This document shows positions 1 to 64,000 of a DNA stretch of 64,000 nt, in pieces. Source of the DNA: Salinispira sp. (GTDB lineage: Bacteria; Spirochaetota; Spirochaetia; DSM-27196; Salinispiraceae); contig CBDDDG010000016.1 in assembly GCA_965226555.1 (NCBI GenBank), positions 1 to 64,000 on the forward strand, read 5' to 3'. How positions within the stretch are numbered: the stretch's first letter is position 1; each line of letters starts with the position of its first letter. Position numbers and translations under genes: made by a program. The notes beneath the pieces are model-generated. The model saw only the letters and a list, made by a program, of their open reading frames with translations. It did not search any database and was not told the origin of the DNA.

Positions 1-423
1 CGCGTTTTTATTCCCGCTAACCTTTATGTTATCGGAACCATGAATATTGCTGACAGATCACTTGCTCTCGTTGATCTGGCATTGCGGCGAAGATTTGCTT
101 TTGTCAACTTGGAGCCAGCATTTGGAGAAATGTGGATGGAATGGGTGCAAAGGAACTGCGGAATAGATGGTGAAATACTCAATAAAATTAGGAATCGACT
201 CATGTTTCTGAATACTGAAATAAGATCTGATTCCAACTTGGGTAAGCAGTTCTGTATTGGACACAGCTATGTTACACCTCCTCGGGATATTCGTATCGAT
301 GATGTCCGAGAATGGTTCCGCGAAATTGTTGATACGGAAATTAGGCCTCTTTTGGATGAATATTGGTTTGATTCACGCGACAAAGTGCAGAAAGCAATAG
401 AACAGCTGCTTGCAGACTTCTGA
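1..423 (+). CDS. mcrB: McrB-family AAA+ GTPase, C-terminal part (5' end outside window)
   Basis: Frame open from base 1 reading RVFIPANLYVIGTMNIADRS...ALRRRF (McrB signature), then IGHSY and PLLDEYW; overlaps an McrC-like gene. Confidence 0.9.
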   Translation, partial: RVFIPANLYVIGTMNIADRSLALVDLALRRRFAFVNLEPAFGEMWMEWVQRNCGIDGEILNKIRNRLMFLNTEIRSDSNLGKQFCIGHSYVTPPRDIRIDDVREWFREIVDTEIRPLLDEYWFDSRDKVQKAIEQLLADF

Positions 424-1564
424 AATGGATGATATTGCAGCCGTATCAGCGAAACCACACGATACTCCTGAAGAAGCGGGCTACATAGGGAAAATACCTG
501 TGCGGAATCTCTGGTTACTTATGCTTTATGCGTCTGACCTTTATCGGGAAATTAACCGGACTAAAACTGAACCAGTCAAAGTTGAAGAAAATCCTGATGA
601 CATACCAGACTTGGTGGCGGAAATTTTAATCAGGCAGGTCGAAAAGCGAATTACCCGAAATTTAAGTTTCGGATACCAGACCCGCGAGGCGACCCTGAAC
701 CGTGTTCGCGGCCGCATTAATCTGCTGAAAACTGAACGACATAGTCTCCTTGATAAGGCTAAGGTATTTTGCCGCTTTGATAAGTTGACCATTAATACGC
801 CCCGTAACCGTTTTGTGCGGTCAGCATTAGAACACATTTCGAATCTGCTAAAGCCCGGACTGTCCCACAAATGCCGATCTCTTGCGAACAGCTTACGAAG
901 GATGGGTGTGGTTGGAGAACGACCGGGGCGCGGCGAGGTTTCAATAGATCGTTGTGGAAGGCACGATGCGCTCGACAGAAAAATGCTTAGCGCAGCTCAT
1001 CTTGCCTTCGATCTGGCATTGCCAACGGAGTCTGCGGGAACAAACTATCTATCTCTACCGGAGCGGAAAAAATCATGGATTCGGAGACTCTATGAAAAGG
1101 GAGTGGCGGGGTTTTACGATGTTACTCTGTCAGCTAAAGGATGGCGGGTCGAATCGGGAAAATTTATCAGGTGGGCAATAGATCAGAGAAGCTCAGGCAT
1201 CGACAAAATTTTTCCTTCAATGATCACCGACATTGTTCTGAACCATGAATCTTTAGGCAGGCGGATCGTTATCGATACCAAATTTAACTCGCTAATAACT
1301 GCGGGGTGGCACAGAAAAGAAACGCTCCGCAGTAAATATATATACCAGATATATGCTTATTTGAGATCACAGGAAGGAAGGGGAGATTCTCTTGCGGACA
1401 GAGCAACAGGGATTCTATTGCATCCATCGGTCGGCATCATGTTTAATGAATCGGCGACTATTCAAGGCCATGAAATTCGCTTTGCGACAGTAGATTTGAG
1501 CGCCGAAACAACACTGATACGGCAGCAACTGTTACAGATCGTGGAAAGCGATCATGAATCGTGA
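410..1564 (+). CDS. mcrC: McrC-family modification-dependent restriction endonuclease subunit
   Basis: IPVRNLWLLMLYA N-terminus, TDIV...IDTKF PD-(D/E)XK motif, YQIYAYL; directly downstream of mcrB; start may be ATG 426. Confidence 0.9.
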   Translation: MQTSEMDDIAAVSAKPHDTPEEAGYIGKIPVRNLWLLMLYASDLYREINRTKTEPVKVEENPDDIPDLVAEILIRQVEKRITRNLSFGYQTREATLNRVRGRINLLKTERHSLLDKAKVFCRFDKLTINTPRNRFVRSALEHISNLLKPGLSHKCRSLANSLRRMGVVGERPGRGEVSIDRCGRHDALDRKMLSAAHLAFDLALPTESAGTNYLSLPERKKSWIRRLYEKGVAGFYDVTLSAKGWRVESGKFIRWAIDQRSSGIDKIFPSMITDIVLNHESLGRRIVIDTKFNSLITAGWHRKETLRSKYIYQIYAYLRSQEGRGDSLADRATGILLHPSVGIMFNESATIQGHEIRFATVDLSAETTLIRQQLLQIVESDHES

Positions 1565-1607
1565 TCGCGCTCAAAAGTGCATGTTCATACAGAAGAATTA
1601 AATCAAT

Positions 1608-1681
1608 TCGGGCTGGCGGGATTTGAACCCGCGACCCCAAGTCCCCCAGACTTGTACGCTAAACCACTGCGCTACAGCCCG
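1608..1681 (-). tRNA. tRNA-Pro (GGG)
   Basis: Reverse complement CGGGCTGTAGCGCAGTGGTTTAGCGTACAAGTCTGGGGGACTTGGGGTCGCGGGTTCAAATCCCGCCAGCCCGA folds as a cloverleaf; anticodon GGG; CCA not encoded. Confidence 0.95.
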
Positions 1682-1777
1682 ATACTGAATGGCTGCATCT
1701 ACATGCAGTATCCAATAGTCTTCACAGGGTACACAGAACAGATAAATATGTCAAGAATCAGTATTATCACTGTCGTT

Positions 1778-1913
1778 ATCACTGTCGCTGAGTACTACCC
1801 GAGACTGCCGAGCTCTGCCGCTTATCATGGGCGGGGCATTTACGTCTTCGTTGTTTCCCGTCATGTCGGAAATTTTTCGGAGTGAGGGTATGAGACGGGT
1901 TTCGGCAGAACCC
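1778..1913 (-). repeat. 136-bp duplicate of the rmuC 3' end (other copy 2553-2688)
   Basis: Direct comparison gives 2 mismatches; both encode GSAETRLIPSLRKISDMTG...VVLSDSD. Confidence 0.95.
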
Positions 1914-1916
1914 CAA

Positions 1917-2426
1917 TTAGGCTGTTTGTTTCTTGAGCTCACTCAACACACCCAAATGGACAGGCACGCGATTGCCGTTGTCTATATCGTCCCACCACGA
2001 ATAATCGTGCGCCTTCTTTACTATTTCCCGGACAACATTGTTACGCGCATACTCAATCCATGTATTGAGTATATCTTTATGTTCTTGGGGAATATTGTCG
2101 ATCATGGTCTGCGCTTGTTCGTTATTGGTAATTTGGTAGATCCATTGCTGAAAATCACCGGAATCAATGTAATTGAAAGATAATATCCCCTCATCTGACA
2201 GTTTCCTGATAATTGTCGGTAATTTAGCAATTACCGGACCAAAATCCCGAGCCTCATAGCGATCTATCCCTGTAATCAATTCTCTCCTGTCCTTCAGCGC
2301 TTCAACATCGGAAAACCATAAAATTTTGTTCAGTTTTACCGATCCCAAAGCAGTTGGATTGTCGCTGAAGGCATTACAAACATACACAATAGCATTAGCT
2401 AATTTGCTGTTAATCACTTTGTCCAT
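1917..2426 (-). CDS. Panacea/SocA (DUF4065)-like antitoxin-domain protein
   Basis: KLNKILWFSD...ITG..Y....FGPV motif; AAGGA RBS before ATG 2426. Confidence 0.75.
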   Translation of the reverse strand: MDKVINSKLANAIVYVCNAFSDNPTALGSVKLNKILWFSDVEALKDRRELITGIDRYEARDFGPVIAKLPTIIRKLSDEGILSFNYIDSGDFQQWIYQITNNEQAQTMIDNIPQEHKDILNTWIEYARNNVVREIVKKAHDYSWWDDIDNGNRVPVHLGVLSELKKQTA

Positions 2427-2543
2427 TTTCACATTCCTTTTACTGTAATTATAGCTCATCGCCGCATGGCATGCAAACAGTGGTGCACTTATGGGGTGAA
2501 TTGGCAATGCCGTTGTTCTCCATGTTCCCATCAGCAGCTTTTA

Positions 2544-3866
2544 TCATTCAGAATCACTGTCGCTGAGTACTACCCGAGACTGCCGAGCCCTGCCGCTTAT
2601 CATGGGCGGGGCATTTACGTCTTCGTTGTCTCCCGTCATGTCGGAAATTTTTCGGAGTGAGGGTATGAGACGGGTTTCGGCAGAACCCATGACAGAATTG
2701 TAACTATCGACTGCGCTATTCAAATGCTTTCCCATACCGCCGAGATGCGACCAGAATTTTGAAAAACGGCCGGCAATTTCCCTGCCCTGCGCCGCAATTG
2801 CCTGAGCATTACGGTCAAGCTTGAGCTGCAGCCAGCCCATGGAAACCGTTCTCAGAAGCGCGAGGAGGGTAACCGGCGAGGCAATAAGAACATGATTTTC
2901 AAGCGCCTTGTCAAACAGCTCAGGGGCAACGTGAAAGGCAGCGGTAAGACCCGATTCATAGGGTACGAGCATAACAACAAAGTCCGGCGCCGATTCAAAC
3001 TGTGACCAATACTCCTTTTTCGCCAGCGCATTCACATGGGTCTGAAGCGATTTCGCGTGGGCCTGCAGTTTTTCCCGCATATCTTTCTCGTTTCCGGCCT
3101 GTTGGGCATCGAGATAGGCCTGCATGGGAACCTTGGCATCCACCGGAATAATACCTTTTTTGGGTAAATGCACGAGCATATCCGGACGGTATCCGCCTTC
3201 GGTCTGCTGCTGCTCGTTGAAATCGACATGGTCAATCATCCCAGCCATCTCGGCAATACGCCGAAGTTGTACCTCGCCCCATTTTCCCCGTGCAGTAGAG
3301 GACTTTAGGGCATTTGTAAGATTATTGGTGCTATTCCGAAGTTCCTGATGATCCTGCAGCAAGTGGGTAATTTGCTGCCGAAGCCCCTCATAGGCCCCCT
3401 GTCTATTTTTCTCAAGTTCCCGAACCTGCTGATCAAGATGCTGAATCTCCTTCGAAACCGGTTCCACAAGTCCTTTAAATGATCTGTGTTGATTCTGCAG
3501 ATCACTTTCGAAGCGCTTTTTGAAGTTTTCAAGCATTTCGCTGTGCCGTTTCTGCAGGTCGTCGGCATTCGATTTCAAGGCATTGGATGAAAGCGATGTA
3601 AAAGCTTCCCGAAGGCGCTGTTCCGCCTGCTCTGTCCATGCGAGCTTCTCGGAAGACATTCGGCGCTGTTCCTCGAAACGGACGGCTTCTTCCCGCATAT
3701 TCTGCAGATTCTTCTGCAGTTCCCCGTTCTCTGTCCTGAGGTTCTGCAGCGATTCCAGCTCAACGCGCAATCGGGCGTACTTCACCCGCAGAATGAGAAC
3801 AGTCAGCATTCCTCCGGCGAGCGCGCTCAGCGCAGCAATAATAATTGTGGCGTCAGGTGTTAACAT
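2544..3866 (-). CDS. rmuC: DNA recombination protein RmuC
   Basis: N-terminal TM, coiled coil, RGKWGEVQL, RPDMLVHLP, VDAKVP, DFVVM, SPVTLLALL. Confidence 0.93.
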   Translation of the reverse strand: MLTPDATIIIAALSALAGGMLTVLILRVKYARLRVELESLQNLRTENGELQKNLQNMREEAVRFEEQRRMSSEKLAWTEQAEQRLREAFTSLSSNALKSNADDLQKRHSEMLENFKKRFESDLQNQHRSFKGLVEPVSKEIQHLDQQVRELEKNRQGAYEGLRQQITHLLQDHQELRNSTNNLTNALKSSTARGKWGEVQLRRIAEMAGMIDHVDFNEQQQTEGGYRPDMLVHLPKKGIIPVDAKVPMQAYLDAQQAGNEKDMREKLQAHAKSLQTHVNALAKKEYWSQFESAPDFVVMLVPYESGLTAAFHVAPELFDKALENHVLIASPVTLLALLRTVSMGWLQLKLDRNAQAIAAQGREIAGRFSKFWSHLGGMGKHLNSAVDSYNSVMGSAETRLIPSLRKISDMTGDNEDVNAPPMISGRARQSRVVLSDSDSE

Positions 3867-4088
3867 ATGTGAATGGCATCCTCGAAATATGGATCAGTGT
3901 AATTGCTCTCAAAAAAACTGTCAATTCTGTAAAGAAAAAACGTTTTGAAATTTTTGTATTAATAAATATTTGCAAAATCTTCTATAATAGTAGAGAATGC
4001 TATATAACATTCAACATCAAAAAATTTTGCTGCTGAAATTTTTGCCTCAGGCAAAATTTTATGTATGCAAAGTTTCAAGGAGTTACTT

Positions 4089-5093
4089 ATGCAAAAAATT
4101 TTTGCATGCGCCATAATGGCGTTACTTTGCGCTGGCTTATTGTTTGCCGGCGGAGAAAGCGAGGCTTCGGACTCGCAGTTTGTGACAATTGGCACGGGGG
4201 GAGTCACTGGTGTGTACTACCCAACCGGAGGGGCAATTAGCCGCATGGTCAATGCAAAACGCGATGAATACGGTATTCGCGCATCAGTCGAATCGACTGG
4301 CGGAAGCGTGTTCAACATCAATGCCGTCATCTCAGGCGATCTGGAGTTTGGCATTGCCCAGTCCGATCGTCAGTTCCAGGCGCTCATGGGTCTGGCCGAA
4401 TGGGATGGGAATCCGCAGTCCGAACTGCGCTCGGTGTTTGCAATTCATCCGGAGTCGGTCACCCTGGTCGCAGCAGTTGACAGCGGTATTGAATCGGTGA
4501 GCGATCTTTTCGAGCAACGCGTGAACATCGGCAATCCGGGCTCAGGCAACCTGCAGAATGCTCTGGATGTGCTCGACGCATTCGGATTGTCGCAGAGCGA
4601 TGTCGATGCCGAACAGGTTGGCGCGGTGGAGGCTCCCAGCCTCTTGCAGGATGGGCGTATTGATGCCTTTTTCTACACCGTCGGGCACCCCAACGGGAAC
4701 ATTACCGAGGCGACCACTGGCCGTACCAAGGTACGTATTGTTGACATTGCCGGTCCGGAAGTCGATGCAATGCTGGCGAAGTTTCCCTATTACGCCAAGT
4801 CGAAAATACCTGCCGTCTTTTATCCGCAGGCTGTCAACAGCAGCGATGCGCTGTCCATAGGCGTGAAGGCAACATTGGTAACCTCAGCAGCGGTTTCCGA
4901 TGACATTGTCTATGCAATTACCAAAGAGGTATTTGAGAATTTCGATACCTTTTCGTCATTGCATCCGGCCTACGCAGTACTGACACCGAAGAACATGCTG
5001 GAAGGCTTGTCGGCGCCGCTCCACCCCGGGGCAGTCCGCTACTACGAAGAAGCGGGGATGATCGACATGATTAACCCGGAACTTCTGCGTTAA
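4089..5093 (+). CDS. TAXI-family TRAP transporter solute-binding protein
   Basis: TIGTGGVTGVYYP, STGGSVFN, PLHPGAVRYY; signal peptide; AAGGAG RBS. Confidence 0.93.
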   Translation: MQKIFACAIMALLCAGLLFAGGESEASDSQFVTIGTGGVTGVYYPTGGAISRMVNAKRDEYGIRASVESTGGSVFNINAVISGDLEFGIAQSDRQFQALMGLAEWDGNPQSELRSVFAIHPESVTLVAAVDSGIESVSDLFEQRVNIGNPGSGNLQNALDVLDAFGLSQSDVDAEQVGAVEAPSLLQDGRIDAFFYTVGHPNGNITEATTGRTKVRIVDIAGPEVDAMLAKFPYYAKSKIPAVFYPQAVNSSDALSIGVKATLVTSAAVSDDIVYAITKEVFENFDTFSSLHPAYAVLTPKNMLEGLSAPLHPGAVRYYEEAGMIDMINPELLR

Positions 5094-5117
5094 GCGCGGG
5101 AGTTACCGTTGTAATTC

Positions 5118-5158
5118 AGGCGGGTACAATGCAGGGTCTTGTGCCCGCCTTCTTTTTT
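5118..5158 (+). terminator. Stem-loop with U-tract between the TAXI gene and the permease gene
   Basis: AGGCGGGTACAA...TTGTGCCCGCCT followed by TCTTTTTT. Confidence 0.6.
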
Positions 5159-5176
5159 GGACTATGACAAAGTTCT

Positions 5177-7282
5177 ATGAGAAAGGTTTCTATGAGAAAG
5201 GCAGACAGTATGGCAGAACAAACTGAGCACAAACAGGCTGCGCGTGATCAGCAGGCATTTGAAAAAGCTCTCCAGCAGGAGACGGGGGTTACACGAACAC
5301 AAGGGACTGTTGGAACCTTCCTCATTGCCGCGCTTAGTCTTGCATGGGCACTGTTTCAGCTATCGCTTCCGCGTTTTGTGGTTTTGAACAGTGTTACCAT
5401 TCGTTCAATTCATTTGGCATTTGCGCTGGCGCTCGTGTTTCTCGGGGTTCCCTTTACACGCCGATACACGAAAGAAATTCCCGGGCTGCATTCGCTGAAA
5501 CACACCCCGCTTATCGACTTTGCCATTTTGGCCTGCGCGGTGCTGGCAGCCCTGTACATTGTCATAGATTGGCAGGGCATTTCAACGAGAATGGGCATTC
5601 CGACACAGCGCGATATCATTGTCAGCGTTGCGCTGGTTCTGTTACTGTTGGAAGCGGCGCGGCGGGGTATTGGCCTGCCGATGATCGTCATTGCGGTGTT
5701 TTTTACCTTCTACGCCTTCTTTGGGCGCTACATGCCGGGGGTGTTTGCTTGGCGCGGCGTGAGCTTGTCGCGTTATGTCAGTCAGATCGTATTATCGACA
5801 GAGGGTATTTTCGGCATTCCGCTGGACGTTTCCGCGCGGGTGGTTTATCTCTTTGTGCTTTTTGGATCACTCTTAGAACAGTTCGGCGCCGGGCAGTTCT
5901 TTAACGATTTGTCAATATCGCTGCTGGGCAGGTTCAAGGGGGGGCCGGCAAAGGCAGCCGTGGTTTCCAGCGGCCTGACCGGCATGGTCTCAGGATCAAG
6001 CATTGCCAACGTGGTAACCACCGGCACCTTCACCATCCCCCTCATGCGCAAGGTCGGCTACCCGGCTAAAACCGCTGCGGCAACCGAGGTTGCGGCAAGC
6101 ACCAACGGCCAGCTCATGCCGCCGATCATGGGCGCTGCCGCATTCATTATTGCCGAATATCTCGCAATGCCCTACCTCGATGTCATTAGAGCTGCCTTCA
6201 TTCCGGCCTTCATCAGTTATATTGCGCTCTTTTACATTACCCACATAGAAGCATCGAAGCTCGGCCTGAGCGGATTGCCGGCATCCGACATTCCCGGAAC
6301 CCGCGCAGTACTTAAAAAGGGGTTTTATCATCTCATTCCCCTGTTCGTCATTATCTACGAGTTGGCAGTGACGCGCCGCAGTCCCAATTTGGCGGTGTTT
6401 AATGCGATTGTTGTTCTCGTGGCAATTTTTATTATTCGTGAAAGTATTGCCGCTTGGCGCCGCGGCGATTCGCTGCTGGCGGCTCTCAGGCTAATTCTGA
6501 GGCGGATTGCTGTTGGACTCATTACCGGAAGTAAGAACATGTTGCCGGTTGCGCTGGCAACAGCAACCGCCGGCATTATTGTCGGCATTGTGAACCTCGG
6601 CATTGGCAGCCGCATTGTCCAGATGGTCGAGGCGCTTTCCATGGGCAATGTCTTTCTGCTGCTGTTCATTACGGCAGTTGTCAGTTTAATTATCGGCATG
6701 GGGCTGCCGACCACCGCCACCTATATTGTCATGGCATCAATTACTGTTCCGGTAATTTTGCAGCTCGGCGCAGGTCTGGATTTTATTATTCCGGCAATTG
6801 CGGCGCATCTGTTCTGTTTTTACTTCGGTATTCTGGCAGATGACACCCCCCCTGTGGGGCTGGCTGCCTACGCGGCGGCGGCGATTGCAGGCTCAGACCC
6901 AATTCCAACTGGTATAAAAGGGTTCATATATGACCTGCGCACGGCCATTATTCCCTTTATGTTTGTGTTTAATCCCATGCTTTTGCTCATTGGCGTGAAT
7001 GGTTTCTGGGGAGGCCTGTTAATTTTTGTTACTGCGGTTGGCGGAGTGCTTGCCTTTACCAATGCTGTTCAGGGATGGGCATTGCTGGCAAATGCCTGGT
7101 ATGAAGTACCTCTTTTTCTCATTGCTTCGGCGCTCTTTTTTCTTCCCAACCGCTTTGTGCAGGTGCTGGGGCTTGCCCCCGAGCGCTACTGGATCGCCTA
7201 TCCGCTTGCCATTGCAGTCTATCTGCTGGCCTTCGGCAGCCAAAAGCTCCGCATCCGCCGAGTTCAAGCGGTTAAAGTCTAA
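5177..7282 (+). CDS. TRAP transporter fused permease (4TM/12TM)
   Basis: EGIFGIPL, GGPAKAAV, GQLMPPIMGAAAF, GMGLPTTATY, DDTPPV; many TM segments. Confidence 0.93.
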   Translation: MRKVSMRKADSMAEQTEHKQAARDQQAFEKALQQETGVTRTQGTVGTFLIAALSLAWALFQLSLPRFVVLNSVTIRSIHLAFALALVFLGVPFTRRYTKEIPGLHSLKHTPLIDFAILACAVLAALYIVIDWQGISTRMGIPTQRDIIVSVALVLLLLEAARRGIGLPMIVIAVFFTFYAFFGRYMPGVFAWRGVSLSRYVSQIVLSTEGIFGIPLDVSARVVYLFVLFGSLLEQFGAGQFFNDLSISLLGRFKGGPAKAAVVSSGLTGMVSGSSIANVVTTGTFTIPLMRKVGYPAKTAAATEVAASTNGQLMPPIMGAAAFIIAEYLAMPYLDVIRAAFIPAFISYIALFYITHIEASKLGLSGLPASDIPGTRAVLKKGFYHLIPLFVIIYELAVTRRSPNLAVFNAIVVLVAIFIIRESIAAWRRGDSLLAALRLILRRIAVGLITGSKNMLPVALATATAGIIVGIVNLGIGSRIVQMVEALSMGNVFLLLFITAVVSLIIGMGLPTTATYIVMASITVPVILQLGAGLDFIIPAIAAHLFCFYFGILADDTPPVGLAAYAAAAIAGSDPIPTGIKGFIYDLRTAIIPFMFVFNPMLLLIGVNGFWGGLLIFVTAVGGVLAFTNAVQGWALLANAWYEVPLFLIASALFFLPNRFVQVLGLAPERYWIAYPLAIAVYLLAFGSQKLRIRRVQAVKV

Positions 7283-7316
7283 CGGGTTCGGCGTTTTTTA
7301 TTTTCATGGTGTATTT

Positions 7317-9299
7317 TCATGATTTTTTCTGCTTCGCGCCTGCGGCTCTGATAGTGGTTTTCATAACTTCCTTCGTGCTCAGGCGCAGCCCCCGGGCATC
7401 GCTGCCCTTCACCGGATAATCCTCAATGGCAAAGAATTCCTCAGTTATTTTGAGCCGTGGGCGCGGTTTGTACTGTAATTGCGCCTGCCCCCCTTCCTTC
7501 GTTGTGTAGGCAATAATCTTACATCCTTCGGCAACAAGATAATAGGTTTTTTTATGAATGAATTTCTCAATTCGGCAGCGCTTTATATAGGTCTGCTTTT
7601 CCTTATTCTGATAGATAATTGTGTGAACAACCCGAAAGAGATGCTCCTTATCGGCAGGGAGAACAGCGCGCAGCCCGGTGCCGAAGAACTCCTTCCCGCT
7701 CACGGTATGCACAGAATAGGCGCCGTCCTTCCGAATAACAAGTATTCTATCGAACTCATTCACCTCAAACAGCACATTTCCGCTGCTTAAGGCAGTTCCG
7801 ACAAATCCGCTCCGAGGATCATAGCGGAGAGTAAGATTCCGTATGGCAGCCCTCCGCACTTCAATTTTACTGAAACTCTCAAGCGATGTCCGTCGGGGAA
7901 AATGGCTGCTGCGCGTGCTGATAATGCTCGTAAGAAAGCCCTCCGCATAGGTAATTATGTCTTTAAGATGATCGCGGCATTCGTTTATGCGGGCTTGTAT
8001 GCGCTCCATCTCAGCCTGCGCCCGTTTAATATCGTAGACGGAAATACGGCGGATGGGAATGTTCAGTAATGTGTCGATGTCGGCAGAGGTAATTGCGCGG
8101 GCGATGTTGCCGATGTTGCCGGCGCGGGCAATGTTGCCGATGTTGTCGGCGCGGGCGGCGCTGCCGATGAAGGGTTCAAAGCCCTTCCGCACTGCCCGGT
8201 GTATTTTCTCCATGCTGTCCATCTCTTCAATGACCTTATAAATACGTTCTTCAATGAAAATGCGTTCGAGGGTGCGGGCATGGAGTGTGTCCAGTAAATG
8301 GCTTAGTTCATGTTCGAGTTCCCTGCGGAGAATGTTTTGGAGCTGATCGGCATGATGGTCAATGATCTCGGAAATGGTCATAACAGTCGGCAGGGCATCG
8401 CGGATGACCAGAGGGTTCACGGTGATATTCTGCTCACAGTCGGTAAAGGCATAGAGAGCGTTCAGAAGATCTTCGGCATAGACCCCGCGGGGAAGCTGTA
8501 TTTCGATCTCAACGCTGTCGGTGGTATAGTCGTTTATACTGCCGATCTTAATTTTTCCCTTCCGGGCGGCGTTTTCAATGGAGCTTATAAGCGATTCGGT
8601 GCTGCTGCCGAAGGGAAGTTCACGGATAATGAGGCGCTTGGGATCGGCGGTATCGATGCCGGCGCGGACAAGCACCGAACCGGTCCCATCATCGTAGGCA
8701 GAAACATCGATGAGGCCTCCCGTTGGAAAATCGGGGGAGAGGACGGTTTTCTTCCCGCGCAGCCTGCTCCGCACAGCTTTCAGCACTTCCGTAAAATTAT
8801 GCGGCAGAATTTTCGTGCTCATACCAACGGCAATGCCCTCAGCCCCCTGTATGAGGAGTACCGGTATTTTGGCCGGGAAAACGGCGGGTTCGCGGTTGCG
8901 TCCGTCATAACTCGGCAGCCAGGTTGTTAATTCGGGGTTGTGGAGTACCCGCTTCGCAAAGGGAAGGGCGCGGCATTCAATATAGCGGGGAGCTGAGGCA
9001 TCATCTCCGGTAAAAATATTGCCGAAATTCCCCTGTTTTTCAATGAACAGGTCCTTGTTCGCAAGAAGAACTAAGGCCGCAAATATGGAAGCATCGCCAT
9101 GTGGATGATATTTCATGCAATGCCCCACGACATTGGCAACCTTGTGGAGCTTACCGTCATCAATCTCCAGAAGACTGTGCATAATACGCCGCTGAACCGG
9201 CTTGAAACCATCGTCAATGTGAGGAATAGCCCGCTCGCGAATAACATAGCTGGCATATTCGAGAAAGTTTGTGTTAAAAAGTTTCTCAACCCAGGCCAT
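7317..9299 (-). CDS. parC: DNA topoisomerase IV subunit A
   Basis: DGFKPVQRRI, YHPHGD, APRYIE, GIAVGM; short spirochaete-type C-terminus. Confidence 0.9.
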   Translation of the reverse strand: MAWVEKLFNTNFLEYASYVIRERAIPHIDDGFKPVQRRIMHSLLEIDDGKLHKVANVVGHCMKYHPHGDASIFAALVLLANKDLFIEKQGNFGNIFTGDDASAPRYIECRALPFAKRVLHNPELTTWLPSYDGRNREPAVFPAKIPVLLIQGAEGIAVGMSTKILPHNFTEVLKAVRSRLRGKKTVLSPDFPTGGLIDVSAYDDGTGSVLVRAGIDTADPKRLIIRELPFGSSTESLISSIENAARKGKIKIGSINDYTTDSVEIEIQLPRGVYAEDLLNALYAFTDCEQNITVNPLVIRDALPTVMTISEIIDHHADQLQNILRRELEHELSHLLDTLHARTLERIFIEERIYKVIEEMDSMEKIHRAVRKGFEPFIGSAARADNIGNIARAGNIGNIARAITSADIDTLLNIPIRRISVYDIKRAQAEMERIQARINECRDHLKDIITYAEGFLTSIISTRSSHFPRRTSLESFSKIEVRRAAIRNLTLRYDPRSGFVGTALSSGNVLFEVNEFDRILVIRKDGAYSVHTVSGKEFFGTGLRAVLPADKEHLFRVVHTIIYQNKEKQTYIKRCRIEKFIHKKTYYLVAEGCKIIAYTTKEGGQAQLQYKPRPRLKITEEFFAIEDYPVKGSDARGLRLSTKEVMKTTIRAAGAKQKKS

Positions 9300-11248
9300 C
9301 AGACAGCTGTTTCCGAAACAAGATTGTTCATAATGAAGGAGCGGCGTTCGGGGTTGTTCTTGCCCATGTAAAAGCTCATGGTCTCATGAATGCCCCGGAC
9401 GGTTTTAATATCTACCGTAATCAGGCGGATGTCTGCTCCAATAAACTGCCCGAATTCACGGGGGCTTATTTCACCCAAGCCCTTGAAACGTGTAATTTCA
9501 GGCGCGCTCAGCGCCCCGACCGCCTCATCGCGTTCACGGACACTATAACAATAGCGGGTTTCCTTCTTGTTCCGAACCCGGAAGAGCGGGGTTTCAAGGA
9601 TGAACATGCGCCCCTGAATGAACAGTTCCTCAAAAAAGCTGAGAAAGAAGGTAAGCAGAAGGTTGCGGATGTGAAAACCGTCATGGTCGGCGTCTGTTGC
9701 AATAATAATGCGGGAATAACGCAGGTTCTCAATATCGTTTTCAATGCCGAGCGCCATCATCATGTTATATAATTCCTCGTTTTTGTAGATATTTGCCTGA
9801 CCGCGGCCGAACATGTTCTGCGGTTTTCCGCGGAGCGAAAAAATTGCCTGCGTGTAGACATCCCGGCAGCTCACCATTGAGCCGGATGCCGATGCTCCCT
9901 CGGTTATGAATATGCTGCTCGCGCCGTTCTCCTTCCTGTCGCCAAGATGATACTTACAGTCGCGGAGGTTGGGAATTTTCAGGGCAATTTTCCGCGCTGC
10001 CTCCCGCGCTTCTTTGCGGACGAGGTTGAGTTCCTTACGGAGTTTTTCGTTGTTGACAATTTTTTCCTGAATGCTTTCGGCTGCGCCCTTGTTCTTGTGC
10101 AGGAAATTGAGTACGGCTTCCCGTACTTCCTGAATGATCCCCATGCGGATGTCGGTATTGCCCAGTTTGTTTTTTGTCTGGCTTTCAAAAACCGGATTCT
10201 CCAGTTTCACCGCAACCGCGGCAACCATTCCCTCGCGCAGATCAATACCGGAATAGCGCTTCTGAAAGAAATCGTTCACGCCCCGAATGAGTCCCTCGCG
10301 GAAGGCTGAAAGATGAGTTCCGCCGTTCGCAGTAAACTGCCCATTCACGAAGCTCCACTGAGTTTCACCGTAATTGCGGGTATGCGTGAAGGAAAACTCA
10401 AGTTTTTTCCCTTTATAGTAGGCAAGGTCATAGAAGGGTGTACTCCCTACCTCCTTCTCCAACAAATCCTTCAGTCCCCCGCGTGAATGGAAGGTAATCC
10501 ATTCGGAATTTTTTACGGTCTTTGAGGATGCTGCCCTCTGGGGCGGGGCTGCCGCGGGTGCGCTTTCCGTGCCTGCGCCAGCCGCGCCGGCAACTTCATT
10601 CGGCAGAATGCGCAGGCGCAGTTTGAGCCCCGAATTAAGGTAGGCATAGTTCCACAGACGTTCTTCAATAAATTCTCTGTTATAGGTGTATTCGGGGAAT
10701 ATTTCGCAATCGGGCAGAAAGCTCACAATGGTACCGTTCGCCTCGGAAGTTTTACCCTTTTTTTCTTCTTCGAGAATACCCCGGGAAAAACGGGCTTTAA
10801 CATATTTTCCTTCCCGCACTGAACACACACCGAATAACTCGCTGAGAGCATTAACAGCCTTGGAACCTACCCCGTTGAGACCAACTGAAAACTGAAACAC
10901 ATCGGTATTGTACTTTGCTCCGGTATTAATAACAGATACACAACTAATCACCTTACCGAGAGGAATACCTCGGCCAAAGTCGCGGACGGTGATCGTGGGG
11001 CCATGGAGGGTAATGTCAATCCGGCTGCCAAAGCCCATAATGAATTCGTCTACTGCGTTGTCAATAATTTCCTTGAGAAGAATGTAAATTCCGTCATCGG
11101 AGTTCGCGCCATCGCCGAGCCGGCCAATGTACATGCCGCTGCGCAACCGGATGTGCTCCAGTGAGCTCAGCGTTTTTACCGCATTTTCATCGTAGCTCTC
11201 ACGCGCGCGCTTGCGAGATAAATCTTCCCCTCCGGTTTCCCTTCCCAT
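9299..11248 (-). CDS. parE: DNA topoisomerase IV subunit B
   Basis: EHIRLRSGMYIG, EIIDNAVDE, DFGRGIP, TEGASA, LRGKP, DADHDG, RFKGLGE; start uncertain (11248 or 11284). Confidence 0.9.
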   Translation of the reverse strand: MGRETGGEDLSRKRARESYDENAVKTLSSLEHIRLRSGMYIGRLGDGANSDDGIYILLKEIIDNAVDEFIMGFGSRIDITLHGPTITVRDFGRGIPLGKVISCVSVINTGAKYNTDVFQFSVGLNGVGSKAVNALSELFGVCSVREGKYVKARFSRGILEEEKKGKTSEANGTIVSFLPDCEIFPEYTYNREFIEERLWNYAYLNSGLKLRLRILPNEVAGAAGAGTESAPAAAPPQRAASSKTVKNSEWITFHSRGGLKDLLEKEVGSTPFYDLAYYKGKKLEFSFTHTRNYGETQWSFVNGQFTANGGTHLSAFREGLIRGVNDFFQKRYSGIDLREGMVAAVAVKLENPVFESQTKNKLGNTDIRMGIIQEVREAVLNFLHKNKGAAESIQEKIVNNEKLRKELNLVRKEAREAARKIALKIPNLRDCKYHLGDRKENGASSIFITEGASASGSMVSCRDVYTQAIFSLRGKPQNMFGRGQANIYKNEELYNMMMALGIENDIENLRYSRIIIATDADHDGFHIRNLLLTFFLSFFEELFIQGRMFILETPLFRVRNKKETRYCYSVRERDEAVGALSAPEITRFKGLGEISPREFGQFIGADIRLITVDIKTVRGIHETMSFYMGKNNPERRSFIMNNLVSETAV

Positions 11249-11386
11249 ACCTGAAATAGTAATACAAAAAATGAACCTATTCAAGCTCTTCGGCAGCTAA
11301 TGTTTCGAAAATATTTCGAAAATGTTTCGAAAAAGCTTGCAACTTATAATTCTTTCCATTACTCTTAATGATAAGGAGTTTTATAA

Positions 11387-12774
11387 TGATCAACCCAAGC
11401 CAGACACCCAAGCCTAGCCTAACCCATTGCTCCGCCCAGCATCTGCTTCGGGGAATCCTTTTCATTTTTTCCCTCATACTCGTTCTCAGCGCCTGCGATA
11501 TGCGCGGGTTTTATGATGATGGTATTCACTATATCACCGGCACGGAATACGACCTCTACGGTTATGACGCGAACGGCTACAATGCGGCCGGTTTTAATGC
11601 TGACGGTAATCATCAGGATACTGGAACAAAATATGGGCCGGATGGCTTTGACGAACAGGGTTATAACACAGACGGTTTTAACGCTGCGGGCTATGACGCG
11701 GCCGGGTACGACAAAGACGGCTACAATGCAGAAGGCTATTCATCAAACGGGTACGACAAAAATGGCTACAATGCAGAAGGCTATTCATCAAACGGGTACG
11801 ACAAAGACGGCTACAATGCAGAAGGCTATTCATCAAACGGGTACGACAAAAATGGCTACAATGCAGAAGGCTATTCATCAAACGGGTACGACAAAGACGG
11901 CTTTAATGCCGCGGGCATTCACCGCGACACCGGTACGCACTACAACCTAAACGGTTATGGCAAAGATGGCTACAACGCAGACGGTTTTAATGCTGACGGT
12001 AATCATCAGGATACTGGCACGAAATATGACCTGCGCGATTTCAAGAAAGACGGCTACAATGACGAAGGTGTTTACCGAGACGATTTCCCTACCTTGGAAA
12101 ATGCTAACCCCCGCAGCATCTGGTCGGATGGAACAACAATGTGGGTTCTGGATAGTACCGAAGACAAAATCTATGCCTATAACATGGAGACCAAGGAACA
12201 CGATGCGGGCAAAGATTTCACAACGCTTGCTTCCGCTAATAATAGCCCCAGAGGTATCTGGTCAGATGGAACAACAATGTGGGTGTCGGATTTGCAGGAT
12301 CCAACTATCTACGCCTACAGTTTGAGTGAACGCACATACAGTTTAGGTAATAACATTACCCTTAATGCCGCCAATGATCAAGCCGGAGCATTTTGGGCGA
12401 GTGAGACAACAATGTGGGTAGCAAGTAACAATGATGCAATATTATATGCCTATAACATAACTGGCGAGACACCCGTATACGATTCCGGTAAAAATTTCAC
12501 GTTGCCTGATGGTAATCTGGGACCCCGCGGTATCTGGTCAGATGGAACAACGATGTGGGCGGTACGTAATGATGTTACTGACACAATCAATGCCTACGTT
12601 CTGCTTGCCGCGGAACGAGATGCCTCAAAAGATTTCAATAATCTTGTTACAGGGAATATGAATCCCCGCGGTATATGGTCAGATGGAACAACAATGTGGG
12701 TGGTAGATGGTACTACTGACAAAATCTATGCCTACGACATAGCAACCCGCGAGCGTCCGCCCAAGGCAGAATAA
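11387..12774 (+). CDS. Surface lipoprotein with GY(D/N)xx pentapeptide repeats and WSDGTTMW beta-propeller-like repeats
   Basis: Lipobox VLSAC; about five IWSDGTTMWV...IYAY repeats; AAGGAG RBS before ATG 11387. Confidence 0.75.
11704..11902 (+). repeat. 45-bp in-frame tandem repeat, about 4.4 copies
   Basis: GGGTACGACAAA(GAC/AAT)GGCTACAATGCAGAAGGCTATTCATCAAAC units at 11704, 11749, 11794, 11839 and partial at 11884. Confidence 0.95.
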
Positions 12775-12802
12775 GCGTCCGGCGCTGCGCCTGCTGCGCC
12801 GA

Positions 12803-12920
12803 CCAATGTACATGCCGCTGCGCAACCGAATGTGCTCCAGTGAGATCAGCGTTTTTACCGCATTTTCATCGTAGCTCTCACGCGCGCGCTTGCGAGATGA
12901 ACCTTCCCATACCTGAAATA
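12803..12920 (-). repeat. Duplicate of the parE 5' end (other copy 11124-11258), frameshifted
   Basis: Encodes SRKRARESYDENAVKTLISLEHIRLRSGMYIG; about 17-nt deletion near the ATG relative to parE. Confidence 0.93.
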
Positions 12921-13157
12921 CTGGGAAATAAACATTTGAGAGCCCATCCCTCCCGACCACTAACCGGCATTCCCCCATCCCCCGAAAAAAACACACATTT
13001 TGCAAAATTCTTTCAAATTCTCTCAAAAAACATAGTTAAAAATGACTTTTTACCCGTCACATATATAGAGGGGAGAATTCACCATGGGACCATGTCGCCA
13101 TGGGAGATCCCCTATTCAGAAAGAAACGTTCAGAAAAAAACCTTCAGGAGAAATTAT

Positions 13158-14186
13158 ATGATCGATTTCAAAGAAAAACCCGCCCCCGTTCCCTACGACC
13201 AAGGATACCGCTCCCTGCTGTTCCAACCCGCAATAATGCTCCAATTTCTTCAACGCTTTGTCGGAGGCGCATGGACGAAAAAACTGCGCCGTGAAGATAT
13301 TACCATTGAAAACGGTACCTTTTTCATCGACCATGCGAAAACACGAATGGCCGACATTGTCTGCAAAATCAGGACTCGGGATCACACGGGAGATGTTGCT
13401 ATCTATGTGCTCCTTGAGCATCAGTCCGGCGTGGACAAAGACATGCCCTTCCGCATGTTGGAATACACGCACCTTCTCTGCCGGAACATTCGCAGCTCCG
13501 GCACAATTCCCGATGACTGCGAGTTGGTATTTCTGCCCATTGTATTTTATAATGGAGAGCAAAGGTGGAAGGTGCCCGGGAATGTCAGAGATCGGAACAC
13601 GCGGGAATTCCCGCAGTATCTTGCTCCCTTTCCTTACGATCTGATACGCGTGACCGATTATTCTGCGGAGCAGCTGCAGCAGCGGGGAAGAATGTTTGCG
13701 GCTGTTATGTACCTTGATCTGTACTCGAAAAATCTGCTGAATAAGGATTGGGACATTCGGATAGTAGAGAAAGCGATAGCAGAAATGCTTAATGAGGAAT
13801 CGCTGGAGCTGATAAAGGAATTTGTCGGCGTGGTAGATTCGATGTTCGGAATTGTTATAGACTTAGATACGTTAATGAACCAGTTAGAAAGAACAAAAGA
13901 ACCGAGAGGTAAGGAGGTAGCAAAAATGTTCAGAATGAATGCGGAAACATTCAAAGCGCGCATTGCGGAAATGGGTCGGCAGGAAGGACTTCAGACAGGT
14001 CGGCAGGAAGGACTTCAGACAGGTCGGCAGGAAGGATTGCAGGCAGGTCGCGCGGAGGGGCATATTGAGGAACGGAGAAAAAACGCCCGCAGTATGTTTT
14101 CCAAAGGATTTTCAGCCCATGACATTCAGGATGTTACCGGGCTGAGCGATGAGGAAATGCACACATTGCGGAACGGATCGCATTAA
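13158..14186 (+). CDS. Rpn-family (recombination-promoting nuclease/putative transposase) PD-(D/E)XK protein
   Basis: YDQGYRSLL, ADIV, LLEHQS..DKDMPFRMLEY, PIVFYNG..W, GRQEG repeats, C-terminal VTGLS HTH; AGGAG RBS. Confidence 0.88.
   Translation: MIDFKEKPAPVPYDQGYRSLLFQPAIMLQFLQRFVGGAWTKKLRREDITIENGTFFIDHAKTRMADIVCKIRTRDHTGDVAIYVLLEHQSGVDKDMPFRMLEYTHLLCRNIRSSGTIPDDCELVFLPIVFYNGEQRWKVPGNVRDRNTREFPQYLAPFPYDLIRVTDYSAEQLQQRGRMFAAVMYLDLYSKNLLNKDWDIRIVEKAIAEMLNEESLELIKEFVGVVDSMFGIVIDLDTLMNQLERTKEPRGKEVAKMFRMNAETFKARIAEMGRQEGLQTGRQEGLQTGRQEGLQAGRAEGHIEERRKNARSMFSKGFSAHDIQDVTGLSDEEMHTLRNGSH
13974..14045 (+). repeat. 24-bp tandem repeat x3 (GRQEGLQT)
   Basis: GGTCGGCAGGAAGGACTTCAGACA repeated. Confidence 0.9.
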
Positions 14187-14285
14187 TTGGTGTTTGATGA
14201 TGTGATTATGCTGATTTTACGTGCTTGCCTTCGTAGTTGATTTTTCAACTAGAGGGAAGCTCTGGAAACTCACTGTTCGGTAGCG

Positions 14286-14537
14286 ATGTATGATGCAAGA
14301 GGATTCAATGATGCCGGCATTCACCGCGACACTGGCACACAACATGACCTGAGCGATTTCAAGAAAGACGGCTACAATGACGAAGGTGTTTACCGAGACG
14401 ATTTCCCTACCTTGGCACAGGAAAATGCTAGCCCCCGCGAAATCTGGTCGGACGGAACAACAATGTGGGTGCTGAATAATGATTACGACCGGTATACTAA
14501 AGCCCGTGTGAGGGTTTTTAACCGCATAAATGTCTAA
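14286..14537 (+). pseudogene. Fragment paralogous to the 11387-12774 lipoprotein
   Basis: DFKKDGYNDEGVYRDDFPTL and IWSDGTTMWVL nearly identical to about 12025-12150; homology lost after about 14490. Confidence 0.8.
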
Positions 14538-14711
14538 ATTCTAACCATGAATTGCAATGCTTTTTACACAAATACACTGCCATAGTGTGAGCGAGGAGTT
14601 TTCTCCATAATCGGGATGTGAAATGCCATATATCCCGCGCCCGTATTTTTTGCAAAATGCAAAAGTTTCAATATTAAAAAGTGATCGCAGCGAGGTATAT
14701 CAAATTCCAAC

Positions 14712-15917
14712 TCAGATTCCCAATTTCTGCTTGAGCACATTCATTTTTGCGCTTGCATGAGGCTGGATGCTATCCAAATTTCTGAATTTTTCCAGAAGAT
14801 CAACAGCTGCCAATCGATTGTCCAGTTGTACGTAACATTCCATAAGAGGGATGTACACGCGGTAATTCTGGATATGATTTTTCAGCAGGTTCTCAAGAGA
14901 CTGTGTTGCTTCAAGGTATTCTTCACAATAGATATGCACATTTGCAAGACCAAGAACCGCGTAAATATCATACTTTATATCAAGCGCTTTTTCATAATAC
15001 TCCCTGGCTTTTTCAAATTTCCGCTGCTGACAGTAGGCATCGCCCGCTCGCGTGAGAATGATTTTGTTCTGCGGATTTTCCTCTAAAATGCGGTTCCAGT
15101 ATATGAGGCTCTTTTCAAGGACATGCATTCCCCTGAAACAATCCGCGAGCCCAAAGAGCGCGTAGAAATTATTTTTTTCCCTTTCCAGCGCCTCTTCAAA
15201 ATATGCGCTGCCTTGTTCAAATGACTTCTGCTTTCGATAACAGTTTCCAATACTTGTGAGAACACGAATGTCAGGTTGGGAATTCTGCTCGCGGTATATT
15301 TTATGCCAATATTCGAGAGATCTCACATAGTTATGAAGATGATAATAGAGGTGTCCGAGACCGGTAAGCGCATAGGCATTTTGCGGTTCAATTTCGAGAA
15401 CCTGCGCATAGAGTTTTTCAGCCTGCCTGACATTTCTGACTTTTTGATAGGCATCGGCAACCCTCGTGAGTACGGTAACATTCCGGCTATCATATTTCAG
15501 ATATTTTTCCCAAACATCAATTGCACGGGAAAATTGATGTTGCTGTCTGTAGGCATCGGCAAGACCGAAGAGCGCGTAATTGTTATGCGGATGAAATTGC
15601 AGGCAGTGTTCATAATAGTTGATGGCTTCATCAAACCGTAACTTTTTACGGCATGCGTCTCCAATTCCAACAAGCGCGTAATGATTATTGGGTTCAATAT
15701 CCAGAATTTCCATGAAGGAATTAATAGCCGCAGTTAACTCACCTTTTTTGAGATAGCGATACCCCATTCGGGAAATTTCAGCCAGTTTTTTTTGCTCACT
15801 ATCCTGTTGATCATATTCGGTATTTTCAACGGAAGATTGATCATTGCTTTCTGCTAAGATATCTTGATTCATGTGCTCAGCATTCTTTTTATTAAATTTA
15901 AAGTCAAAAGCAGTCAT
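14712..15917 (-). CDS. Tetratricopeptide repeat protein
   Basis: Multiple TPRs (YALVGIGDAC, YALFGLADAY, YALTGLGHLY). Confidence 0.88.
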   Translation of the reverse strand: MTAFDFKFNKKNAEHMNQDILAESNDQSSVENTEYDQQDSEQKKLAEISRMGYRYLKKGELTAAINSFMEILDIEPNNHYALVGIGDACRKKLRFDEAINYYEHCLQFHPHNNYALFGLADAYRQQHQFSRAIDVWEKYLKYDSRNVTVLTRVADAYQKVRNVRQAEKLYAQVLEIEPQNAYALTGLGHLYYHLHNYVRSLEYWHKIYREQNSQPDIRVLTSIGNCYRKQKSFEQGSAYFEEALEREKNNFYALFGLADCFRGMHVLEKSLIYWNRILEENPQNKIILTRAGDAYCQQRKFEKAREYYEKALDIKYDIYAVLGLANVHIYCEEYLEATQSLENLLKNHIQNYRVYIPLMECYVQLDNRLAAVDLLEKFRNLDSIQPHASAKMNVLKQKLGI

Positions 15918-15945
15918 ATATTTCCCTCTGATACATTAAGTATAG

Positions 15946-16030
15946 TAGAAAGTTTTGCAGAATGCAAAACTTTCTACAAAATGCGAGAATGCTCAGCACA
16001 GAGAGTCATGCAAAATGCAAAAGTTTCTAG
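15946..16030. repeat. Hairpin repeat element (REP/MITE-like family)
   Basis: TAGAAAGTTTTGC-AGAAT-GCAAAACTTTCTA plus CAAAATGCGAGAATGC; homologous to the reverse complement of 41420-41497. Confidence 0.75.
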
Positions 16031-16037
16031 TATACAT

Positions 16038-16367
16038 TCAGTTTTTTAGCCACTCACGGATAACATGCGCCATGCTCTTAATCATACCGTTTTTTTTTCT
16101 GTCATCGGGCGCAATTATATACATGCGAAGAGCCGAAAGAAAATCGTTGCTCTTATAGTAGTAGTCGCCAACACGGACTAATCCGTCAGTATAATGCGTG
16201 GTCATAAAAATTTTCTTTGCCTGTTCAATGTCTCCCGTACTGAATAATTCATTGCCCCTGCGGATAAGGGCAGCCCGTTGCGAACTTTCAATTACGGGCG
16301 TCTCCGGCTTATGTGTTCGGATAAGACCCGGATTATGAAATTTGTCCGCGGGTATGATCATTCTCAC
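16038..16367 (-). CDS. Hypothetical protein (TPR-like)
   Basis: 109-aa ORF coupled to hisB; LIRRGNELF...AKKIF...DGLVRVGDYY. Confidence 0.65.
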   Translation of the reverse strand: MRMIIPADKFHNPGLIRTHKPETPVIESSQRAALIRRGNELFSTGDIEQAKKIFMTTHYTDGLVRVGDYYYKSNDFLSALRMYIIAPDDRKKNGMIKSMAHVIREWLKN

Positions 16368-16939
16368 AGTTTTCCTTTCGTTGACATATCGGACTGCTTT
16401 CCATCAATACGTGTGAATGCCTGAGCAAGTGATCTCCCGAGAGCCTTGAAGAGTGCTTCAGCCATGTGATGAGAATTCTCTCCATAATGACAATGAAGAT
16501 GAATAGTTATGCCGGCATTGTATGCAAGGGCGTGGAAAAATTCCCGCAGAAGAGCAAGATCGAAGGTGCCGCAGAAATTCTGCGGGTATGATGCAGTATA
16601 TACCACATATGGGCGTTTGCAGGCATCAACAATAACTTCACTCAGCGCATCGTCCATTACTATTCTCTGAGCGCCATAGCGCACAAGAGCTGATTCATCA
16701 AAATAGGCAGCTAATGCCTGCCCGAGCACGATTCCCATATCCTCAACAAGATGATGGGGGTCAATGTCAACATCGCCGTCTGCCTTCACCTCAAGGTAAA
16801 ACCCCCCATGCCATGACATACTGGTGAGAAGATGCGCAAAAAACGGAATTGGAATGGTAATGCGGGGTACGGCTTTACGCTGCATATCCAATATGAGTGA
16901 AATATGAGTTTCAGAAGTCTGACGGAGAATTTTCTGCAT
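16364..16939 (-). CDS. hisB: Imidazoleglycerol-phosphate dehydratase
   Basis: DPHHLVEDMGI, MDDAL, NSHHMAEALFKALG. Confidence 0.93.
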   Translation of the reverse strand: MQKILRQTSETHISLILDMQRKAVPRITIPIPFFAHLLTSMSWHGGFYLEVKADGDVDIDPHHLVEDMGIVLGQALAAYFDESALVRYGAQRIVMDDALSEVIVDACKRPYVVYTASYPQNFCGTFDLALLREFFHALAYNAGITIHLHCHYGENSHHMAEALFKALGRSLAQAFTRIDGKQSDMSTKGKL

Positions 16940-16970
16940 TCTTCCTCCTTATAGTACAAAACTACTATAA

Positions 16971-17016
16971 AAAATTTTGCATTGGAAAATTGTGCAGAGC
17001 ACAATTTCCAGTAGCA
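16971..17016. repeat. Hairpin repeat element
   Basis: TTTTGCATTGGAAAATTGTGCAGAGCACAATTTCCAGTAGCA, identical to 41375-41416. Confidence 0.8.
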
Positions 17017-17652
17017 TTAATCTGCCATAGCCAAGCGTTTTATAAATTTCATAATCTGCGTATAGTTATATTTAAAATACGCAGAATTTGCAACAAGATA
17101 CACACGGACAGTATGAAGTTTTTTGACAATTTTTAATTTATTGGCCCGCAATGTTTCGCCTGTCTCAACCAGATCAACAATGTAGGGAGCTAATTCAAGA
17201 ACTGCGGCAAGTTCAACAGAACCATTCAGTTTGATCACATCAACAGGAATATCGTGTTTGTGAAAATAATTCTTTGTAAAACGAGTGAATTTGCTGGCAA
17301 CCCGCAGCCGCGCATGGTTCATTATTTTATGATGACTTTTATCTCCTTCTTTTGCGGCCAAGCAGAGCTGCGTACTGCCGAAGGGAAGATGCATAATTTT
17401 ATACAGGGGATAATTTGTCTCATACAGCAAATCATCACCGCAAATACCCATGCCGGCAATACCATGATGAACGTATGTGGGAAGATCAGTATTCTTAACC
17501 AGAAAAATGCACAGCTCACCGCTGACATCGTGAAGAACAAGTTTGCGATTGTCAAAATGAATGATAAAACCCCGATCCTCAAGATATTTTCGGATTGGTT
17601 TTTCCAGCCGTCCCTTGGGCAGTGCCAGAGTTAATCCTGTGTTCAGAGACAT
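17017..17652 (-). CDS. hisG: ATP phosphoribosyltransferase, short form
   Basis: LALPKGRL, KLNGSVELA, IVDLVETGETLRAN. Confidence 0.93.
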   Translation of the reverse strand: MSLNTGLTLALPKGRLEKPIRKYLEDRGFIIHFDNRKLVLHDVSGELCIFLVKNTDLPTYVHHGIAGMGICGDDLLYETNYPLYKIMHLPFGSTQLCLAAKEGDKSHHKIMNHARLRVASKFTRFTKNYFHKHDIPVDVIKLNGSVELAAVLELAPYIVDLVETGETLRANKLKIVKKLHTVRVYLVANSAYFKYNYTQIMKFIKRLAMAD

Positions 17653-18740
17653 ATGTTTTTTCCTTTCTGCCTCAATACCGCTGCTTCTTTGTAGCGTTCT
17701 TCAAAGGTTCCGGTAAGAATTTTTTTATCGGGAAATGGAATATCAGGCTGTGTGATCTGCGCCTTATTAATTGCAGACAGCATAATGCTATAGCCGACCG
17801 CTGCCCCATGAAGCTGCATTTCTTCAAGCAGACAATCGTATCTGCCTCCCGAGGCAACCGCATATGGTACATTGGGAAGGTAGACCTGAAATGTACGGCC
17901 GCTGTAATAATGCCGCGCTCCTATCTCAGAAAGGTCAATACGGACTGCGATGTCGGGAAAATATCGTGTGAGCAGATCAGAAATTTCGGCAAGGGCGCGC
18001 AGCTCCTGTGTAATAGCAATGTGTTCAGGAAGCACTGCAATGGCATCATTCAGATTTTGGGGAATTTCAGTTCCTTCCCATATTGATGAAAATATACTGA
18101 CCACAGCCTCATGGATTTCCGTGTTCATTCCGGCGGCAGCAAGATGATCCGGTAGATTTTCCCAATTTCTGAGGAGAATACACTCCCGCAGAGCATCCAT
18201 GGAATCATTATCTTCCGGAATGATGAGATCGAGTATTTTCTGAGACCCAATGTGGAGAGCGCAGCCGGTAAGTCCCAATATTCGGAGGTTCTCACAGAGA
18301 AGAAACAGGATTTCACGATCATGTTCATCTTGGGAATGGGGATTCCCAATGAGTTCTACACCAGTCTGATAGTGTTCATTCCGGGAAATATCATTACTTT
18401 CTTCGTATCGGAGAATGCTGTCGCTGTAGGCAAGACGGAGGGGCAGCTGCGCTTCCTTCAAAAAATTCCGGTAATGCCTCATAAGAAAAACGGTAATGTC
18501 GGAACGAAGCATAAATATTTCACCATTTCGGCCAATAAGCCGGTATATACGTTTTTCTTCATCTTCGGTAAATAAATGGCTGTGAACATCAAAAAAATCC
18601 AGCACCGGCGTATACACTGTCGTATAGCCCCAGCGTTTATAGAGGGTTCGGGTACGATCAACCGCATCCTGCTGCTGAACCGATTCCTTTAACAAAAGAG
18701 GTACTGAACTTGGAGGTTTTAAGAGATGCGCCTTATTCAT
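17643..18740 (-). CDS. hisZ: ATP phosphoribosyltransferase regulatory subunit
   Basis: HisRS-like motifs LRSDIT, QTGVELIG, YYSG, GGRYD; adjacent to short hisG. Confidence 0.88.
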   Translation of the reverse strand: MNKAHLLKPPSSVPLLLKESVQQQDAVDRTRTLYKRWGYTTVYTPVLDFFDVHSHLFTEDEEKRIYRLIGRNGEIFMLRSDITVFLMRHYRNFLKEAQLPLRLAYSDSILRYEESNDISRNEHYQTGVELIGNPHSQDEHDREILFLLCENLRILGLTGCALHIGSQKILDLIIPEDNDSMDALRECILLRNWENLPDHLAAAGMNTEIHEAVVSIFSSIWEGTEIPQNLNDAIAVLPEHIAITQELRALAEISDLLTRYFPDIAVRIDLSEIGARHYYSGRTFQVYLPNVPYAVASGGRYDCLLEEMQLHGAAVGYSIMLSAINKAQITQPDIPFPDKKILTGTFEERYKEAAVLRQKGKNICL

Positions 18741-19309
18741 TCTGCCCCTTTTTCAACACGATAGAAATTCACCTGCGAGCGTCCATACCATTCCTGCCGG
18801 TAAGATCTCATTATCAGCATAGCATCGCTATTCCTGAAACATTCGAATATCGTATTCTCAGAGGGAAAATGAAGCAATACGATACTGCCAATTTTAATAA
18901 GACAGGAAGTAATAAGCCGCTGCAATATATCATTTTTGTATTTATAGGAAAATGGAGGATCAAGAAATATGTAGTCGTAACATTTTTTATGCCGGGCAAT
19001 AAAGACTTCGGCGCTTGTCGAACGTATTGTACAATGTTTCTCCGCAATTTTCAGATTTCCCCTGAGTACCTTCAGTTTTTTCCGGTCCTTTTCAACGGCA
19101 TGAACCCGATCTGCGCCCCTGCTTACCGCCTCAAGAGACATAAGTCCTGAACCGCTGAAGAGATCGAGAAACGATGCTCCTTCAAGAGTTCCCAGAATTG
19201 AATACAGCGACTCCCGCATTCTGTCCATGGCAGGACGAATGAGCCCGGGTGGGCAGCGAAGGTGTATTCCTTTGTATTTTCCGCCGGTAATTCGCACAGT
19301 ACCTCTCAT
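18737..19309 (-). CDS. rsmD: 16S rRNA m2G966 methyltransferase
   Basis: RITGGKYKG, RPAMDRMRES, LDLFSGSG, FLDPPF; start 19309 or GTG 19297. Confidence 0.9.
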   Translation of the reverse strand: MRGTVRITGGKYKGIHLRCPPGLIRPAMDRMRESLYSILGTLEGASFLDLFSGSGLMSLEAVSRGADRVHAVEKDRKKLKVLRGNLKIAEKHCTIRSTSAEVFIARHKKCYDYIFLDPPFSYKYKNDILQRLITSCLIKIGSIVLLHFPSENTIFECFRNSDAMLIMRSYRQEWYGRSQVNFYRVEKGAE

Positions 19310-19349
19310 GTGAACGTTTTGCTCTGCAAAATTTTCAGTTGCAAACCGT

Positions 19350-20600
19350 TCACATAACAAATTTTCCGTTTGTTATTATGTGAACTTCTCTGCCGTCCCT
19401 GCAATATGCGAGAACATCGGTTTTATCGTTGCTGATCATAAAATCGGTATGCGCAACGCTCACATTGCATCCGGCATTCTTGAGCGCTTTTTGAGTAGTA
19501 AGCTCACTGCCGTTACGCAGGCATATGGGATATGCCGCTCCAAGGGCAATGTGGCAGGATGCATTCTCATCGAAAAGAATGTTGCCGAAAACAAGACCGC
19601 TTCGGCTGATTGGTGAAGTAATGTCAACCAGAGCAACTTCACCAAGAAAGGAGGCTCCTTCATCAAGAGATAAGAATTTTTCAATAATTTCCCGGCCCGA
19701 TGAAGCGCCGAATTCAACAACCCTTCCTTCAGAAAAACGGAACCACACTCCCTCCACGAGTGTTCCCATTACCATTACCGGCCTGAGTATATGCGTTATT
19801 CCCTCCGTTCGGCGAAAGTCGGGAGCGGTAAAGACTTCTTCGCTGGGAAGATTGGGCTCATGATATCGGCCATCGGGAAGCCGGGCAGGGCCGCCGCACC
19901 ATATGTGCTCAGGACTCAGTCCGACAGTCAGATCGCTATTCGGAGAACGGAAACGAAGAGAATCTATTTGTAGTGTATCCAGCGCGCGTGCCCGCTCTGC
20001 AAGCTTCTTGCCCAGTTCTTTCCAGATGAAGACCGGATCATCGCTATTGAGCCGCAGTATGGATATGTATATTTTCTCAAGCTTTCTGAGAGCTTCCTGA
20101 ACATCTGCTTCACCGGCATCTGCCGGCAAACCATACACCTTCCTCGCCCACTGAGGCCCGGGAACAGCAAGTATAAGCCACGGGAAATGATGCCGCATAA
20201 GTTTGTCGGTAAAAAATTTCAGCGATTCCCTTCTATGAAACTCTACCGTACTGAGATCATCGGAAGATACATGATTCAGAACATCCGATTCTTCCGTATT
20301 ACTAATTTTGATATATGCCCATGACTCATCTATCATCATGCGGCTGCTATCAATGTGACTACGGGGAACATAGGAAAGATTTTCCTTGCTGCTGTATTGG
20401 ATGCGGCTTTTTAAAAGCTCCTTATTCATCAGTTGAATTTCGACAAATCGAGCTCCCAGTTGATAGGCTGTATCGGAAATTATCTGCGCATATTCATAGT
20501 TTCCGACACCTGTCCAGACAACAAGGCACTGATCTTTCTGAATATCTATTCCGACTTTCAGGGCTAATTCTGCAAGGCGTCTCTTATTTTTTTCATCCAT
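19350..20600 (-). CDS. Aminopeptidase, M29 family
   Basis: PNLPSEEVFTAP, LGEVALV, LFDENASCHIALG, HTDFMI. Confidence 0.92.
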   Translation of the reverse strand: MDEKNKRRLAELALKVGIDIQKDQCLVVWTGVGNYEYAQIISDTAYQLGARFVEIQLMNKELLKSRIQYSSKENLSYVPRSHIDSSRMMIDESWAYIKISNTEESDVLNHVSSDDLSTVEFHRRESLKFFTDKLMRHHFPWLILAVPGPQWARKVYGLPADAGEADVQEALRKLEKIYISILRLNSDDPVFIWKELGKKLAERARALDTLQIDSLRFRSPNSDLTVGLSPEHIWCGGPARLPDGRYHEPNLPSEEVFTAPDFRRTEGITHILRPVMVMGTLVEGVWFRFSEGRVVEFGASSGREIIEKFLSLDEGASFLGEVALVDITSPISRSGLVFGNILFDENASCHIALGAAYPICLRNGSELTTQKALKNAGCNVSVAHTDFMISNDKTDVLAYCRDGREVHIITNGKFVM

Positions 20601-20688
20601 ACAATTCCTCTATTATATAGTAAAATTATTTTCATGTATACGAACACATGATACCGTTCGGTACAGTTTGATACACAAGGAACATTTC

Positions 20689-22206
20689 ATGCGCATAGTT
20701 CATCCGGAACATGATCAATCGGGGAAACGTGTTACCGTTATGGGGCTCGGTCTGCACGGCGGAGGCGCTGCGGCTGCCCGGTATTTTGCCGACAGAGGAG
20801 CTCAGGTAACCATTACCGATCTCAGAGATGAAGAAACTCTTCGTCCGAGTTTGGAAGTGCTTTCATCGGATAGGCTGCGCTATGTTCTGGGCAGGCATGA
20901 AGAACGGGATTTTACTCATGCCGATGTTATCGTAAAGAATCCGGCAGTGCCGCGAAATTCTCCCTATATTATCACGGCACTGCAGCATGGGGCAGCTCTT
21001 GAAACCGATATCAGTATTTTTCTCTCGTTTCTTTGTAATCTTTCGCTTCAGGGGAGACAAGGGGTTCAGGGGGAGCAAGGGGTTCGGGGGAATCGGGAGC
21101 CCGCAGACAGGCATGCGCCTGAATTGGGGAATGTTGTTTTCATCGCCGTTACCGGGAGCAAGGGAAAAAGCAGTACAAGTACTATTATCCACCATATTCT
21201 CAGTTTGGAAGGAGATAAATCTGCTGCCTATCTCGGAGGAAACATTACGGTGTCGCCGCTTTCTTTTCTGGAAGATATACCGCAGGCAATAGCTCGCGGC
21301 AAAACTGTCTACATTGTTCTTGAACTTTCATCATTTCAAATTGGCGACCTTCGTCAAGTCATTGACTCCCGGCATGCTCAGCATGAACTGTACTGGCCCG
21401 ATTACGCCATTCTCACCACTATTCTTCCCGATCATCAGGATTACTACCATAACATGGAAGATTATGTTCGGGATAAACTTTATCTTTTTGAGAATATGCC
21501 GTATGAGAATATCAGAATCATTGGTGATGCCGGAAAGTGGATGTCGTTATTTCTCAGGAGCGGAGAAAGCATTGCTGCCGCGGATATTAAAAATCCCAAA
21601 ATGACCGACACAGGTAAAAACTTCAGGATAATGGGAGAACATCTGCGTACTAATATCAATATGGCAATTCATCTGTTGAGGATCATGGGAATAGGTGCTG
21701 AACAGATTAATCGGGGAGTTGAAAATTTTCCCGGCATAGATCACCGACTTCAGGAAATCGGCGCCTGTATGGAGGGACGAATGCGAATTATCAATGATTC
21801 CGCAGCCACAATTCCCGAGGCATGTTTGCAGGCAGTCAGAACCTTTGATAATGTGTACCTGATCTGCGGCGGCGCCGATAAAAATCTTCTTCTTGATCGT
21901 ATTGTCGATGCGGGAAGATATTGCAGGAAATTGTACCTTCTTGAAGGCAGCGCAAGCAGTAAGCTCATTGCCCTGTTTGAAAAAAACGAGCTGCCGTTCA
22001 AGGGACTATTCAGTACTATGGAAGATGCCGTCCGAAATGCCTATGACGATGCCCGCGCGCGCGCGCTGCGGGATGACAGCAGTGTTGTTATTCTCCTGTC
22101 GCCGGGCTGCGCCAGTTTTGGAATGTTTCAAAATGAATTTGATCGGGGGCGGAAGTTTATTCAGGCTGCGCAAAGGCTCCCTGAATTCAGTTCGATTCGG
22201 TATTGA
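20689..22206 (+). CDS. murD: UDP-N-acetylmuramoyl-L-alanine--D-glutamate ligase
   Basis: VMGLGLHGGG, VTGSKGKS, LELSSFQ, DHQDY, NDSAAT, LLSPGCASF. Confidence 0.93.
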   Translation: MRIVHPEHDQSGKRVTVMGLGLHGGGAAAARYFADRGAQVTITDLRDEETLRPSLEVLSSDRLRYVLGRHEERDFTHADVIVKNPAVPRNSPYIITALQHGAALETDISIFLSFLCNLSLQGRQGVQGEQGVRGNREPADRHAPELGNVVFIAVTGSKGKSSTSTIIHHILSLEGDKSAAYLGGNITVSPLSFLEDIPQAIARGKTVYIVLELSSFQIGDLRQVIDSRHAQHELYWPDYAILTTILPDHQDYYHNMEDYVRDKLYLFENMPYENIRIIGDAGKWMSLFLRSGESIAAADIKNPKMTDTGKNFRIMGEHLRTNINMAIHLLRIMGIGAEQINRGVENFPGIDHRLQEIGACMEGRMRIINDSAATIPEACLQAVRTFDNVYLICGGADKNLLLDRIVDAGRYCRKLYLLEGSASSKLIALFEKNELPFKGLFSTMEDAVRNAYDDARARALRDDSSVVILLSPGCASFGMFQNEFDRGRKFIQAAQRLPEFSSIRY

Positions 22207-22223
22207 ATTGTGGAATGACTTTC

Positions 22224-22931
22224 TTATGGCAAAACTTCACGCACTTTTTTGTGTCGATTCATCCAGGCGGCAAGCCAGATGAAGGGAGTATCCAGAAGAG
22301 AAACAAGGGCTTTTATAAGCCAGGTTGATACAAATATTTCCGCAAAAACACTCCATGAAAATATACCAAACAATGTAGCCGCGCATACAAAAATGAAACT
22401 GTCCAGAAGCTGACTGACCAGAGTACTGAGATTATTTCTCAACCAGATAAAGCGCAGCTCAGGCCGTAACCTTCGCCAGAAATCATATGACCAGATATCA
22501 TGAAATTGACTTACACCGAAAGCAAGCAGACTTGCCACCGTAAGCGACGGAAAAAAGGAAAATAGTGCTTCAATATGCGGCTGCGCAATATCGGTACTGC
22601 CCGGGGTAAAGGAAATTGCAAGATTCATAATAATTGTTGTCATTATGAGCGTAATAAACCCAATGAGTACTGCAGTTCGGGCAGTCTTTTTTCCATATAT
22701 CTCACTCATAATATCGGTTATGAGAAAACTGCCCGCATACAAAATGTTTCCAAGCGTTGCGGTAATACCGAGAAACTCAACCGTCTTCAGAACCTGAATG
22801 TTTGCCAGAATAACCGTAATAGGAATCCATACAAAAAGGCCGAGGCAGCCGAGAAAACGAAATGACATGAGAATGGAACTAAAAACGATGAGGAGCATGA
22901 CAAGAAATATAAGTTCATTAGACATAGTCAC
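22224..22931 (-). CDS. Queuosine precursor transporter (YhhQ/DUF165 family)
   Basis: LANIQVLK, TDIMSEIYG, WLRNNLSTLVSQLLDS. Confidence 0.88.
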   Translation of the reverse strand: MTMSNELIFLVMLLIVFSSILMSFRFLGCLGLFVWIPITVILANIQVLKTVEFLGITATLGNILYAGSFLITDIMSEIYGKKTARTAVLIGFITLIMTTIIMNLAISFTPGSTDIAQPHIEALFSFFPSLTVASLLAFGVSQFHDIWSYDFWRRLRPELRFIWLRNNLSTLVSQLLDSFIFVCAATLFGIFSWSVFAEIFVSTWLIKALVSLLDTPFIWLAAWMNRHKKVREVLP

Positions 22932-23004
22932 CTACCGGAACCGCAAAACCTCAGCGGATCGCCCGCCCGATCAGCGGAATCGCCGGAGCGGATCGCCCGC
23001 CCGA

Positions 23005-23949
23005 TCAGCGGCGGCCCTGTTCAAAGGGTTCACCAATCGCTCTGGGCGCCTGCGATGATTTTGAAAAAACCACAAGCGCAATGAGTGTCGCAACATAGGG
23101 AAAGGTTTTAAGCACAACATTTGGAAGAACGGCAAGTTGAGGAATGACCTGGCTCACATTGGCAATAGTAGTAGCAAATCCGAAGAAAAATGTTGCCCCC
23201 AGAATGCCGAGGGGTTTCCACTGGCCAAAAATAAGAGAAGCCAGCGCAAGAAAACCAAGACCAGACATGGTACCATTGAACTGTCCTGAGTAGGTAACGA
23301 TAACTATGGCTCCGCCGAGGCCCGCAAAGGCGCCGGACACTCCAACGCCAATGTACCGGGTGCGGCGCACATGTATTCCTGCCGCTTCAGCAGCATGGGG
23401 GTGTTCACCACAGGCCCGAAGATGCATTCCTCCCGGAGTATAATACAGGACATAGTACGAAATTCCCAGAATGAGCAATACCAACCACGTAGTCTCATAA
23501 CTGTTCGTGAAAAACAGCGGGCCGAGGACGGGAATGCGGTGAAGTACGGGAACGTTAAACCTGTCGAGGGCATTAACAATTTGAATGTTACCGTTGCCGA
23601 GTATGTTGCGGGCAAAGAAAACAGTGAGGCCTGTTGCAATAAGATTTATTGCCGTTCCGGAAATAACCTGATTTGCATTGAGAGAAACAGAGGCAAAGGC
23701 ATGGAGCATGGAAAACAGCGCCCCCGCGCACATTGCAGCAAAAAGCCCAAGCCAGATGGCTCCGGCAAACGATTGTTCGGTCACCTGTATTACCAACGCA
23801 GAAGCAAAGGCCCCAATGACCATGAGCCCTTCAAGACCGATATTTACAACACCCGAACGTTCACTGAATAGGCCGCCGAGGGAAGTAATAAGAAGAGGAA
23901 TAGTATATGCAATGGCATAGGGAAATATCTGTGTAATGAGCTCTATCAT
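23005..23949 (-). CDS. Nucleoside/sugar ABC transporter permease
   Basis: ERSGVVNIGLEG, LRACGEHPHAA, FGQWKP. Confidence 0.9.
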   Translation of the reverse strand: MIELITQIFPYAIAYTIPLLITSLGGLFSERSGVVNIGLEGLMVIGAFASALVIQVTEQSFAGAIWLGLFAAMCAGALFSMLHAFASVSLNANQVISGTAINLIATGLTVFFARNILGNGNIQIVNALDRFNVPVLHRIPVLGPLFFTNSYETTWLVLLILGISYYVLYYTPGGMHLRACGEHPHAAEAAGIHVRRTRYIGVGVSGAFAGLGGAIVIVTYSGQFNGTMSGLGFLALASLIFGQWKPLGILGATFFFGFATTIANVSQVIPQLAVLPNVVLKTFPYVATLIALVVFSKSSQAPRAIGEPFEQGRR

Positions 23950-25181
23950 ATTCCATCCTCCTGATCCACGAACTGCTCCCGCGTTGCTTCGGGCTGCTCC
24001 CGCGCCGCAGACCCTTCCTGCGCCGCTGGCTGCCCATCGCCTGCCCGCCTGTGTTTTTGTTTTTTACGTTTCCGCGCGTTGAGAATTCGGCTGAACAGAA
24101 TGCTTGTGGCAGAACCATAAATAATTAAGCCAATAATAATGTCGCCAATTTCAGGCGGAACATCCGTAACCGACTGCATAAACCCCTTACCATTCTGGAG
24201 CAGACCAAAAAATATAGCAGCAAACAGCGAGCCGACCGCCGTATTAGCCCCCAGAAGCGCAACCGCAATACCGTTGAAGCCCTGACTCGGCAGTATTCCT
24301 ATTTCAAGATGACTGGAATAGCCTGCGTAATAGGTAAAACCGGCAATTCCCGCAAGCGCGCCGGCAATGGACATGGAGAGAATAATGTTCCGATTCACAT
24401 TCATACCGGCGTACTCCGAGGCAAAGCGGTTAAATCCGGCAGCCTTCAGTTGATAGCCAAGCACGGTTTTATTGATGATGATCGCGATGATGATGACAGC
24501 AAGTATCGCAATGAAGAACCCAAGATTCAGGAAGGAACGGTCGGTAAGTTCGGTAAGCCATTCGACACGCAAACTGGCGTAGTCGGGAATTTTCGCCGAC
24601 TGTGTTTCCTGCCCTGCGGTAAAGAAAGACTGGATGGTATAGTGCGTGATCCAGAGCGCTATGAAATTCATCATGATGGTGGAGACGACTTCATGAACAT
24701 TAAATTTCGCCTTGAGAAAGCCCGGAACAAAGCCCCAAAGCGCACCTCCCGCAGTAGCAGCGAGAAACATAATGACCAGCATTACCGGCTTCGGCAGATT
24801 GAGGCTTAGGGCGAGAACGGTGGTAATGAGACCGCCTGCCAGCATCTGCCCTGAGGCGCCGATGTTAAAGAGCCCCGTCCGAAAGGCGAAGGCCACGGAA
24901 AGACCGGTAAGAATGAGGGTTGTCGCATTCGCGAAGGTGTTGGAAAAACGCTTGAGGCTCATGAAGCCGCCGCGAATAAGCGCCCAGTACGCAGTAATGG
25001 GGTTATTGCCGGTAATGATAATAAGAACTGCACTGATAATAAGGCCAAAGAGAATTGCCATGAGCGAAAGTTTGAGTTGCATCGGAATGCGTAGTTGCAG
25101 CCCTGCGCCCCGTTTCAGCTCATCGCGTGTTTTCAGCCCGCCGTCCCGCAGGGCAGTATCTTTATTATCCGGCATTTTCAA
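23946..25181 (-). CDS. Nucleoside/sugar ABC transporter permease
   Basis: GLFNIGASGQ, VHEVVSTIMMN, GFNGIAVALLG. Confidence 0.9.
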   Translation of the reverse strand: MKMPDNKDTALRDGGLKTRDELKRGAGLQLRIPMQLKLSLMAILFGLIISAVLIIITGNNPITAYWALIRGGFMSLKRFSNTFANATTLILTGLSVAFAFRTGLFNIGASGQMLAGGLITTVLALSLNLPKPVMLVIMFLAATAGGALWGFVPGFLKAKFNVHEVVSTIMMNFIALWITHYTIQSFFTAGQETQSAKIPDYASLRVEWLTELTDRSFLNLGFFIAILAVIIIAIIINKTVLGYQLKAAGFNRFASEYAGMNVNRNIILSMSIAGALAGIAGFTYYAGYSSHLEIGILPSQGFNGIAVALLGANTAVGSLFAAIFFGLLQNGKGFMQSVTDVPPEIGDIIIGLIIYGSATSILFSRILNARKRKKQKHRRAGDGQPAAQEGSAAREQPEATREQFVDQEDGI

Positions 25182-26682
25182 TTCCCGCCATCATGAGACC
25201 AACCTCATTTTCATCAGTTTCCCGTGCAAGAACTTCTCCGACCTTGCTGCCGCTATTAATGACAATAATACGGTCTGAGAGATCAAGCACCTCATCAAGT
25301 TCAAGACTCACCAGAAGAACCGCCTTTCGGCTATCCCTCTGTTCAATGAGACGTTTGTGAATGTATTCAATAGAACCGACATCGAGCCCCCTTGTGGGCT
25401 GCACGGCAATAAGCACCTCGGGATCGTGACTCACTTCCCTCCCGACAATTGCCTTCTGCTGGTTGCCCCCTGAAAGCTTGCGCGCCAGAGAAACAGCGCC
25501 CTTGCCCGAGCGCACATCGAAGTCCTTTATGAGCTTTTCGGCGTGCCTGCGAATTGCATCAAACTTCAAAAAGCCGCGCGATGAAAAAGCCGAACCTGCA
25601 TGATTTTCAAGAATGAAATTTTCTTCAATAGTGTAGTCGAGAATAAGACCGCGTTTTTGCCGGTCGGCGGGAATGTGAGCGATTCCCGCATCAAAACGTT
25701 CTTTAATTGAGAAGCCGGTAATGTTTCTGCCCTTCAGCCGGATGGAACCCGATTCCATATTCCGCAGACCCGTAATAGCTTCCACAAGTTCCTGCTGTCC
25801 GTTTCCATCGACTCCGGCAATTCCCAGAATTTCACCAGAGCGGAGGTCAAAATTGAAACTTTTTACTGCATCTTCGCCGCGGTTGCCCCTTACCACAAGA
25901 TCTTCAACAGAGAGAACAACATCGCCAAAGGCATCATTACCCTTTTCCACATGAAAGGAGACCTCACGCCCAACCATCATTTCAGCCATTTCTTTTTCAC
26001 TTGTCTTTGCGACATCGACAGTGCCAATGAGTTTGCCGCGGCGGATAATACTGCAGCGGTCGGCGGCTTCCTTTATCTCCTTGAGTTTGTGGGTAATGAG
26101 GATGATGGATTTTCCTTCATTGAGGAGATTCCGCATGATCTTCATGAGCTCATGAATCTCCTGGGGTGTGAGAACTGCGGTCGGTTCATCGAAAATGAGA
26201 ATATCGGCATTGCGGTAAAGCATTTTCAGAATTTCCACCCGCTGCTGCATACCGACCGAGATATCTTCAATTTTTTCTTCAGGATTAACATTCAAACCAT
26301 AATGAGACGACAGGGCTTCAATTTTTTTTGCGGCGCCCCTGCGGTCCACGACATCCTTCGCCATAGGTTCCATGCCGAGAATGATGTTCTCAGTTACCGT
26401 GAAATTATGAACAAGTTTGAAATGTTGATGCACCATGCCAATGCCGAGATGGCTTGCCTGAGTGGGGTTCTGTATTTTAACTTCCTGACCGCGTATGAAG
26501 ATGTTGCCGCCGTCGGGCTGATAAAGACCGAAGAGGATATTCATGAGCGTGGACTTACCCGCTCCGTTCTCCCCGAGAAGAGCAAGAACCTCTCCCTCGT
26601 GCACCGAAATGGAGACATTGTCGTTGGCGACAATTCCCGGAAACTCTTTACGAATGTTACGCATCTCAATAATCGGATTCAT
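25165..26682 (-). CDS. Nucleoside/sugar ABC transporter ATP-binding protein (two ABC domains)
   Basis: GENGAGKST, DEPT, LSGGNQQK, QPTRGLDVG. Confidence 0.93.
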   Translation of the reverse strand: MNPIIEMRNIRKEFPGIVANDNVSISVHEGEVLALLGENGAGKSTLMNILFGLYQPDGGNIFIRGQEVKIQNPTQASHLGIGMVHQHFKLVHNFTVTENIILGMEPMAKDVVDRRGAAKKIEALSSHYGLNVNPEEKIEDISVGMQQRVEILKMLYRNADILIFDEPTAVLTPQEIHELMKIMRNLLNEGKSIILITHKLKEIKEAADRCSIIRRGKLIGTVDVAKTSEKEMAEMMVGREVSFHVEKGNDAFGDVVLSVEDLVVRGNRGEDAVKSFNFDLRSGEILGIAGVDGNGQQELVEAITGLRNMESGSIRLKGRNITGFSIKERFDAGIAHIPADRQKRGLILDYTIEENFILENHAGSAFSSRGFLKFDAIRRHAEKLIKDFDVRSGKGAVSLARKLSGGNQQKAIVGREVSHDPEVLIAVQPTRGLDVGSIEYIHKRLIEQRDSRKAVLLVSLELDEVLDLSDRIIVINSGSKVGEVLARETDENEVGLMMAGIENAG

Positions 26683-26712
26683 AGAACCTCGCTCAAAATT
26701 TCAATATATTTA

Positions 26713-26742
26713 ATTATGCCCTCATTGACCGCTATTTGTCAA
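26713..26742 (-). promoter_or_regulatory. Sigma70-type promoter for the ABC operon
   Basis: TTGACA-N18-CATAAT on the minus strand. Confidence 0.55.
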
Positions 26743-26760
26743 TAAAAAAGTGAAATTTTA

Positions 26761-26787
26761 TGGGATATAAACCTTTGAGCTGACCCC
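26761..26787. repeat. 27-bp direct repeat (also 33494-33520; 19-bp inverted core at 63727-63745)
   Basis: TGGGATATAAACCTTTGAGCTGACCCC exact at both sites. Confidence 0.9.
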
Positions 26788-26798
26788 ACTTTGACCTA

Positions 26799-26999
26799 TT
26801 ATGCGATCATTTCTTCCGAGTCCCTCCATCGCTCAAGCGTCGGTCGTGTGAGCCGTTGCTCCATTATGATCGGCTTAAGCCGGAGAATATCACTATCCAC
26901 ATTGGTATTCCGCTGCCTCAAAAGCTCCAGCGGAGTCCCTTTGCGGTAGGTGTTGAACCTCCGGTAATTGAAAACTATCTGATACTCCTCGGCTTCCTT
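26799..26999 (-). mobile_element. Probable integrase-core transposase C-terminal remnant, fused to the duplicated ABC ATPase start
   Basis: EAEEYQIVFNYRRFNTYRKGTPLELL resembles the YN..RP....TP C-terminus of DDE integrase cores. Confidence 0.45.
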
Positions 27000-27110
27000 A
27001 AGAACCTCTTCCTCGTGCACCGAAATGGAGACATTGTCGTTGGCGATAATTCCCGGAAACTCTTTACGAATGTTACGCATCTCAATAATCGGATTCATAG
27101 AACCTCACTC
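27000..27110 (-). repeat. 111-bp duplicate of the ABC ATPase 5' end (other copy 26584-26694)
   Basis: 3 mismatches; encodes MNPIIEMRNIRKEFPGIIANDNVSISVHE. Confidence 0.95.
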
Positions 27111-27609
27111 CAGTTTCAAATTGTTCCTCTATTTTTCTAATTTTATCAATTAAAAATTTCAGATAAAACCCCTCAATAGATCTAACTTGAACATACTTTT
27201 CATCTACAAAATAATCATACATTTCTCTTGGTTCAATATCGTTACGATACCAAAATTTTAACGACTCATTGTTTGCTTCTTGCTTTTTTAGATAGGCGAC
27301 TATTTCTTCCAATGTGCTCTCTCGTTGAAAAGTATCTTTTGTCTTGCGATTTCTAAAGACTGATCGTACTTCATGCCTACTTGATACTTTTTTTAAAAAA
27401 AACGAGTCGATACAGTTTATCTTTTGCCTATGTTTATGTAAAACAACACCACGTTTATTCTCATAACAATCTATGCAATAATTTACCGATTTATAGGGAA
27501 AATAATTTGCTTCGTATATTTTTCCACAATTATCGCAAGCTCTTTCATCTCCTTCTTTAAGCCTATCAATTTTACTGTGTAATTTTTTAAGTATTACTGT
27601 ATTTTGAAG
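27082..27609 (-). CDS. Start-less reading frame (C4 Zn finger plus WYL-like tail), probable frameshift extension of the upstream helicase
   Basis: Open from 27657 to 27082 with no ATG/GTG/TTG before 27312; CDNC...CIDC; joins the helicase frame at the A9 run 27610-27618. Confidence 0.65.
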   Translation of the reverse strand, partial: LQNTVILKKLHSKIDRLKEGDERACDNCGKIYEANYFPYKSVNYCIDCYENKRGVVLHKHRQKINCIDSFFLKKVSSRHEVRSVFRNRKTKDTFQRESTLEEIVAYLKKQEANNESLKFWYRNDIEPREMYDYFVDEKYVQVRSIEGFYLKFLIDKIRKIEEQFETGVRFYESDY

Positions 27610-30600
27610 TTTTTTTTTACCAAATTTTGCAATCTGTTGTCTAAAATTTCTATTGGATCATTCCCAATATTAAAACGGTTTATTCGTAAAAATTTGTAGC
27701 CATATCCTTCCAAAATTTTCTGTCTATAAATATCATCAGCTTTCATATAATCCTTATAATTAGACTTGTTCACATCCTCCCTATCGACGAAGTGTTCTTT
27801 GAAGCCGTCATATTCTATGACAATTTTTAGTCCGTTAAAAATTATCAAAAAATCAACCCTATAGTTTGGATGATTATAATCTTTATTTAATTGCTTGAGG
27901 TATTTTCCAAGTTCAAATTGAGGAATAAATTCAATTGTGTCTTTATTTTCTTTGTAAAATTTTGTGTTATAAAAAATTTTCTCAACCTCATATTCCATTT
28001 TTGAATCAAGTTTTTTAATGATTCTTTTCTTGCCAATTTCTAATTCATTTTGGTAATGTAACATTGCATTTTTTATTTCCCCTTGAAATTCTTCTATTGG
28101 CTTGCTCAATACAAAATGGATACATTCTTTAGCACGACTAAAACCAACATTCATTCTTTGAGACCGAAGTGTTCCATCTATTTCATCGCTGATTGAAGAA
28201 AAGTCTTTCAAAAATATCCAGCTCAAACGATCTTTTTCTTTTGTTGCCACCATTGAATAAAAAATATAATCCCTTTCTTCTCCTTGGCAGGTGTCAAAAG
28301 TCATTATTTTTAATTTACATTTTTCAAAAAACCAATCTCTTTCAGGTAATTTATTAATTCTGTCAAAAAGTAAAGTTACCTGTTCTCTATGGGGAGTAAT
28401 GATTCCAAGACTTTGTTCAATTTCTTTTTCTTTAAATTCTTGAAGTTTTTTAATTATATGCCTCATTTCCAGTTCATTTGTATTTTTATTTGCATCAAAT
28501 TTTCCGTCATGGTCTATGATTTCAATTTTAATTATATCTTCAATTTGCTTTCCTCTAATTTTCATGCATTGAAGAGTTTTGTCGTAAAAATATTTATCTG
28601 AATAAGAAATTATTTCTGGATAACATCGGAAATGTTTTTTTAGCTGACATTCATAATTTCTAATAAATCTTGAAAATTTAAGAATAGAATTTTTAATATC
28701 AAAATTTTCTTTTACTTTTGTAAGCCAACCATTTTTATCAAGTCCGTTAAGTCTTTCTTCTAAAAAAGTATCTTGCACCCTTTTTCGTAGTTCCTGATTT
28801 GTTACCTTGCTTGCATGATTTGCTTTCACATTTGAAAACTGCTTATCGTCTCCCAATACTATTATCTGTGTCCCTCGCACAAGTGCAGGCAATGCCTGTG
28901 CAATGCTGACCTGTGAAGCCTCATCAATTATAATTAAATCAAATAAATTTTTCTCTAACGGAATGAATTCTGCATAATCCCTAATCCCTGCCAAAATACA
29001 AGGAAATGCTTTTTTCAGATTTTTAAAGAGGGCTTGGGGGAACTTTTGTTTTTTTCGTACAATGTTTTTTAATGTTCCCACTTCGTTAGCATAATTTTGA
29101 GTATATTCAATAATGCTTTTATCTAAGAAATATGTCATTCTTGCAGTCGTTAAATTTTCAATCTCGCTTATTGAATTAGAAAATCTATCTTCTGGATAAG
29201 TGTTAAATTGTTTTTCTAATTTTGACTGTACATTTTTATGCTTCAAATATTCTTCAATTTCTTCGTTGGTATGGTCTGACAAAATACTAGATGGTTGATT
29301 TATATTTTCAGCCGATATGTTTAATTTAATTTTCTCTGAAAACTCAGGATATTTTTCTTTTATGTCCAAAATATAATCAACATCGCTTTTAAATGTTTTT
29401 ATTTTTTCAATTATCTTTATGAGATTGTTCAATGACTTGCTTATGTCGTTTGAGAAAAAAACACTGCAATTTTCATTACTATCTATTTTTATATCATCTG
29501 GAATTATATGATATAATTCATTAACAACATGATCAATATTATTTATTTGCTTAAATACTTCTATGTTCCAACTCACCTGCTGAATTTCATATTCTAAATC
29601 ACCTATATCAGAAATTGTTGATTCAATTAACTCTTTCTCTGTTACAAGCTTTTTTTGTAGTTTTTTGATTGCTTTATAGTCCGACAAGTATTCATTATTA
29701 TTGTTGTTTAGCAAGTCTATTAAAATTCTAAAAATTGAATATATGGAGGACTCTTCAGTTGTATATTCATTTGGAATTTTTTCATAAACAAAAGCAAACA
29801 AATCAGAAACTTGTTGTATATCTTTTATATACCTTTGAGGTTTTTCTATTCCAAAATAACTAAATGTCTTTTTTAGATTTCTGGTAGCCGTTTCAATTTT
29901 TTTTGTTTTAAATAAGAATCCTATAATGGGCAATTTAATTGCGTTTAGATTATTAACATATGCCCTAAGTTCGGTGATTGCTTTTTCAGAGTTTGTGTTT
30001 TTAGGAATTTCAAAATGAGAAAAAATATTGTAATTACCAAATGCTTCTCCTAAAAATTTTTCTGATTCTGAAAATAGATCGAAAGAAGTATCCACGATTC
30101 CTGAACGCCGCATTAAAACCCCGAGATTCAATTCGTTTGCTGGTTTAAATAATTTTGAAATGGCAGGCATGTTTTTATACAAAATACCTAATTCAGACAG
30201 TGTTGTTTTTATAGAATTTAATGAATGGAATATTTTTTCATCATACGGAGCATGATTATCAAATTCCTGAATTAAAATATTTATATCAATATTTTTATTT
30301 TTTTCAGCAAACTCTATTTTTGAATCACTTAAAATTCCCAAAAAACTCTGGTATTCATTCAAAAGTTCATAGTTCGTATCGGTTAATAATTTTTTATCAA
30401 TTTTTAAACCATTGTCATGTTTAGAAAGTTTCTGAATTCCTTTCTTGATTCGTAGCAAATTAATAGCATATTCCTCTGTGGAATTAAGCCAATCAATAGT
30501 TGAAAACCTATCAAAATTTTGAAAATACAATTCAATATCTTTGATGTCTATATTTTCAAAATAGTTTATATTTTCTGTTATATTTTTCTTTAACGTGCGG

Positions 30601-32327
30601 AGCAAGTTTTTTCTTTGTTCATCAATTTTACTTTTTTCGTGCTTATAAGCATTATAATGCTCCGTAATTTTTTGAATAGTTTGACCCTGAACAATTTTGT
30701 AAAATTTATTTCCGGTTTTTCCAAGTCTTAAAATAGGATTTTGAAAATCATCCTTATAATCCTCATGCCTTATTTTATTTAGTGTGCTAGAAATTTTTTC
30801 TTCAACAACATCAAGTGCTTCTTTTTTATCTGACAAAACCAGTACCGATTTCTCTTCCACTAATGCTTTGCAAATAATTGCCGTAATTGTATGACTCTTT
30901 CCGGTTCCAGGAGGTCCTTCCAATATCATAAAATTACAATCTGGTTTTTGTAGAGCCATCAAAACTTGTTTTTGCTCATCGTTAAGAGGAATAGGGCTTT
31001 CAAATATAAGTTTTTTAGGAATATCTTTGTCATACCATTCATTTTCAACTTCTTCCATGAAAGATTTTGGATTTTCTTCAATAAAACCATTTAGCAAAGA
31101 AGAAAAATTTTCAAGAACATCCCCATCATCATTCAATATTTCTTCATAATCGTTAATAAGTGCTTCATCTGATTTATCGAATAAAAATAGGTAACCTTTG
31201 TTAGAAAATGAGGTTACGAGATTCATTCCCTTTTGCAATTTTGGATTTTGCAAATCTATATTTTTGTTTAACTCAAAAAAGTTTTCTATTTTTCTGATGT
31301 AATTTTTCAAAATAGAATAAAAGTTTTCTTCTCCAGTTATATATAAAATTCTGTCAGATTCTCCAGCCAAAGTTGATTTCTTTCCTGTTTGCACATTAAA
31401 TTCTTGCACAACAAAATCAATAGCCTTTGTGTTTACAAAAACACGTTTTTCAAATTGAAAAACAAATTTATCTTCCCCTTTAATAATTGTTATTGGTATA
31501 TAAAAAACAGGAAATTTTTCATTACCTAAAGAAAGTTCGTAGAAGTATAAATATATTTCTGTTTTATCTATCAATTTATTATTTCTGTACAATTGGTAAA
31601 TATCAGAAAAGGCATCTCCAATAACATAATTTTCAAAAAATTTGATCAGATTATTTTTAATCTCAGTCAATTTAATAGTATTCTGTAAAGTTTCTTGCAA
31701 ATTGAAATTTTTTTTATCTTGAAAGAAGTTTTGTAAAATTTCAGTATATTTATTTTCAAACACAGCAAAAACAGAGTCTGTAATATCTGTTTCTATTTGA
31801 AATTTACTATTCTCATCAGCGATATCTAAATTTTCAAGTGGTTTATCAAGGTCATTGAGTAATGAAATAATTAGATTTCTTGAGAATATATTTTTTGTTT
31901 TTTCGTTTGATTCCTCCAAAAATTTATCATATTCTTTTGCATACAAAAGTTTATTCTCTTCAACCATGTCTTCAATAAAATTGAAAACATTATCGAGATC
32001 GTTTTGGGAAGATTTTTTGATTCTCGCTTCAATTAAATTAAATAGATTTTGGGGGAGATTTTTGACATATTCACCTTTCTTGATTTGCAAACTTTCTTTT
32101 TTGAAACCACTATTCAAAAGTGAGAATAAGGATTTTTTAAGTTTTGGATATTTTTCAAGGTCAATGCCAACCTGTAATCCGTTTTGAGTTTTTTGAATGG
32201 CGTTTCTTTTGGGAATTCTCCGTTTCTTAAAGTCAGTTTCCAAGAAATTCATAAAATATTTAGCAACCTCTTTCACAAAAGAAGCTGTTTCAATATTTTC
32301 TGATTTTGTAATTTCTTTTTTCGCCAT
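27594..32327 (-). CDS. Upf1/Dna2-like SF1 helicase with a long helical insert and a C-terminal Vsr/DUF559-like endonuclease
   Basis: GPPGTGKS, DEASQ, GDDKQ, CQGEE, NVGFSRAK; C-terminal PQF..YRVDF..IEYDG..H; strongly AT-rich. Confidence 0.85.
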   Translation of the reverse strand: MAKKEITKSENIETASFVKEVAKYFMNFLETDFKKRRIPKRNAIQKTQNGLQVGIDLEKYPKLKKSLFSLLNSGFKKESLQIKKGEYVKNLPQNLFNLIEARIKKSSQNDLDNVFNFIEDMVEENKLLYAKEYDKFLEESNEKTKNIFSRNLIISLLNDLDKPLENLDIADENSKFQIETDITDSVFAVFENKYTEILQNFFQDKKNFNLQETLQNTIKLTEIKNNLIKFFENYVIGDAFSDIYQLYRNNKLIDKTEIYLYFYELSLGNEKFPVFYIPITIIKGEDKFVFQFEKRVFVNTKAIDFVVQEFNVQTGKKSTLAGESDRILYITGEENFYSILKNYIRKIENFFELNKNIDLQNPKLQKGMNLVTSFSNKGYLFLFDKSDEALINDYEEILNDDGDVLENFSSLLNGFIEENPKSFMEEVENEWYDKDIPKKLIFESPIPLNDEQKQVLMALQKPDCNFMILEGPPGTGKSHTITAIICKALVEEKSVLVLSDKKEALDVVEEKISSTLNKIRHEDYKDDFQNPILRLGKTGNKFYKIVQGQTIQKITEHYNAYKHEKSKIDEQRKNLLRTLKKNITENINYFENIDIKDIELYFQNFDRFSTIDWLNSTEEYAINLLRIKKGIQKLSKHDNGLKIDKKLLTDTNYELLNEYQSFLGILSDSKIEFAEKNKNIDINILIQEFDNHAPYDEKIFHSLNSIKTTLSELGILYKNMPAISKLFKPANELNLGVLMRRSGIVDTSFDLFSESEKFLGEAFGNYNIFSHFEIPKNTNSEKAITELRAYVNNLNAIKLPIIGFLFKTKKIETATRNLKKTFSYFGIEKPQRYIKDIQQVSDLFAFVYEKIPNEYTTEESSIYSIFRILIDLLNNNNNEYLSDYKAIKKLQKKLVTEKELIESTISDIGDLEYEIQQVSWNIEVFKQINNIDHVVNELYHIIPDDIKIDSNENCSVFFSNDISKSLNNLIKIIEKIKTFKSDVDYILDIKEKYPEFSEKIKLNISAENINQPSSILSDHTNEEIEEYLKHKNVQSKLEKQFNTYPEDRFSNSISEIENLTTARMTYFLDKSIIEYTQNYANEVGTLKNIVRKKQKFPQALFKNLKKAFPCILAGIRDYAEFIPLEKNLFDLIIIDEASQVSIAQALPALVRGTQIIVLGDDKQFSNVKANHASKVTNQELRKRVQDTFLEERLNGLDKNGWLTKVKENFDIKNSILKFSRFIRNYECQLKKHFRCYPEIISYSDKYFYDKTLQCMKIRGKQIEDIIKIEIIDHDGKFDANKNTNELEMRHIIKKLQEFKEKEIEQSLGIITPHREQVTLLFDRINKLPERDWFFEKCKLKIMTFDTCQGEERDYIFYSMVATKEKDRLSWIFLKDFSSISDEIDGTLRSQRMNVGFSRAKECIHFVLSKPIEEFQGEIKNAMLHYQNELEIGKKRIIKKLDSKMEYEVEKIFYNTKFYKENKDTIEFIPQFELGKYLKQLNKDYNHPNYRVDFLIIFNGLKIVIEYDGFKEHFVDREDVNKSNYKDYMKADDIYRQKILEGYGYKFLRINRFNIGNDPIEILDNRLQNLVKKNFKIQ

Positions 32328-32628
32328 AATTATCTTATGATCCTGTCGGATTTAAGTAAATATTCATCAAAGTATGTAAAATTCATCCGTTAATTTAACA
32401 AAAAATTTACTTATATCACTCAAAAAATCTAATTCCCCACATCAGAATACAGTAAAAACATCTGTTTACGTTCACTTAGCCCTCAAAATTACAAATAATC
32501 CCATATCTTGAACACATTTTTTTACAAAATAAAGTGGATGCTGGGTAAGTCCGACAGGATCTTATTAAATCCTCAATAGAAACACCCGAGGCTTTAGCAA
32601 TTTATGCCATAACCAAAACGGACGGTTT

Positions 32629-32790
32629 TGTTCTTGCTTCGAAAATTCGGACACTTAACTAAGCAACACAACAGGATTTTCCTGCTGTTTTCAAAGCGTA
32701 ATCCATCGGACTCATATAGTCAAGAGATGAATGCATCCTCTCTCGGTTATACCAGTTGATGTATTCAAAAACTATCTTCCGCGCCTGTTC
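32629..32790 (-). mobile_element. IS3-family transposase 3' remnant with right end
   Basis: [28 protein letters not shown], followed by GTGTCCGAATTTTCGAAGCAAGAACA ending in CA. Confidence 0.8.
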
Positions 32791-32823
32791 GCCCAAGTGA
32801 CTGTTATTATGACTGGTCTTTAA

Positions 32824-33480
32824 TTAAAACTGCTGCGGTTGAAAGTCTTCGGCGTTGGTAATGGAGGCGCTGGAACCCGTGGCTTTAATAACAAAGAGTT
32901 TCTTTTTTCGAGCATAGGCATCGGACGATGCAACAACATTAATGTAGGCAACACCCCCGTAGATAATATCGTTCCGAAAGCGGGGCATGGCTGTTCTAAA
33001 TAGTTTCATGCTCTCAAGAAAATGATCCACATCGCTCACTCTGAGAGTGGTTTTAACTTCAACTACCACCGTTTCATTGCCGTTGCAGGCAATAATATCA
33101 AACTCAGCCATCGGTTTTCCCTGAACGTCTTTATATTCTCTTCTGGTCAAAGTTTTGTTTACGGAAATTCCTCTCGTATTGAGCAAATTTACCAAATCGC
33201 CCTCCACCAAGCTCTCTATGAGCTTGCCCCACTGGGAGGTAAAGAGTTCATTGAGTTCTTTGAGCCTGCGGTCGGTTTTCTTCATTTGACGGTCGGTTTT
33301 CTTTATTTGGAGCGCAGTTTCCTGCACTAGGCGGTCGGTTTCCTGCACTAGGCGGTCGGTTTCCTTCTCTCGACGCTTAGCCCGAAGATCAGACTCTTTC
33401 ATCTGGCGAGCGGTCTCTTTCAGGGTTACTGCCGTTTCTGCCATCATGTCTTTAATTTCTTGTACGGTCATTTCTGCCAT
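32824..33480 (-). CDS. Coiled-coil-repeat PD-(D/E)XK nuclease-like protein (DUF3782-like)
   Basis: ETDRLVQ/KTDRQMK heptads, WGKLIE, EFDII..VVVEVK motif; AAGGAG RBS before ATG 33480. Confidence 0.75.
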   Translation of the reverse strand: MAEMTVQEIKDMMAETAVTLKETARQMKESDLRAKRREKETDRLVQETDRLVQETALQIKKTDRQMKKTDRRLKELNELFTSQWGKLIESLVEGDLVNLLNTRGISVNKTLTRREYKDVQGKPMAEFDIIACNGNETVVVEVKTTLRVSDVDHFLESMKLFRTAMPRFRNDIIYGGVAYINVVASSDAYARKKKLFVIKATGSSASITNAEDFQPQQF

Positions 33481-33541
33481 TGTCTTTCTCCTTTGGGATA
33501 TAAACCTTTGAGCTGACCCCTCAGCCGCTGGGGCTATGAAA

Positions 33542-35608
33542 CTAATACCATGATGGATAATTAGTTGTATCCTCAGTACCAACCAGCGTATTCGCATCCA
33601 AGCCGGAATCCAAAAACATATCTGTTGTGGTTCCGGTATAATCGCCAGCGGCATCAAGCGTCCCGGCAGCAAGCGACCAATGATCCTTCCACTCCTCAAG
33701 ATCTTGATCGAATGTGTATGCTTTATTGAACATAGTGTTCATAGTCGTTACCGAGCTGACATCCCAGCCGGAGATATTCTGATCGAATTCGACTGCTTGC
33801 TGGAACATACTTTCCATAGTCGTTACCTTACTGACATCCCAACCCGAGATATTCTGTTTGAATTCGTTTGCTTGATTAAACATAAATGCCATAGTCGTTA
33901 CCTTACTGACATCCCAAGCAGAGATATCGCTATTGAATACGCCTGCGGAAGCGAAGATCCCGTACATAGTCGTTACCGAACTGACATCCCAATTTGAGAT
34001 ATCCTGATTGAATGAGGTTGCTGTAAAAAACACAGCGCTCATATCCGTTACCGAGCTGACATCCCAGTTGGAAAGGCCGCCATTGAAATCGAACGCTCCA
34101 TAAAACATACTGTTTATAGTCGTTACCGCGCTAGTATCCCAACCGGAGATATCGCCATTGAAATGGGTTGCTCCCTTGAACACCTCGGACATGTCCGTTA
34201 TTGCCGTGGTAATAATGTAGTTGAGATCGGCAGTTTGTCCCCAGGTTGATATCCCCGCAGCTATCGCGGCATCCAGTTCATCGTTACCGCCATCGGTATT
34301 AGCAGCGCCAGCGGTTCCATCGCCATCAGCAGGACTCACGGTAACATAAAACTTTTCGGTAAACGTGTTTTCTCCTCCGGTTGCGCCGGATACCACATAT
34401 GTTCCGGCAGTTGTATCTGCGGAAACGGTAATAACTCCGGTACTTGCATCAACTGTCGGGGAGGTAACGATAACTCCTGCGACCGGGGTAGTAGCCGTAG
34501 TCAAAGTAACGGTGAGGCCCTCATCGGCAATTTGGGTATCAATGGCAGCCGAAAGAATGACGGAGGCTGCCGTACCAAAGGAAACCCGTGTCGCAGAAGG
34601 CAGCAGTCTTCTCGTTGCAGGCGCAGACCAGCCGCCATTACCCACCGCGTTGACGGCGCGCACCCGTACATCGTAGGTGGTACCGTTTGTCAGCCCGGTA
34701 ATGGTGGAGCTCGCGGCAGTAATGTCGGAAGCGGTAGTCACATCCAGCCAACTTCCTTCCGGGTCGGTAACTTCGCGATATTGCAGTTCATAGCGAATGA
34801 TTGCGCTGCCGTTGTCATTGGGCGCTGTCCATGCTCCCTCAAATTCGGTGTCTCCGGCTGTGAGCGTGAGAGTTGTCGGCGCATCGGGAACGGCAATAGG
34901 GGTTGTGGTGTCAGTCGCTGGGTTACCATTGCCCTGCTCATTGACAGCGTAGACCCGCACCTCGTACTCGGTGCCGTTTGTCAGGGATGTGATGATGGAC
35001 TCCAGAGGGTTTGCATCCGCAGCAATAGAAACGGGATTTTCCCACGCGCGTGCTCCAACTTCGCGATATTGCCGTTCATAGCGGGTAATGGCGCTGCCGC
35101 CAGTATCGGTCGGCGCAGCCCATGTTGCGGTAATTTGCATATCGTCCGCTGCGAGCGTAAAATTATTCGGCTTCGTGGGAACGGTAATAGGTATTGCTCC
35201 ATCGCTCAATTCCGACCAGTCGCCTGCGCCCGCGCTGTTCCCTGCGCGCACCTGCGCGACGTATTCGGTGCCGTTTGTCAGGTTCGTGATGATGGTCTCT
35301 GTGGCTGGCGCGGGGATTTCGATAATATCCGACCAGCTGATCCCGCCGTCATCGCTATGGCGAAGTTCATACGCGGTAATGTCGCTGCCGCCAGTATCGG
35401 TCGGCGGAGTCCAGTTAACAGTTAGTTGCTCATTCCCCGCTTCAAGGCTTGGGGCAGCCATTTGGGCTGGCGGGGTCGAATCACCCCCCATATTGGGTTT
35501 CGGCCTTGGATCGGGGTCCATGTCCATCATAGGACATCCGGCAATTAATGCAATAAAAAGCGCGCAAAATATAAAAAGGGTTCCCCCTCTCGATAACGTA
35601 GTTCGCAT
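33542..35608 (-). CDS. Surface lipoprotein, 3 FN3 domains plus BspA/DUF285 repeats
   Basis: Lipobox LIAGC; three W..P..GGS.IT.Y...LTNGT.Y...VRA.N FN3 units; 25-aa FNxDISxWDVSxVTTM repeats. Confidence 0.88.
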   Translation of the reverse strand: MRTTLSRGGTLFIFCALFIALIAGCPMMDMDPDPRPKPNMGGDSTPPAQMAAPSLEAGNEQLTVNWTPPTDTGGSDITAYELRHSDDGGISWSDIIEIPAPATETIITNLTNGTEYVAQVRAGNSAGAGDWSELSDGAIPITVPTKPNNFTLAADDMQITATWAAPTDTGGSAITRYERQYREVGARAWENPVSIAADANPLESIITSLTNGTEYEVRVYAVNEQGNGNPATDTTTPIAVPDAPTTLTLTAGDTEFEGAWTAPNDNGSAIIRYELQYREVTDPEGSWLDVTTASDITAASSTITGLTNGTTYDVRVRAVNAVGNGGWSAPATRRLLPSATRVSFGTAASVILSAAIDTQIADEGLTVTLTTATTPVAGVIVTSPTVDASTGVITVSADTTAGTYVVSGATGGENTFTEKFYVTVSPADGDGTAGAANTDGGNDELDAAIAAGISTWGQTADLNYIITTAITDMSEVFKGATHFNGDISGWDTSAVTTINSMFYGAFDFNGGLSNWDVSSVTDMSAVFFTATSFNQDISNWDVSSVTTMYGIFASAGVFNSDISAWDVSKVTTMAFMFNQANEFKQNISGWDVSKVTTMESMFQQAVEFDQNISGWDVSSVTTMNTMFNKAYTFDQDLEEWKDHWSLAAGTLDAAGDYTGTTTDMFLDSGLDANTLVGTEDTTNYPSWY

Positions 35609-35630
35609 AATTCATCTCCTTTGTCATACT

Positions 35631-35697
35631 GAGATCGTTGTACGGCAACGGTCTCATCGGTGATATTATAGTACCGTTCATGTATCCGGAGTGTCAA
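35631..35697 (-). promoter_or_regulatory. Promoter plus conserved 25-bp inverted repeat in the leader
   Basis: TTGACA-N18-TACTAT, then GAGACCGTTG-CCGTA-CAACGATCTC before the AAGGAG RBS. Confidence 0.6.
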
Positions 35698-35890
35698 CAT
35701 TCCATATGAACGTTTTTGAATTTTTCTTTCGATTTTTCGCTTTCTGGCTGTAATCAGTCCGAAGTTCTGTGAAACGCTTGCTTTATGTAAAAGTTTCACG
35801 TAAACTGATGCACATTGGTACAGTGACTATCTATTATCTCAGACAACTTCAGCAACGTGATATTTCACAGGAGCGTGGAAGCAGGAATTC

Positions 35891-36166
35891 ATGATTAGAG
35901 AAACTACCCGTATTATATTCGCCGTTGGTCTGCACGCACGGCCCGCAAACGCCTTTGTCAAAATCGCCAAAACCTTTGAATGTACTATTACCATACAGAA
36001 CATCAGTCGGAACGGAGAAGCCGTTAACGCGAAAAACCTCGTGAAAATTATCAAAATCGCCTGCGCGCAGGATCACGAAGTAGCACTCACCTTCAACGGA
36101 AGCGATGAGGCAGAAGCAGCCGATGCCCTTATGAAATTTCTTGAAGGTAATGCCGAACAAAGATAG
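35891..36166 (+). CDS. HPr-family phosphocarrier
   Basis: GLHARPA (His15), NAK motif, GSDEAEA. Confidence 0.88.
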   Translation: MIRETTRIIFAVGLHARPANAFVKIAKTFECTITIQNISRNGEAVNAKNLVKIIKIACAQDHEVALTFNGSDEAEAADALMKFLEGNAEQR

Positions 36167-36179
36167 CGTACTGGGCGGC

Positions 36180-38588
36180 TTACTTTACCCGTTCGGCTGT
36201 CCGCGGCATAAGATACAATATCTGCATATCATTCTGAATAAGACGGCCAATTGCTTCAAGTTCTTTTTCCAGTTTATCCGCAAGGCTTAAACGGGGAAAC
36301 AGGGATTCGGCAAGCGCGTCGAGAAAAGACATTGAAGCATGGCTGCCGTTCTTGTCCGCAACGGGCACAAGCTCAATGTTTGAATTTCCCAGAACATTCG
36401 CAAGTTCTTCCATGACCTCCCGGTAATTTCCGAGCTTGTCAACCAGACCATTCTCCAGCGCCTGCTCTCCTGTCCATATCCACCCCTGAGCGACCTCATC
36501 AATTTCAGCAGGGGAAACTTCCCGATATTCAGCAGCCTGATTCACAAAGGTCTCATAAAAACTGGCAATTGTGTTCTGCCAGATTTCCGCCTCCTGTTCC
36601 GATTCCTTATTGAAAAGGTTTGAGAGATCATCAAAATTGGCTGTGGACGAAGGCTTCACACCGTCCCAGACAATACCAAGTTCTTCCGAAAGCCCTGCCA
36701 GATTAACCCTGGCCGCAATAACCCCAATTGAACCGGTAATTGTTACCGGTGAGGCAATAATGAGATCGCCGGGCGCAGAAATGTAGTAGCCGCCGGAACC
36801 TGCGACACTCCCCATCCACACCAGAAGAGGTTTCTTCTCGGCGGCCTTCGCCAGAGCTCGGGCAACATTCTCAGATGCAAGCCCGCTTCCCCCCGGACTA
36901 TTAACACGCAGAAGAATTGCCTTCATGTCCGGGGCAGCAGCCGCGCGCTCAATAAGCGGAATAATCGACTTATCGCCAATAACACTCCCCTGCACTCCCT
37001 GCCCGGGAACAATTTGCCCGTCCGCATAAATTAATGCGACCTTTGTGTTACCGGCATCCGGCCATGAACGGGCAACCCGTTCTCCACTGAGGTGGAGTTG
37101 GGGCTTACCGTAATTTTCTGCCACATAGGCATCGAAGTCATCCTCGTACATCAGACCATCGACAAGACCCGTTTCGAGGGCACGCCGGGCAGTTAAGTAG
37201 GGCCCGCCGTCTATTGCCTCCTGAGAAGAAACAGTGAGGTTCCGCGCAGAGAGCATATCGTTGAATAGGCGGTAATAGGCATTCACAATGGCTTCAAGCT
37301 GTTCCCGCTTATAGGGAGTCATCGCTTCTTTGCTGAAGGTATCGAAGGCACTCTTTCCGGGATGACTGTTGTAAACAGTTACCTCGGCACCGAGTTCGTC
37401 CAGAAAATTCTTCAAATAGGCATCGACCTGTGAATAGCCGAATAAAAGCACTGAACCGCTGGGGTGCACATAGATTTCATCGGCAATAGAAGCGGCAAAG
37501 AGATAGGAAACATTCCCGTACACATCGGAATAGAAAATTATCTGCTTCTCTGCCTCCCGGCATTCTGCGAATGCTTTCCGCACTTCATCGTAGTTGGCAA
37601 TTGTCATGGAAATGGTATTCTGTTTGAAAATGATACCATTGATGTTGGGGTCGCTGCACATTTTATGAATTTCATGAATGGTTTCCAGTAATCCCTTCCC
37701 CCGGTCAACGGGAGGGAACAGGGGGAAGTCCGGCGAATTGTCCTGCTGCTCGGTAATTTTTCCAAGCTGATATTCCACCATGCGGCTGGGAGGTTCACCA
37801 ATGACGGAATCGAAAATCCGCGGTGAAATATGTACATAGGCATTCGTCCTGTCGATGTTCAGCTCACTATCAACCAGTACATTGTTTCCGGCTCTCACGA
37901 AGGAACCGGAGAGGGAGAGCCCGACATTCCAGCTATTATCCTGAAAATTATAACCGCCATCAATACGGATACCATCGACCGGTTCAATAATTGCCTGAAT
38001 AAGAGGAAGATCAAATTCACCATCGAAAGAAGAGCCGACACCAAGGGTTATGCGGTCGGTGAAGGGACGGAGAGCGAGCGAAAAATCGATATACGGGGAT
38101 CGGAGTCCCTTCAATCCTCCAACAGCGCCCAGCGATACCCATGGGAGCGGACGGAGAAGAAAGGCGCCCGAAATATCCATAACTGCGAACTGATCCTCCG
38201 GCCATTGCGCCGAGAAGCCAAGGGAAAAATAGTCGCCGATGGGAATACCCGCCCCTACCCGATGACGAAAAAGCGTGTGCTCAATATCAAAGCCGATACT
38301 GTAGGAAAAGAAATCGCTGTTGAGAAAAACATCGAGTGATTGCAGATATATCGGTGAAAGCGAGTCGCCCATATCTGTTTGTCTGCTGATCTGAGCATGT
38401 ACCGCGAAGCCCGAAGACGCGCCCTGGGTAAGAGCCGCGGGGTTATGTATGACTGCCTGAAAATCGTCCCCAGTGGCCGCAAGCCCTGGCAAGGAACCGG
38501 GCGGCAAACTAGGCGGCAGAGCCGCAAGGGGGCGAAGGGGCGCAAGCAAAAAAGCGCAAAGGGCCGTAATGAGCACGATGTATTTCAT
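36180..38588 (-). CDS. sppA: Signal peptide peptidase SppA with an N-terminal beta-rich domain
   Basis: Two S49 domains; RVNSPGGS, AGSGGYY, ITGSIGV; signal peptide. Confidence 0.85.
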   Translation of the reverse strand: MKYIVLITALCAFLLAPLRPLAALPPSLPPGSLPGLAATGDDFQAVIHNPAALTQGASSGFAVHAQISRQTDMGDSLSPIYLQSLDVFLNSDFFSYSIGFDIEHTLFRHRVGAGIPIGDYFSLGFSAQWPEDQFAVMDISGAFLLRPLPWVSLGAVGGLKGLRSPYIDFSLALRPFTDRITLGVGSSFDGEFDLPLIQAIIEPVDGIRIDGGYNFQDNSWNVGLSLSGSFVRAGNNVLVDSELNIDRTNAYVHISPRIFDSVIGEPPSRMVEYQLGKITEQQDNSPDFPLFPPVDRGKGLLETIHEIHKMCSDPNINGIIFKQNTISMTIANYDEVRKAFAECREAEKQIIFYSDVYGNVSYLFAASIADEIYVHPSGSVLLFGYSQVDAYLKNFLDELGAEVTVYNSHPGKSAFDTFSKEAMTPYKREQLEAIVNAYYRLFNDMLSARNLTVSSQEAIDGGPYLTARRALETGLVDGLMYEDDFDAYVAENYGKPQLHLSGERVARSWPDAGNTKVALIYADGQIVPGQGVQGSVIGDKSIIPLIERAAAAPDMKAILLRVNSPGGSGLASENVARALAKAAEKKPLLVWMGSVAGSGGYYISAPGDLIIASPVTITGSIGVIAARVNLAGLSEELGIVWDGVKPSSTANFDDLSNLFNKESEQEAEIWQNTIASFYETFVNQAAEYREVSPAEIDEVAQGWIWTGEQALENGLVDKLGNYREVMEELANVLGNSNIELVPVADKNGSHASMSFLDALAESLFPRLSLADKLEKELEAIGRLIQNDMQILYLMPRTAERVK

Positions 38589-38706
38589 ATTGATTTCTCC
38601 TTTTTACCTCATGGAAACTTTATGCAATTTCCCGTGGACATGTCAAGGAAGAGGTTTACCCCGCTGGTGTACCCGCGGTTTTACCAGCGCCCGCACCTCC
38701 CCGATT

Positions 38707-40641
38707 TTACATGCTCTCAAGAAAGGGAATGTTGAGCAGGAAGAAACCTTCCTTTAACACTTCCCGAACTGCCCAGGCAATATACAGGCGGGCATCTCGA
38801 AGTTCGGGGCGGGGGCAGTTAAGAATTGGATAATCATGATAGAAACGGGAAAAGGTTTTTCCAAGTTCGTAAAGGGCAGATGTGATAATTGACGGATCGT
38901 ATTTTCTGCCGGACTGTTCGACAATATCCGGAAAACGGGCAATGGTCTTTATGAGTTCCCACTCAATATCAGCGTTCAGAAGCTCCCAGTTGATCGTCTC
39001 GGGGGGCGGCAGCTCGGAGCGGTGCTTGCGGTATTTGCGGAAAATACTGGAAATACGGGCGCCCACATATTGCAGATAGGGGCCGCTGTTGCCGGTGAAT
39101 GAAATGGAATCCTCCTGTCGGAATATCATGTCCTTCGATGGAGAAACCTGGAGCAGGTAGAAGTTTACCGCAGCCAGCGCAACCGATTCGGCAATATGTT
39201 CAGGATCGGGTGGCGGCGCGGGGTTAGATGGCGGCTCGGGGGTTGCGGGGTCGGGGTCGGTTGGCGGCGCGGGGTTGGATGGCGGCACGGGGTCGGCTGG
39301 CAGCACGGGATCGGTTGGCGGCACGGGATCGGTTGGCGGCACGGCGGTAGGGGTTTTTTCGCGGATTTGGGCGCGGGCGAGGCGGTGGAGGGTGTTGAGG
39401 AGGTCATCGGCATCGACAACGGTGCCCTCGCGGCTTTTCATTCTGCCATCGGGCAGGTTCACCATGCCGTAGGAAACATGGCGGAGGTTCTGCGCCCAGG
39501 CGAGGCCGAGCATTCCCAGTACATGAAAAAGTACCTGAAAATGATAGTTTTGTTCGTTTGCCACCACATAGAACATACGGTCAAAGGGCCAATCTCCATG
39601 CCGGGCAATGGCAGTGCCAATGTCCTGAGTAATGTAGACACTGGTTCCATCGCTGCGGAGCAGCACCTTGTCATCAAGTCCGATATCGCTGAGATCGACC
39701 CGAATTGTACCCTTCTCATCTTTGTAAAACAGCCCCTGCTCCAGACCGCGCAGCACACATTCCCGACCAACGGCATATGTATCACTTTCATAATACAGTG
39801 TGTCGAAACGTATCCCGATGCGCCGATATGTTTCAAGCAAGCCCTCCATGGCCCAGGCATTCATGGTTTTCCAGAGTTTCACGGTTTCCTCATCGCCTGC
39901 TTCCCAGCGCCTGAGCATATCCTGCGCCCGCTGTTCTGCTTCGGGATCTTTCCGAGCTATTTCATTGAACGTGATATAGTATGTACCGACAAAATGATCG
40001 GGCTTCATTCCCGCATCTTCAGGGCTTCGGCCTCCCCCTTCTTCCTGATATGCCAGCATTGACTTGCAGATGTGGATGCCTCGGTCATTAATAAGGTTCA
40101 CTGTATGAACTTCAGCTCCGTTTGCTCTGAGAATGCGGGCCAGCGACTCACCGAGGGCATTGTTTCGCAGATGCCCGAGATGAAGTGGTTTGTTGGTATT
40201 CGGAGAAGAAAATTCAATAATTATTTTTTCACCCGCATAATTGCTGTTTGCGCCGTATGCAGGCTGCTTTTCTGAGTGTGTTTCTCCTGCTGATGCATGC
40301 TCTCCCTGCGGAGCTCCCCGCATTTCCATGAGAGTTTTTATCACACGGTCGGTGTATGCAGCGCGTTTATAGTGAATGTTGATATAGGGACCTGCTGCAG
40401 CGGCATCAATGTTTCGGAAAACAAGATGCGGAAGCAGCTTCTCTGCTATTATTTTGGGAGACATTCGGAGGACTTTTGCAAAAGGGAACATCGGAAAGGA
40501 GATATCGCCCAATTCAGCTCGGGGGGGTATTTCAATCTGCAGCCGTATTTCTGAAAGATCAGGCTGAAGTCCCTCTTCCAGCGCAAGTGCTCCTACTGCT
40601 TCAAGAATTTTTCCAGAAAGCATTTCTCGAAATGTTTTCAC
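38707..40641 (-). CDS. argS: Arginine--tRNA ligase
   Basis: EFSSPNTNKPLHLGHLRN, MKSREG, GPYLQY. Confidence 0.95.
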   Translation of the reverse strand: MKTFREMLSGKILEAVGALALEEGLQPDLSEIRLQIEIPPRAELGDISFPMFPFAKVLRMSPKIIAEKLLPHLVFRNIDAAAAGPYINIHYKRAAYTDRVIKTLMEMRGAPQGEHASAGETHSEKQPAYGANSNYAGEKIIIEFSSPNTNKPLHLGHLRNNALGESLARILRANGAEVHTVNLINDRGIHICKSMLAYQEEGGGRSPEDAGMKPDHFVGTYYITFNEIARKDPEAEQRAQDMLRRWEAGDEETVKLWKTMNAWAMEGLLETYRRIGIRFDTLYYESDTYAVGRECVLRGLEQGLFYKDEKGTIRVDLSDIGLDDKVLLRSDGTSVYITQDIGTAIARHGDWPFDRMFYVVANEQNYHFQVLFHVLGMLGLAWAQNLRHVSYGMVNLPDGRMKSREGTVVDADDLLNTLHRLARAQIREKTPTAVPPTDPVPPTDPVLPADPVPPSNPAPPTDPDPATPEPPSNPAPPPDPEHIAESVALAAVNFYLLQVSPSKDMIFRQEDSISFTGNSGPYLQYVGARISSIFRKYRKHRSELPPPETINWELLNADIEWELIKTIARFPDIVEQSGRKYDPSIITSALYELGKTFSRFYHDYPILNCPRPELRDARLYIAWAVREVLKEGFFLLNIPFLESM

Positions 40642-40652
40642 AGCCCCTTCCC

Positions 40653-40964
40653 TTATTCACTTTCCTTAAACAGGGTGTAGGCATAGATTTTCAGGCTATT
40701 ACTATCTGCCGCCCACATTATCGTCCCGTTTGACCAGATGCCTTGGGGGAAAACATTCAAGGGATCCAGAACATTGAAATCCTGACTGCTGTTACGGGAA
40801 GGAGCAAATTCCAGTTTTGCGGGTTCCTCATCACCAGGGCCGCCTCCATTTCCGGGATCATCCACGTCTGGAGTCGGACATCCGCTGAGCGTCAGCATGG
40901 TAACGATGAGGGTAATTATCAATGTGAAAAAAACAGAAGTCATATAATGCCGTCTGAAAATCAT
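40653..40964 (-). CDS. Short, probably truncated lipoprotein with one WS(D/N)GTxMW repeat
   Basis: Lipobox TLSGC; DFNVL..N..PQGIWSNGTIMW...KIYAY; AAGGAG RBS. Confidence 0.65.
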   Translation of the reverse strand: MIFRRHYMTSVFFTLIITLIVTMLTLSGCPTPDVDDPGNGGGPGDEEPAKLEFAPSRNSSQDFNVLDPLNVFPQGIWSNGTIMWAADSNSLKIYAYTLFKESE

Positions 40965-41368
40965 GTACATTCTCCTTATTGGCGCGCTGCGCCTCGTGTA
41001 TATCACAAGGGTGATTATCCGGTAGTCGCGTTCCGCACTGTTCGCATTTCCTCATCGCTCAGCCCGGTAACATCCTGAATGTCATGGGCTGAAAATCCTT
41101 TGGAAAACATACTGCGGGCGTTTTTTCTCCGCTCCTCAATATGCCCCTCAGCACGACCTGCCTGTAGCCCCTTCTGAAGTCCTTCTTCACGACCTGTCTG
41201 CAATCCTTCTTCACGACCTGTTCGCAGTCCTTTCAGAATACCTTTCTCAATGCCCTCAGCCCGGCCCTTTGTGATACCCTGCTCAAGACCCTCAATCCGG
41301 CCCTTCGCAATGCCTTCCCTGACGAAGGCGTTGGTAATATTATATGTCCGCATACTGTTTTCTCCTAC

Positions 41369-41497
41369 TGAAACTTTTGCATTGGAAAATTGTGCAGAGC
41401 ACAATTTCCAGTAGCAAAAGTTTCACATTTGGCAGGCCTCGTTGCGCTTGGCATTCTCTCATTTTGTAGAAAGTTTTGCCTGCGGCAAAACTTTGTC
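41369..41497. mobile_element. Hairpin (REP/MITE-like) insertion in the Rpn gene
   Basis: Nested palindromes TGAAACTTTTGC...GCAAAAGTTTCA and AAAGTTTTGCC-TGC-GGCAAAACTTT. Confidence 0.7.
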
Positions 41498-41650
41498 TAG
41501 GATACAGTTCCCTGTCAATTTTCTCAAACTGCTCATACAGTCCCAAATCTTTCAGATAGCCTAGCACACTCTCTGCCAGATCAGTAAAGTCTTGTGAAGA
41601 CAGACCGTTCAGGAGCTGCGCAATTTCTTTCAGCCCCTCAGTGTCCATTT

Positions 41651-41753
41651 CACTGAAAATTGTGCTCTGCACAATTTTCAAATGAGGATTCTCTCATCTA
41701 TACTCTTGATTCTCTCAAGGTATAGAAAGTTTTTCCTAAAGGAAAAACTTTGT
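41651..41753. mobile_element. Hairpin (REP/MITE-like) insertion in the Rpn gene
   Basis: TGAAAATTGTGC-TCT-GCACAATTTTCA and AAAGTTTTTCC-TAA-AGGAAAAACTTT. Confidence 0.7.
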
Positions 41754-42759
41754 TATTATCTCGCATTATATACCACAACGCAGTCGATGTATATCGTTTT
41801 TCATCGGAACGCCATGCCAACTGCTTCTTTGTCATTCGCCTCAGATCGCGCACAATGTACGATACTCTCGCCCTGACATCCACCGTGCCTTCGGTCATGG
41901 ATTCGGAAGCAGCATTTCCATGCGAACTGTAAAATGTGAGCGGGAGGTTCCATTTATTTTTTCCGTGGTAGAACAGAAGTATATAGATAGCATCCCTTTC
42001 ATTGTACACATTGCTGTTTCTGAGGGCATATTGATAGTCATCAATCTGTGTGAGAACGTGTTTGTGCAGGTAGCTTTTATGTTCAATAATGAACAGGGCC
42101 TTCCGGTCGGGGTCTGACAGGAAGGGGGCGCTGACAACGAGATCGCAGAGAAGGTTCTTTTTTCCTGCAATGTAGCTGGGGGTTTCAATGCGGATTTTGT
42201 CCATATCCAGCTTGGTAAGAGTTGTATCCTCACAGAACAACCGCAGCAGGTCGGGAATCATACGGGGGGTTCTGTAGTAGGCGATCTTGAAGGCTATGTC
42301 GTGGATATGGCCTTTGCTCTGGGATGATTTTTTCATAAACATTCCTCTTACATCTATAACGGGTAAAATGTCATTCTTGACTATGTTTTTGAAAAGAATT
42401 TTGCAAAATGTGTGAATTTTTTTCGGGAATGGGGGAAGGAGGGATGAGTGGGCAGGAATGGGGGTGAGCGTATGGTTGAATTCGCCCTGTATTATAGGGT
42501 GTATTGACGCACGCTCCCGGGAACAATGCTCCGCGCGAGGCCTTTGTAATTATTTTTATTATTTTGAGATATTACTGTTTGATCAGCCCGGACGCATGGC
42601 AAGCAGCGCGGAGCGCCGACCAGCCGTCTTATCGAAAAAAGGCAGGCACGGATTTTCCCGGACGCATGGCGAGCAGGAGACGCAAGCCTCCGTCCAGCCC
42701 CCGCGCCTGCCTGAGTTGTTGAATTGCAACGTTTCAATTAGCCACTGCGGGTTATGAAA

Positions 42760-44319
42760 CTACTCATACCATGACGGCGGATTATTTTCCAAGCCGGAAC
42801 CCACGAACATATTTGTTTTAGTTACGGTAGACATCAAACGACCTCCCCACGCCTCAAGATTTTGATTGAATGCGCTTGCTCCATTAAACATAATGAGCAT
42901 AGTCGTTACCGAACTGACATCCCAGCCCGAGATATCGCCATTGAATGCAGTTGCCAAATTGAACATAGAGGACATAGTCGTTACCGAACTGACATTCCAG
43001 TCCGAGATATTGCCATTGAATGCACTTGCGCCATAGAACATAGAGGACATAGTCGTTACCGAACTGACATTCCAGTCCGAGATATCGCCATTGAATGCAC
43101 TTGCGCTACGGAATATATTGTTCATAGTCGTTACCGAACTGACATCCCAGAGAGAGATATCGCCATTGAATGTGGTTTTTTCCTTGAAAATCTCGGACAT
43201 ATCCCTTACCGCAGTGGTAATAATGTAGTTGAGATCGACAGTTGGTCCCCATGCAGTTATCCCCGTATCTACCGCTGTTTTCAGTTCAGCGTTAGTAGTA
43301 GGATTCTCGGTAACATAGAAATATTCGGCAAACAGGAATGTAGCTGTATCTCCGGTTCCAGTAGTGCCATATACCAGATATGTTCCTGCCGTTGTACCTG
43401 CGGTAACCGTAACAAGTCCGGTACTTTTATTAACTGTCGGCGGGGTGACCCCAACAGGCGTCGTTGCGGGGTTTACCGTAATGTTTCCTGAGTCATCGAC
43501 CCCGTGAGTGCCCGTAATCAAATAAACGCTGAGGTTTTCACTGGCAATAATAACATTAACAGCATCTGAAAGGCTTACAACCCTTGCCGTACCCGCAGGA
43601 GTCTGTGTCCGTAGTAGTAGCGGCCTTCCTATTGCAAATGGAGACCAAGGCCCAGCGCCAACCGCATTGACGGCGCGCATCTGTACTCCGTAGACAATGC
43701 CGTTTGTCAGGCCCGTAATGCTGTGGTATGTACCGGTGATGCCTTCGGTAATTTGTATCCATGCTCCGCCGCCTATGCGATATTGCAGCTCATACCCGGT
43801 AATGGGGCTGCCGCCGGTATCGGTTAGCGCAGTCCATGTCGCAACGATCCGCCCAGTGCCCGCATAAAGGGTTGGAGCAGCCATGGTACCCGGCGCGGCA
43901 GGGGGCGCAGTAGGTGTTGCCGTGGCAGATGCCGACCAGCCGCCAGTGCCCTGAGCGTTGACGGCACGCACCTGCACATCATAACTGAGACCGTTTGTCA
44001 GATCGGTAATGGTGTGGATTGTGCCGGTAATACCGGATGTGATCTCCGTCCAGCCCTCGCTGCTCATGTGACGATAGCGCAAGTGATATGTAGTAATATC
44101 GTTGTCAGCGTTGTTGAAACTCCAATTCCATGTAGCAGGATCAACCCACGATGCGGTGAGCTGTTCGCTCCCCGCTGTGAGAGTTGGAGCATACATGGCA
44201 GGCGGTGCAGTCAGCATTGGGCATGCCGCGACGAGCAATGTCAGCATGATGATAAAACCGCTCAGCACATACGCGCCGAGTGGCTTCTTGTTTTTTTGAT
44301 TTTTAGCAACCATTTTCAT
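42760..44319 (-). CDS. Surface lipoprotein, 2 FN3 domains plus BspA/DUF285 repeats
   Basis: Lipobox LVAAC; FN3 units; 75-bp repeats encoding FNGDISDWNVSSVTTMSSMF; GGAGG RBS before ATG 44319. Confidence 0.88.
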   Translation of the reverse strand: MKMVAKNQKNKKPLGAYVLSGFIIMLTLLVAACPMLTAPPAMYAPTLTAGSEQLTASWVDPATWNWSFNNADNDITTYHLRYRHMSSEGWTEITSGITGTIHTITDLTNGLSYDVQVRAVNAQGTGGWSASATATPTAPPAAPGTMAAPTLYAGTGRIVATWTALTDTGGSPITGYELQYRIGGGAWIQITEGITGTYHSITGLTNGIVYGVQMRAVNAVGAGPWSPFAIGRPLLLRTQTPAGTARVVSLSDAVNVIIASENLSVYLITGTHGVDDSGNITVNPATTPVGVTPPTVNKSTGLVTVTAGTTAGTYLVYGTTGTGDTATFLFAEYFYVTENPTTNAELKTAVDTGITAWGPTVDLNYIITTAVRDMSEIFKEKTTFNGDISLWDVSSVTTMNNIFRSASAFNGDISDWNVSSVTTMSSMFYGASAFNGNISDWNVSSVTTMSSMFNLATAFNGDISGWDVSSVTTMLIMFNGASAFNQNLEAWGGRLMSTVTKTNMFVGSGLENNPPSWYE

Positions 44320-44331
44320 TAGGTCCTCCAA

Positions 44332-44399
44332 GAGATCATTGCGTGGCAACGGTCTCGTAAATATAAATTCAGTATAATTGCGCTCACAAAACCTGTCAA
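44332..44399 (-). promoter_or_regulatory. Promoter plus conserved 25-bp inverted repeat in the leader
   Basis: TTGACA-N17-TATACT, then GAGACCGTTG-CCACG-CAATGATCTC. Confidence 0.7.
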
Positions 44400-44647
44400 C
44401 CACAACATCCACCCTCAGAAAAATTCTGACGGCTCTCGCCGCTAGTTCTAAGGTTACTGAATAATATCACAAAGTTTTACGAAATGCAAAAGTTTCTCAT
44501 ATATTAATATGCATGCAGATATACGTCAACTACTCAGGATTGTGTGTGCAAATTCAATCATGCGCGGACTCGACAATGTCCGGCAATGTGCGCATACTAT
44601 GGGAGAAACTTTTTCATAAAGCCCGTGTTGCGGGTCAGAGGGATGCC

Positions 44648-45901
44648 GTGATCTACAAAATTCAGCCTGCAGCCATGTATTATTCTTGGGGGAGCAGGGA
44701 GAGAATTGAAAGAATTTTTGGAATACCGAACCCGGGCAATGATCCTGTTGCCGAGCTTTGGTACGGTACTCACGAACGTGGAGCGAGTATTCTCATACCG
44801 GAAACACGGGGCGCCCGCGATCTGCGGCAGCTTCTCCCTACACATCAGCTTCCCTTCCTATTCAAAATTCTCTCGGCAGATGGGAGCCTCTCCATTCAGG
44901 CCCACCCGAGCAAAGGTCAGGCAGAACTGGGCTTCGAGCGTGAAAACAGACAGGGAATTGACATTGGGGCACCCGAGCGGAACTATCGGGATAGGAATCA
45001 TAAGCCGGAATGTCTTGTGGCCATGGAAGATTTTTGGGCACTCAGCGGTTTCAGAAAGCCCAGTATTATCGCAGAACATTTTCGTATAATCGCCGGAACA
45101 TCACCTCCGCCAATTCTCGAGAAACTCCTTGCAATTCTTGACGGGGGCGCGGGAAGTCCCCCTTCAAAGAGCGATACCATACTCAGAACATTCTACTCAA
45201 GCCTTATGAGAAGTAAAAAAACGGATCAGTCGCTTCTCATGGAAACTGCTCTCAGTGAAATTTCCTCCCGCGGATGTGGCGGGAATGCTGCGCGTGGCAG
45301 GAACGGTGCAGACAGCGAAATGCAGTGGTACTGGGTCCGTGAATTACACCGGCAGTTTCCCGGCGACCCGGGATGTCTGGCGCCTCTTTATCTTAATCTT
45401 CTGAACCTGAAAAGAGGTGAGGCGCTCTTCATGAAGGCTGGTATTCTTCATGCCTATCTTCAGGGTACCGGATTAGAAATTATGGCCACCTCCGACAATG
45501 TTCTTCGGGGTGGATGCACGCAGAAGCATGTTGATGTTCCTGAGCTGCTCTCTGTTATACACTTTCATGCTGACGATCCGACACGGCCGCTCAAATCCGC
45601 AGAGGGCTGGTATGAAAGTTTTGCGCCTGAATTCCGTATTGCAGTAATGGATGTACCGGCCGATACATTCATGGATCTGCGGGCTGCAGAAAAACTCGGA
45701 AAGGATATGGGCATTATACTTATGCTGAATGGCACAGCAGCAATCCGGTCTTCCCGGGAAGAGCTTCTTCTGAAGACCGGTGAAGCTGCCTTTGTTGCAT
45801 GCTCCAATGCAAATGATGCGGAACTCTCGGTCAGGGCGGATTCATGTGAAGCATCATTCGCTCTGGCATCGGTGAATGGCATCGGTAAATGGCCTCGGTG
45901 A
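44648..45901 (+). CDS. manA: Mannose-6-phosphate isomerase class I
   Basis: YSWG, AELWYGTH, LPFLFK, LSIQAHP, YRDRNHKPE, HAYL, MATSDNVLRGG; GTG start inferred. Confidence 0.92.
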   Translation: MIYKIQPAAMYYSWGSRERIERIFGIPNPGNDPVAELWYGTHERGASILIPETRGARDLRQLLPTHQLPFLFKILSADGSLSIQAHPSKGQAELGFERENRQGIDIGAPERNYRDRNHKPECLVAMEDFWALSGFRKPSIIAEHFRIIAGTSPPPILEKLLAILDGGAGSPPSKSDTILRTFYSSLMRSKKTDQSLLMETALSEISSRGCGGNAARGRNGADSEMQWYWVRELHRQFPGDPGCLAPLYLNLLNLKRGEALFMKAGILHAYLQGTGLEIMATSDNVLRGGCTQKHVDVPELLSVIHFHADDPTRPLKSAEGWYESFAPEFRIAVMDVPADTFMDLRAAEKLGKDMGIILMLNGTAAIRSSREELLLKTGEAAFVACSNANDAELSVRADSCEASFALASVNGIGKWPR

Positions 45902-46450
45902 ATGGCGGTAATGAAAATACTTGTTGATGCCGATTCCTGCCCGGCAAGAATACGGCAGATAATTATTCGAGCCGCCGTAAAACAAAACATTCCGGCGCTT
46001 TTCGTAGCAGCGCGGCCTCTTCCGCTTCCGCGTGGCCACAAAGTACGAATGATTCAGGTTGAGGCCGGTGATGATGCGGCAGATCGGGAAATTCTCCGAC
46101 TGCTTGACACTGGTGATCTTATTATTACCCGAGACATCCCCCTCACTTCCGAACTTGTTGAACGCGGCAACAGGGTTATTAATGATCGGGGGGTTTGTTA
46201 TACACAGGAAAACATCCGCCCCCTGCTCAGCCAGCGTCATTCCATGAGCAAAAATGCCCTAAACACCGCGCTCGGCACAGGGGGTGTGACCGGAGCGCGC
46301 GGCGCAGGCAGCGGGAGCGGAACCGGCGCCCGCGGCGCAGGCATCGGGAGCGGCGAACGAAGCTTTTCCCCCCGCGATATACATAATTTCGCTGCCGCCT
46401 TTGACCGTGAACTACAGGCATCATCAAAAGAACAGAATCGGATGGAATAA
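45902..46450 (+). CDS. YaiI/YqxD (DUF188) family protein
   Basis: ILVDADSCP, DAAD, ITRDIPL. Confidence 0.88.
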   Translation: MAVMKILVDADSCPARIRQIIIRAAVKQNIPALFVAARPLPLPRGHKVRMIQVEAGDDAADREILRLLDTGDLIITRDIPLTSELVERGNRVINDRGVCYTQENIRPLLSQRHSMSKNALNTALGTGGVTGARGAGSGSGTGARGAGIGSGERSFSPRDIHNFAAAFDRELQASSKEQNRME

Positions 46451-46573
46451 TCCTGAGAAATTTTTTGGTGAATTGCACATTATTGTGGACGGGCGGAGGG
46501 AAGATTCGTATTTTTCAATATTTTCAGTAGCAAAACTTTCATATAACCTGTTACTATTCTTTTGGGGGTATAT

Positions 46574-47008
46574 ATGGCAGAACTAAAGACACGTGAAAAC
46601 GATGCAAGCGTTGAAGATTTTTTGAACAGCGTGGATAATGAACGCAGGCGGCTTGACGGGCTTGCGCTCAAACAGATCTTTGATGAAGTTACCGGAATAA
46701 ACGCAAAGATGTGGGGTGATAGTATTGTCGGCTACGGAAAATATCACTATGTATCTGAACGCAGTACACAGGAAGGCAATTGGCCTCTAATTGGGTTTTC
46801 ACCCCGCAAGCAAAATCTGACCCTGTACATAATGCCGAATTTCCATGATTACGGTGACCTTCTTGCGAAAATCGGCAAGTTCAAGGTGAGTAAGGGTTCC
46901 TGCATGTATATAAATAAACTCGCCGATGTTAATATTGAAGTTCTCAAGGTACTTATTGCCCGCTGTCTGGAAGATATGAAAAGAATGTATACAATAGTAT
47001 CTTCCTGA
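46574..47008 (+). CDS. DUF1801 domain protein
   Basis: MWGDSIVGYGKYHY, GFSPRKQNLTLY, CMYINKL. Confidence 0.85.
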   Translation: MAELKTRENDASVEDFLNSVDNERRRLDGLALKQIFDEVTGINAKMWGDSIVGYGKYHYVSERSTQEGNWPLIGFSPRKQNLTLYIMPNFHDYGDLLAKIGKFKVSKGSCMYINKLADVNIEVLKVLIARCLEDMKRMYTIVSS

Positions 47009-47046
47009 GTACTCTCGGGGTCTATGCACGATGAATTGTGGGGTCT

Positions 47047-47538
47047 ATGTACGCTGAATTGACCGGGAAAATTTTGTCATGCATTGCCTTATTGTTTTTT
47101 GGCGGAATAATATCGGCAATAGATATAAAAAGGCATATTATCAACCCCTTCAGTGCTTATGTGTATGCCGCCTTGGGAATGTTGTACTTTTTCATATATC
47201 GGAGAACGTATTCGGATTTGCTGGAAGTATTTTCTGCTTTGGTCATAATCGGGATTTACCTGCTGATTCTCAGAAAATATATTGGCGCAGGTGATCTGAA
47301 GCTTATGGCCATTCTCTCGCTCTGGTTCCCGCTCAATACTTGGATATTCGGATTATTATATACCGGCGCTGCCGCATTGGTATATTGGCTGGCATTAAGG
47401 CGCAGCGGGCGCTTGGGGGGCAGAAAGGGCAAGGAGCGCAGCAGAGGCAGCGGGAGCAGCGGGAGAATTGCCTTTGCGCCGTTCATTGCGCTCGGTTTTC
47501 TCAGTTCATGCCTCTTGGATATAGCTTTTGCTCTATGA
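47047..47538 (+). CDS. Prepilin peptidase (A24 family)
   Basis: AIDI, IGAGDLKL, IAFAPFI; converges on the T2SS cluster. Confidence 0.8.
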   Translation: MYAELTGKILSCIALLFFGGIISAIDIKRHIINPFSAYVYAALGMLYFFIYRRTYSDLLEVFSALVIIGIYLLILRKYIGAGDLKLMAILSLWFPLNTWIFGLLYTGAAALVYWLALRRSGRLGGRKGKERSRGSGSSGRIAFAPFIALGFLSSCLLDIAFAL

Positions 47539-48622
47539 GCTGAAAACGAGTCCCCTGTTCAGCGGAATGTTCAGCATTTTCGTCAGCACTCCCATCTGTA
47601 CTCCCGATTTTTCGGGCAATAACATAGCGCCCCGATATCATGTGATGTTCTACACGCAGTTCCCAGAACCAGGTCTCTGTTCCCAGATATCGAATAACCC
47701 GTTCTGCCGCCGGATTTGTCTGAAGTACTTCCTCAAGTCTAAGAATATCTCTCAACAATTCACTGCCGATGTTTTGCCGCCGCCTCACAGCGCGGATGAC
47801 GGCATGCGCAGAAACGAACTGGGGAATGCTCTGTTCCCCGTAAGGAAACTTGAGGATAGTTTCAAGCACTGTATCATCGGTATTGTTGACATTCAGCCAG
47901 GCCTCAATGGTAAGCAGGTTCCCCGCCTCGGGGGCCCGCAGTTCAATAAAGTTCCGTAATTCATCGGAACTCCAGAGCATGCCGCCGTGCTGGCGCTCCC
48001 GTAAATCATTTTCTATCAGAACTGCCGTAGAATCTCGGCCAAGACGCCGGGAAAGCATTCGGCTGCTCTGAAACGGGTCGCTGATATCCGGATGTATGTA
48101 GGAATAACGGCCGATTCCAGTATTGTGCTCTGCTTCACGCAAAAATTCCTGATACTCAGAATCGCTGTCAAAGAGACCAATATCCTTTCTGAGCGATATC
48201 AGCTCGGACAGCGCAGCGGAGGAGGAAAAATAAACAAGAAATTCATCGTGTTCCAGCACATGCTCCGGGACAAGATTAAGGTTTAATCTGCTCGATAGAT
48301 CCTTGAGATATACCATAATGTTTTCTCCGGTGAAAATTTTGGTAGTGTTGCCGATTATTTCGGGGAGTTCTTTATTAAGCTGCATTTCAATAATTGCTGC
48401 TCTGCTTTCGGTTCCTTCATTCATTATCTGAATAAAAGACTGTATAACCGTAGCGCTCAGGGAAGTGAAGCGGCTTTTCAGTTCTATTCCCGATTGGGAA
48501 GCGGTAAAGCGGCGCAGTGATGATCCGATTACAGCAGCGGCGGAAGAGAACAGAATGGCGAGCGATAGGAATACAATGAATATGGTTGCTGAAAGTGAGC
48601 CTTCCCATCCCTTCATCTTCAT
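47501..48622 (-). CDS. T2SS protein, GspK-like
   Basis: N-terminal TM, DLSSRLNLN, LNVN; last gene of the cluster. Confidence 0.6.
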   Translation of the reverse strand: MKMKGWEGSLSATIFIVFLSLAILFSSAAAVIGSSLRRFTASQSGIELKSRFTSLSATVIQSFIQIMNEGTESRAAIIEMQLNKELPEIIGNTTKIFTGENIMVYLKDLSSRLNLNLVPEHVLEHDEFLVYFSSSAALSELISLRKDIGLFDSDSEYQEFLREAEHNTGIGRYSYIHPDISDPFQSSRMLSRRLGRDSTAVLIENDLRERQHGGMLWSSDELRNFIELRAPEAGNLLTIEAWLNVNNTDDTVLETILKFPYGEQSIPQFVSAHAVIRAVRRRQNIGSELLRDILRLEEVLQTNPAAERVIRYLGTETWFWELRVEHHMISGRYVIARKIGSTDGSADENAEHSAEQGTRFQLIEQKLYPRGMN

Positions 48623-48624
48623 TA

Positions 48625-49113
48625 TTAGTGCTGTACTCCGAGGGGAAAGGAGCCGCTGATAAATTGGTAGGTACGCTCTCCCGATTTCTGTTGAAATGTG
48701 AGCTGAATACCGGGCGGATACGAGAGACCATTATATTCCAGTTCTTCAATATCATATGGTATGGAGATCGGATATTGAAGAACAGCATCCGGAAGAACAA
48801 TCCGTATAGTATCGGAAGCAAAGACAATTTCACTCTCCCCCGCTGTTACAACTGAGGCATTGAGGTATTTTTCAAGACTAAAATCTGCCTGTTTCCTCCA
48901 ATATGCTGTTTCCAGATTTTCAAAAATATCCGAAATTGCCCGAACAATACCGAGTAAGGACTCATTTTCAATAACTGCACGCTGCTTTTCGACCATGGTT
49001 TTTTGCAGTGAGAGCAGAAGGAGGAAAATTGATGAACTGAGAATGAGAATAATTACCAGTCCGATAATTGAATCGGCATAGCTGTATCCGCTCCAGCGAT
49101 TATTCTGATGCAT
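48625..49113 (-). CDS. Minor pseudopilin-like protein
   Basis: SG|YSYAD followed by a hydrophobic helix; T2SS operon context. Confidence 0.55.
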   Translation of the reverse strand: MHQNNRWSGYSYADSIIGLVIILILSSSIFLLLLSLQKTMVEKQRAVIENESLLGIVRAISDIFENLETAYWRKQADFSLEKYLNASVVTAGESEIVFASDTIRIVLPDAVLQYPISIPYDIEELEYNGLSYPPGIQLTFQQKSGERTYQFISGSFPLGVQH

Positions 49114-49321
49114 GGTATGTACTTCCATCCGGCAGCAAAAGCTGTGTTCCAATAAGGCGGGACTGCTGTCGGAGAAGTTCCTCATGGTGTTCCACAGATC
49201 TGTGAAGATTACGGACTGATGCCGTCAGGGCAAGAACTCCGGTAAGCATAATAACGATTGCTGCCACAGCATCAAGGATAATTGATCCGGAATTCTGCTT
49301 CATCTTCAGGGATCGCTTCAT
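49100..49321 (-). CDS. Small minor pseudopilin-like protein
   Basis: SG|SIILDA followed by a hydrophobic helix; follows gspG. Confidence 0.55.
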   Translation of the reverse strand: MKRSLKMKQNSGSIILDAVAAIVIMLTGVLALTASVRNLHRSVEHHEELLRQQSRLIGTQLLLPDGSTYHASE

Positions 49322-49334
49322 CGAATGCCGTCTG

Positions 49335-49775
49335 TTATTCCCAGGAATTGATATCTTTCTCATTACCCTCACCCCCCGGCAATCCATCGATTCCATATGA
49401 GGTAATAGTGAACGGCAGGTTGTTTATTCCCGGAATCTGGTACTGATACTCACTACCCCAGGGATCACGTTCGGGCGATTTGTCAATATAGGGACCCATC
49501 CAATTCTCAGGCATGGGATCAAGGATGGGTTTTTCCCATAATGCCCCCAAGCCCTGTTCCACGCTGGGATATCGCTGATTATCTATGTAATATGCGTTCA
49601 GGGCCATTGAATAACTTTCGATCTGACTCTGCGCTGCCACCGATTTTGCCTGATCAATATAGCGGAAGGCAATAAATCCGACCAATCCGGTGAGCACCAT
49701 CACTATCGCGATAACAACCAAGGTTTCAACAAAGGTCCAGCCTCCCCATAACCTGATATGATCATTTTTTCTCAC
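49335..49775 (-). CDS. gspG: T2SS major pseudopilin
   Basis: G|WTFVETLVV, YPSVEQGL.AL, W.GPY, DPWG..Y.Y, SYG.DG..GG. Confidence 0.92.
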   Translation of the reverse strand: MRKNDHIRLWGGWTFVETLVVIAIVMVLTGLVGFIAFRYIDQAKSVAAQSQIESYSMALNAYYIDNQRYPSVEQGLGALWEKPILDPMPENWMGPYIDKSPERDPWGSEYQYQIPGINNLPFTITSYGIDGLPGGEGNEKDINSWE

Positions 49776-50452
49776 TGCCGATCCTCCTTTTCAGCGATCT
49801 CCGCGATATCCATGAATTCCCGAATAAATTCACGGTGCGCGGGATGAGGCGGATATTTCCGGACGAGATCAGTTATTCGAATTTGAAAGCCTGGTTCCGC
49901 GTCATAGATATCTTTCAGAAGGGCGTACATTTCCCGATTTCTGTTTCCTGAAAAAATGAGTCCTTCAATGTTCAGAAAACTTTTCCGGAAGGATTGCGCT
50001 TTGTAGTAGAGAATTGCCTGAAGAAAGAGAAGAGGTTTATTGTTCTCTTCAATACTGAGCCCCAGATCAATAAGCTCGCCGGCTTCGGAATAGGCCTCCT
50101 GATTGATCAGGATATTTGCTTCTGCGAGACAGTCGAATGCAGAACGTATTTTGACATAGAGAATTTCCGTCCGACTCTGAAAATCGACAGAAATATTAAT
50201 TTCTTCATACCCCTCCCTGATAAAGCGCAGATCATGCTCCCCTTTCCTCATCTGGTTCAGATAAAATCTGCCATTAATGTCACTCTCTCCCAGAATTATG
50301 ATACCCTCCATAATCTGAACCGACTTAACCGGACGGTTTTGATAATCATAGATCATTCCGTACAGCGGAGCTTCATCGAATTGCAGAGGGTTCTCAAGAG
50401 TGGAACATGATATTACGAGAAGCGCGATAAGCATGGTAAATATCAACTTCAT
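49772..50452 (-). CDS. Lipoprotein with carboxypeptidase-regulatory-like and TPR-like domains
   Basis: VISC lipobox; LYGMIYD, SDINGRF, GYE. Confidence 0.65.
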   Translation of the reverse strand: MKLIFTMLIALLVISCSTLENPLQFDEAPLYGMIYDYQNRPVKSVQIMEGIIILGESDINGRFYLNQMRKGEHDLRFIREGYEEINISVDFQSRTEILYVKIRSAFDCLAEANILINQEAYSEAGELIDLGLSIEENNKPLLFLQAILYYKAQSFRKSFLNIEGLIFSGNRNREMYALLKDIYDAEPGFQIRITDLVRKYPPHPAHREFIREFMDIAEIAEKEDRQ

Positions 50453-50455
50453 ATT

Positions 50456-51415
50456 TCAATTCCTCCTTTCCACATAGTATATATCTCCTCCTTTTTTCAT
50501 GGATATTACTGATTGATCCACAGCGAACAATTCCCAATCTCGCCATGAATCGCCAATTCCTAAAATAAAAACCGCGGAACTTGGCAGATATTTCAGGCTG
50601 ATTTGATACTGCCCCCCGTAGTTCAGTTCACCAAGATACTGCCACTCGCTATCCCGAGCCGGGGCAGGAGAGCTATCCCCTCTTTTCCTTTCGGCAGCCG
50701 ATGCAGGACGACCCGGAATGTAAAAACTCATGAAGTCCCGTTCGCTGAAATCGGCATTGGCTGTTTCCTGATGATCCCTTGTTTCCTGATGATCCGTCTG
50801 AACAGCTTTATCATCATCGCTGCGGATAGATGCGTAGTATTGATACTGCAGATCTTCGTTGGTGAAGCTGAGTTCATGGAATGAAATAAGCAGTTCGCAT
50901 TGTATCGGGTACCTGTTTTCGGAAGAGAGAACACGGTAATTCAGGCGCTCTATATGCATCCATGGATATTTCTGCTCAAGAACCCTGAGTACATTGAGAA
51001 ACTCGGAAAGCTGACTCCGAAACTGAATCTGCGTACTGTCGGATTTACGGATTGTCATGAAATTATTATGCAGAATTTGACTGTATTCGTTCGTTGAGGG
51101 CCGAAAACTGATGATCGCAAGATTCCATAAGCTGAATATGCGCTCCAATTCCCGTGAAAACCCCTGCGCGCTCATACTGTTTTCCATGATGAATTTTTCT
51201 GAGAGACCTTCGCGTATGTAATCGTCTGTTGATATGCGCTCCTGCGAATTTTGCAGTAATTGCCTGAGATCATCGGATTGCGCGCGTATCCGCTCAAGCC
51301 GCAGAGCATAGCGATGAATGTCCTGTATAAAAACCACGAGCAGGGCGGTAAAGATTGACAGGAGGAGGATAATGATAAAAATACGCAGGATGGATGGACG
51401 AATACCGTATTTCAT
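50456..51415 (-). CDS. T2SS-associated membrane protein (GspM/PilO-like position)
   Basis: N-terminal TM and coiled coil; operon position. Confidence 0.5.
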   Translation of the reverse strand: MKYGIRPSILRIFIIILLLSIFTALLVVFIQDIHRYALRLERIRAQSDDLRQLLQNSQERISTDDYIREGLSEKFIMENSMSAQGFSRELERIFSLWNLAIISFRPSTNEYSQILHNNFMTIRKSDSTQIQFRSQLSEFLNVLRVLEQKYPWMHIERLNYRVLSSENRYPIQCELLISFHELSFTNEDLQYQYYASIRSDDDKAVQTDHQETRDHQETANADFSERDFMSFYIPGRPASAAERKRGDSSPAPARDSEWQYLGELNYGGQYQISLKYLPSSAVFILGIGDSWRDWELFAVDQSVISMKKGGDIYYVERRN

Positions 51416-52368
51416 CAGCGTTCACCTCTCCTGTTCTCCCTGTCGGTTTGAAGGGTAAGGCTGTATACGGTGCTGCCATCGTTCTGTGTGCGTATTCTTC
51501 CGATAATTACTTCCGAAAACATACCAGATTGTATTAGTCCTTCCTGCAGTTCCAGAGGAGTATTTCCAATAATGCGGACCTGCATACTTTCCAGATTTCC
51601 GGTAATTTCGGTGATCTGAATGTCAGGATACCCCCTGTCAATGATCTCACGAAGGAAGGAATGGAAGTTCATTCCCTGATATTCTGAGAGTATTGAGGTA
51701 ATGTCGCTCATGGAGGTTTCTCCGTTGTTTTCTGTTTGGAGGGAGATTTCTTCCTGATGGGTAAAAAATTCTTCCCGGGCTGCATCCACCGCGGTAATGA
51801 GGTATGAACGGCGGAGGGTAAGGGAAATAAGAACACCTGCAAAAAGGATGAGAAAGAATAAAAATACCGCGCCTGCCGGGAATTGATTCCGTATATGCAG
51901 TGAAAAATTCTTTTCGCTGACCGGATATTTTTCATGGAACCGAAAAATTCCCGATCTATGCATCTCAATTTCTTCCCGGAGATCGGCAATTTCATATTCA
52001 TAGTCGGCTGCCGCAGGTTCGGAAAGCTGTACATATGAATGTCCAATTATATCGTTATCGCGGAAGGTAAAGAGTTCAGTATAGCGCTCAGAATGTATCG
52101 CGTAGCTTCCTTCCCGCATGCCCGATACAATCAGAGCGGCTGCAAGCTGGGGAATACGGACTCCTCTCCTGTGGAATTTTTCAGTCTTCGGCGGGCGATA
52201 TACCGCAGCGCTTCCGGTAAAACGGATAAACTCAAGCTGTGACGGTTCCGGTTCATCGGGATAGAGATGCCCGATATGTTCATATATATATTCATCATCA
52301 ATGTGCGAACGTGGAATTTCAAGCATATGAATCATGGATTTTCGGTCGGACAGTATGTGTATATTCAT
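51415..52368 (-). CDS. T2SS-associated membrane protein (GspL/PilN-like position)
   Basis: Central TM; coupled to gspF. Confidence 0.5.
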   Translation of the reverse strand: MNIHILSDRKSMIHMLEIPRSHIDDEYIYEHIGHLYPDEPEPSQLEFIRFTGSAAVYRPPKTEKFHRRGVRIPQLAAALIVSGMREGSYAIHSERYTELFTFRDNDIIGHSYVQLSEPAAADYEYEIADLREEIEMHRSGIFRFHEKYPVSEKNFSLHIRNQFPAGAVFLFFLILFAGVLISLTLRRSYLITAVDAAREEFFTHQEEISLQTENNGETSMSDITSILSEYQGMNFHSFLREIIDRGYPDIQITEITGNLESMQVRIIGNTPLELQEGLIQSGMFSEVIIGRIRTQNDGSTVYSLTLQTDRENRRGER

Positions 52369-53444
52369 CAGAGTACCTCGGTGAAAAGTGTGAAAAATGG
52401 AACAATATACTGTATTACCAGCATTAGAATAATTGCTCCAACCAACATGGTAAGGGCGGGTTCCAGGAGATTCAGAAGGCGGGTAATTCTGGAATTGGTA
52501 CGCAGCTTCAGATATTCATGGAGCTGCATGACGGCGGTTTCGCTCTCTCCGGTTTCTTCGCCGATCTTCATCCATCGTTTTACTTCGGGAGAGAAGAATT
52601 GTCTGTTCTGTTCAAATACTGATGATGGGGGGACTCCGTTCTGAATGCCTCTGATTGCCGATGCAGTTGCCTTTCTCATACTCAGAGGATCGATAAGAGA
52701 TAGTGATTTTTCCAGCGCCCTGTCTATCGGAATTCCGTTCTGCAGAAACAGATGGAGTGAGAAAAACAAACGGAGTAAATTCTGTTCAATAATCATTGTT
52801 CCCAGCAACGGGGTACGGAGAACAATACTCTCCCAGAAAAGGAGAAGTACCGGCAATCTGCTGCCGCTTCGGGAACGCCGGTATGCTGTGTGAATAATTA
52901 TGAGAGTAATTACGAACAGCAGGAAGGCGATGGAACCGATAAAAAGGACATTGAGCGACTGCTGCAACTGGAAGGCGGCAGTGTTGTTAAAACTGCTGAG
53001 CAGCTGTATCATCCGCGGCATAAAAAGCGTTGAGAAAAGCATGAGCCCGACACTAATCATGCTCAGAATGAAGAGAGGATAGATCATCGCACTGATAACC
53101 TTCTCCCTGACGCTGCGCTGCTGTTTGAGATACTCAAGTATTTTCCTGCTGACTGTTACCAGATCTCCCGTTTCTTCACCAACGGTAATAAAGGCAATGT
53201 ACCAGCGCGGAAATGAGGGAGAACATGAGCTCATGGCATCTGAGAGGTTCATTCCTTTTTCTAGTGACTGGAGCAGTGATCTGCTGAGCGCAATAAGGAT
53301 TTGGTGATGTGTTATGTCTGAATATATCTGAAGCAGACGCGGGAGGCTCAGTCCTGAACGGAGAAGATTATTCAGTGTTTCAGTGAAATCTTCCAGATAC
53401 CGGTTGTGAAGAACTGCCCGGGATGGAGGATATGATGTTCTCAT
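52368..53444 (-). CDS. gspF: T2SS inner-membrane platform protein
   Basis: LRSGL, VGEETGDL, AMIYP, IGEETG, LLEP. Confidence 0.9.
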   Translation of the reverse strand: MRTSYPPSRAVLHNRYLEDFTETLNNLLRSGLSLPRLLQIYSDITHHQILIALSRSLLQSLEKGMNLSDAMSSCSPSFPRWYIAFITVGEETGDLVTVSRKILEYLKQQRSVREKVISAMIYPLFILSMISVGLMLFSTLFMPRMIQLLSSFNNTAAFQLQQSLNVLFIGSIAFLLFVITLIIIHTAYRRSRSGSRLPVLLLFWESIVLRTPLLGTMIIEQNLLRLFFSLHLFLQNGIPIDRALEKSLSLIDPLSMRKATASAIRGIQNGVPPSSVFEQNRQFFSPEVKRWMKIGEETGESETAVMQLHEYLKLRTNSRITRLLNLLEPALTMLVGAIILMLVIQYIVPFFTLFTEVL

Positions 53445-54964
53445 GGCAGATTCCCCCCTAGTGCATCGCTCCGTATCCGGCGAATCTCGCTCATTGTGCT
53501 CACACCCCTCATTACCTGCCGTAAGGCATCACTATGAATGTTTCGGAATGAATGAGAATTGAGATAATTAATGAGGGTATGTTGATCGGCCTGTTTCTCA
53601 ATGAGCAGGGAAAGTTCAGGATCAACATCGATAATTTCTGCGACTACTGTACGCCCCTTGTATCCGGTACCCCTGCAGATATCACAGCCGACACTTTCGA
53701 ATAATGTTATTTTCTCCCTGTCCGCATCAGAACAAAGCTCATTCCATGTGCTGTGAAATTCCGATAATGATTCTGACGATTGTACCGGTCTCCGACAATG
53801 TACACAGAGTTTTCTCACCAGCCGCTGGGCAATAATGGTTTGTAACATTCCCGCAATAAGGTAGGTATCAACTCCGATGTTTACAAGACGTTGTATGCTC
53901 GCAATCGCATTGTTCGTATGCAGTGAACTCAGTACCATGTGACCGGTCATTGCCGCCCGCATCGCAAGCTGCGCAGTTTCCTCATCACGAATTTCTCCGA
54001 CCATAATCACATCGGGATCCTGACGCAGTATGCGCCGAAGAATTTTTGAGAAGCTCAGGCCTATTTCGTCGTGTGTCTGGATTTGATCAACTCCGTCAAT
54101 GTTGAATTCAACCGGATCTTCAATGGAAATAATCTTTTTGCTCCCGTCATTTATCTCAGTGAGCAGAGCATTCAGAGTTGTTGTTTTTCCGCTTCCTGTG
54201 GGGCCGGTTATGAGAATAAAGCCCTGCGGATTATGGATGGTGTTTTTCAGCAGATGTAGTTGAGGGTCTGAAAAACCGATCTCATTGAGAGTCCGCGGGC
54301 TTGAATTCAGGTTTAGAATTCTCAGAACGAGTGATTCTCCGTGAGCCGTAGGAACAGATGAAATGCGCATATCCAGCGAATAGGTAGAAAGGGTAACCGA
54401 AAGACGGCCATCCTGCGGACGGCGCTGCTCCATAATGTTCAGTCCGGCCATAATCTTGATTCTCGCGGTGATGCTTGGATAAAGTCCGTCGGGAATATCC
54501 CGATCCTTCATGAGCACACCGTCAAGTCGGTACCGGACAGATGCATTATTTTTTCCCCGTTCAATGTGAATGTCGCTGGCTTCAGCGTTAATGGCATCGA
54601 GAATAATGCCGTTTACCAAATTGATAATTGGAGCATTGTTCGCCAGCTTATCAACAGCATTTTGCTCGCTGAGCTGAGTTCTTCCCGATTGATCATGAAG
54701 CTCTTCGCGGATTTTTTTATGGATGAAGCGCGCAAGATCAGCATTACTGATCAGCTCGAAGTTCAGAGACAGGTCATCAATTCCCTGAAACTGGAAAAAC
54801 TGCCCTATTTCTTCTCTCAGCGCAATATCACTGTCATTCGTTAATCCGACAATTATCCTTGCGTCAGTTCTGTTGAGAATTAATGCTCCCCGGTGTTCAA
54901 TAAACCCCTCTGGAAACTGCTCCGAGCCATGTGGTATATTTTCAAACGATTCAAGAACTACCAT
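53441..54964 (-). CDS. gspE: T2SS ATPase
   Basis: ASDIHIE, PQDGR, GPTGSGKTTT, LRQDPDVIMVGEIRD, CxxC...CxxC. Confidence 0.93.
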   Translation of the reverse strand: MVVLESFENIPHGSEQFPEGFIEHRGALILNRTDARIIVGLTNDSDIALREEIGQFFQFQGIDDLSLNFELISNADLARFIHKKIREELHDQSGRTQLSEQNAVDKLANNAPIINLVNGIILDAINAEASDIHIERGKNNASVRYRLDGVLMKDRDIPDGLYPSITARIKIMAGLNIMEQRRPQDGRLSVTLSTYSLDMRISSVPTAHGESLVLRILNLNSSPRTLNEIGFSDPQLHLLKNTIHNPQGFILITGPTGSGKTTTLNALLTEINDGSKKIISIEDPVEFNIDGVDQIQTHDEIGLSFSKILRRILRQDPDVIMVGEIRDEETAQLAMRAAMTGHMVLSSLHTNNAIASIQRLVNIGVDTYLIAGMLQTIIAQRLVRKLCVHCRRPVQSSESLSEFHSTWNELCSDADREKITLFESVGCDICRGTGYKGRTVVAEIIDVDPELSLLIEKQADQHTLINYLNSHSFRNIHSDALRQVMRGVSTMSEIRRIRSDALGGNLP

Positions 54965-57156
54965 TATTGCCCCATATGCTCCCGGTAGAGGAGCTTAAAG
55001 AGATCGGATGCCGTAGTTGTTTCACCAAAGGGATATTCAAGATAGGGAATAATATAGACGCGTAGTTCGGTATTCTCCGTATTCTGTCCCTTATTGGAAA
55101 AAAGATTTCCCAGAACGGGTATATCGCTCAATAGCGGCGTACCATCTTTTGAATTTGATGCTTCCTGACTTATCAACCCTCCGATAACAACGGACTCTCC
55201 GGATCGCGTGCGCGCGTGTGTCTTTATGATGCGCTCATTGGTACTGGGTAAATTACTTCCCGCATCGGCGTCGTCAAAATTACGGGAAAACGATGCTGAA
55301 ACATCCATAGTGATCATACCATCGCCGCTGCTCCACCCGGTAATGTTAACATTCAAACCGGAAGATATTTCAAGAGTAGTAACCTGAGATTCTTCAGAAT
55401 TGTCGGATGTTTCTGTACTGCGAAACCTGCTTATGTTGGTATTCTGAAAACTGACTTCCTCACCCGATAATCCGGTAATGCCTGAATCAATAAGAATGCG
55501 GGACTCAGAGCGGGCAAGCGACCAGTTCAGATCAAGCGCAAAACCGTAGCCGAAATTCGACACAATGTCGAAATCGAGAGTAAGGAGTTCCCCGATGGCG
55601 CCGATAAAGCTGCTTCCGGCTGCATTCTCAGATTCCGTTAAGCGGCTGTTTGAAATTTTGGGCGCATAGGTGAATTGTTCCCGATCTTGGAACTGAATAA
55701 CCAGAACCTGATACCGTATCTGCGGAATTGGCGTGTCGATGTGGTCAAGTTCCCGCATGAATAGTTCGTACATGGATTCGCTGCCGGTAAAAAACACAAG
55801 GGTCGGATCCGCTGTCTCAATTATGTTTTCCCTGCTGACCGAGGGCGGAAGATACTGCAGCAGCTGTCCGCTCCTGATGTAGCGGAGCCGGACCGGTCTG
55901 CCGGCTCCATGGGCATTGAGCAGGTTTATGAAAGATTGTATTTCACGGGATTTTTCCTGGTTCGTGAGCATGATGAGGGCATTCTGACCCGGAACAATGA
56001 GCGGCCGGGACGGGCGTAACCGTTCGGGTAGTATGCCGATGACGTCCTGGGGCGCGGAACCGATAAATTCAAAGCGGTAATATTTCTGGTTCGCGAGGGG
56101 CCTGTCCAACTCTTCAATGAAATTGAGAACAGGAACAAGTTCGCCGCTTGTTCCGTTGAGAATCAGCTTGTTTGTTTCATTATCAATTTTATAAGCATTG
56201 TTGGAGATGAGTCCGCCCGGAAAAAGTGACGGAAGGGATTCAGCCCGCAGATATCGAAGAGGGACCTGAACTGTTGCTGAATGACGATTGACAATATCAT
56301 CCTGTCTGAGATCCAGTATGTAGTACAGATTACCCTGTTGACGAACATCCGCCCCCCCGAGTTCAAGAAAGATACTAAGCAGTTCATCGAAGGTTTTATC
56401 GGTATATCGTACTGAATTGATGACAATATCTGTATCTTTCAGCAGAATATATTCTTTTTCGGCCAGATCAAAAAGCTCATCAATGAGATCGATAAACCGC
56501 AGATTCACACCATCAGCCGAATAACGATCATCCTTACGCTGAATACCCGAAGGACGAAATCCTGATCCGAGTCCGTTTTCAGAAATCTTCTGTATGCTGA
56601 AGAAATCGGACTTACTAATCAATTCATAATTCGGAAACTTACTGATAACAATGGTGAGAATTCTCTTCAGGCTAAGCGATGTACTGTGAATACTGATATT
56701 TTGTGACGGGAGTGAACTATGCAGTATGGGCGTACGGGATTCACGGGAAAGAGCATCGAGAAAGCTGCTGGGAGAAACATTTTCCGCATCCACACTATAG
56801 GTATTATCCATTTCACCGGAGACTATTTTTATTTTGCTGATGTATCGTATGCCATCAATTGTGTTGATATAGAAATTGTTTGTCTGAGCAACTATGTTTA
56901 ATGCCTCGTCTACGGTGAGATCACGGAAGTAATGGGTTGTTGTTCCCTTCACTGTGTCATCAAAAATTACAGAGAATCTGCCGAGTTGAGCGAGGGTGAG
57001 AAGTACATCTTGTATATTCTGATTGCGGAACTCAATATCTTCTATGGTGATTTGCTCATTAATTGGTGCGAATACTTCATGGGCGGAAAGTATTACTGGT
57101 TCACAGAATAGTTGAATAAACATTCCCAAAAGAGGAATGTACTGTTTTTTCATCAT
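54964..57156 (-). CDS. gspD: T2SS secretin
   Basis: GESVVIGGL, PLLSDIPVLGNLF, ELRVYIIP. Confidence 0.88.
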   Translation of the reverse strand: MMKKQYIPLLGMFIQLFCEPVILSAHEVFAPINEQITIEDIEFRNQNIQDVLLTLAQLGRFSVIFDDTVKGTTTHYFRDLTVDEALNIVAQTNNFYINTIDGIRYISKIKIVSGEMDNTYSVDAENVSPSSFLDALSRESRTPILHSSLPSQNISIHSTSLSLKRILTIVISKFPNYELISKSDFFSIQKISENGLGSGFRPSGIQRKDDRYSADGVNLRFIDLIDELFDLAEKEYILLKDTDIVINSVRYTDKTFDELLSIFLELGGADVRQQGNLYYILDLRQDDIVNRHSATVQVPLRYLRAESLPSLFPGGLISNNAYKIDNETNKLILNGTSGELVPVLNFIEELDRPLANQKYYRFEFIGSAPQDVIGILPERLRPSRPLIVPGQNALIMLTNQEKSREIQSFINLLNAHGAGRPVRLRYIRSGQLLQYLPPSVSRENIIETADPTLVFFTGSESMYELFMRELDHIDTPIPQIRYQVLVIQFQDREQFTYAPKISNSRLTESENAAGSSFIGAIGELLTLDFDIVSNFGYGFALDLNWSLARSESRILIDSGITGLSGEEVSFQNTNISRFRSTETSDNSEESQVTTLEISSGLNVNITGWSSGDGMITMDVSASFSRNFDDADAGSNLPSTNERIIKTHARTRSGESVVIGGLISQEASNSKDGTPLLSDIPVLGNLFSNKGQNTENTELRVYIIPYLEYPFGETTTASDLFKLLYREHMGQ

Positions 57157-57325
57157 AATTAGTCTCCAAAATTCTATTTTTTATCGACAACACGCAACAT
57201 TTGTATTGTATCGCTATGCTCCCGTATTACTGTAACTGCCGCTTTTATAGTTTTGAATGACATGTTTGCTTTAAATTGCATTTTTTTGTAAAAAAATTTT
57301 TTTTAACAAATTTTCCCTTTCAGTC

Positions 57326-60300
57326 ATGCGCCGTCAACATTACTTCGGTAATGGTAGTATGAGCAGTTTATGTAAACGTGCGGGCGCTCCCGCGCACACA
57401 GGTAAAAACGCAGGCGAGGGCGGCGGAGCAAGGCCCAGCTTCGGCGCTCCCGCGCACAAGGGTAAAACCATTCATGGATTACCCCGCATCGAATTGAAAC
57501 ATTTTGGAGCATGTCTTTGCATGCTCCTCGTATGTATGCCGGTATCAAGTAGAGATATTCCCTATACGATATGGGTAGAACGGGAGTCATTGACTCATCC
57601 CGGATACGGTCCGGATGTTATAGACATTCAGGAAATACCTATCTATGAAGATAAATTAATTGAACATTGGGAGAATTGTGATATCGATCTTCTGGATGAC
57701 GGATTTTCGTATATATATGCGTGTGACCAAGTATGGAAAACGGTTTCCGAACAGGTTGGTACAACCTATACATACAAAAGACGTGTTGTCAATGTGATGA
57801 TTCCTGAAATCATAACACATACCGATGAAACACCTGAAGACATTACTGAAGATGTACCTGGCATTGATGATGTGGATAATCAACAGACAAATGCGGACAA
57901 TTTGTCAGAACTCACGGAATCACTCGATCCGGATCCGATTACTGATAATCTGGATGATACGAAAGATAGAGAACAGGCAGATCGTATCACTGATGAAGAT
58001 GAGGTTTCCAACAGTGTCACCGGCGGCGATCCGGTGCGCCTGACGACAGGTGAGTTTGTGACCAGTGTGAGTGATATGTTCATGATGCTCGGGGTGAATA
58101 GTGTTGATATCTCACGGCATTACGACAAGGGCATAGCCTACGGGCAGACCTTTGGGTCGGCATGGCATTCAGAGATTGACACGAGGATTGTCCGGGGGAT
58201 CAACGATAATGCTCAGTCAGATTTTGATGATTTAGATGATATGTACCGCACTGCGCTTTCTGCATATCAGCAGGCTTATGCAGACTATACGACAAGTCTG
58301 ACAACAATACAGTCTGTTATTGATGCTCTTAATGAAGTTAAAACAGAACTTGCAACCGGAAGGAACACACTTCAGGAGGCGCAAAATAATCTCGGCACTT
58401 CCGATACCGATGCTCATAAAAAATTGCAGGAATATATTGACAGTATCACCCAACGGATTACCTCGATAAATACGTTACTTGCTGAATGGGAAACACAACA
58501 GCATAATGCCATAATGAATGTTCTGCCGCAGATTCAGTCTGCCGAGCGGCACCTTCAGAACATTGAAGCGCAGCGGGATGCGTTTCACAACTATCTTGTT
58601 CACACCCAGCGCAACACTTCCCTGAATGCGGTATCCACACAGGATACAGACTTTGCCCGTTCATTCATCAACGGTGTTGATACCCTCACCCTCATAAGCC
58701 CCCGATTGCAGCAGGTACAGTTCTCCTATGACTCTCAGCCGGATTACTCTGCCGCGATGACCTACCCGGGCACAGACCTCATTAACTACTATCCGGCAGG
58801 ATCAACCTTCACCGCATTATATCCAAACCAGGGAGAACTGAAACTGACACCATACGGAAAATTTATTTACACCGACACCGACCAGAGCCGCTACCGCTAT
58901 AATCACTTCGGACAACTTGAGCAGATACAATACGATGACCTGTCAACCATCACCGTAACCCATGACGCGCAGGGAAACCTCACAGAGCTCACCGACCACT
59001 GGGGGCGCAGCATCAGCGCACAGTACAATACCGCGGGAAATATCATCACCCTCACCGATCCCGCAGGACACGATGTTACCTACCGGTACACGGCAGACGG
59101 ATACCTCCGGCAGGTTACCTATCCGAATGACGATACCATTGCCTACACCTACCGTGACGACAGGCTCACCTCAATCATCAAACCCGATTCCTCCCGCATA
59201 CGGTACACATGGACTGAACTGACCCCCGGGGACTTCAGGGTAACATCGGTAAGCGATGAAGAGAATGCCGAAGAAACCTTCAGCTACAACACCGTCGACA
59301 ATCGGACAACATACACCTCACCCTCGGGCGTCAGCCAGCGGCATTACTCCGATGCCCGCTACCGGGAAACCCGCATTGAGTACGAAGACGGCAGCGCTGA
59401 AACCTTTCTCTACGACAGGAACAACAACCAGATACAGGCAACGAGGCGCAATGGCGCCGTCATCACCCGCGCCTACAACAATAGCGGAAACATCACCGCA
59501 GTTACCGATGAAACCGGAAACACCGAAGCATATCGGTATGACACTGCCAACCGCCTGACATCATTCACCGACAAAAACGGCGATACCACCGGCTACACCT
59601 ACGATACCGCGGGAAACCTCACGAGGATCACCCATCCTGATCTGAATGTCATACAGATACAGTACGGCGATTACGGACTTCCGGTTGTCTATGAGAATGA
59701 GGAAGGAGAACAGACTACCTACACCTACGATTCCTCCGGGCACATCGCCTCGGTAACAGACGGCGAAGGATCAACATGGGCATACACCCATGACATTCTT
59801 GGAAACCTCCTCACAGAAACCGATCCTGCGGGAGCGCTAACAACACATACCTACGACACGAGAAACAGACGAATACGCACAACATATCCTGATGCCAGCG
59901 TAGAGCGCTGGGAGTACAGTAACCGCGGCGATCTCTCATCGTTTACCGATACCGCAGGATATATAACCGCATATACCTACGACAAACGCCACCTGCTCAG
60001 GAGCATCACGAACCCCCTCGGGGAAACAACGCAGTACACCTACCGCCCTGACCGCATGCAGACAGAACAGATAAGCCCGGCAGGATACCGGATGATATAC
60101 ACCTACAACACGGTGGGGCGCCTGAGTGAAATCTCCTATCCTGATGCCGGAGAAGGTATGAGGTACACCTACGATCCTGCGGGAACTGTCAGCAGTATCA
60201 CCGACAGCAGCGGCGCCGCGCATATCTTCAGCTATAATGCCCGCGATGAACTCATTCGGGCGCAGTATCCCGACGGTTCAACTGAGTCATTCACCTATAC

Positions 60301-63300
60301 CCCCCGGGGGGAAGTATCATCGCACAGCGATGCTGACGGATACCTCTGGCAGTATACCTATGATTCCCGGGGGCGGCTTGTCGCAGAAATTGACCCCGCT
60401 TCCTTTGCGACAACCTATACCTATGACAGAGCCGGGCGCATGCGGTCGATTCGCGATCCTGAAGGTCATATCCGGCGCTATGAGTATAATGCGCAGGGTC
60501 TTGTTACCCGCATTACCGACCCACAGGGAAACAGCGAGGGCTTTACCTATGACAGCAGAATGAACAGAACAGGCTACACCGATGCAGAAGGACATATCTG
60601 GGCATATCACTACGATGTCATAAACCGCCTTATCGGGATGACTGACCCTGAAAACTACCGTGTTCACTATGAATATGATGCGCAGGACAATCGCACCCGC
60701 CATACCGATGCTGACGGCGGGACGCATGTATATGGATATGACCGGTTGCAGCGGATCACCGCCATTACCGATCCTGCGGGGCACACGGAGTATACCGCCT
60801 ATGACAGCGAGGGAAACGTCAGTTCCTCCACGGACAAAGACGGAAGTACCTGGAATTACACGCATGATGCGCAGGGCAGAATGACGAGCGCGCAGGCTCC
60901 TGACGGGGGGCAGGTTCGCTATGCGTATGATAGGCGCGGACAGCTTATTGCCGTGAGCAATGAATTGGGTCATACAACACGCTACCAGTATGACAGCGTT
61001 GGGAACATGGTGATGAAAACCGATGAAGAGCAGCAGAGGTATGAGTATACCTACAACAACAGGCGGCAGCTCATCGGTGAGACTGACGGTTCAGGAAAAA
61101 CTCACCGCTATGAGTATGATGCGAGGGGGCAGATGATCCGGGAGGTGAATCGCCTCGGACGCTCCCAGCGATATGAATACGATGCGCGCGGTCTTCTCAC
61201 CGATGTGTATGATTTTAACGGAACGCGCATACAGTACACCTACGATGATCTTGAGCGCGTAACCGGTGAGTACGCAGACGGGGTCGTGCAATCATCCTTT
61301 CAGTATGATGACAGGGGAAACATTATCAGGGCAGTCAATGATACCGCGAGCCTGAGTTTCACCTACGACAGGAGAGGATACCTCACACGCTCATCGGACA
61401 GCCTCTCCGATACCCGCCAGTCATATACCTATAACGGACGGGGACTTCTGACAACACACAGCATGTCGGAAGCGGCGCAGCCCATACGCTATACCTACAA
61501 TGCCCGTTCAGACATTACCAGTATCACTGACCCTTCAGGCGGAGTAAACACATACACCTACAACACACGTTCGCAGGTTACCCGGGTCGACCGCGCTCAT
61601 GGTTTGAATGATATCTACACCTACGATAGTAACGGGCGCCAAACATCTCACCTCATTACCGAAGATTCACGGACACAGGAGCGTCGTGTTCAGGGTGAAA
61701 GTTATGTGTACAACACCGCCGGTCAGCGGATATTCGCGGTATCGGAAACAGGAGACTACACCCGCTATTCCTATGACGCGGCAGGCCGGTTAACAGAGGT
61801 TTTGTATCCTATCGGGAACAATAAGGAGTTTCTCCCTGCTGATATGAAAGCCGCCACCCTCTCAGGCTTTTACACCGGTGAAACTGAATCGGGGAGAGAT
61901 CACATCGACTTCGATGAGCTTGACCCGCCCGAATCCGCTGAAACCACCGTCCTCCCCGGCGGAGATGTCCTTATCACCGGAGAAACCGATACCGCCTACT
62001 GGGGAATACTCCGGCTGGTTCGGGAATCGGAAAACGGAACCTTCTTACCCATGAACATACGCACCTCCGATTCCGACACTCCCTCCCCGACCCCGCCGGT
62101 GAACATCGGCAGTCCGCACAAAGACCGATACCTCGTTACCGCCGATATGTATACGAGAATATTTCTTGACAATGCCTCCCGCAATAGTGTCGGCGCTGCG
62201 CTTGACCGCATTGCCCCCGATGTCTCCCTCGACAGTACCCTTCTCATGTGGCCTGAAACGTTTACCTACGATACGAGAGGCAACAGAACATCGGCGCGCA
62301 CTCCCTGGGGCATCCGCCTGAGTACCTACGATGATGACAACCGCCTCATAACAGAAGCGGGAACATCCTACACCTATGACCATAACGGGAACGCCATAGA
62401 GGAAACAGCTGAAATGTACAGCATCCGCTCCCGCTATACCTACGATAACAGGCTGTCTTCACTCGTAAAAACAACGGCAGACAGAACCGAGTATTCCGCA
62501 TACCACTATGATGCTCTGCGGCGGCGGGTGCATGATCTGTCGTGGTACACCCGGGCCGATCATCGTATTACCGGACTTCTCGATGACACCCGCCATGCCT
62601 ACCGGGGACTCAGTCTTAACAGGGTTGCCGGGGTGAGCCGAAGCGGAAAGCTGAGCTCTGAGAACACACATACATCTGTTTCCTACCACGGGGTTCCTGA
62701 CACATACCGAAAAAGGTATACGACCGACAGGAACGGTATAATCTCATCGCATATGACTGACGACTCCGGGGAAGGCGGAGCCCATAACTATTACCATACC
62801 GATGTGCTCGGAAGCACGGTGCTCAGTGTGGAACGGGGCAGGCAGTACCGCGTTGACTATGATGCCTTCGGGAGCCAGATAACAGGAAAGCCGCAGTTCG
62901 ACTTTGCCTATAACGGCAAACGCCGCGATCAGGTTACCGGGGTATATAACTACGGTTTTCGTGAATACGCCGCTGCCGCGGGAAGGTTTATTACACGCGA
63001 TCCCATACGCGATGGAACAAACTGGTATTCCTATGTGCGAAATGACCCAGTGAACTATGTTGATCCGTTGGGATTACGTCCCGTTCAAGCGGCAGGTACC
63101 GCAGACCGCAGAAGTTCACCGCCTTCATTCAAGGAGAATGAGGGCGCCGACAGGCCCAGTCCCAGCCGACCGGATACGGGCGGCGCTCCATCGAATCGCT
63201 CGAATTCAGGTGAAATTCACTATCAAAAGGTTTTTGATCCAACTGCGTTTCACTGCGATGCCATAGCATGGAATACGGCATTGAGTAATGGTTATGATCC

Positions 63301-63640
63301 CCGTCCGCCGGATGGACAGACATGGAATGCAGACACCATAACAGTTCCGCAAATCCGCGACATATATTCAACCGATAATCTCACAATCTCATCCGCAAAC
63401 ATCAGGTCTGCCATAAACAATCTTCCAGAACATACGCGTCCCCAGGCAGGATACCTGTTCAGCGGTGAAAACGGAAACAGCCATATTGAATTTGTTGAAT
63501 TCATCTACGATGAAGACGGAATGCTCACCGGATACACCGAATATGATACTGATGGTATAGATGATCCTAAGCAGAGACCACGACCTCTGGAAACGGCTTC
63601 GAGAACTCCACGATCATTCGTATTTTTGGATAATCTATAA
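57326..63640 (+). CDS. RHS/YD-repeat protein with DUF6531, RHS core and C-terminal putative toxin domain
   Basis: GGDPVRLTTGEF, many YxYD..G repeats, GRFITRDP, WYSYVRNDPVNYVDPLG; true start probably near 57494-57521 (signal-peptide-like). Confidence 0.92.
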   Translation: MRRQHYFGNGSMSSLCKRAGAPAHTGKNAGEGGGARPSFGAPAHKGKTIHGLPRIELKHFGACLCMLLVCMPVSSRDIPYTIWVERESLTHPGYGPDVIDIQEIPIYEDKLIEHWENCDIDLLDDGFSYIYACDQVWKTVSEQVGTTYTYKRRVVNVMIPEIITHTDETPEDITEDVPGIDDVDNQQTNADNLSELTESLDPDPITDNLDDTKDREQADRITDEDEVSNSVTGGDPVRLTTGEFVTSVSDMFMMLGVNSVDISRHYDKGIAYGQTFGSAWHSEIDTRIVRGINDNAQSDFDDLDDMYRTALSAYQQAYADYTTSLTTIQSVIDALNEVKTELATGRNTLQEAQNNLGTSDTDAHKKLQEYIDSITQRITSINTLLAEWETQQHNAIMNVLPQIQSAERHLQNIEAQRDAFHNYLVHTQRNTSLNAVSTQDTDFARSFINGVDTLTLISPRLQQVQFSYDSQPDYSAAMTYPGTDLINYYPAGSTFTALYPNQGELKLTPYGKFIYTDTDQSRYRYNHFGQLEQIQYDDLSTITVTHDAQGNLTELTDHWGRSISAQYNTAGNIITLTDPAGHDVTYRYTADGYLRQVTYPNDDTIAYTYRDDRLTSIIKPDSSRIRYTWTELTPGDFRVTSVSDEENAEETFSYNTVDNRTTYTSPSGVSQRHYSDARYRETRIEYEDGSAETFLYDRNNNQIQATRRNGAVITRAYNNSGNITAVTDETGNTEAYRYDTANRLTSFTDKNGDTTGYTYDTAGNLTRITHPDLNVIQIQYGDYGLPVVYENEEGEQTTYTYDSSGHIASVTDGEGSTWAYTHDILGNLLTETDPAGALTTHTYDTRNRRIRTTYPDASVERWEYSNRGDLSSFTDTAGYITAYTYDKRHLLRSITNPLGETTQYTYRPDRMQTEQISPAGYRMIYTYNTVGRLSEISYPDAGEGMRYTYDPAGTVSSITDSSGAAHIFSYNARDELIRAQYPDGSTESFTYTPRGEVSSHSDADGYLWQYTYDSRGRLVAEIDPASFATTYTYDRAGRMRSIRDPEGHIRRYEYNAQGLVTRITDPQGNSEGFTYDSRMNRTGYTDAEGHIWAYHYDVINRLIGMTDPENYRVHYEYDAQDNRTRHTDADGGTHVYGYDRLQRITAITDPAGHTEYTAYDSEGNVSSSTDKDGSTWNYTHDAQGRMTSAQAPDGGQVRYAYDRRGQLIAVSNELGHTTRYQYDSVGNMVMKTDEEQQRYEYTYNNRRQLIGETDGSGKTHRYEYDARGQMIREVNRLGRSQRYEYDARGLLTDVYDFNGTRIQYTYDDLERVTGEYADGVVQSSFQYDDRGNIIRAVNDTASLSFTYDRRGYLTRSSDSLSDTRQSYTYNGRGLLTTHSMSEAAQPIRYTYNARSDITSITDPSGGVNTYTYNTRSQVTRVDRAHGLNDIYTYDSNGRQTSHLITEDSRTQERRVQGESYVYNTAGQRIFAVSETGDYTRYSYDAAGRLTEVLYPIGNNKEFLPADMKAATLSGFYTGETESGRDHIDFDELDPPESAETTVLPGGDVLITGETDTAYWGILRLVRESENGTFLPMNIRTSDSDTPSPTPPVNIGSPHKDRYLVTADMYTRIFLDNASRNSVGAALDRIAPDVSLDSTLLMWPETFTYDTRGNRTSARTPWGIRLSTYDDDNRLITEAGTSYTYDHNGNAIEETAEMYSIRSRYTYDNRLSSLVKTTADRTEYSAYHYDALRRRVHDLSWYTRADHRITGLLDDTRHAYRGLSLNRVAGVSRSGKLSSENTHTSVSYHGVPDTYRKRYTTDRNGIISSHMTDDSGEGGAHNYYHTDVLGSTVLSVERGRQYRVDYDAFGSQITGKPQFDFAYNGKRRDQVTGVYNYGFREYAAAAGRFITRDPIRDGTNWYSYVRNDPVNYVDPLGLRPVQAAGTADRRSSPPSFKENEGADRPSPSRPDTGGAPSNRSNSGEIHYQKVFDPTAFHCDAIAWNTALSNGYDPRPPDGQTWNADTITVPQIRDIYSTDNLTISSANIRSAINNLPEHTRPQAGYLFSGENGNSHIEFVEFIYDEDGMLTGYTEYDTDGIDDPKQRPRPLETASRTPRSFVFLDNL

Positions 63641-64000
63641 CAACGTTTTGCAGAGCACAGTTTTCAGGATGAGCATGGAGCATTATTTCGGGTTGGAACG
63701 GCAGCCATGGTCATAGGGAATGGGCTCTCAAAGGTTTATATCCCAAGCCCGTCCGCCGACAGAATAGAATAAACGCCCGCTGAAAATTTGTCGGGTAGTA
63801 CTTTGAGTTATGCACTAAAATACCCGCAGAAACATCACCACCACAATGGTTCATTACCTTCAAGCTGTGAACCGAGAAAGGTTTCAATTCTCTGTCCGCT
63901 GTATTTTCCATTCTCATCAAGTAAGCCGCCCCGGGCAAAGTGTTCACCCCATGGTTCAAGGTCTCCGGTAAATGATTGTGCATCTGCAAACATCCAGTTG

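Follow-up and report, generated by a model that had tools for sequence, protein, structure and literature searches.

We analyzed a window of 64,000 nucleotides of Salinispira sp. DNA (contig CBDDDG010000016.1), in which a large helicase-nuclease gene ends at an A9 run that overlaps an open -1 frame. The locus contains the following features (coordinates are those of the window).

27594..32327, minus strand: SF1 (Upf1/AAA_11-AAA_12-type) helicase with a C-terminal Vsr/DUF559/MTES_1575-like nuclease domain, 1577 aa; the short, zero-frame product
27610..27618, minus strand: A9 run, the predicted slippage site, holding the heptamers A_AAA_AAA and A_AAA_AAC; A9 or A10 stands at 47/47 of the family's -1-frame junctions
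27082..27618, minus strand: tail in the -1 frame, composed of a helix, a CxxC-x-CxxC finger, a linker and an Sm/WYL-type barrel; homologous to in-frame C-termini of the family
27391..27612, minus strand: N-terminal module of the tail, a helix and a CxxC...FPYK...CxxC putative zinc finger; pLDDT 85-95 over most of it
27127..27345, minus strand: C-terminal helix and five-strand Sm/Hfq/WYL-type barrel; model pLDDT 91
27000..27121, minus strand: partial duplicate (~95%) of 26584-26705, the 5' region of the ABC-transporter ATPase gene that lies downstream; it marks where the foreign DNA has its right edge
26761..27008, minus strand: what remains of the 3' end of a ~1.25-kb IS transposase element present in many copies, eight of which match it at 94-96% identity
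32339..32561, no strand: MITE-like element that has terminal inverted repeats plus a short target duplication and stops 11 nt short of the helicase ATG, on its upstream side
32562..32629, minus strand: what is left of the XRE/HTH_3 regulator gene located ahead of the helicase in relatives, with an in-frame stop and its 5' end cut
32629..32786, minus strand: 3' end fragment of another multicopy IS transposase, with 93% identity to eight copies that do not differ among themselves; the foreign DNA has its left edge here

The helicase part of the protein matched Pfam AAA_12 (E 8e-22) and AAA_11 (E 3e-15) above the Pfam cut-off, with Walker A at residue 471, Walker B at 1135 and motif VI at 1391. 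The nuclease part matched MTES_1575 (E 0.003) and DUF559 (E 0.03) below the cut-off, and its D/E/H residues (motifs at 1490-1512) are invariant despite these weak scores. The Atlas neighbors of residues 1-440 were DUF4011-like clusters at 0.87, which we treat as a lead only; Pfam DUF4011 had no match in the 1577-aa protein.

The 3' end of the ORF reads GTA AAA AAA AAC TTC AAA ATA CAG TAA. Positions 27657 to 27082 are free of stops in the -1 frame (191 codons; 178 if counting begins with the run's first A), which in the window has no canonical start before the TTG at 27312. The first-pass annotation had described this run, ORF, open frame and start, and all were confirmed from the sequence. The gene has 21 in-phase XXXYYYZ sites. 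Two of them, both within the A9 run, open the long -1 frame, and the remaining 19 give -1 extensions of just 2-18 aa. The long product is predicted to have ~1748 aa, 175 aa of them past the lysines. When the synonymous codons of this gene were shuffled, A9 arose at the same site with P = 0.16. Thus, A9 is unremarkable in one gene, and the evidence is its conservation across homologs.

Junctions were readable in 97 of 101 loci (window included; the metagenome loci were the best 80 of 514, not a random sample). The tail lay in the -1 frame in 47, in frame in 50 and in the +1 frame in none, counts that overstate independence because the -1 loci share kinship. The -1 class occupied about two parts of a quick tree of 69 of 77 representatives (8 were left out for short or interrupted upstream sequence), and a single origin is possible. 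Its runs were A9 in 43 loci and A10 in 4, never shorter. The poly-A run followed by a -1-frame CxxC tail, whose conservation the annotation had named as the point to check, therefore recurs in 47/97 junctions. Further, among the top 120 protein homologs, 86 were short, all stopping just past KK[KN], 28 were long and 6 could not be parsed.

Removal of redundancy left 40 loci of the -1 class at 95% identity and 24 at 85%. In the 40 non-redundant loci, the codon before the run was GTA (35), CTA (4) or TTA (1) and always ended in A, compared with 14.1 expected from codon usage. Both lysine codons of the run were AAA in all 40. The third codon was AAC in 20 and AAG in 18; its final base was C, G or A in 40/40, AAT never occurred, and the base after an A9 run was always C or G. 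Nine A's were thus kept whole, beyond what one heptamer requires. The triple lysine is absent from the clade without the run, which indicates that the protein does not require it. Within the gene bodies, A8 was tolerated (60 observed versus 73.9 expected) and runs of at least nine A's were avoided (1 observed versus 38.6 expected).

An assembly error behind the A9 was ruled out by the conservation of the junction together with two public contigs, assembled separately (X1 and X2), which span 27077-32766 with 0 differing letters and 0 gaps; both come from one common sample, possibly the source of the window, and as contigs rather than raw reads they hide rare variants. Further, the protein sequence of the tail is under purifying selection (dN/dS 0.04-0.31 for the window tail against 12 close homologs). 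Purifying selection and junction conservation together ruled out a one-off frameshift mutation, one of the outcomes that the annotation had named as fatal to its proposal.

The tail had been described there as an extension. Judged from the homologs, it is instead the family's own normal C-terminus and not an add-on; it stands in frame in 50/97 loci, so that the short form would be what the slip site creates. The mean AlphaFold pLDDT of the tail was 84. Its N-terminal module, in the CxxC or a related FRD form, was present in nearly all readable family members, and the cysteine spacing suggests that the finger binds zinc.

The last domain of the tail is predicted to have a WYL-type fold, equally close to Hfq/Sm barrels. 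VIA-align of the barrel gave Z 6.6 to DriD (8tp8, rmsd 4.0, 67 aligned), 5.8 to PafBC and 5.6 to Hfq, and we regard DriD-like and Hfq-like scores within 1 Z unit as a tie. The best Foldseek match of the barrel was DriD (7tzv, E 0.026); Foldseek on the tail returned nothing at E 0.001 or better. Comparison of the window barrel with Pfam-WYL-positive sister tails by hhalign gave probability 82 and E 1e-5. Pfam had no match in the window tail, the gathering cut-off of WYL (PF13280) not being reached; 1/17 same-type domains gave Pfam WYL at E 0.028, and sister tails of the other type (L002, L007, L089) passed. Searches with the tail against PDB sequence profiles and the ESM Atlas (best 0.82) yielded no useful match. 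The ssDNA-binding pocket of WYL domains is described as having conserved arginines in an RWHVR-type motif (PMC11662680). By eye, the window barrel is without this motif, and its conserved residues are one late Arg and several Tyr. Thus, of the WYL call made by eye in the annotation, the fold stands as a prediction from hhalign and the structure match, but the Pfam match does not, and nucleic-acid sensing is unproven given the missing Pfam match and the tie with Hfq. Weak matches of the tail to PADLOC REase_II (E 0.0005) and to an NCBIfam nicotinate phosphoribosyltransferase model (21 of 663 bits) were treated as noise.

It is suggested by two or three independent contrasts that WYL-type tails go with the run. 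There are exceptions, namely L008 and L036, which combine the run with a topoisomerase-type ribbon, and L013, which by eye has a WYL-like end and no run, and we do not claim the pairing.

The locus forms an island of 28% GC in a genome of 47% GC. This copy was likely transferred horizontally, its closest relatives being mostly in Patescibacteria-type genomes. Likeness to homologous loci stops at 27121-27131. The natural stop of the tail after ...IRKIEE is lost and the frame enters the ABC-gene duplicate, which supplies the last 13, non-native residues and the stop, a point that the annotation did not record. The eight copies of the ~1.25-kb IS element are 98-100% alike to one another, and the remnant at 32629..32786 is presumably IS3-like, judged by eye. 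Two elements similar to the MITE-like element lie on contig C10; at its position in L017 and L019 the element is missing and the flanks are contiguous. The regulator remnant is 84.5% identical to L017:354-424, and L017:220-423 matched HTH_3 (E 2e-17).

Selection on this copy is relaxed, as shown by its private codons (85 nonsynonymous/128 synonymous, versus 18-31/65-104 in three sisters; Fisher p 4e-6). Further, 57 private changes fall at otherwise invariant columns, compared with 8-23 in the sisters. There is accordingly a real chance, a little short of even, that the family feature is genuine but that this copy is decaying as a passenger whose useful expression in the present host has ended. 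Besides these changes, the upstream HTH regulator carries a stop and is truncated by an IS remnant, which makes expression of this copy uncertain; the MITE-like element lies just ahead of the ATG; a search of 32300-32900 for a sigma-70-like promoter on the coding strand gave none; the tail has lost its stop; and this copy lacks the middle zinc ribbons that its nearest relatives have. However, the ORF is uninterrupted over 4.7 kb, with no internal stop or frameshift and with the core motifs and the A9 run intact, whereas the remnants on either side have diverged by 4-7% from their active copies. If the ages are similar, neutral drift of this extent would be expected to leave about 14-19 stops in the ORF.

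On balance, we favor the reading in which a short and a long protein are made from one gene by RNA-polymerase slippage on the A9, the enzyme likely acting against phage or mobile DNA. RNA polymerase would slip on the run and insert an A in a share of transcripts, so that the gene would yield two enzymes, a short one of 1577 aa and a long one of ~1748 aa bearing the zinc-finger/predicted WYL-type tail. The helicase would track foreign nucleic acid and the Vsr-like domain would cut it; the tail would bind nucleic acid and target or license the enzyme, and the run would set the fraction of subunits that bear the tail. We infer that the slip occurs during transcription and that both products matter.

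On the latter point, it is plausible, although we think it the less probable case, that only the long protein works and the short one is waste, the run keeping down the amount of a nuclease that could be toxic, much as in IS transposases. The question here is one of function, and the answer may go with a slip of either polymerase or ribosome. It would fit the presence of the helix and cysteine-finger module after the nuclease in nearly all readable close members, permanently in frame in 50/97, and the few, non-conserved zero-frame residues past the run. However, two distant relatives (L107, L114) end directly after the nuclease without a tail, so that the core can exist alone, and in-frame members that carry A9 or A10 would still yield some short form.

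As to how the frame is crossed, polymerase slippage is likelier than ribosomal frameshifting, given that the run is conserved in full, that at least nine A's in a row are avoided in the rest of these genes and that neither a 3' hairpin nor an SD signal was seen. An A run of at least nine is conserved at the junction, and the selected downstream frame has no start of its own at a conserved position across homologs, as in dnaX-type slippage. Efficient polymerase slippage has a threshold of nine A's (PMC5009743), which matches the tolerance of A8 and avoidance of longer runs in the gene bodies. Polymerase errors on A runs are mostly insertions (PMC6260861; PMC5574713), which would account for the exclusive -1 pattern. 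Further, four in-frame members with the same tail type (L006, L011, L074, L105) still carry A9 or A10, resembling the one-ORF and two-ORF dnaX arrangements that coexist (PMC3711429).

Alternatively, and rather improbably in our view, the mRNA is unaltered and the same two products arise from a -1 ribosomal shift at A_AAA_AAA and A_AAA_AAC/G, which overlap. The in-phase X_XXY_YYZ heptamer is there, all 47 junctions shift in the -1 direction with the phase of the run fixed, and the third codon is always one other than AAT, AAC and AAG being known shifty codons. A_AAA_AAG is a classic bacterial shift site (PMC5009743), and by the rule of thumb of the GeneTack authors one-direction clusters indicate ribosomal frameshifting (PMC3711429). 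However, the usual, not obligatory, stimulators were not found. Downstream structure with z below -2 occurred in 0/40 loci (a test of local, pseudoknot-free structure), in agreement with the hairpin-free reading of the annotation, and an SD-like element occurred in 3/40 loci versus 8% of controls, no enrichment; upstream structure below this z was seen in 7/40 loci, the window not among them. Unstimulated heptamers in E. coli shift at 2-10-fold over a 0.055% background (PMC4066793), and A_AAA_AAC, as in the window, is far weaker there than A_AAA_AAG (PMC5009743). One heptamer takes 6-7 A's, yet nine are invariant, and the run persists in some in-frame members. Further, the junctions represent an estimated ten or so independent lineages, so the missing T after the run counts little.

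The role of the enzyme may lie in defense, as suggested by distant similarity to Hhe and ProA and by the neighbors. Defense models matched partially (PDC-S37, MkoA/C, Hhe, ProA), mainly over the helicase core and far below cut-off. The 75 neighbors scanned included four serine recombinases, six DUF2779 proteins, methylases, TaqI/BsaWI/Mrr nucleases, HamA and Panacea, all as raw counts; many neighbors were housekeeping or unannotated, and none was a fixed partner (245 neighboring genes fell into 196 clusters). It is unlikely, but not negligibly so, that the enzyme serves DNA repair or the upkeep of mobile elements instead. DNA-damage responses involve Vsr-type nucleases as well as WYL proteins, DriD and PafBC among them (PMC11662680), and serine recombinases often adjoin the family. 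On the other hand, the distribution is patchy (13 matches in two draws of 401 genomes), no homolog was found among 40 relatives of the host genome, and the fast-swapped tails and restriction-type neighbors would suit conflict systems better. Viral contigs held three in-frame members without the run and two unreadable ones, and the plasmid search gave one record at 40% identity.

We consider phase variation at the DNA level, with the run as a tract whose length decides which cells of a population have the tail, very improbable. L074 has one A more than its sister loci L043, L045 and L053 and is in frame, and in-frame members with A9 or A10 do occur; however, no A8 or other +1-frame state appeared among 97 junctions, the supposed OFF state prevails (47 versus 3) while the tail remains intact and under purifying selection, and contigs X1 and X2, in which rare variants would be hidden, have no length variant at the run. 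Least probable of all, with hardly any weight, is a separate small gene expressed by translational coupling or from a non-canonical start: gene callers give such tails as stand-alone proteins and the zero-frame stop overlaps the tail frame, but the called starts are ragged, the first canonical start lies anywhere from codon 8 to 177 or does not exist, likeness to the in-frame forms starts exactly at the lysines, and an invariant A9 would be needless for coupling.

Several known systems resemble this gene in part. The A9 of Thermus thermophilus dnaX gives tau and gamma by transcriptional slippage (PMC5009743), and there and in two-ORF poly-A dnaX (PMC3711429) 9-10 A's yield a short and a long NTPase from one gene, as predicted here. 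The proteins are unrelated, however, and the helicase-nuclease needs the slip for its long form in most run-bearing members and has a variable tail. Magnesium chelatase genes of the GeneTack clusters likewise make a -1 transition on a poly-A run and have fused homologs; a cassette with A9 in this phase reached 40% frameshifting when assayed with a reporter in E. coli (PMC3711429), but they encode a metabolic enzyme. In IS transposases (OrfA/OrfAB), also mobile genes, the full-length enzyme requires a change to the -1 frame where the sequence is rich in A (PMC5009743); the order is reversed here, the catalytic domains preceding the slip site and the binding modules following it.

The single-gene anti-phage proteins Hhe (NCBIfam NF042953, PADLOC PDLC02194) and ProA (NF058533) share a large SF1 helicase and a C-terminal Vsr-like nuclease with this family, and the Atlas neighbors hint at their DUF4011-like N-terminus, without a Pfam match. 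The architecture of Hhe was found (nuclease weak, E 0.003-0.03), but the full-length models gave 90 bits versus a cut-off of 2000 for Hhe and 149 bits versus 1500 for ProA (best stretch, residues 1047-1403). To our knowledge, neither has a recoded tail. The WYL domains of DriD, PafBC, CapW and BrxR, which combine a helix with an Sm-type barrel, are the best natural structural matches to the modeled window barrel; the latter is fused to an enzyme rather than to a wHTH regulator and has neither a WCX domain nor a WYL/RWHVR motif.

Conserved bacterial recoding beyond IS elements, prfB and dnaX is rare. Our literature searches, made at the level of article listings, found no published description of this helicase-nuclease family or its slip site, nor a published case of conserved recoding in a defense-type enzyme. 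The word "helicase" is absent from the main text of the GeneTack paper (PMC3711429), as is "frameshift" from that of an aquifer defensome paper (PMC12259885). Because gene callers list the enzyme without its tail, and the tail apart from it as an orphan small ORF, catalogs of defense systems would miss the real architecture of the family.

More speculatively, and with rather low confidence, the family may be an undescribed single-gene immune system, mainly of ultra-small bacteria and mobile elements. Polymerase slippage on the conserved A9 would produce a fixed mix of sensor-armed and sensor-less subunits, swappable WYL or zinc-ribbon tails would alter what is sensed, and the slip rate would balance immunity against self-harm. 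If slippage does set the share of subunits that bear the tail, a dangerous immune enzyme would be dosed without any regulator.

The helicase-nuclease ORF (27594-32327, minus strand; 1577 aa) ends in GTA AAA AAA AAC TTC AAA ATA CAG TAA, which contains the following feature.

27610-27618, minus strand: run of nine A's (A9) within the last codons of the helicase-nuclease ORF

In the -1 frame, no stop occurs between 27657 and 27082, and a canonical start first appears at 27312 (TTG), confirming on the window sequence the A9 run and the open, start-less frame that the first-pass annotation had placed at the gene end. No second A9 occurs anywhere in the gene and, among its 21 slippery sites, a long -1 frame opens only at this one. 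Two public contigs were identical to the window over 27077-32766 (0 differences; contigs from one sample, not raw reads). Under synonymous shuffling, an A9 arose at this site with P 0.16, and this A9, taken alone, could have arisen by chance. Further A8/A9 runs lie on the minus strand of the window at 15786-15793, 16090-16098 (the second A9), 26322-26329 and 57297-57304.

From 1601 protein homologs, the best 120 were examined for their C-terminal form: 86 ended soon after KK[KN], 28 continued into an in-frame tail, and 6 remained unparsed. The in-frame tails showed clear homology to the -1 frame of the window. We fetched 100 loci, the 80 metagenome ones being the best 80 of 514; with the window included, the junction was readable in 97/101 (L015, L083, L100 and L101 were left out). 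These loci are kin, so that the counts are of related sequences. The tail was in the -1 frame at 47/97 junctions, always behind A9 (43) or A10 (4), and in frame at 50/97 (eight or fewer A's in 47, A9 or A10 in 3). A +1-frame tail was found at 0/97. Identity collapse left 40 -1 loci at 95% and 24 at 85%. Two draws of 401 genomes, made within the classes to which two carriers belong, yielded 13 matches, including 3 already fetched; the ten further loci comprised one -1/A9, one in-frame A10, six in-frame without the run and two tail-less distant members. Judged from these homologs, the recoding site in this family is real and conserved.

In a quick tree, the -1 members formed one large group, with in-frame A9/A10 members nested within it, plus the L089/L091/L095 group; a single origin of the -1 arrangement would be compatible with this tree. 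L089, L091 and L095 carry the other zinc-finger type and lie near the in-frame clade, yet combine A9 with a -1 tail whose end is of WYL type (L089, the member tested, passes Pfam WYL), representing either a second origin or a retained slip site. Four loci (L011, L013, L014 and L105) read through TGA, and table 25 yields open frames; in L011 and L105 the tail is in frame, with A10 nevertheless kept. The -1 tail at L008:667-1380 has an FPYK finger followed by an FRD finger and a topoisomerase-type ribbon as in the in-frame clade, and both finger types together suggest that tails may recombine. The distant, tail-less L107 ends in an in-phase A_AAA_AAC with just six A's and without a long -1 frame.

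Comparison of the window with 12 close homologs gave dN/dS values of 0.07-0.31 over the initial 60 codons of the tail, 0.04-0.31 for the last tail domain (one value saturated) and 0.04-0.09 for the nuclease domain; the remaining pairs ranged from 0.01 to 0.62. Across homologs, the position of the first canonical start in the -1 frame varied between codons 8 and 177, and in some the start was missing. The tail would then be made as part of the enzyme. From dN/dS, the scattered or missing starts and the homologous in-frame tails, what had been described as an extension is therefore better regarded as the normal C-terminus of the family, and the slip site would therefore be what gives rise to the short form.

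All nine A's were invariant in 40/40 representatives of the -1 loci, and the codon before them ended in a synonymous A in 40/40 (14.1 expected), which persisted through Val-to-Leu changes. The clade without the run also lacks the triple lysine. Within gene bodies, where homologous sites were counted repeatedly, runs of A8 were tolerated (60 seen against 73.9 expected), and those of A9 or longer were avoided (1 against 38.6 expected). The host genome contains 308 runs of eight A's, 40 of nine and 0 longer. One study reports host slippage to be absent under eight A's and deletions to be absent on A runs (PMC6260861); in another, insertions are the prevailing error in runs (PMC5574713). We consider that the polymerase probably slips at the A9 run. 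A shift by the ribosome is less likely, although A9 is invariably followed by C or G and one-direction clusters are taken in PMC3711429 as a mark of ribosomal frameshifting: 3' structure followed the run in 0/40 loci, in agreement with the earlier remark that the window has no stimulatory hairpin, SD enrichment near the run was not detected among the 40, and unstimulated heptamers frameshift at just 2-10 times a 0.055% background (PMC4066793). Some upstream structure was present in 7/40 loci, the window not among them. DNA phase variation, with the A run itself changing, is very improbable.

In the AlphaFold model of the tail, a helix with a cysteine finger is joined through a disordered linker to a domain made of a helix and a barrel. 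Among natural structures, the barrel best matched two WYL proteins, DriD at Z 6.6 (rmsd 4.0, 67 aligned) and PafBC at 5.8; Hfq, at 5.6, tied with these. Higher scores came from designed SH3 barrels. The window barrel aligned to Pfam-WYL-positive sister tails with a probability of 82 and itself had no Pfam WYL match. The WYL call made by eye is acceptable as a predicted WYL-type fold; the sensor role proposed for the tail is putative. Unlike the WYL protein CapW, for which PMC11662680 describes an arginine motif, the window tail has no evident CapW-type counterpart. Family tails also include zinc ribbons, winged helices, true WYL domains and topoisomerase-type ribbons.

Helicase and nuclease motifs were both found in the protein; AAA_11/AAA_12 SF1 helicase domains passed the Pfam cut-off, and residues 1482-1568 weakly matched MTES_1575/DUF559 (Vsr-like). 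PDC-S37, MkoA/C, Hhe and ProA gave only partial matches (PADLOC, NCBIfam), far under NCBIfam cut-offs, and the resemblance of the N-terminal 440 residues to DUF4011 clusters of the ESM Atlas is no more than a lead. A distant second SF1 helicase-nuclease-like gene lies elsewhere in the host genome (G000:C10:417667-419717; 25% identity over residues 1100-1557). The 75 genes scanned next to loci with the run included (raw counts, without a background rate) four serine recombinases, six DUF2779 proteins, several methylases, restriction-type nucleases, HamA, a Panacea protein and XRE regulators, together with housekeeping and unannotated genes. Because the homologous loci have no fixed partner gene and these neighbours are mixed, we only infer a defence role, which we hold to be somewhat favoured.

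The gene has 28% GC in a 2.98-Mb host genome of 47% GC and was not found in 40 searched relatives of the host; named carriers of the family are for the most part Patescibacteria-group genomes, along with a small number of others. Similarity to homologous loci extends from about 32629 to 27121. Upstream, all that persists of the XRE gene of the homologous locus L017 is a remnant with a stop, truncated by an IS end. Only 11 nt separate a MITE from the helicase ATG, and a search of the coding strand upstream revealed no sigma-70-like promoter. The stop after ...IRKIEE in L001 and L022 is lost in the window, where the final 13 residues of the tail come from a duplicated 5' region of the neighbouring ABC gene. 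Private nonsynonymous:synonymous changes were 85:128 in the window copy versus 70:259 pooled (p 4e-6). The ORF is unbroken, while the flanking remnants are 4-7% diverged, at which about 14-19 stops would be expected neutrally if gene and remnants are of similar age. From the nonsynonymous excess and the unbroken ORF, we read selection on this copy as apparently relaxed, not absent.

A 27-nt IS end, with many further copies in the host genome, occurs twice in direct orientation (26761-26787 and 33494-33520), flanking a 6.7-kb segment that carries the helicase island together with a PD-(D/E)XK-like gene. The protein encoded at 32824-33480 combines a coiled-coil repeat with a PD-(D/E)XK-like part, and host contigs C10 and C22 have similar copies of it. 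A 99-aa ORF (26799-27098) is chimeric, joining ~30 N-terminal residues of the ABC ATPase to the C-terminus of an IS transposase. Nearby, 33542-35608 encodes a lipoprotein-like protein with three fibronectin III domains and DUF285 repeats, a member of a very large repeat family across the host genome, and ArgS (38707-40641) has an internal insertion of a proline-rich repeat.

The mechanism class is already known from dnaX, IS elements and magnesium chelatase, and so is the Hhe/ProA-like enzyme class. The combination of a slippage site with such an enzyme was not found in the searched listings of an open-access library. This helicase-nuclease family is uncharacterised and probably defensive; for experiments, a homolog whose upstream region is intact is a better subject than the window copy.
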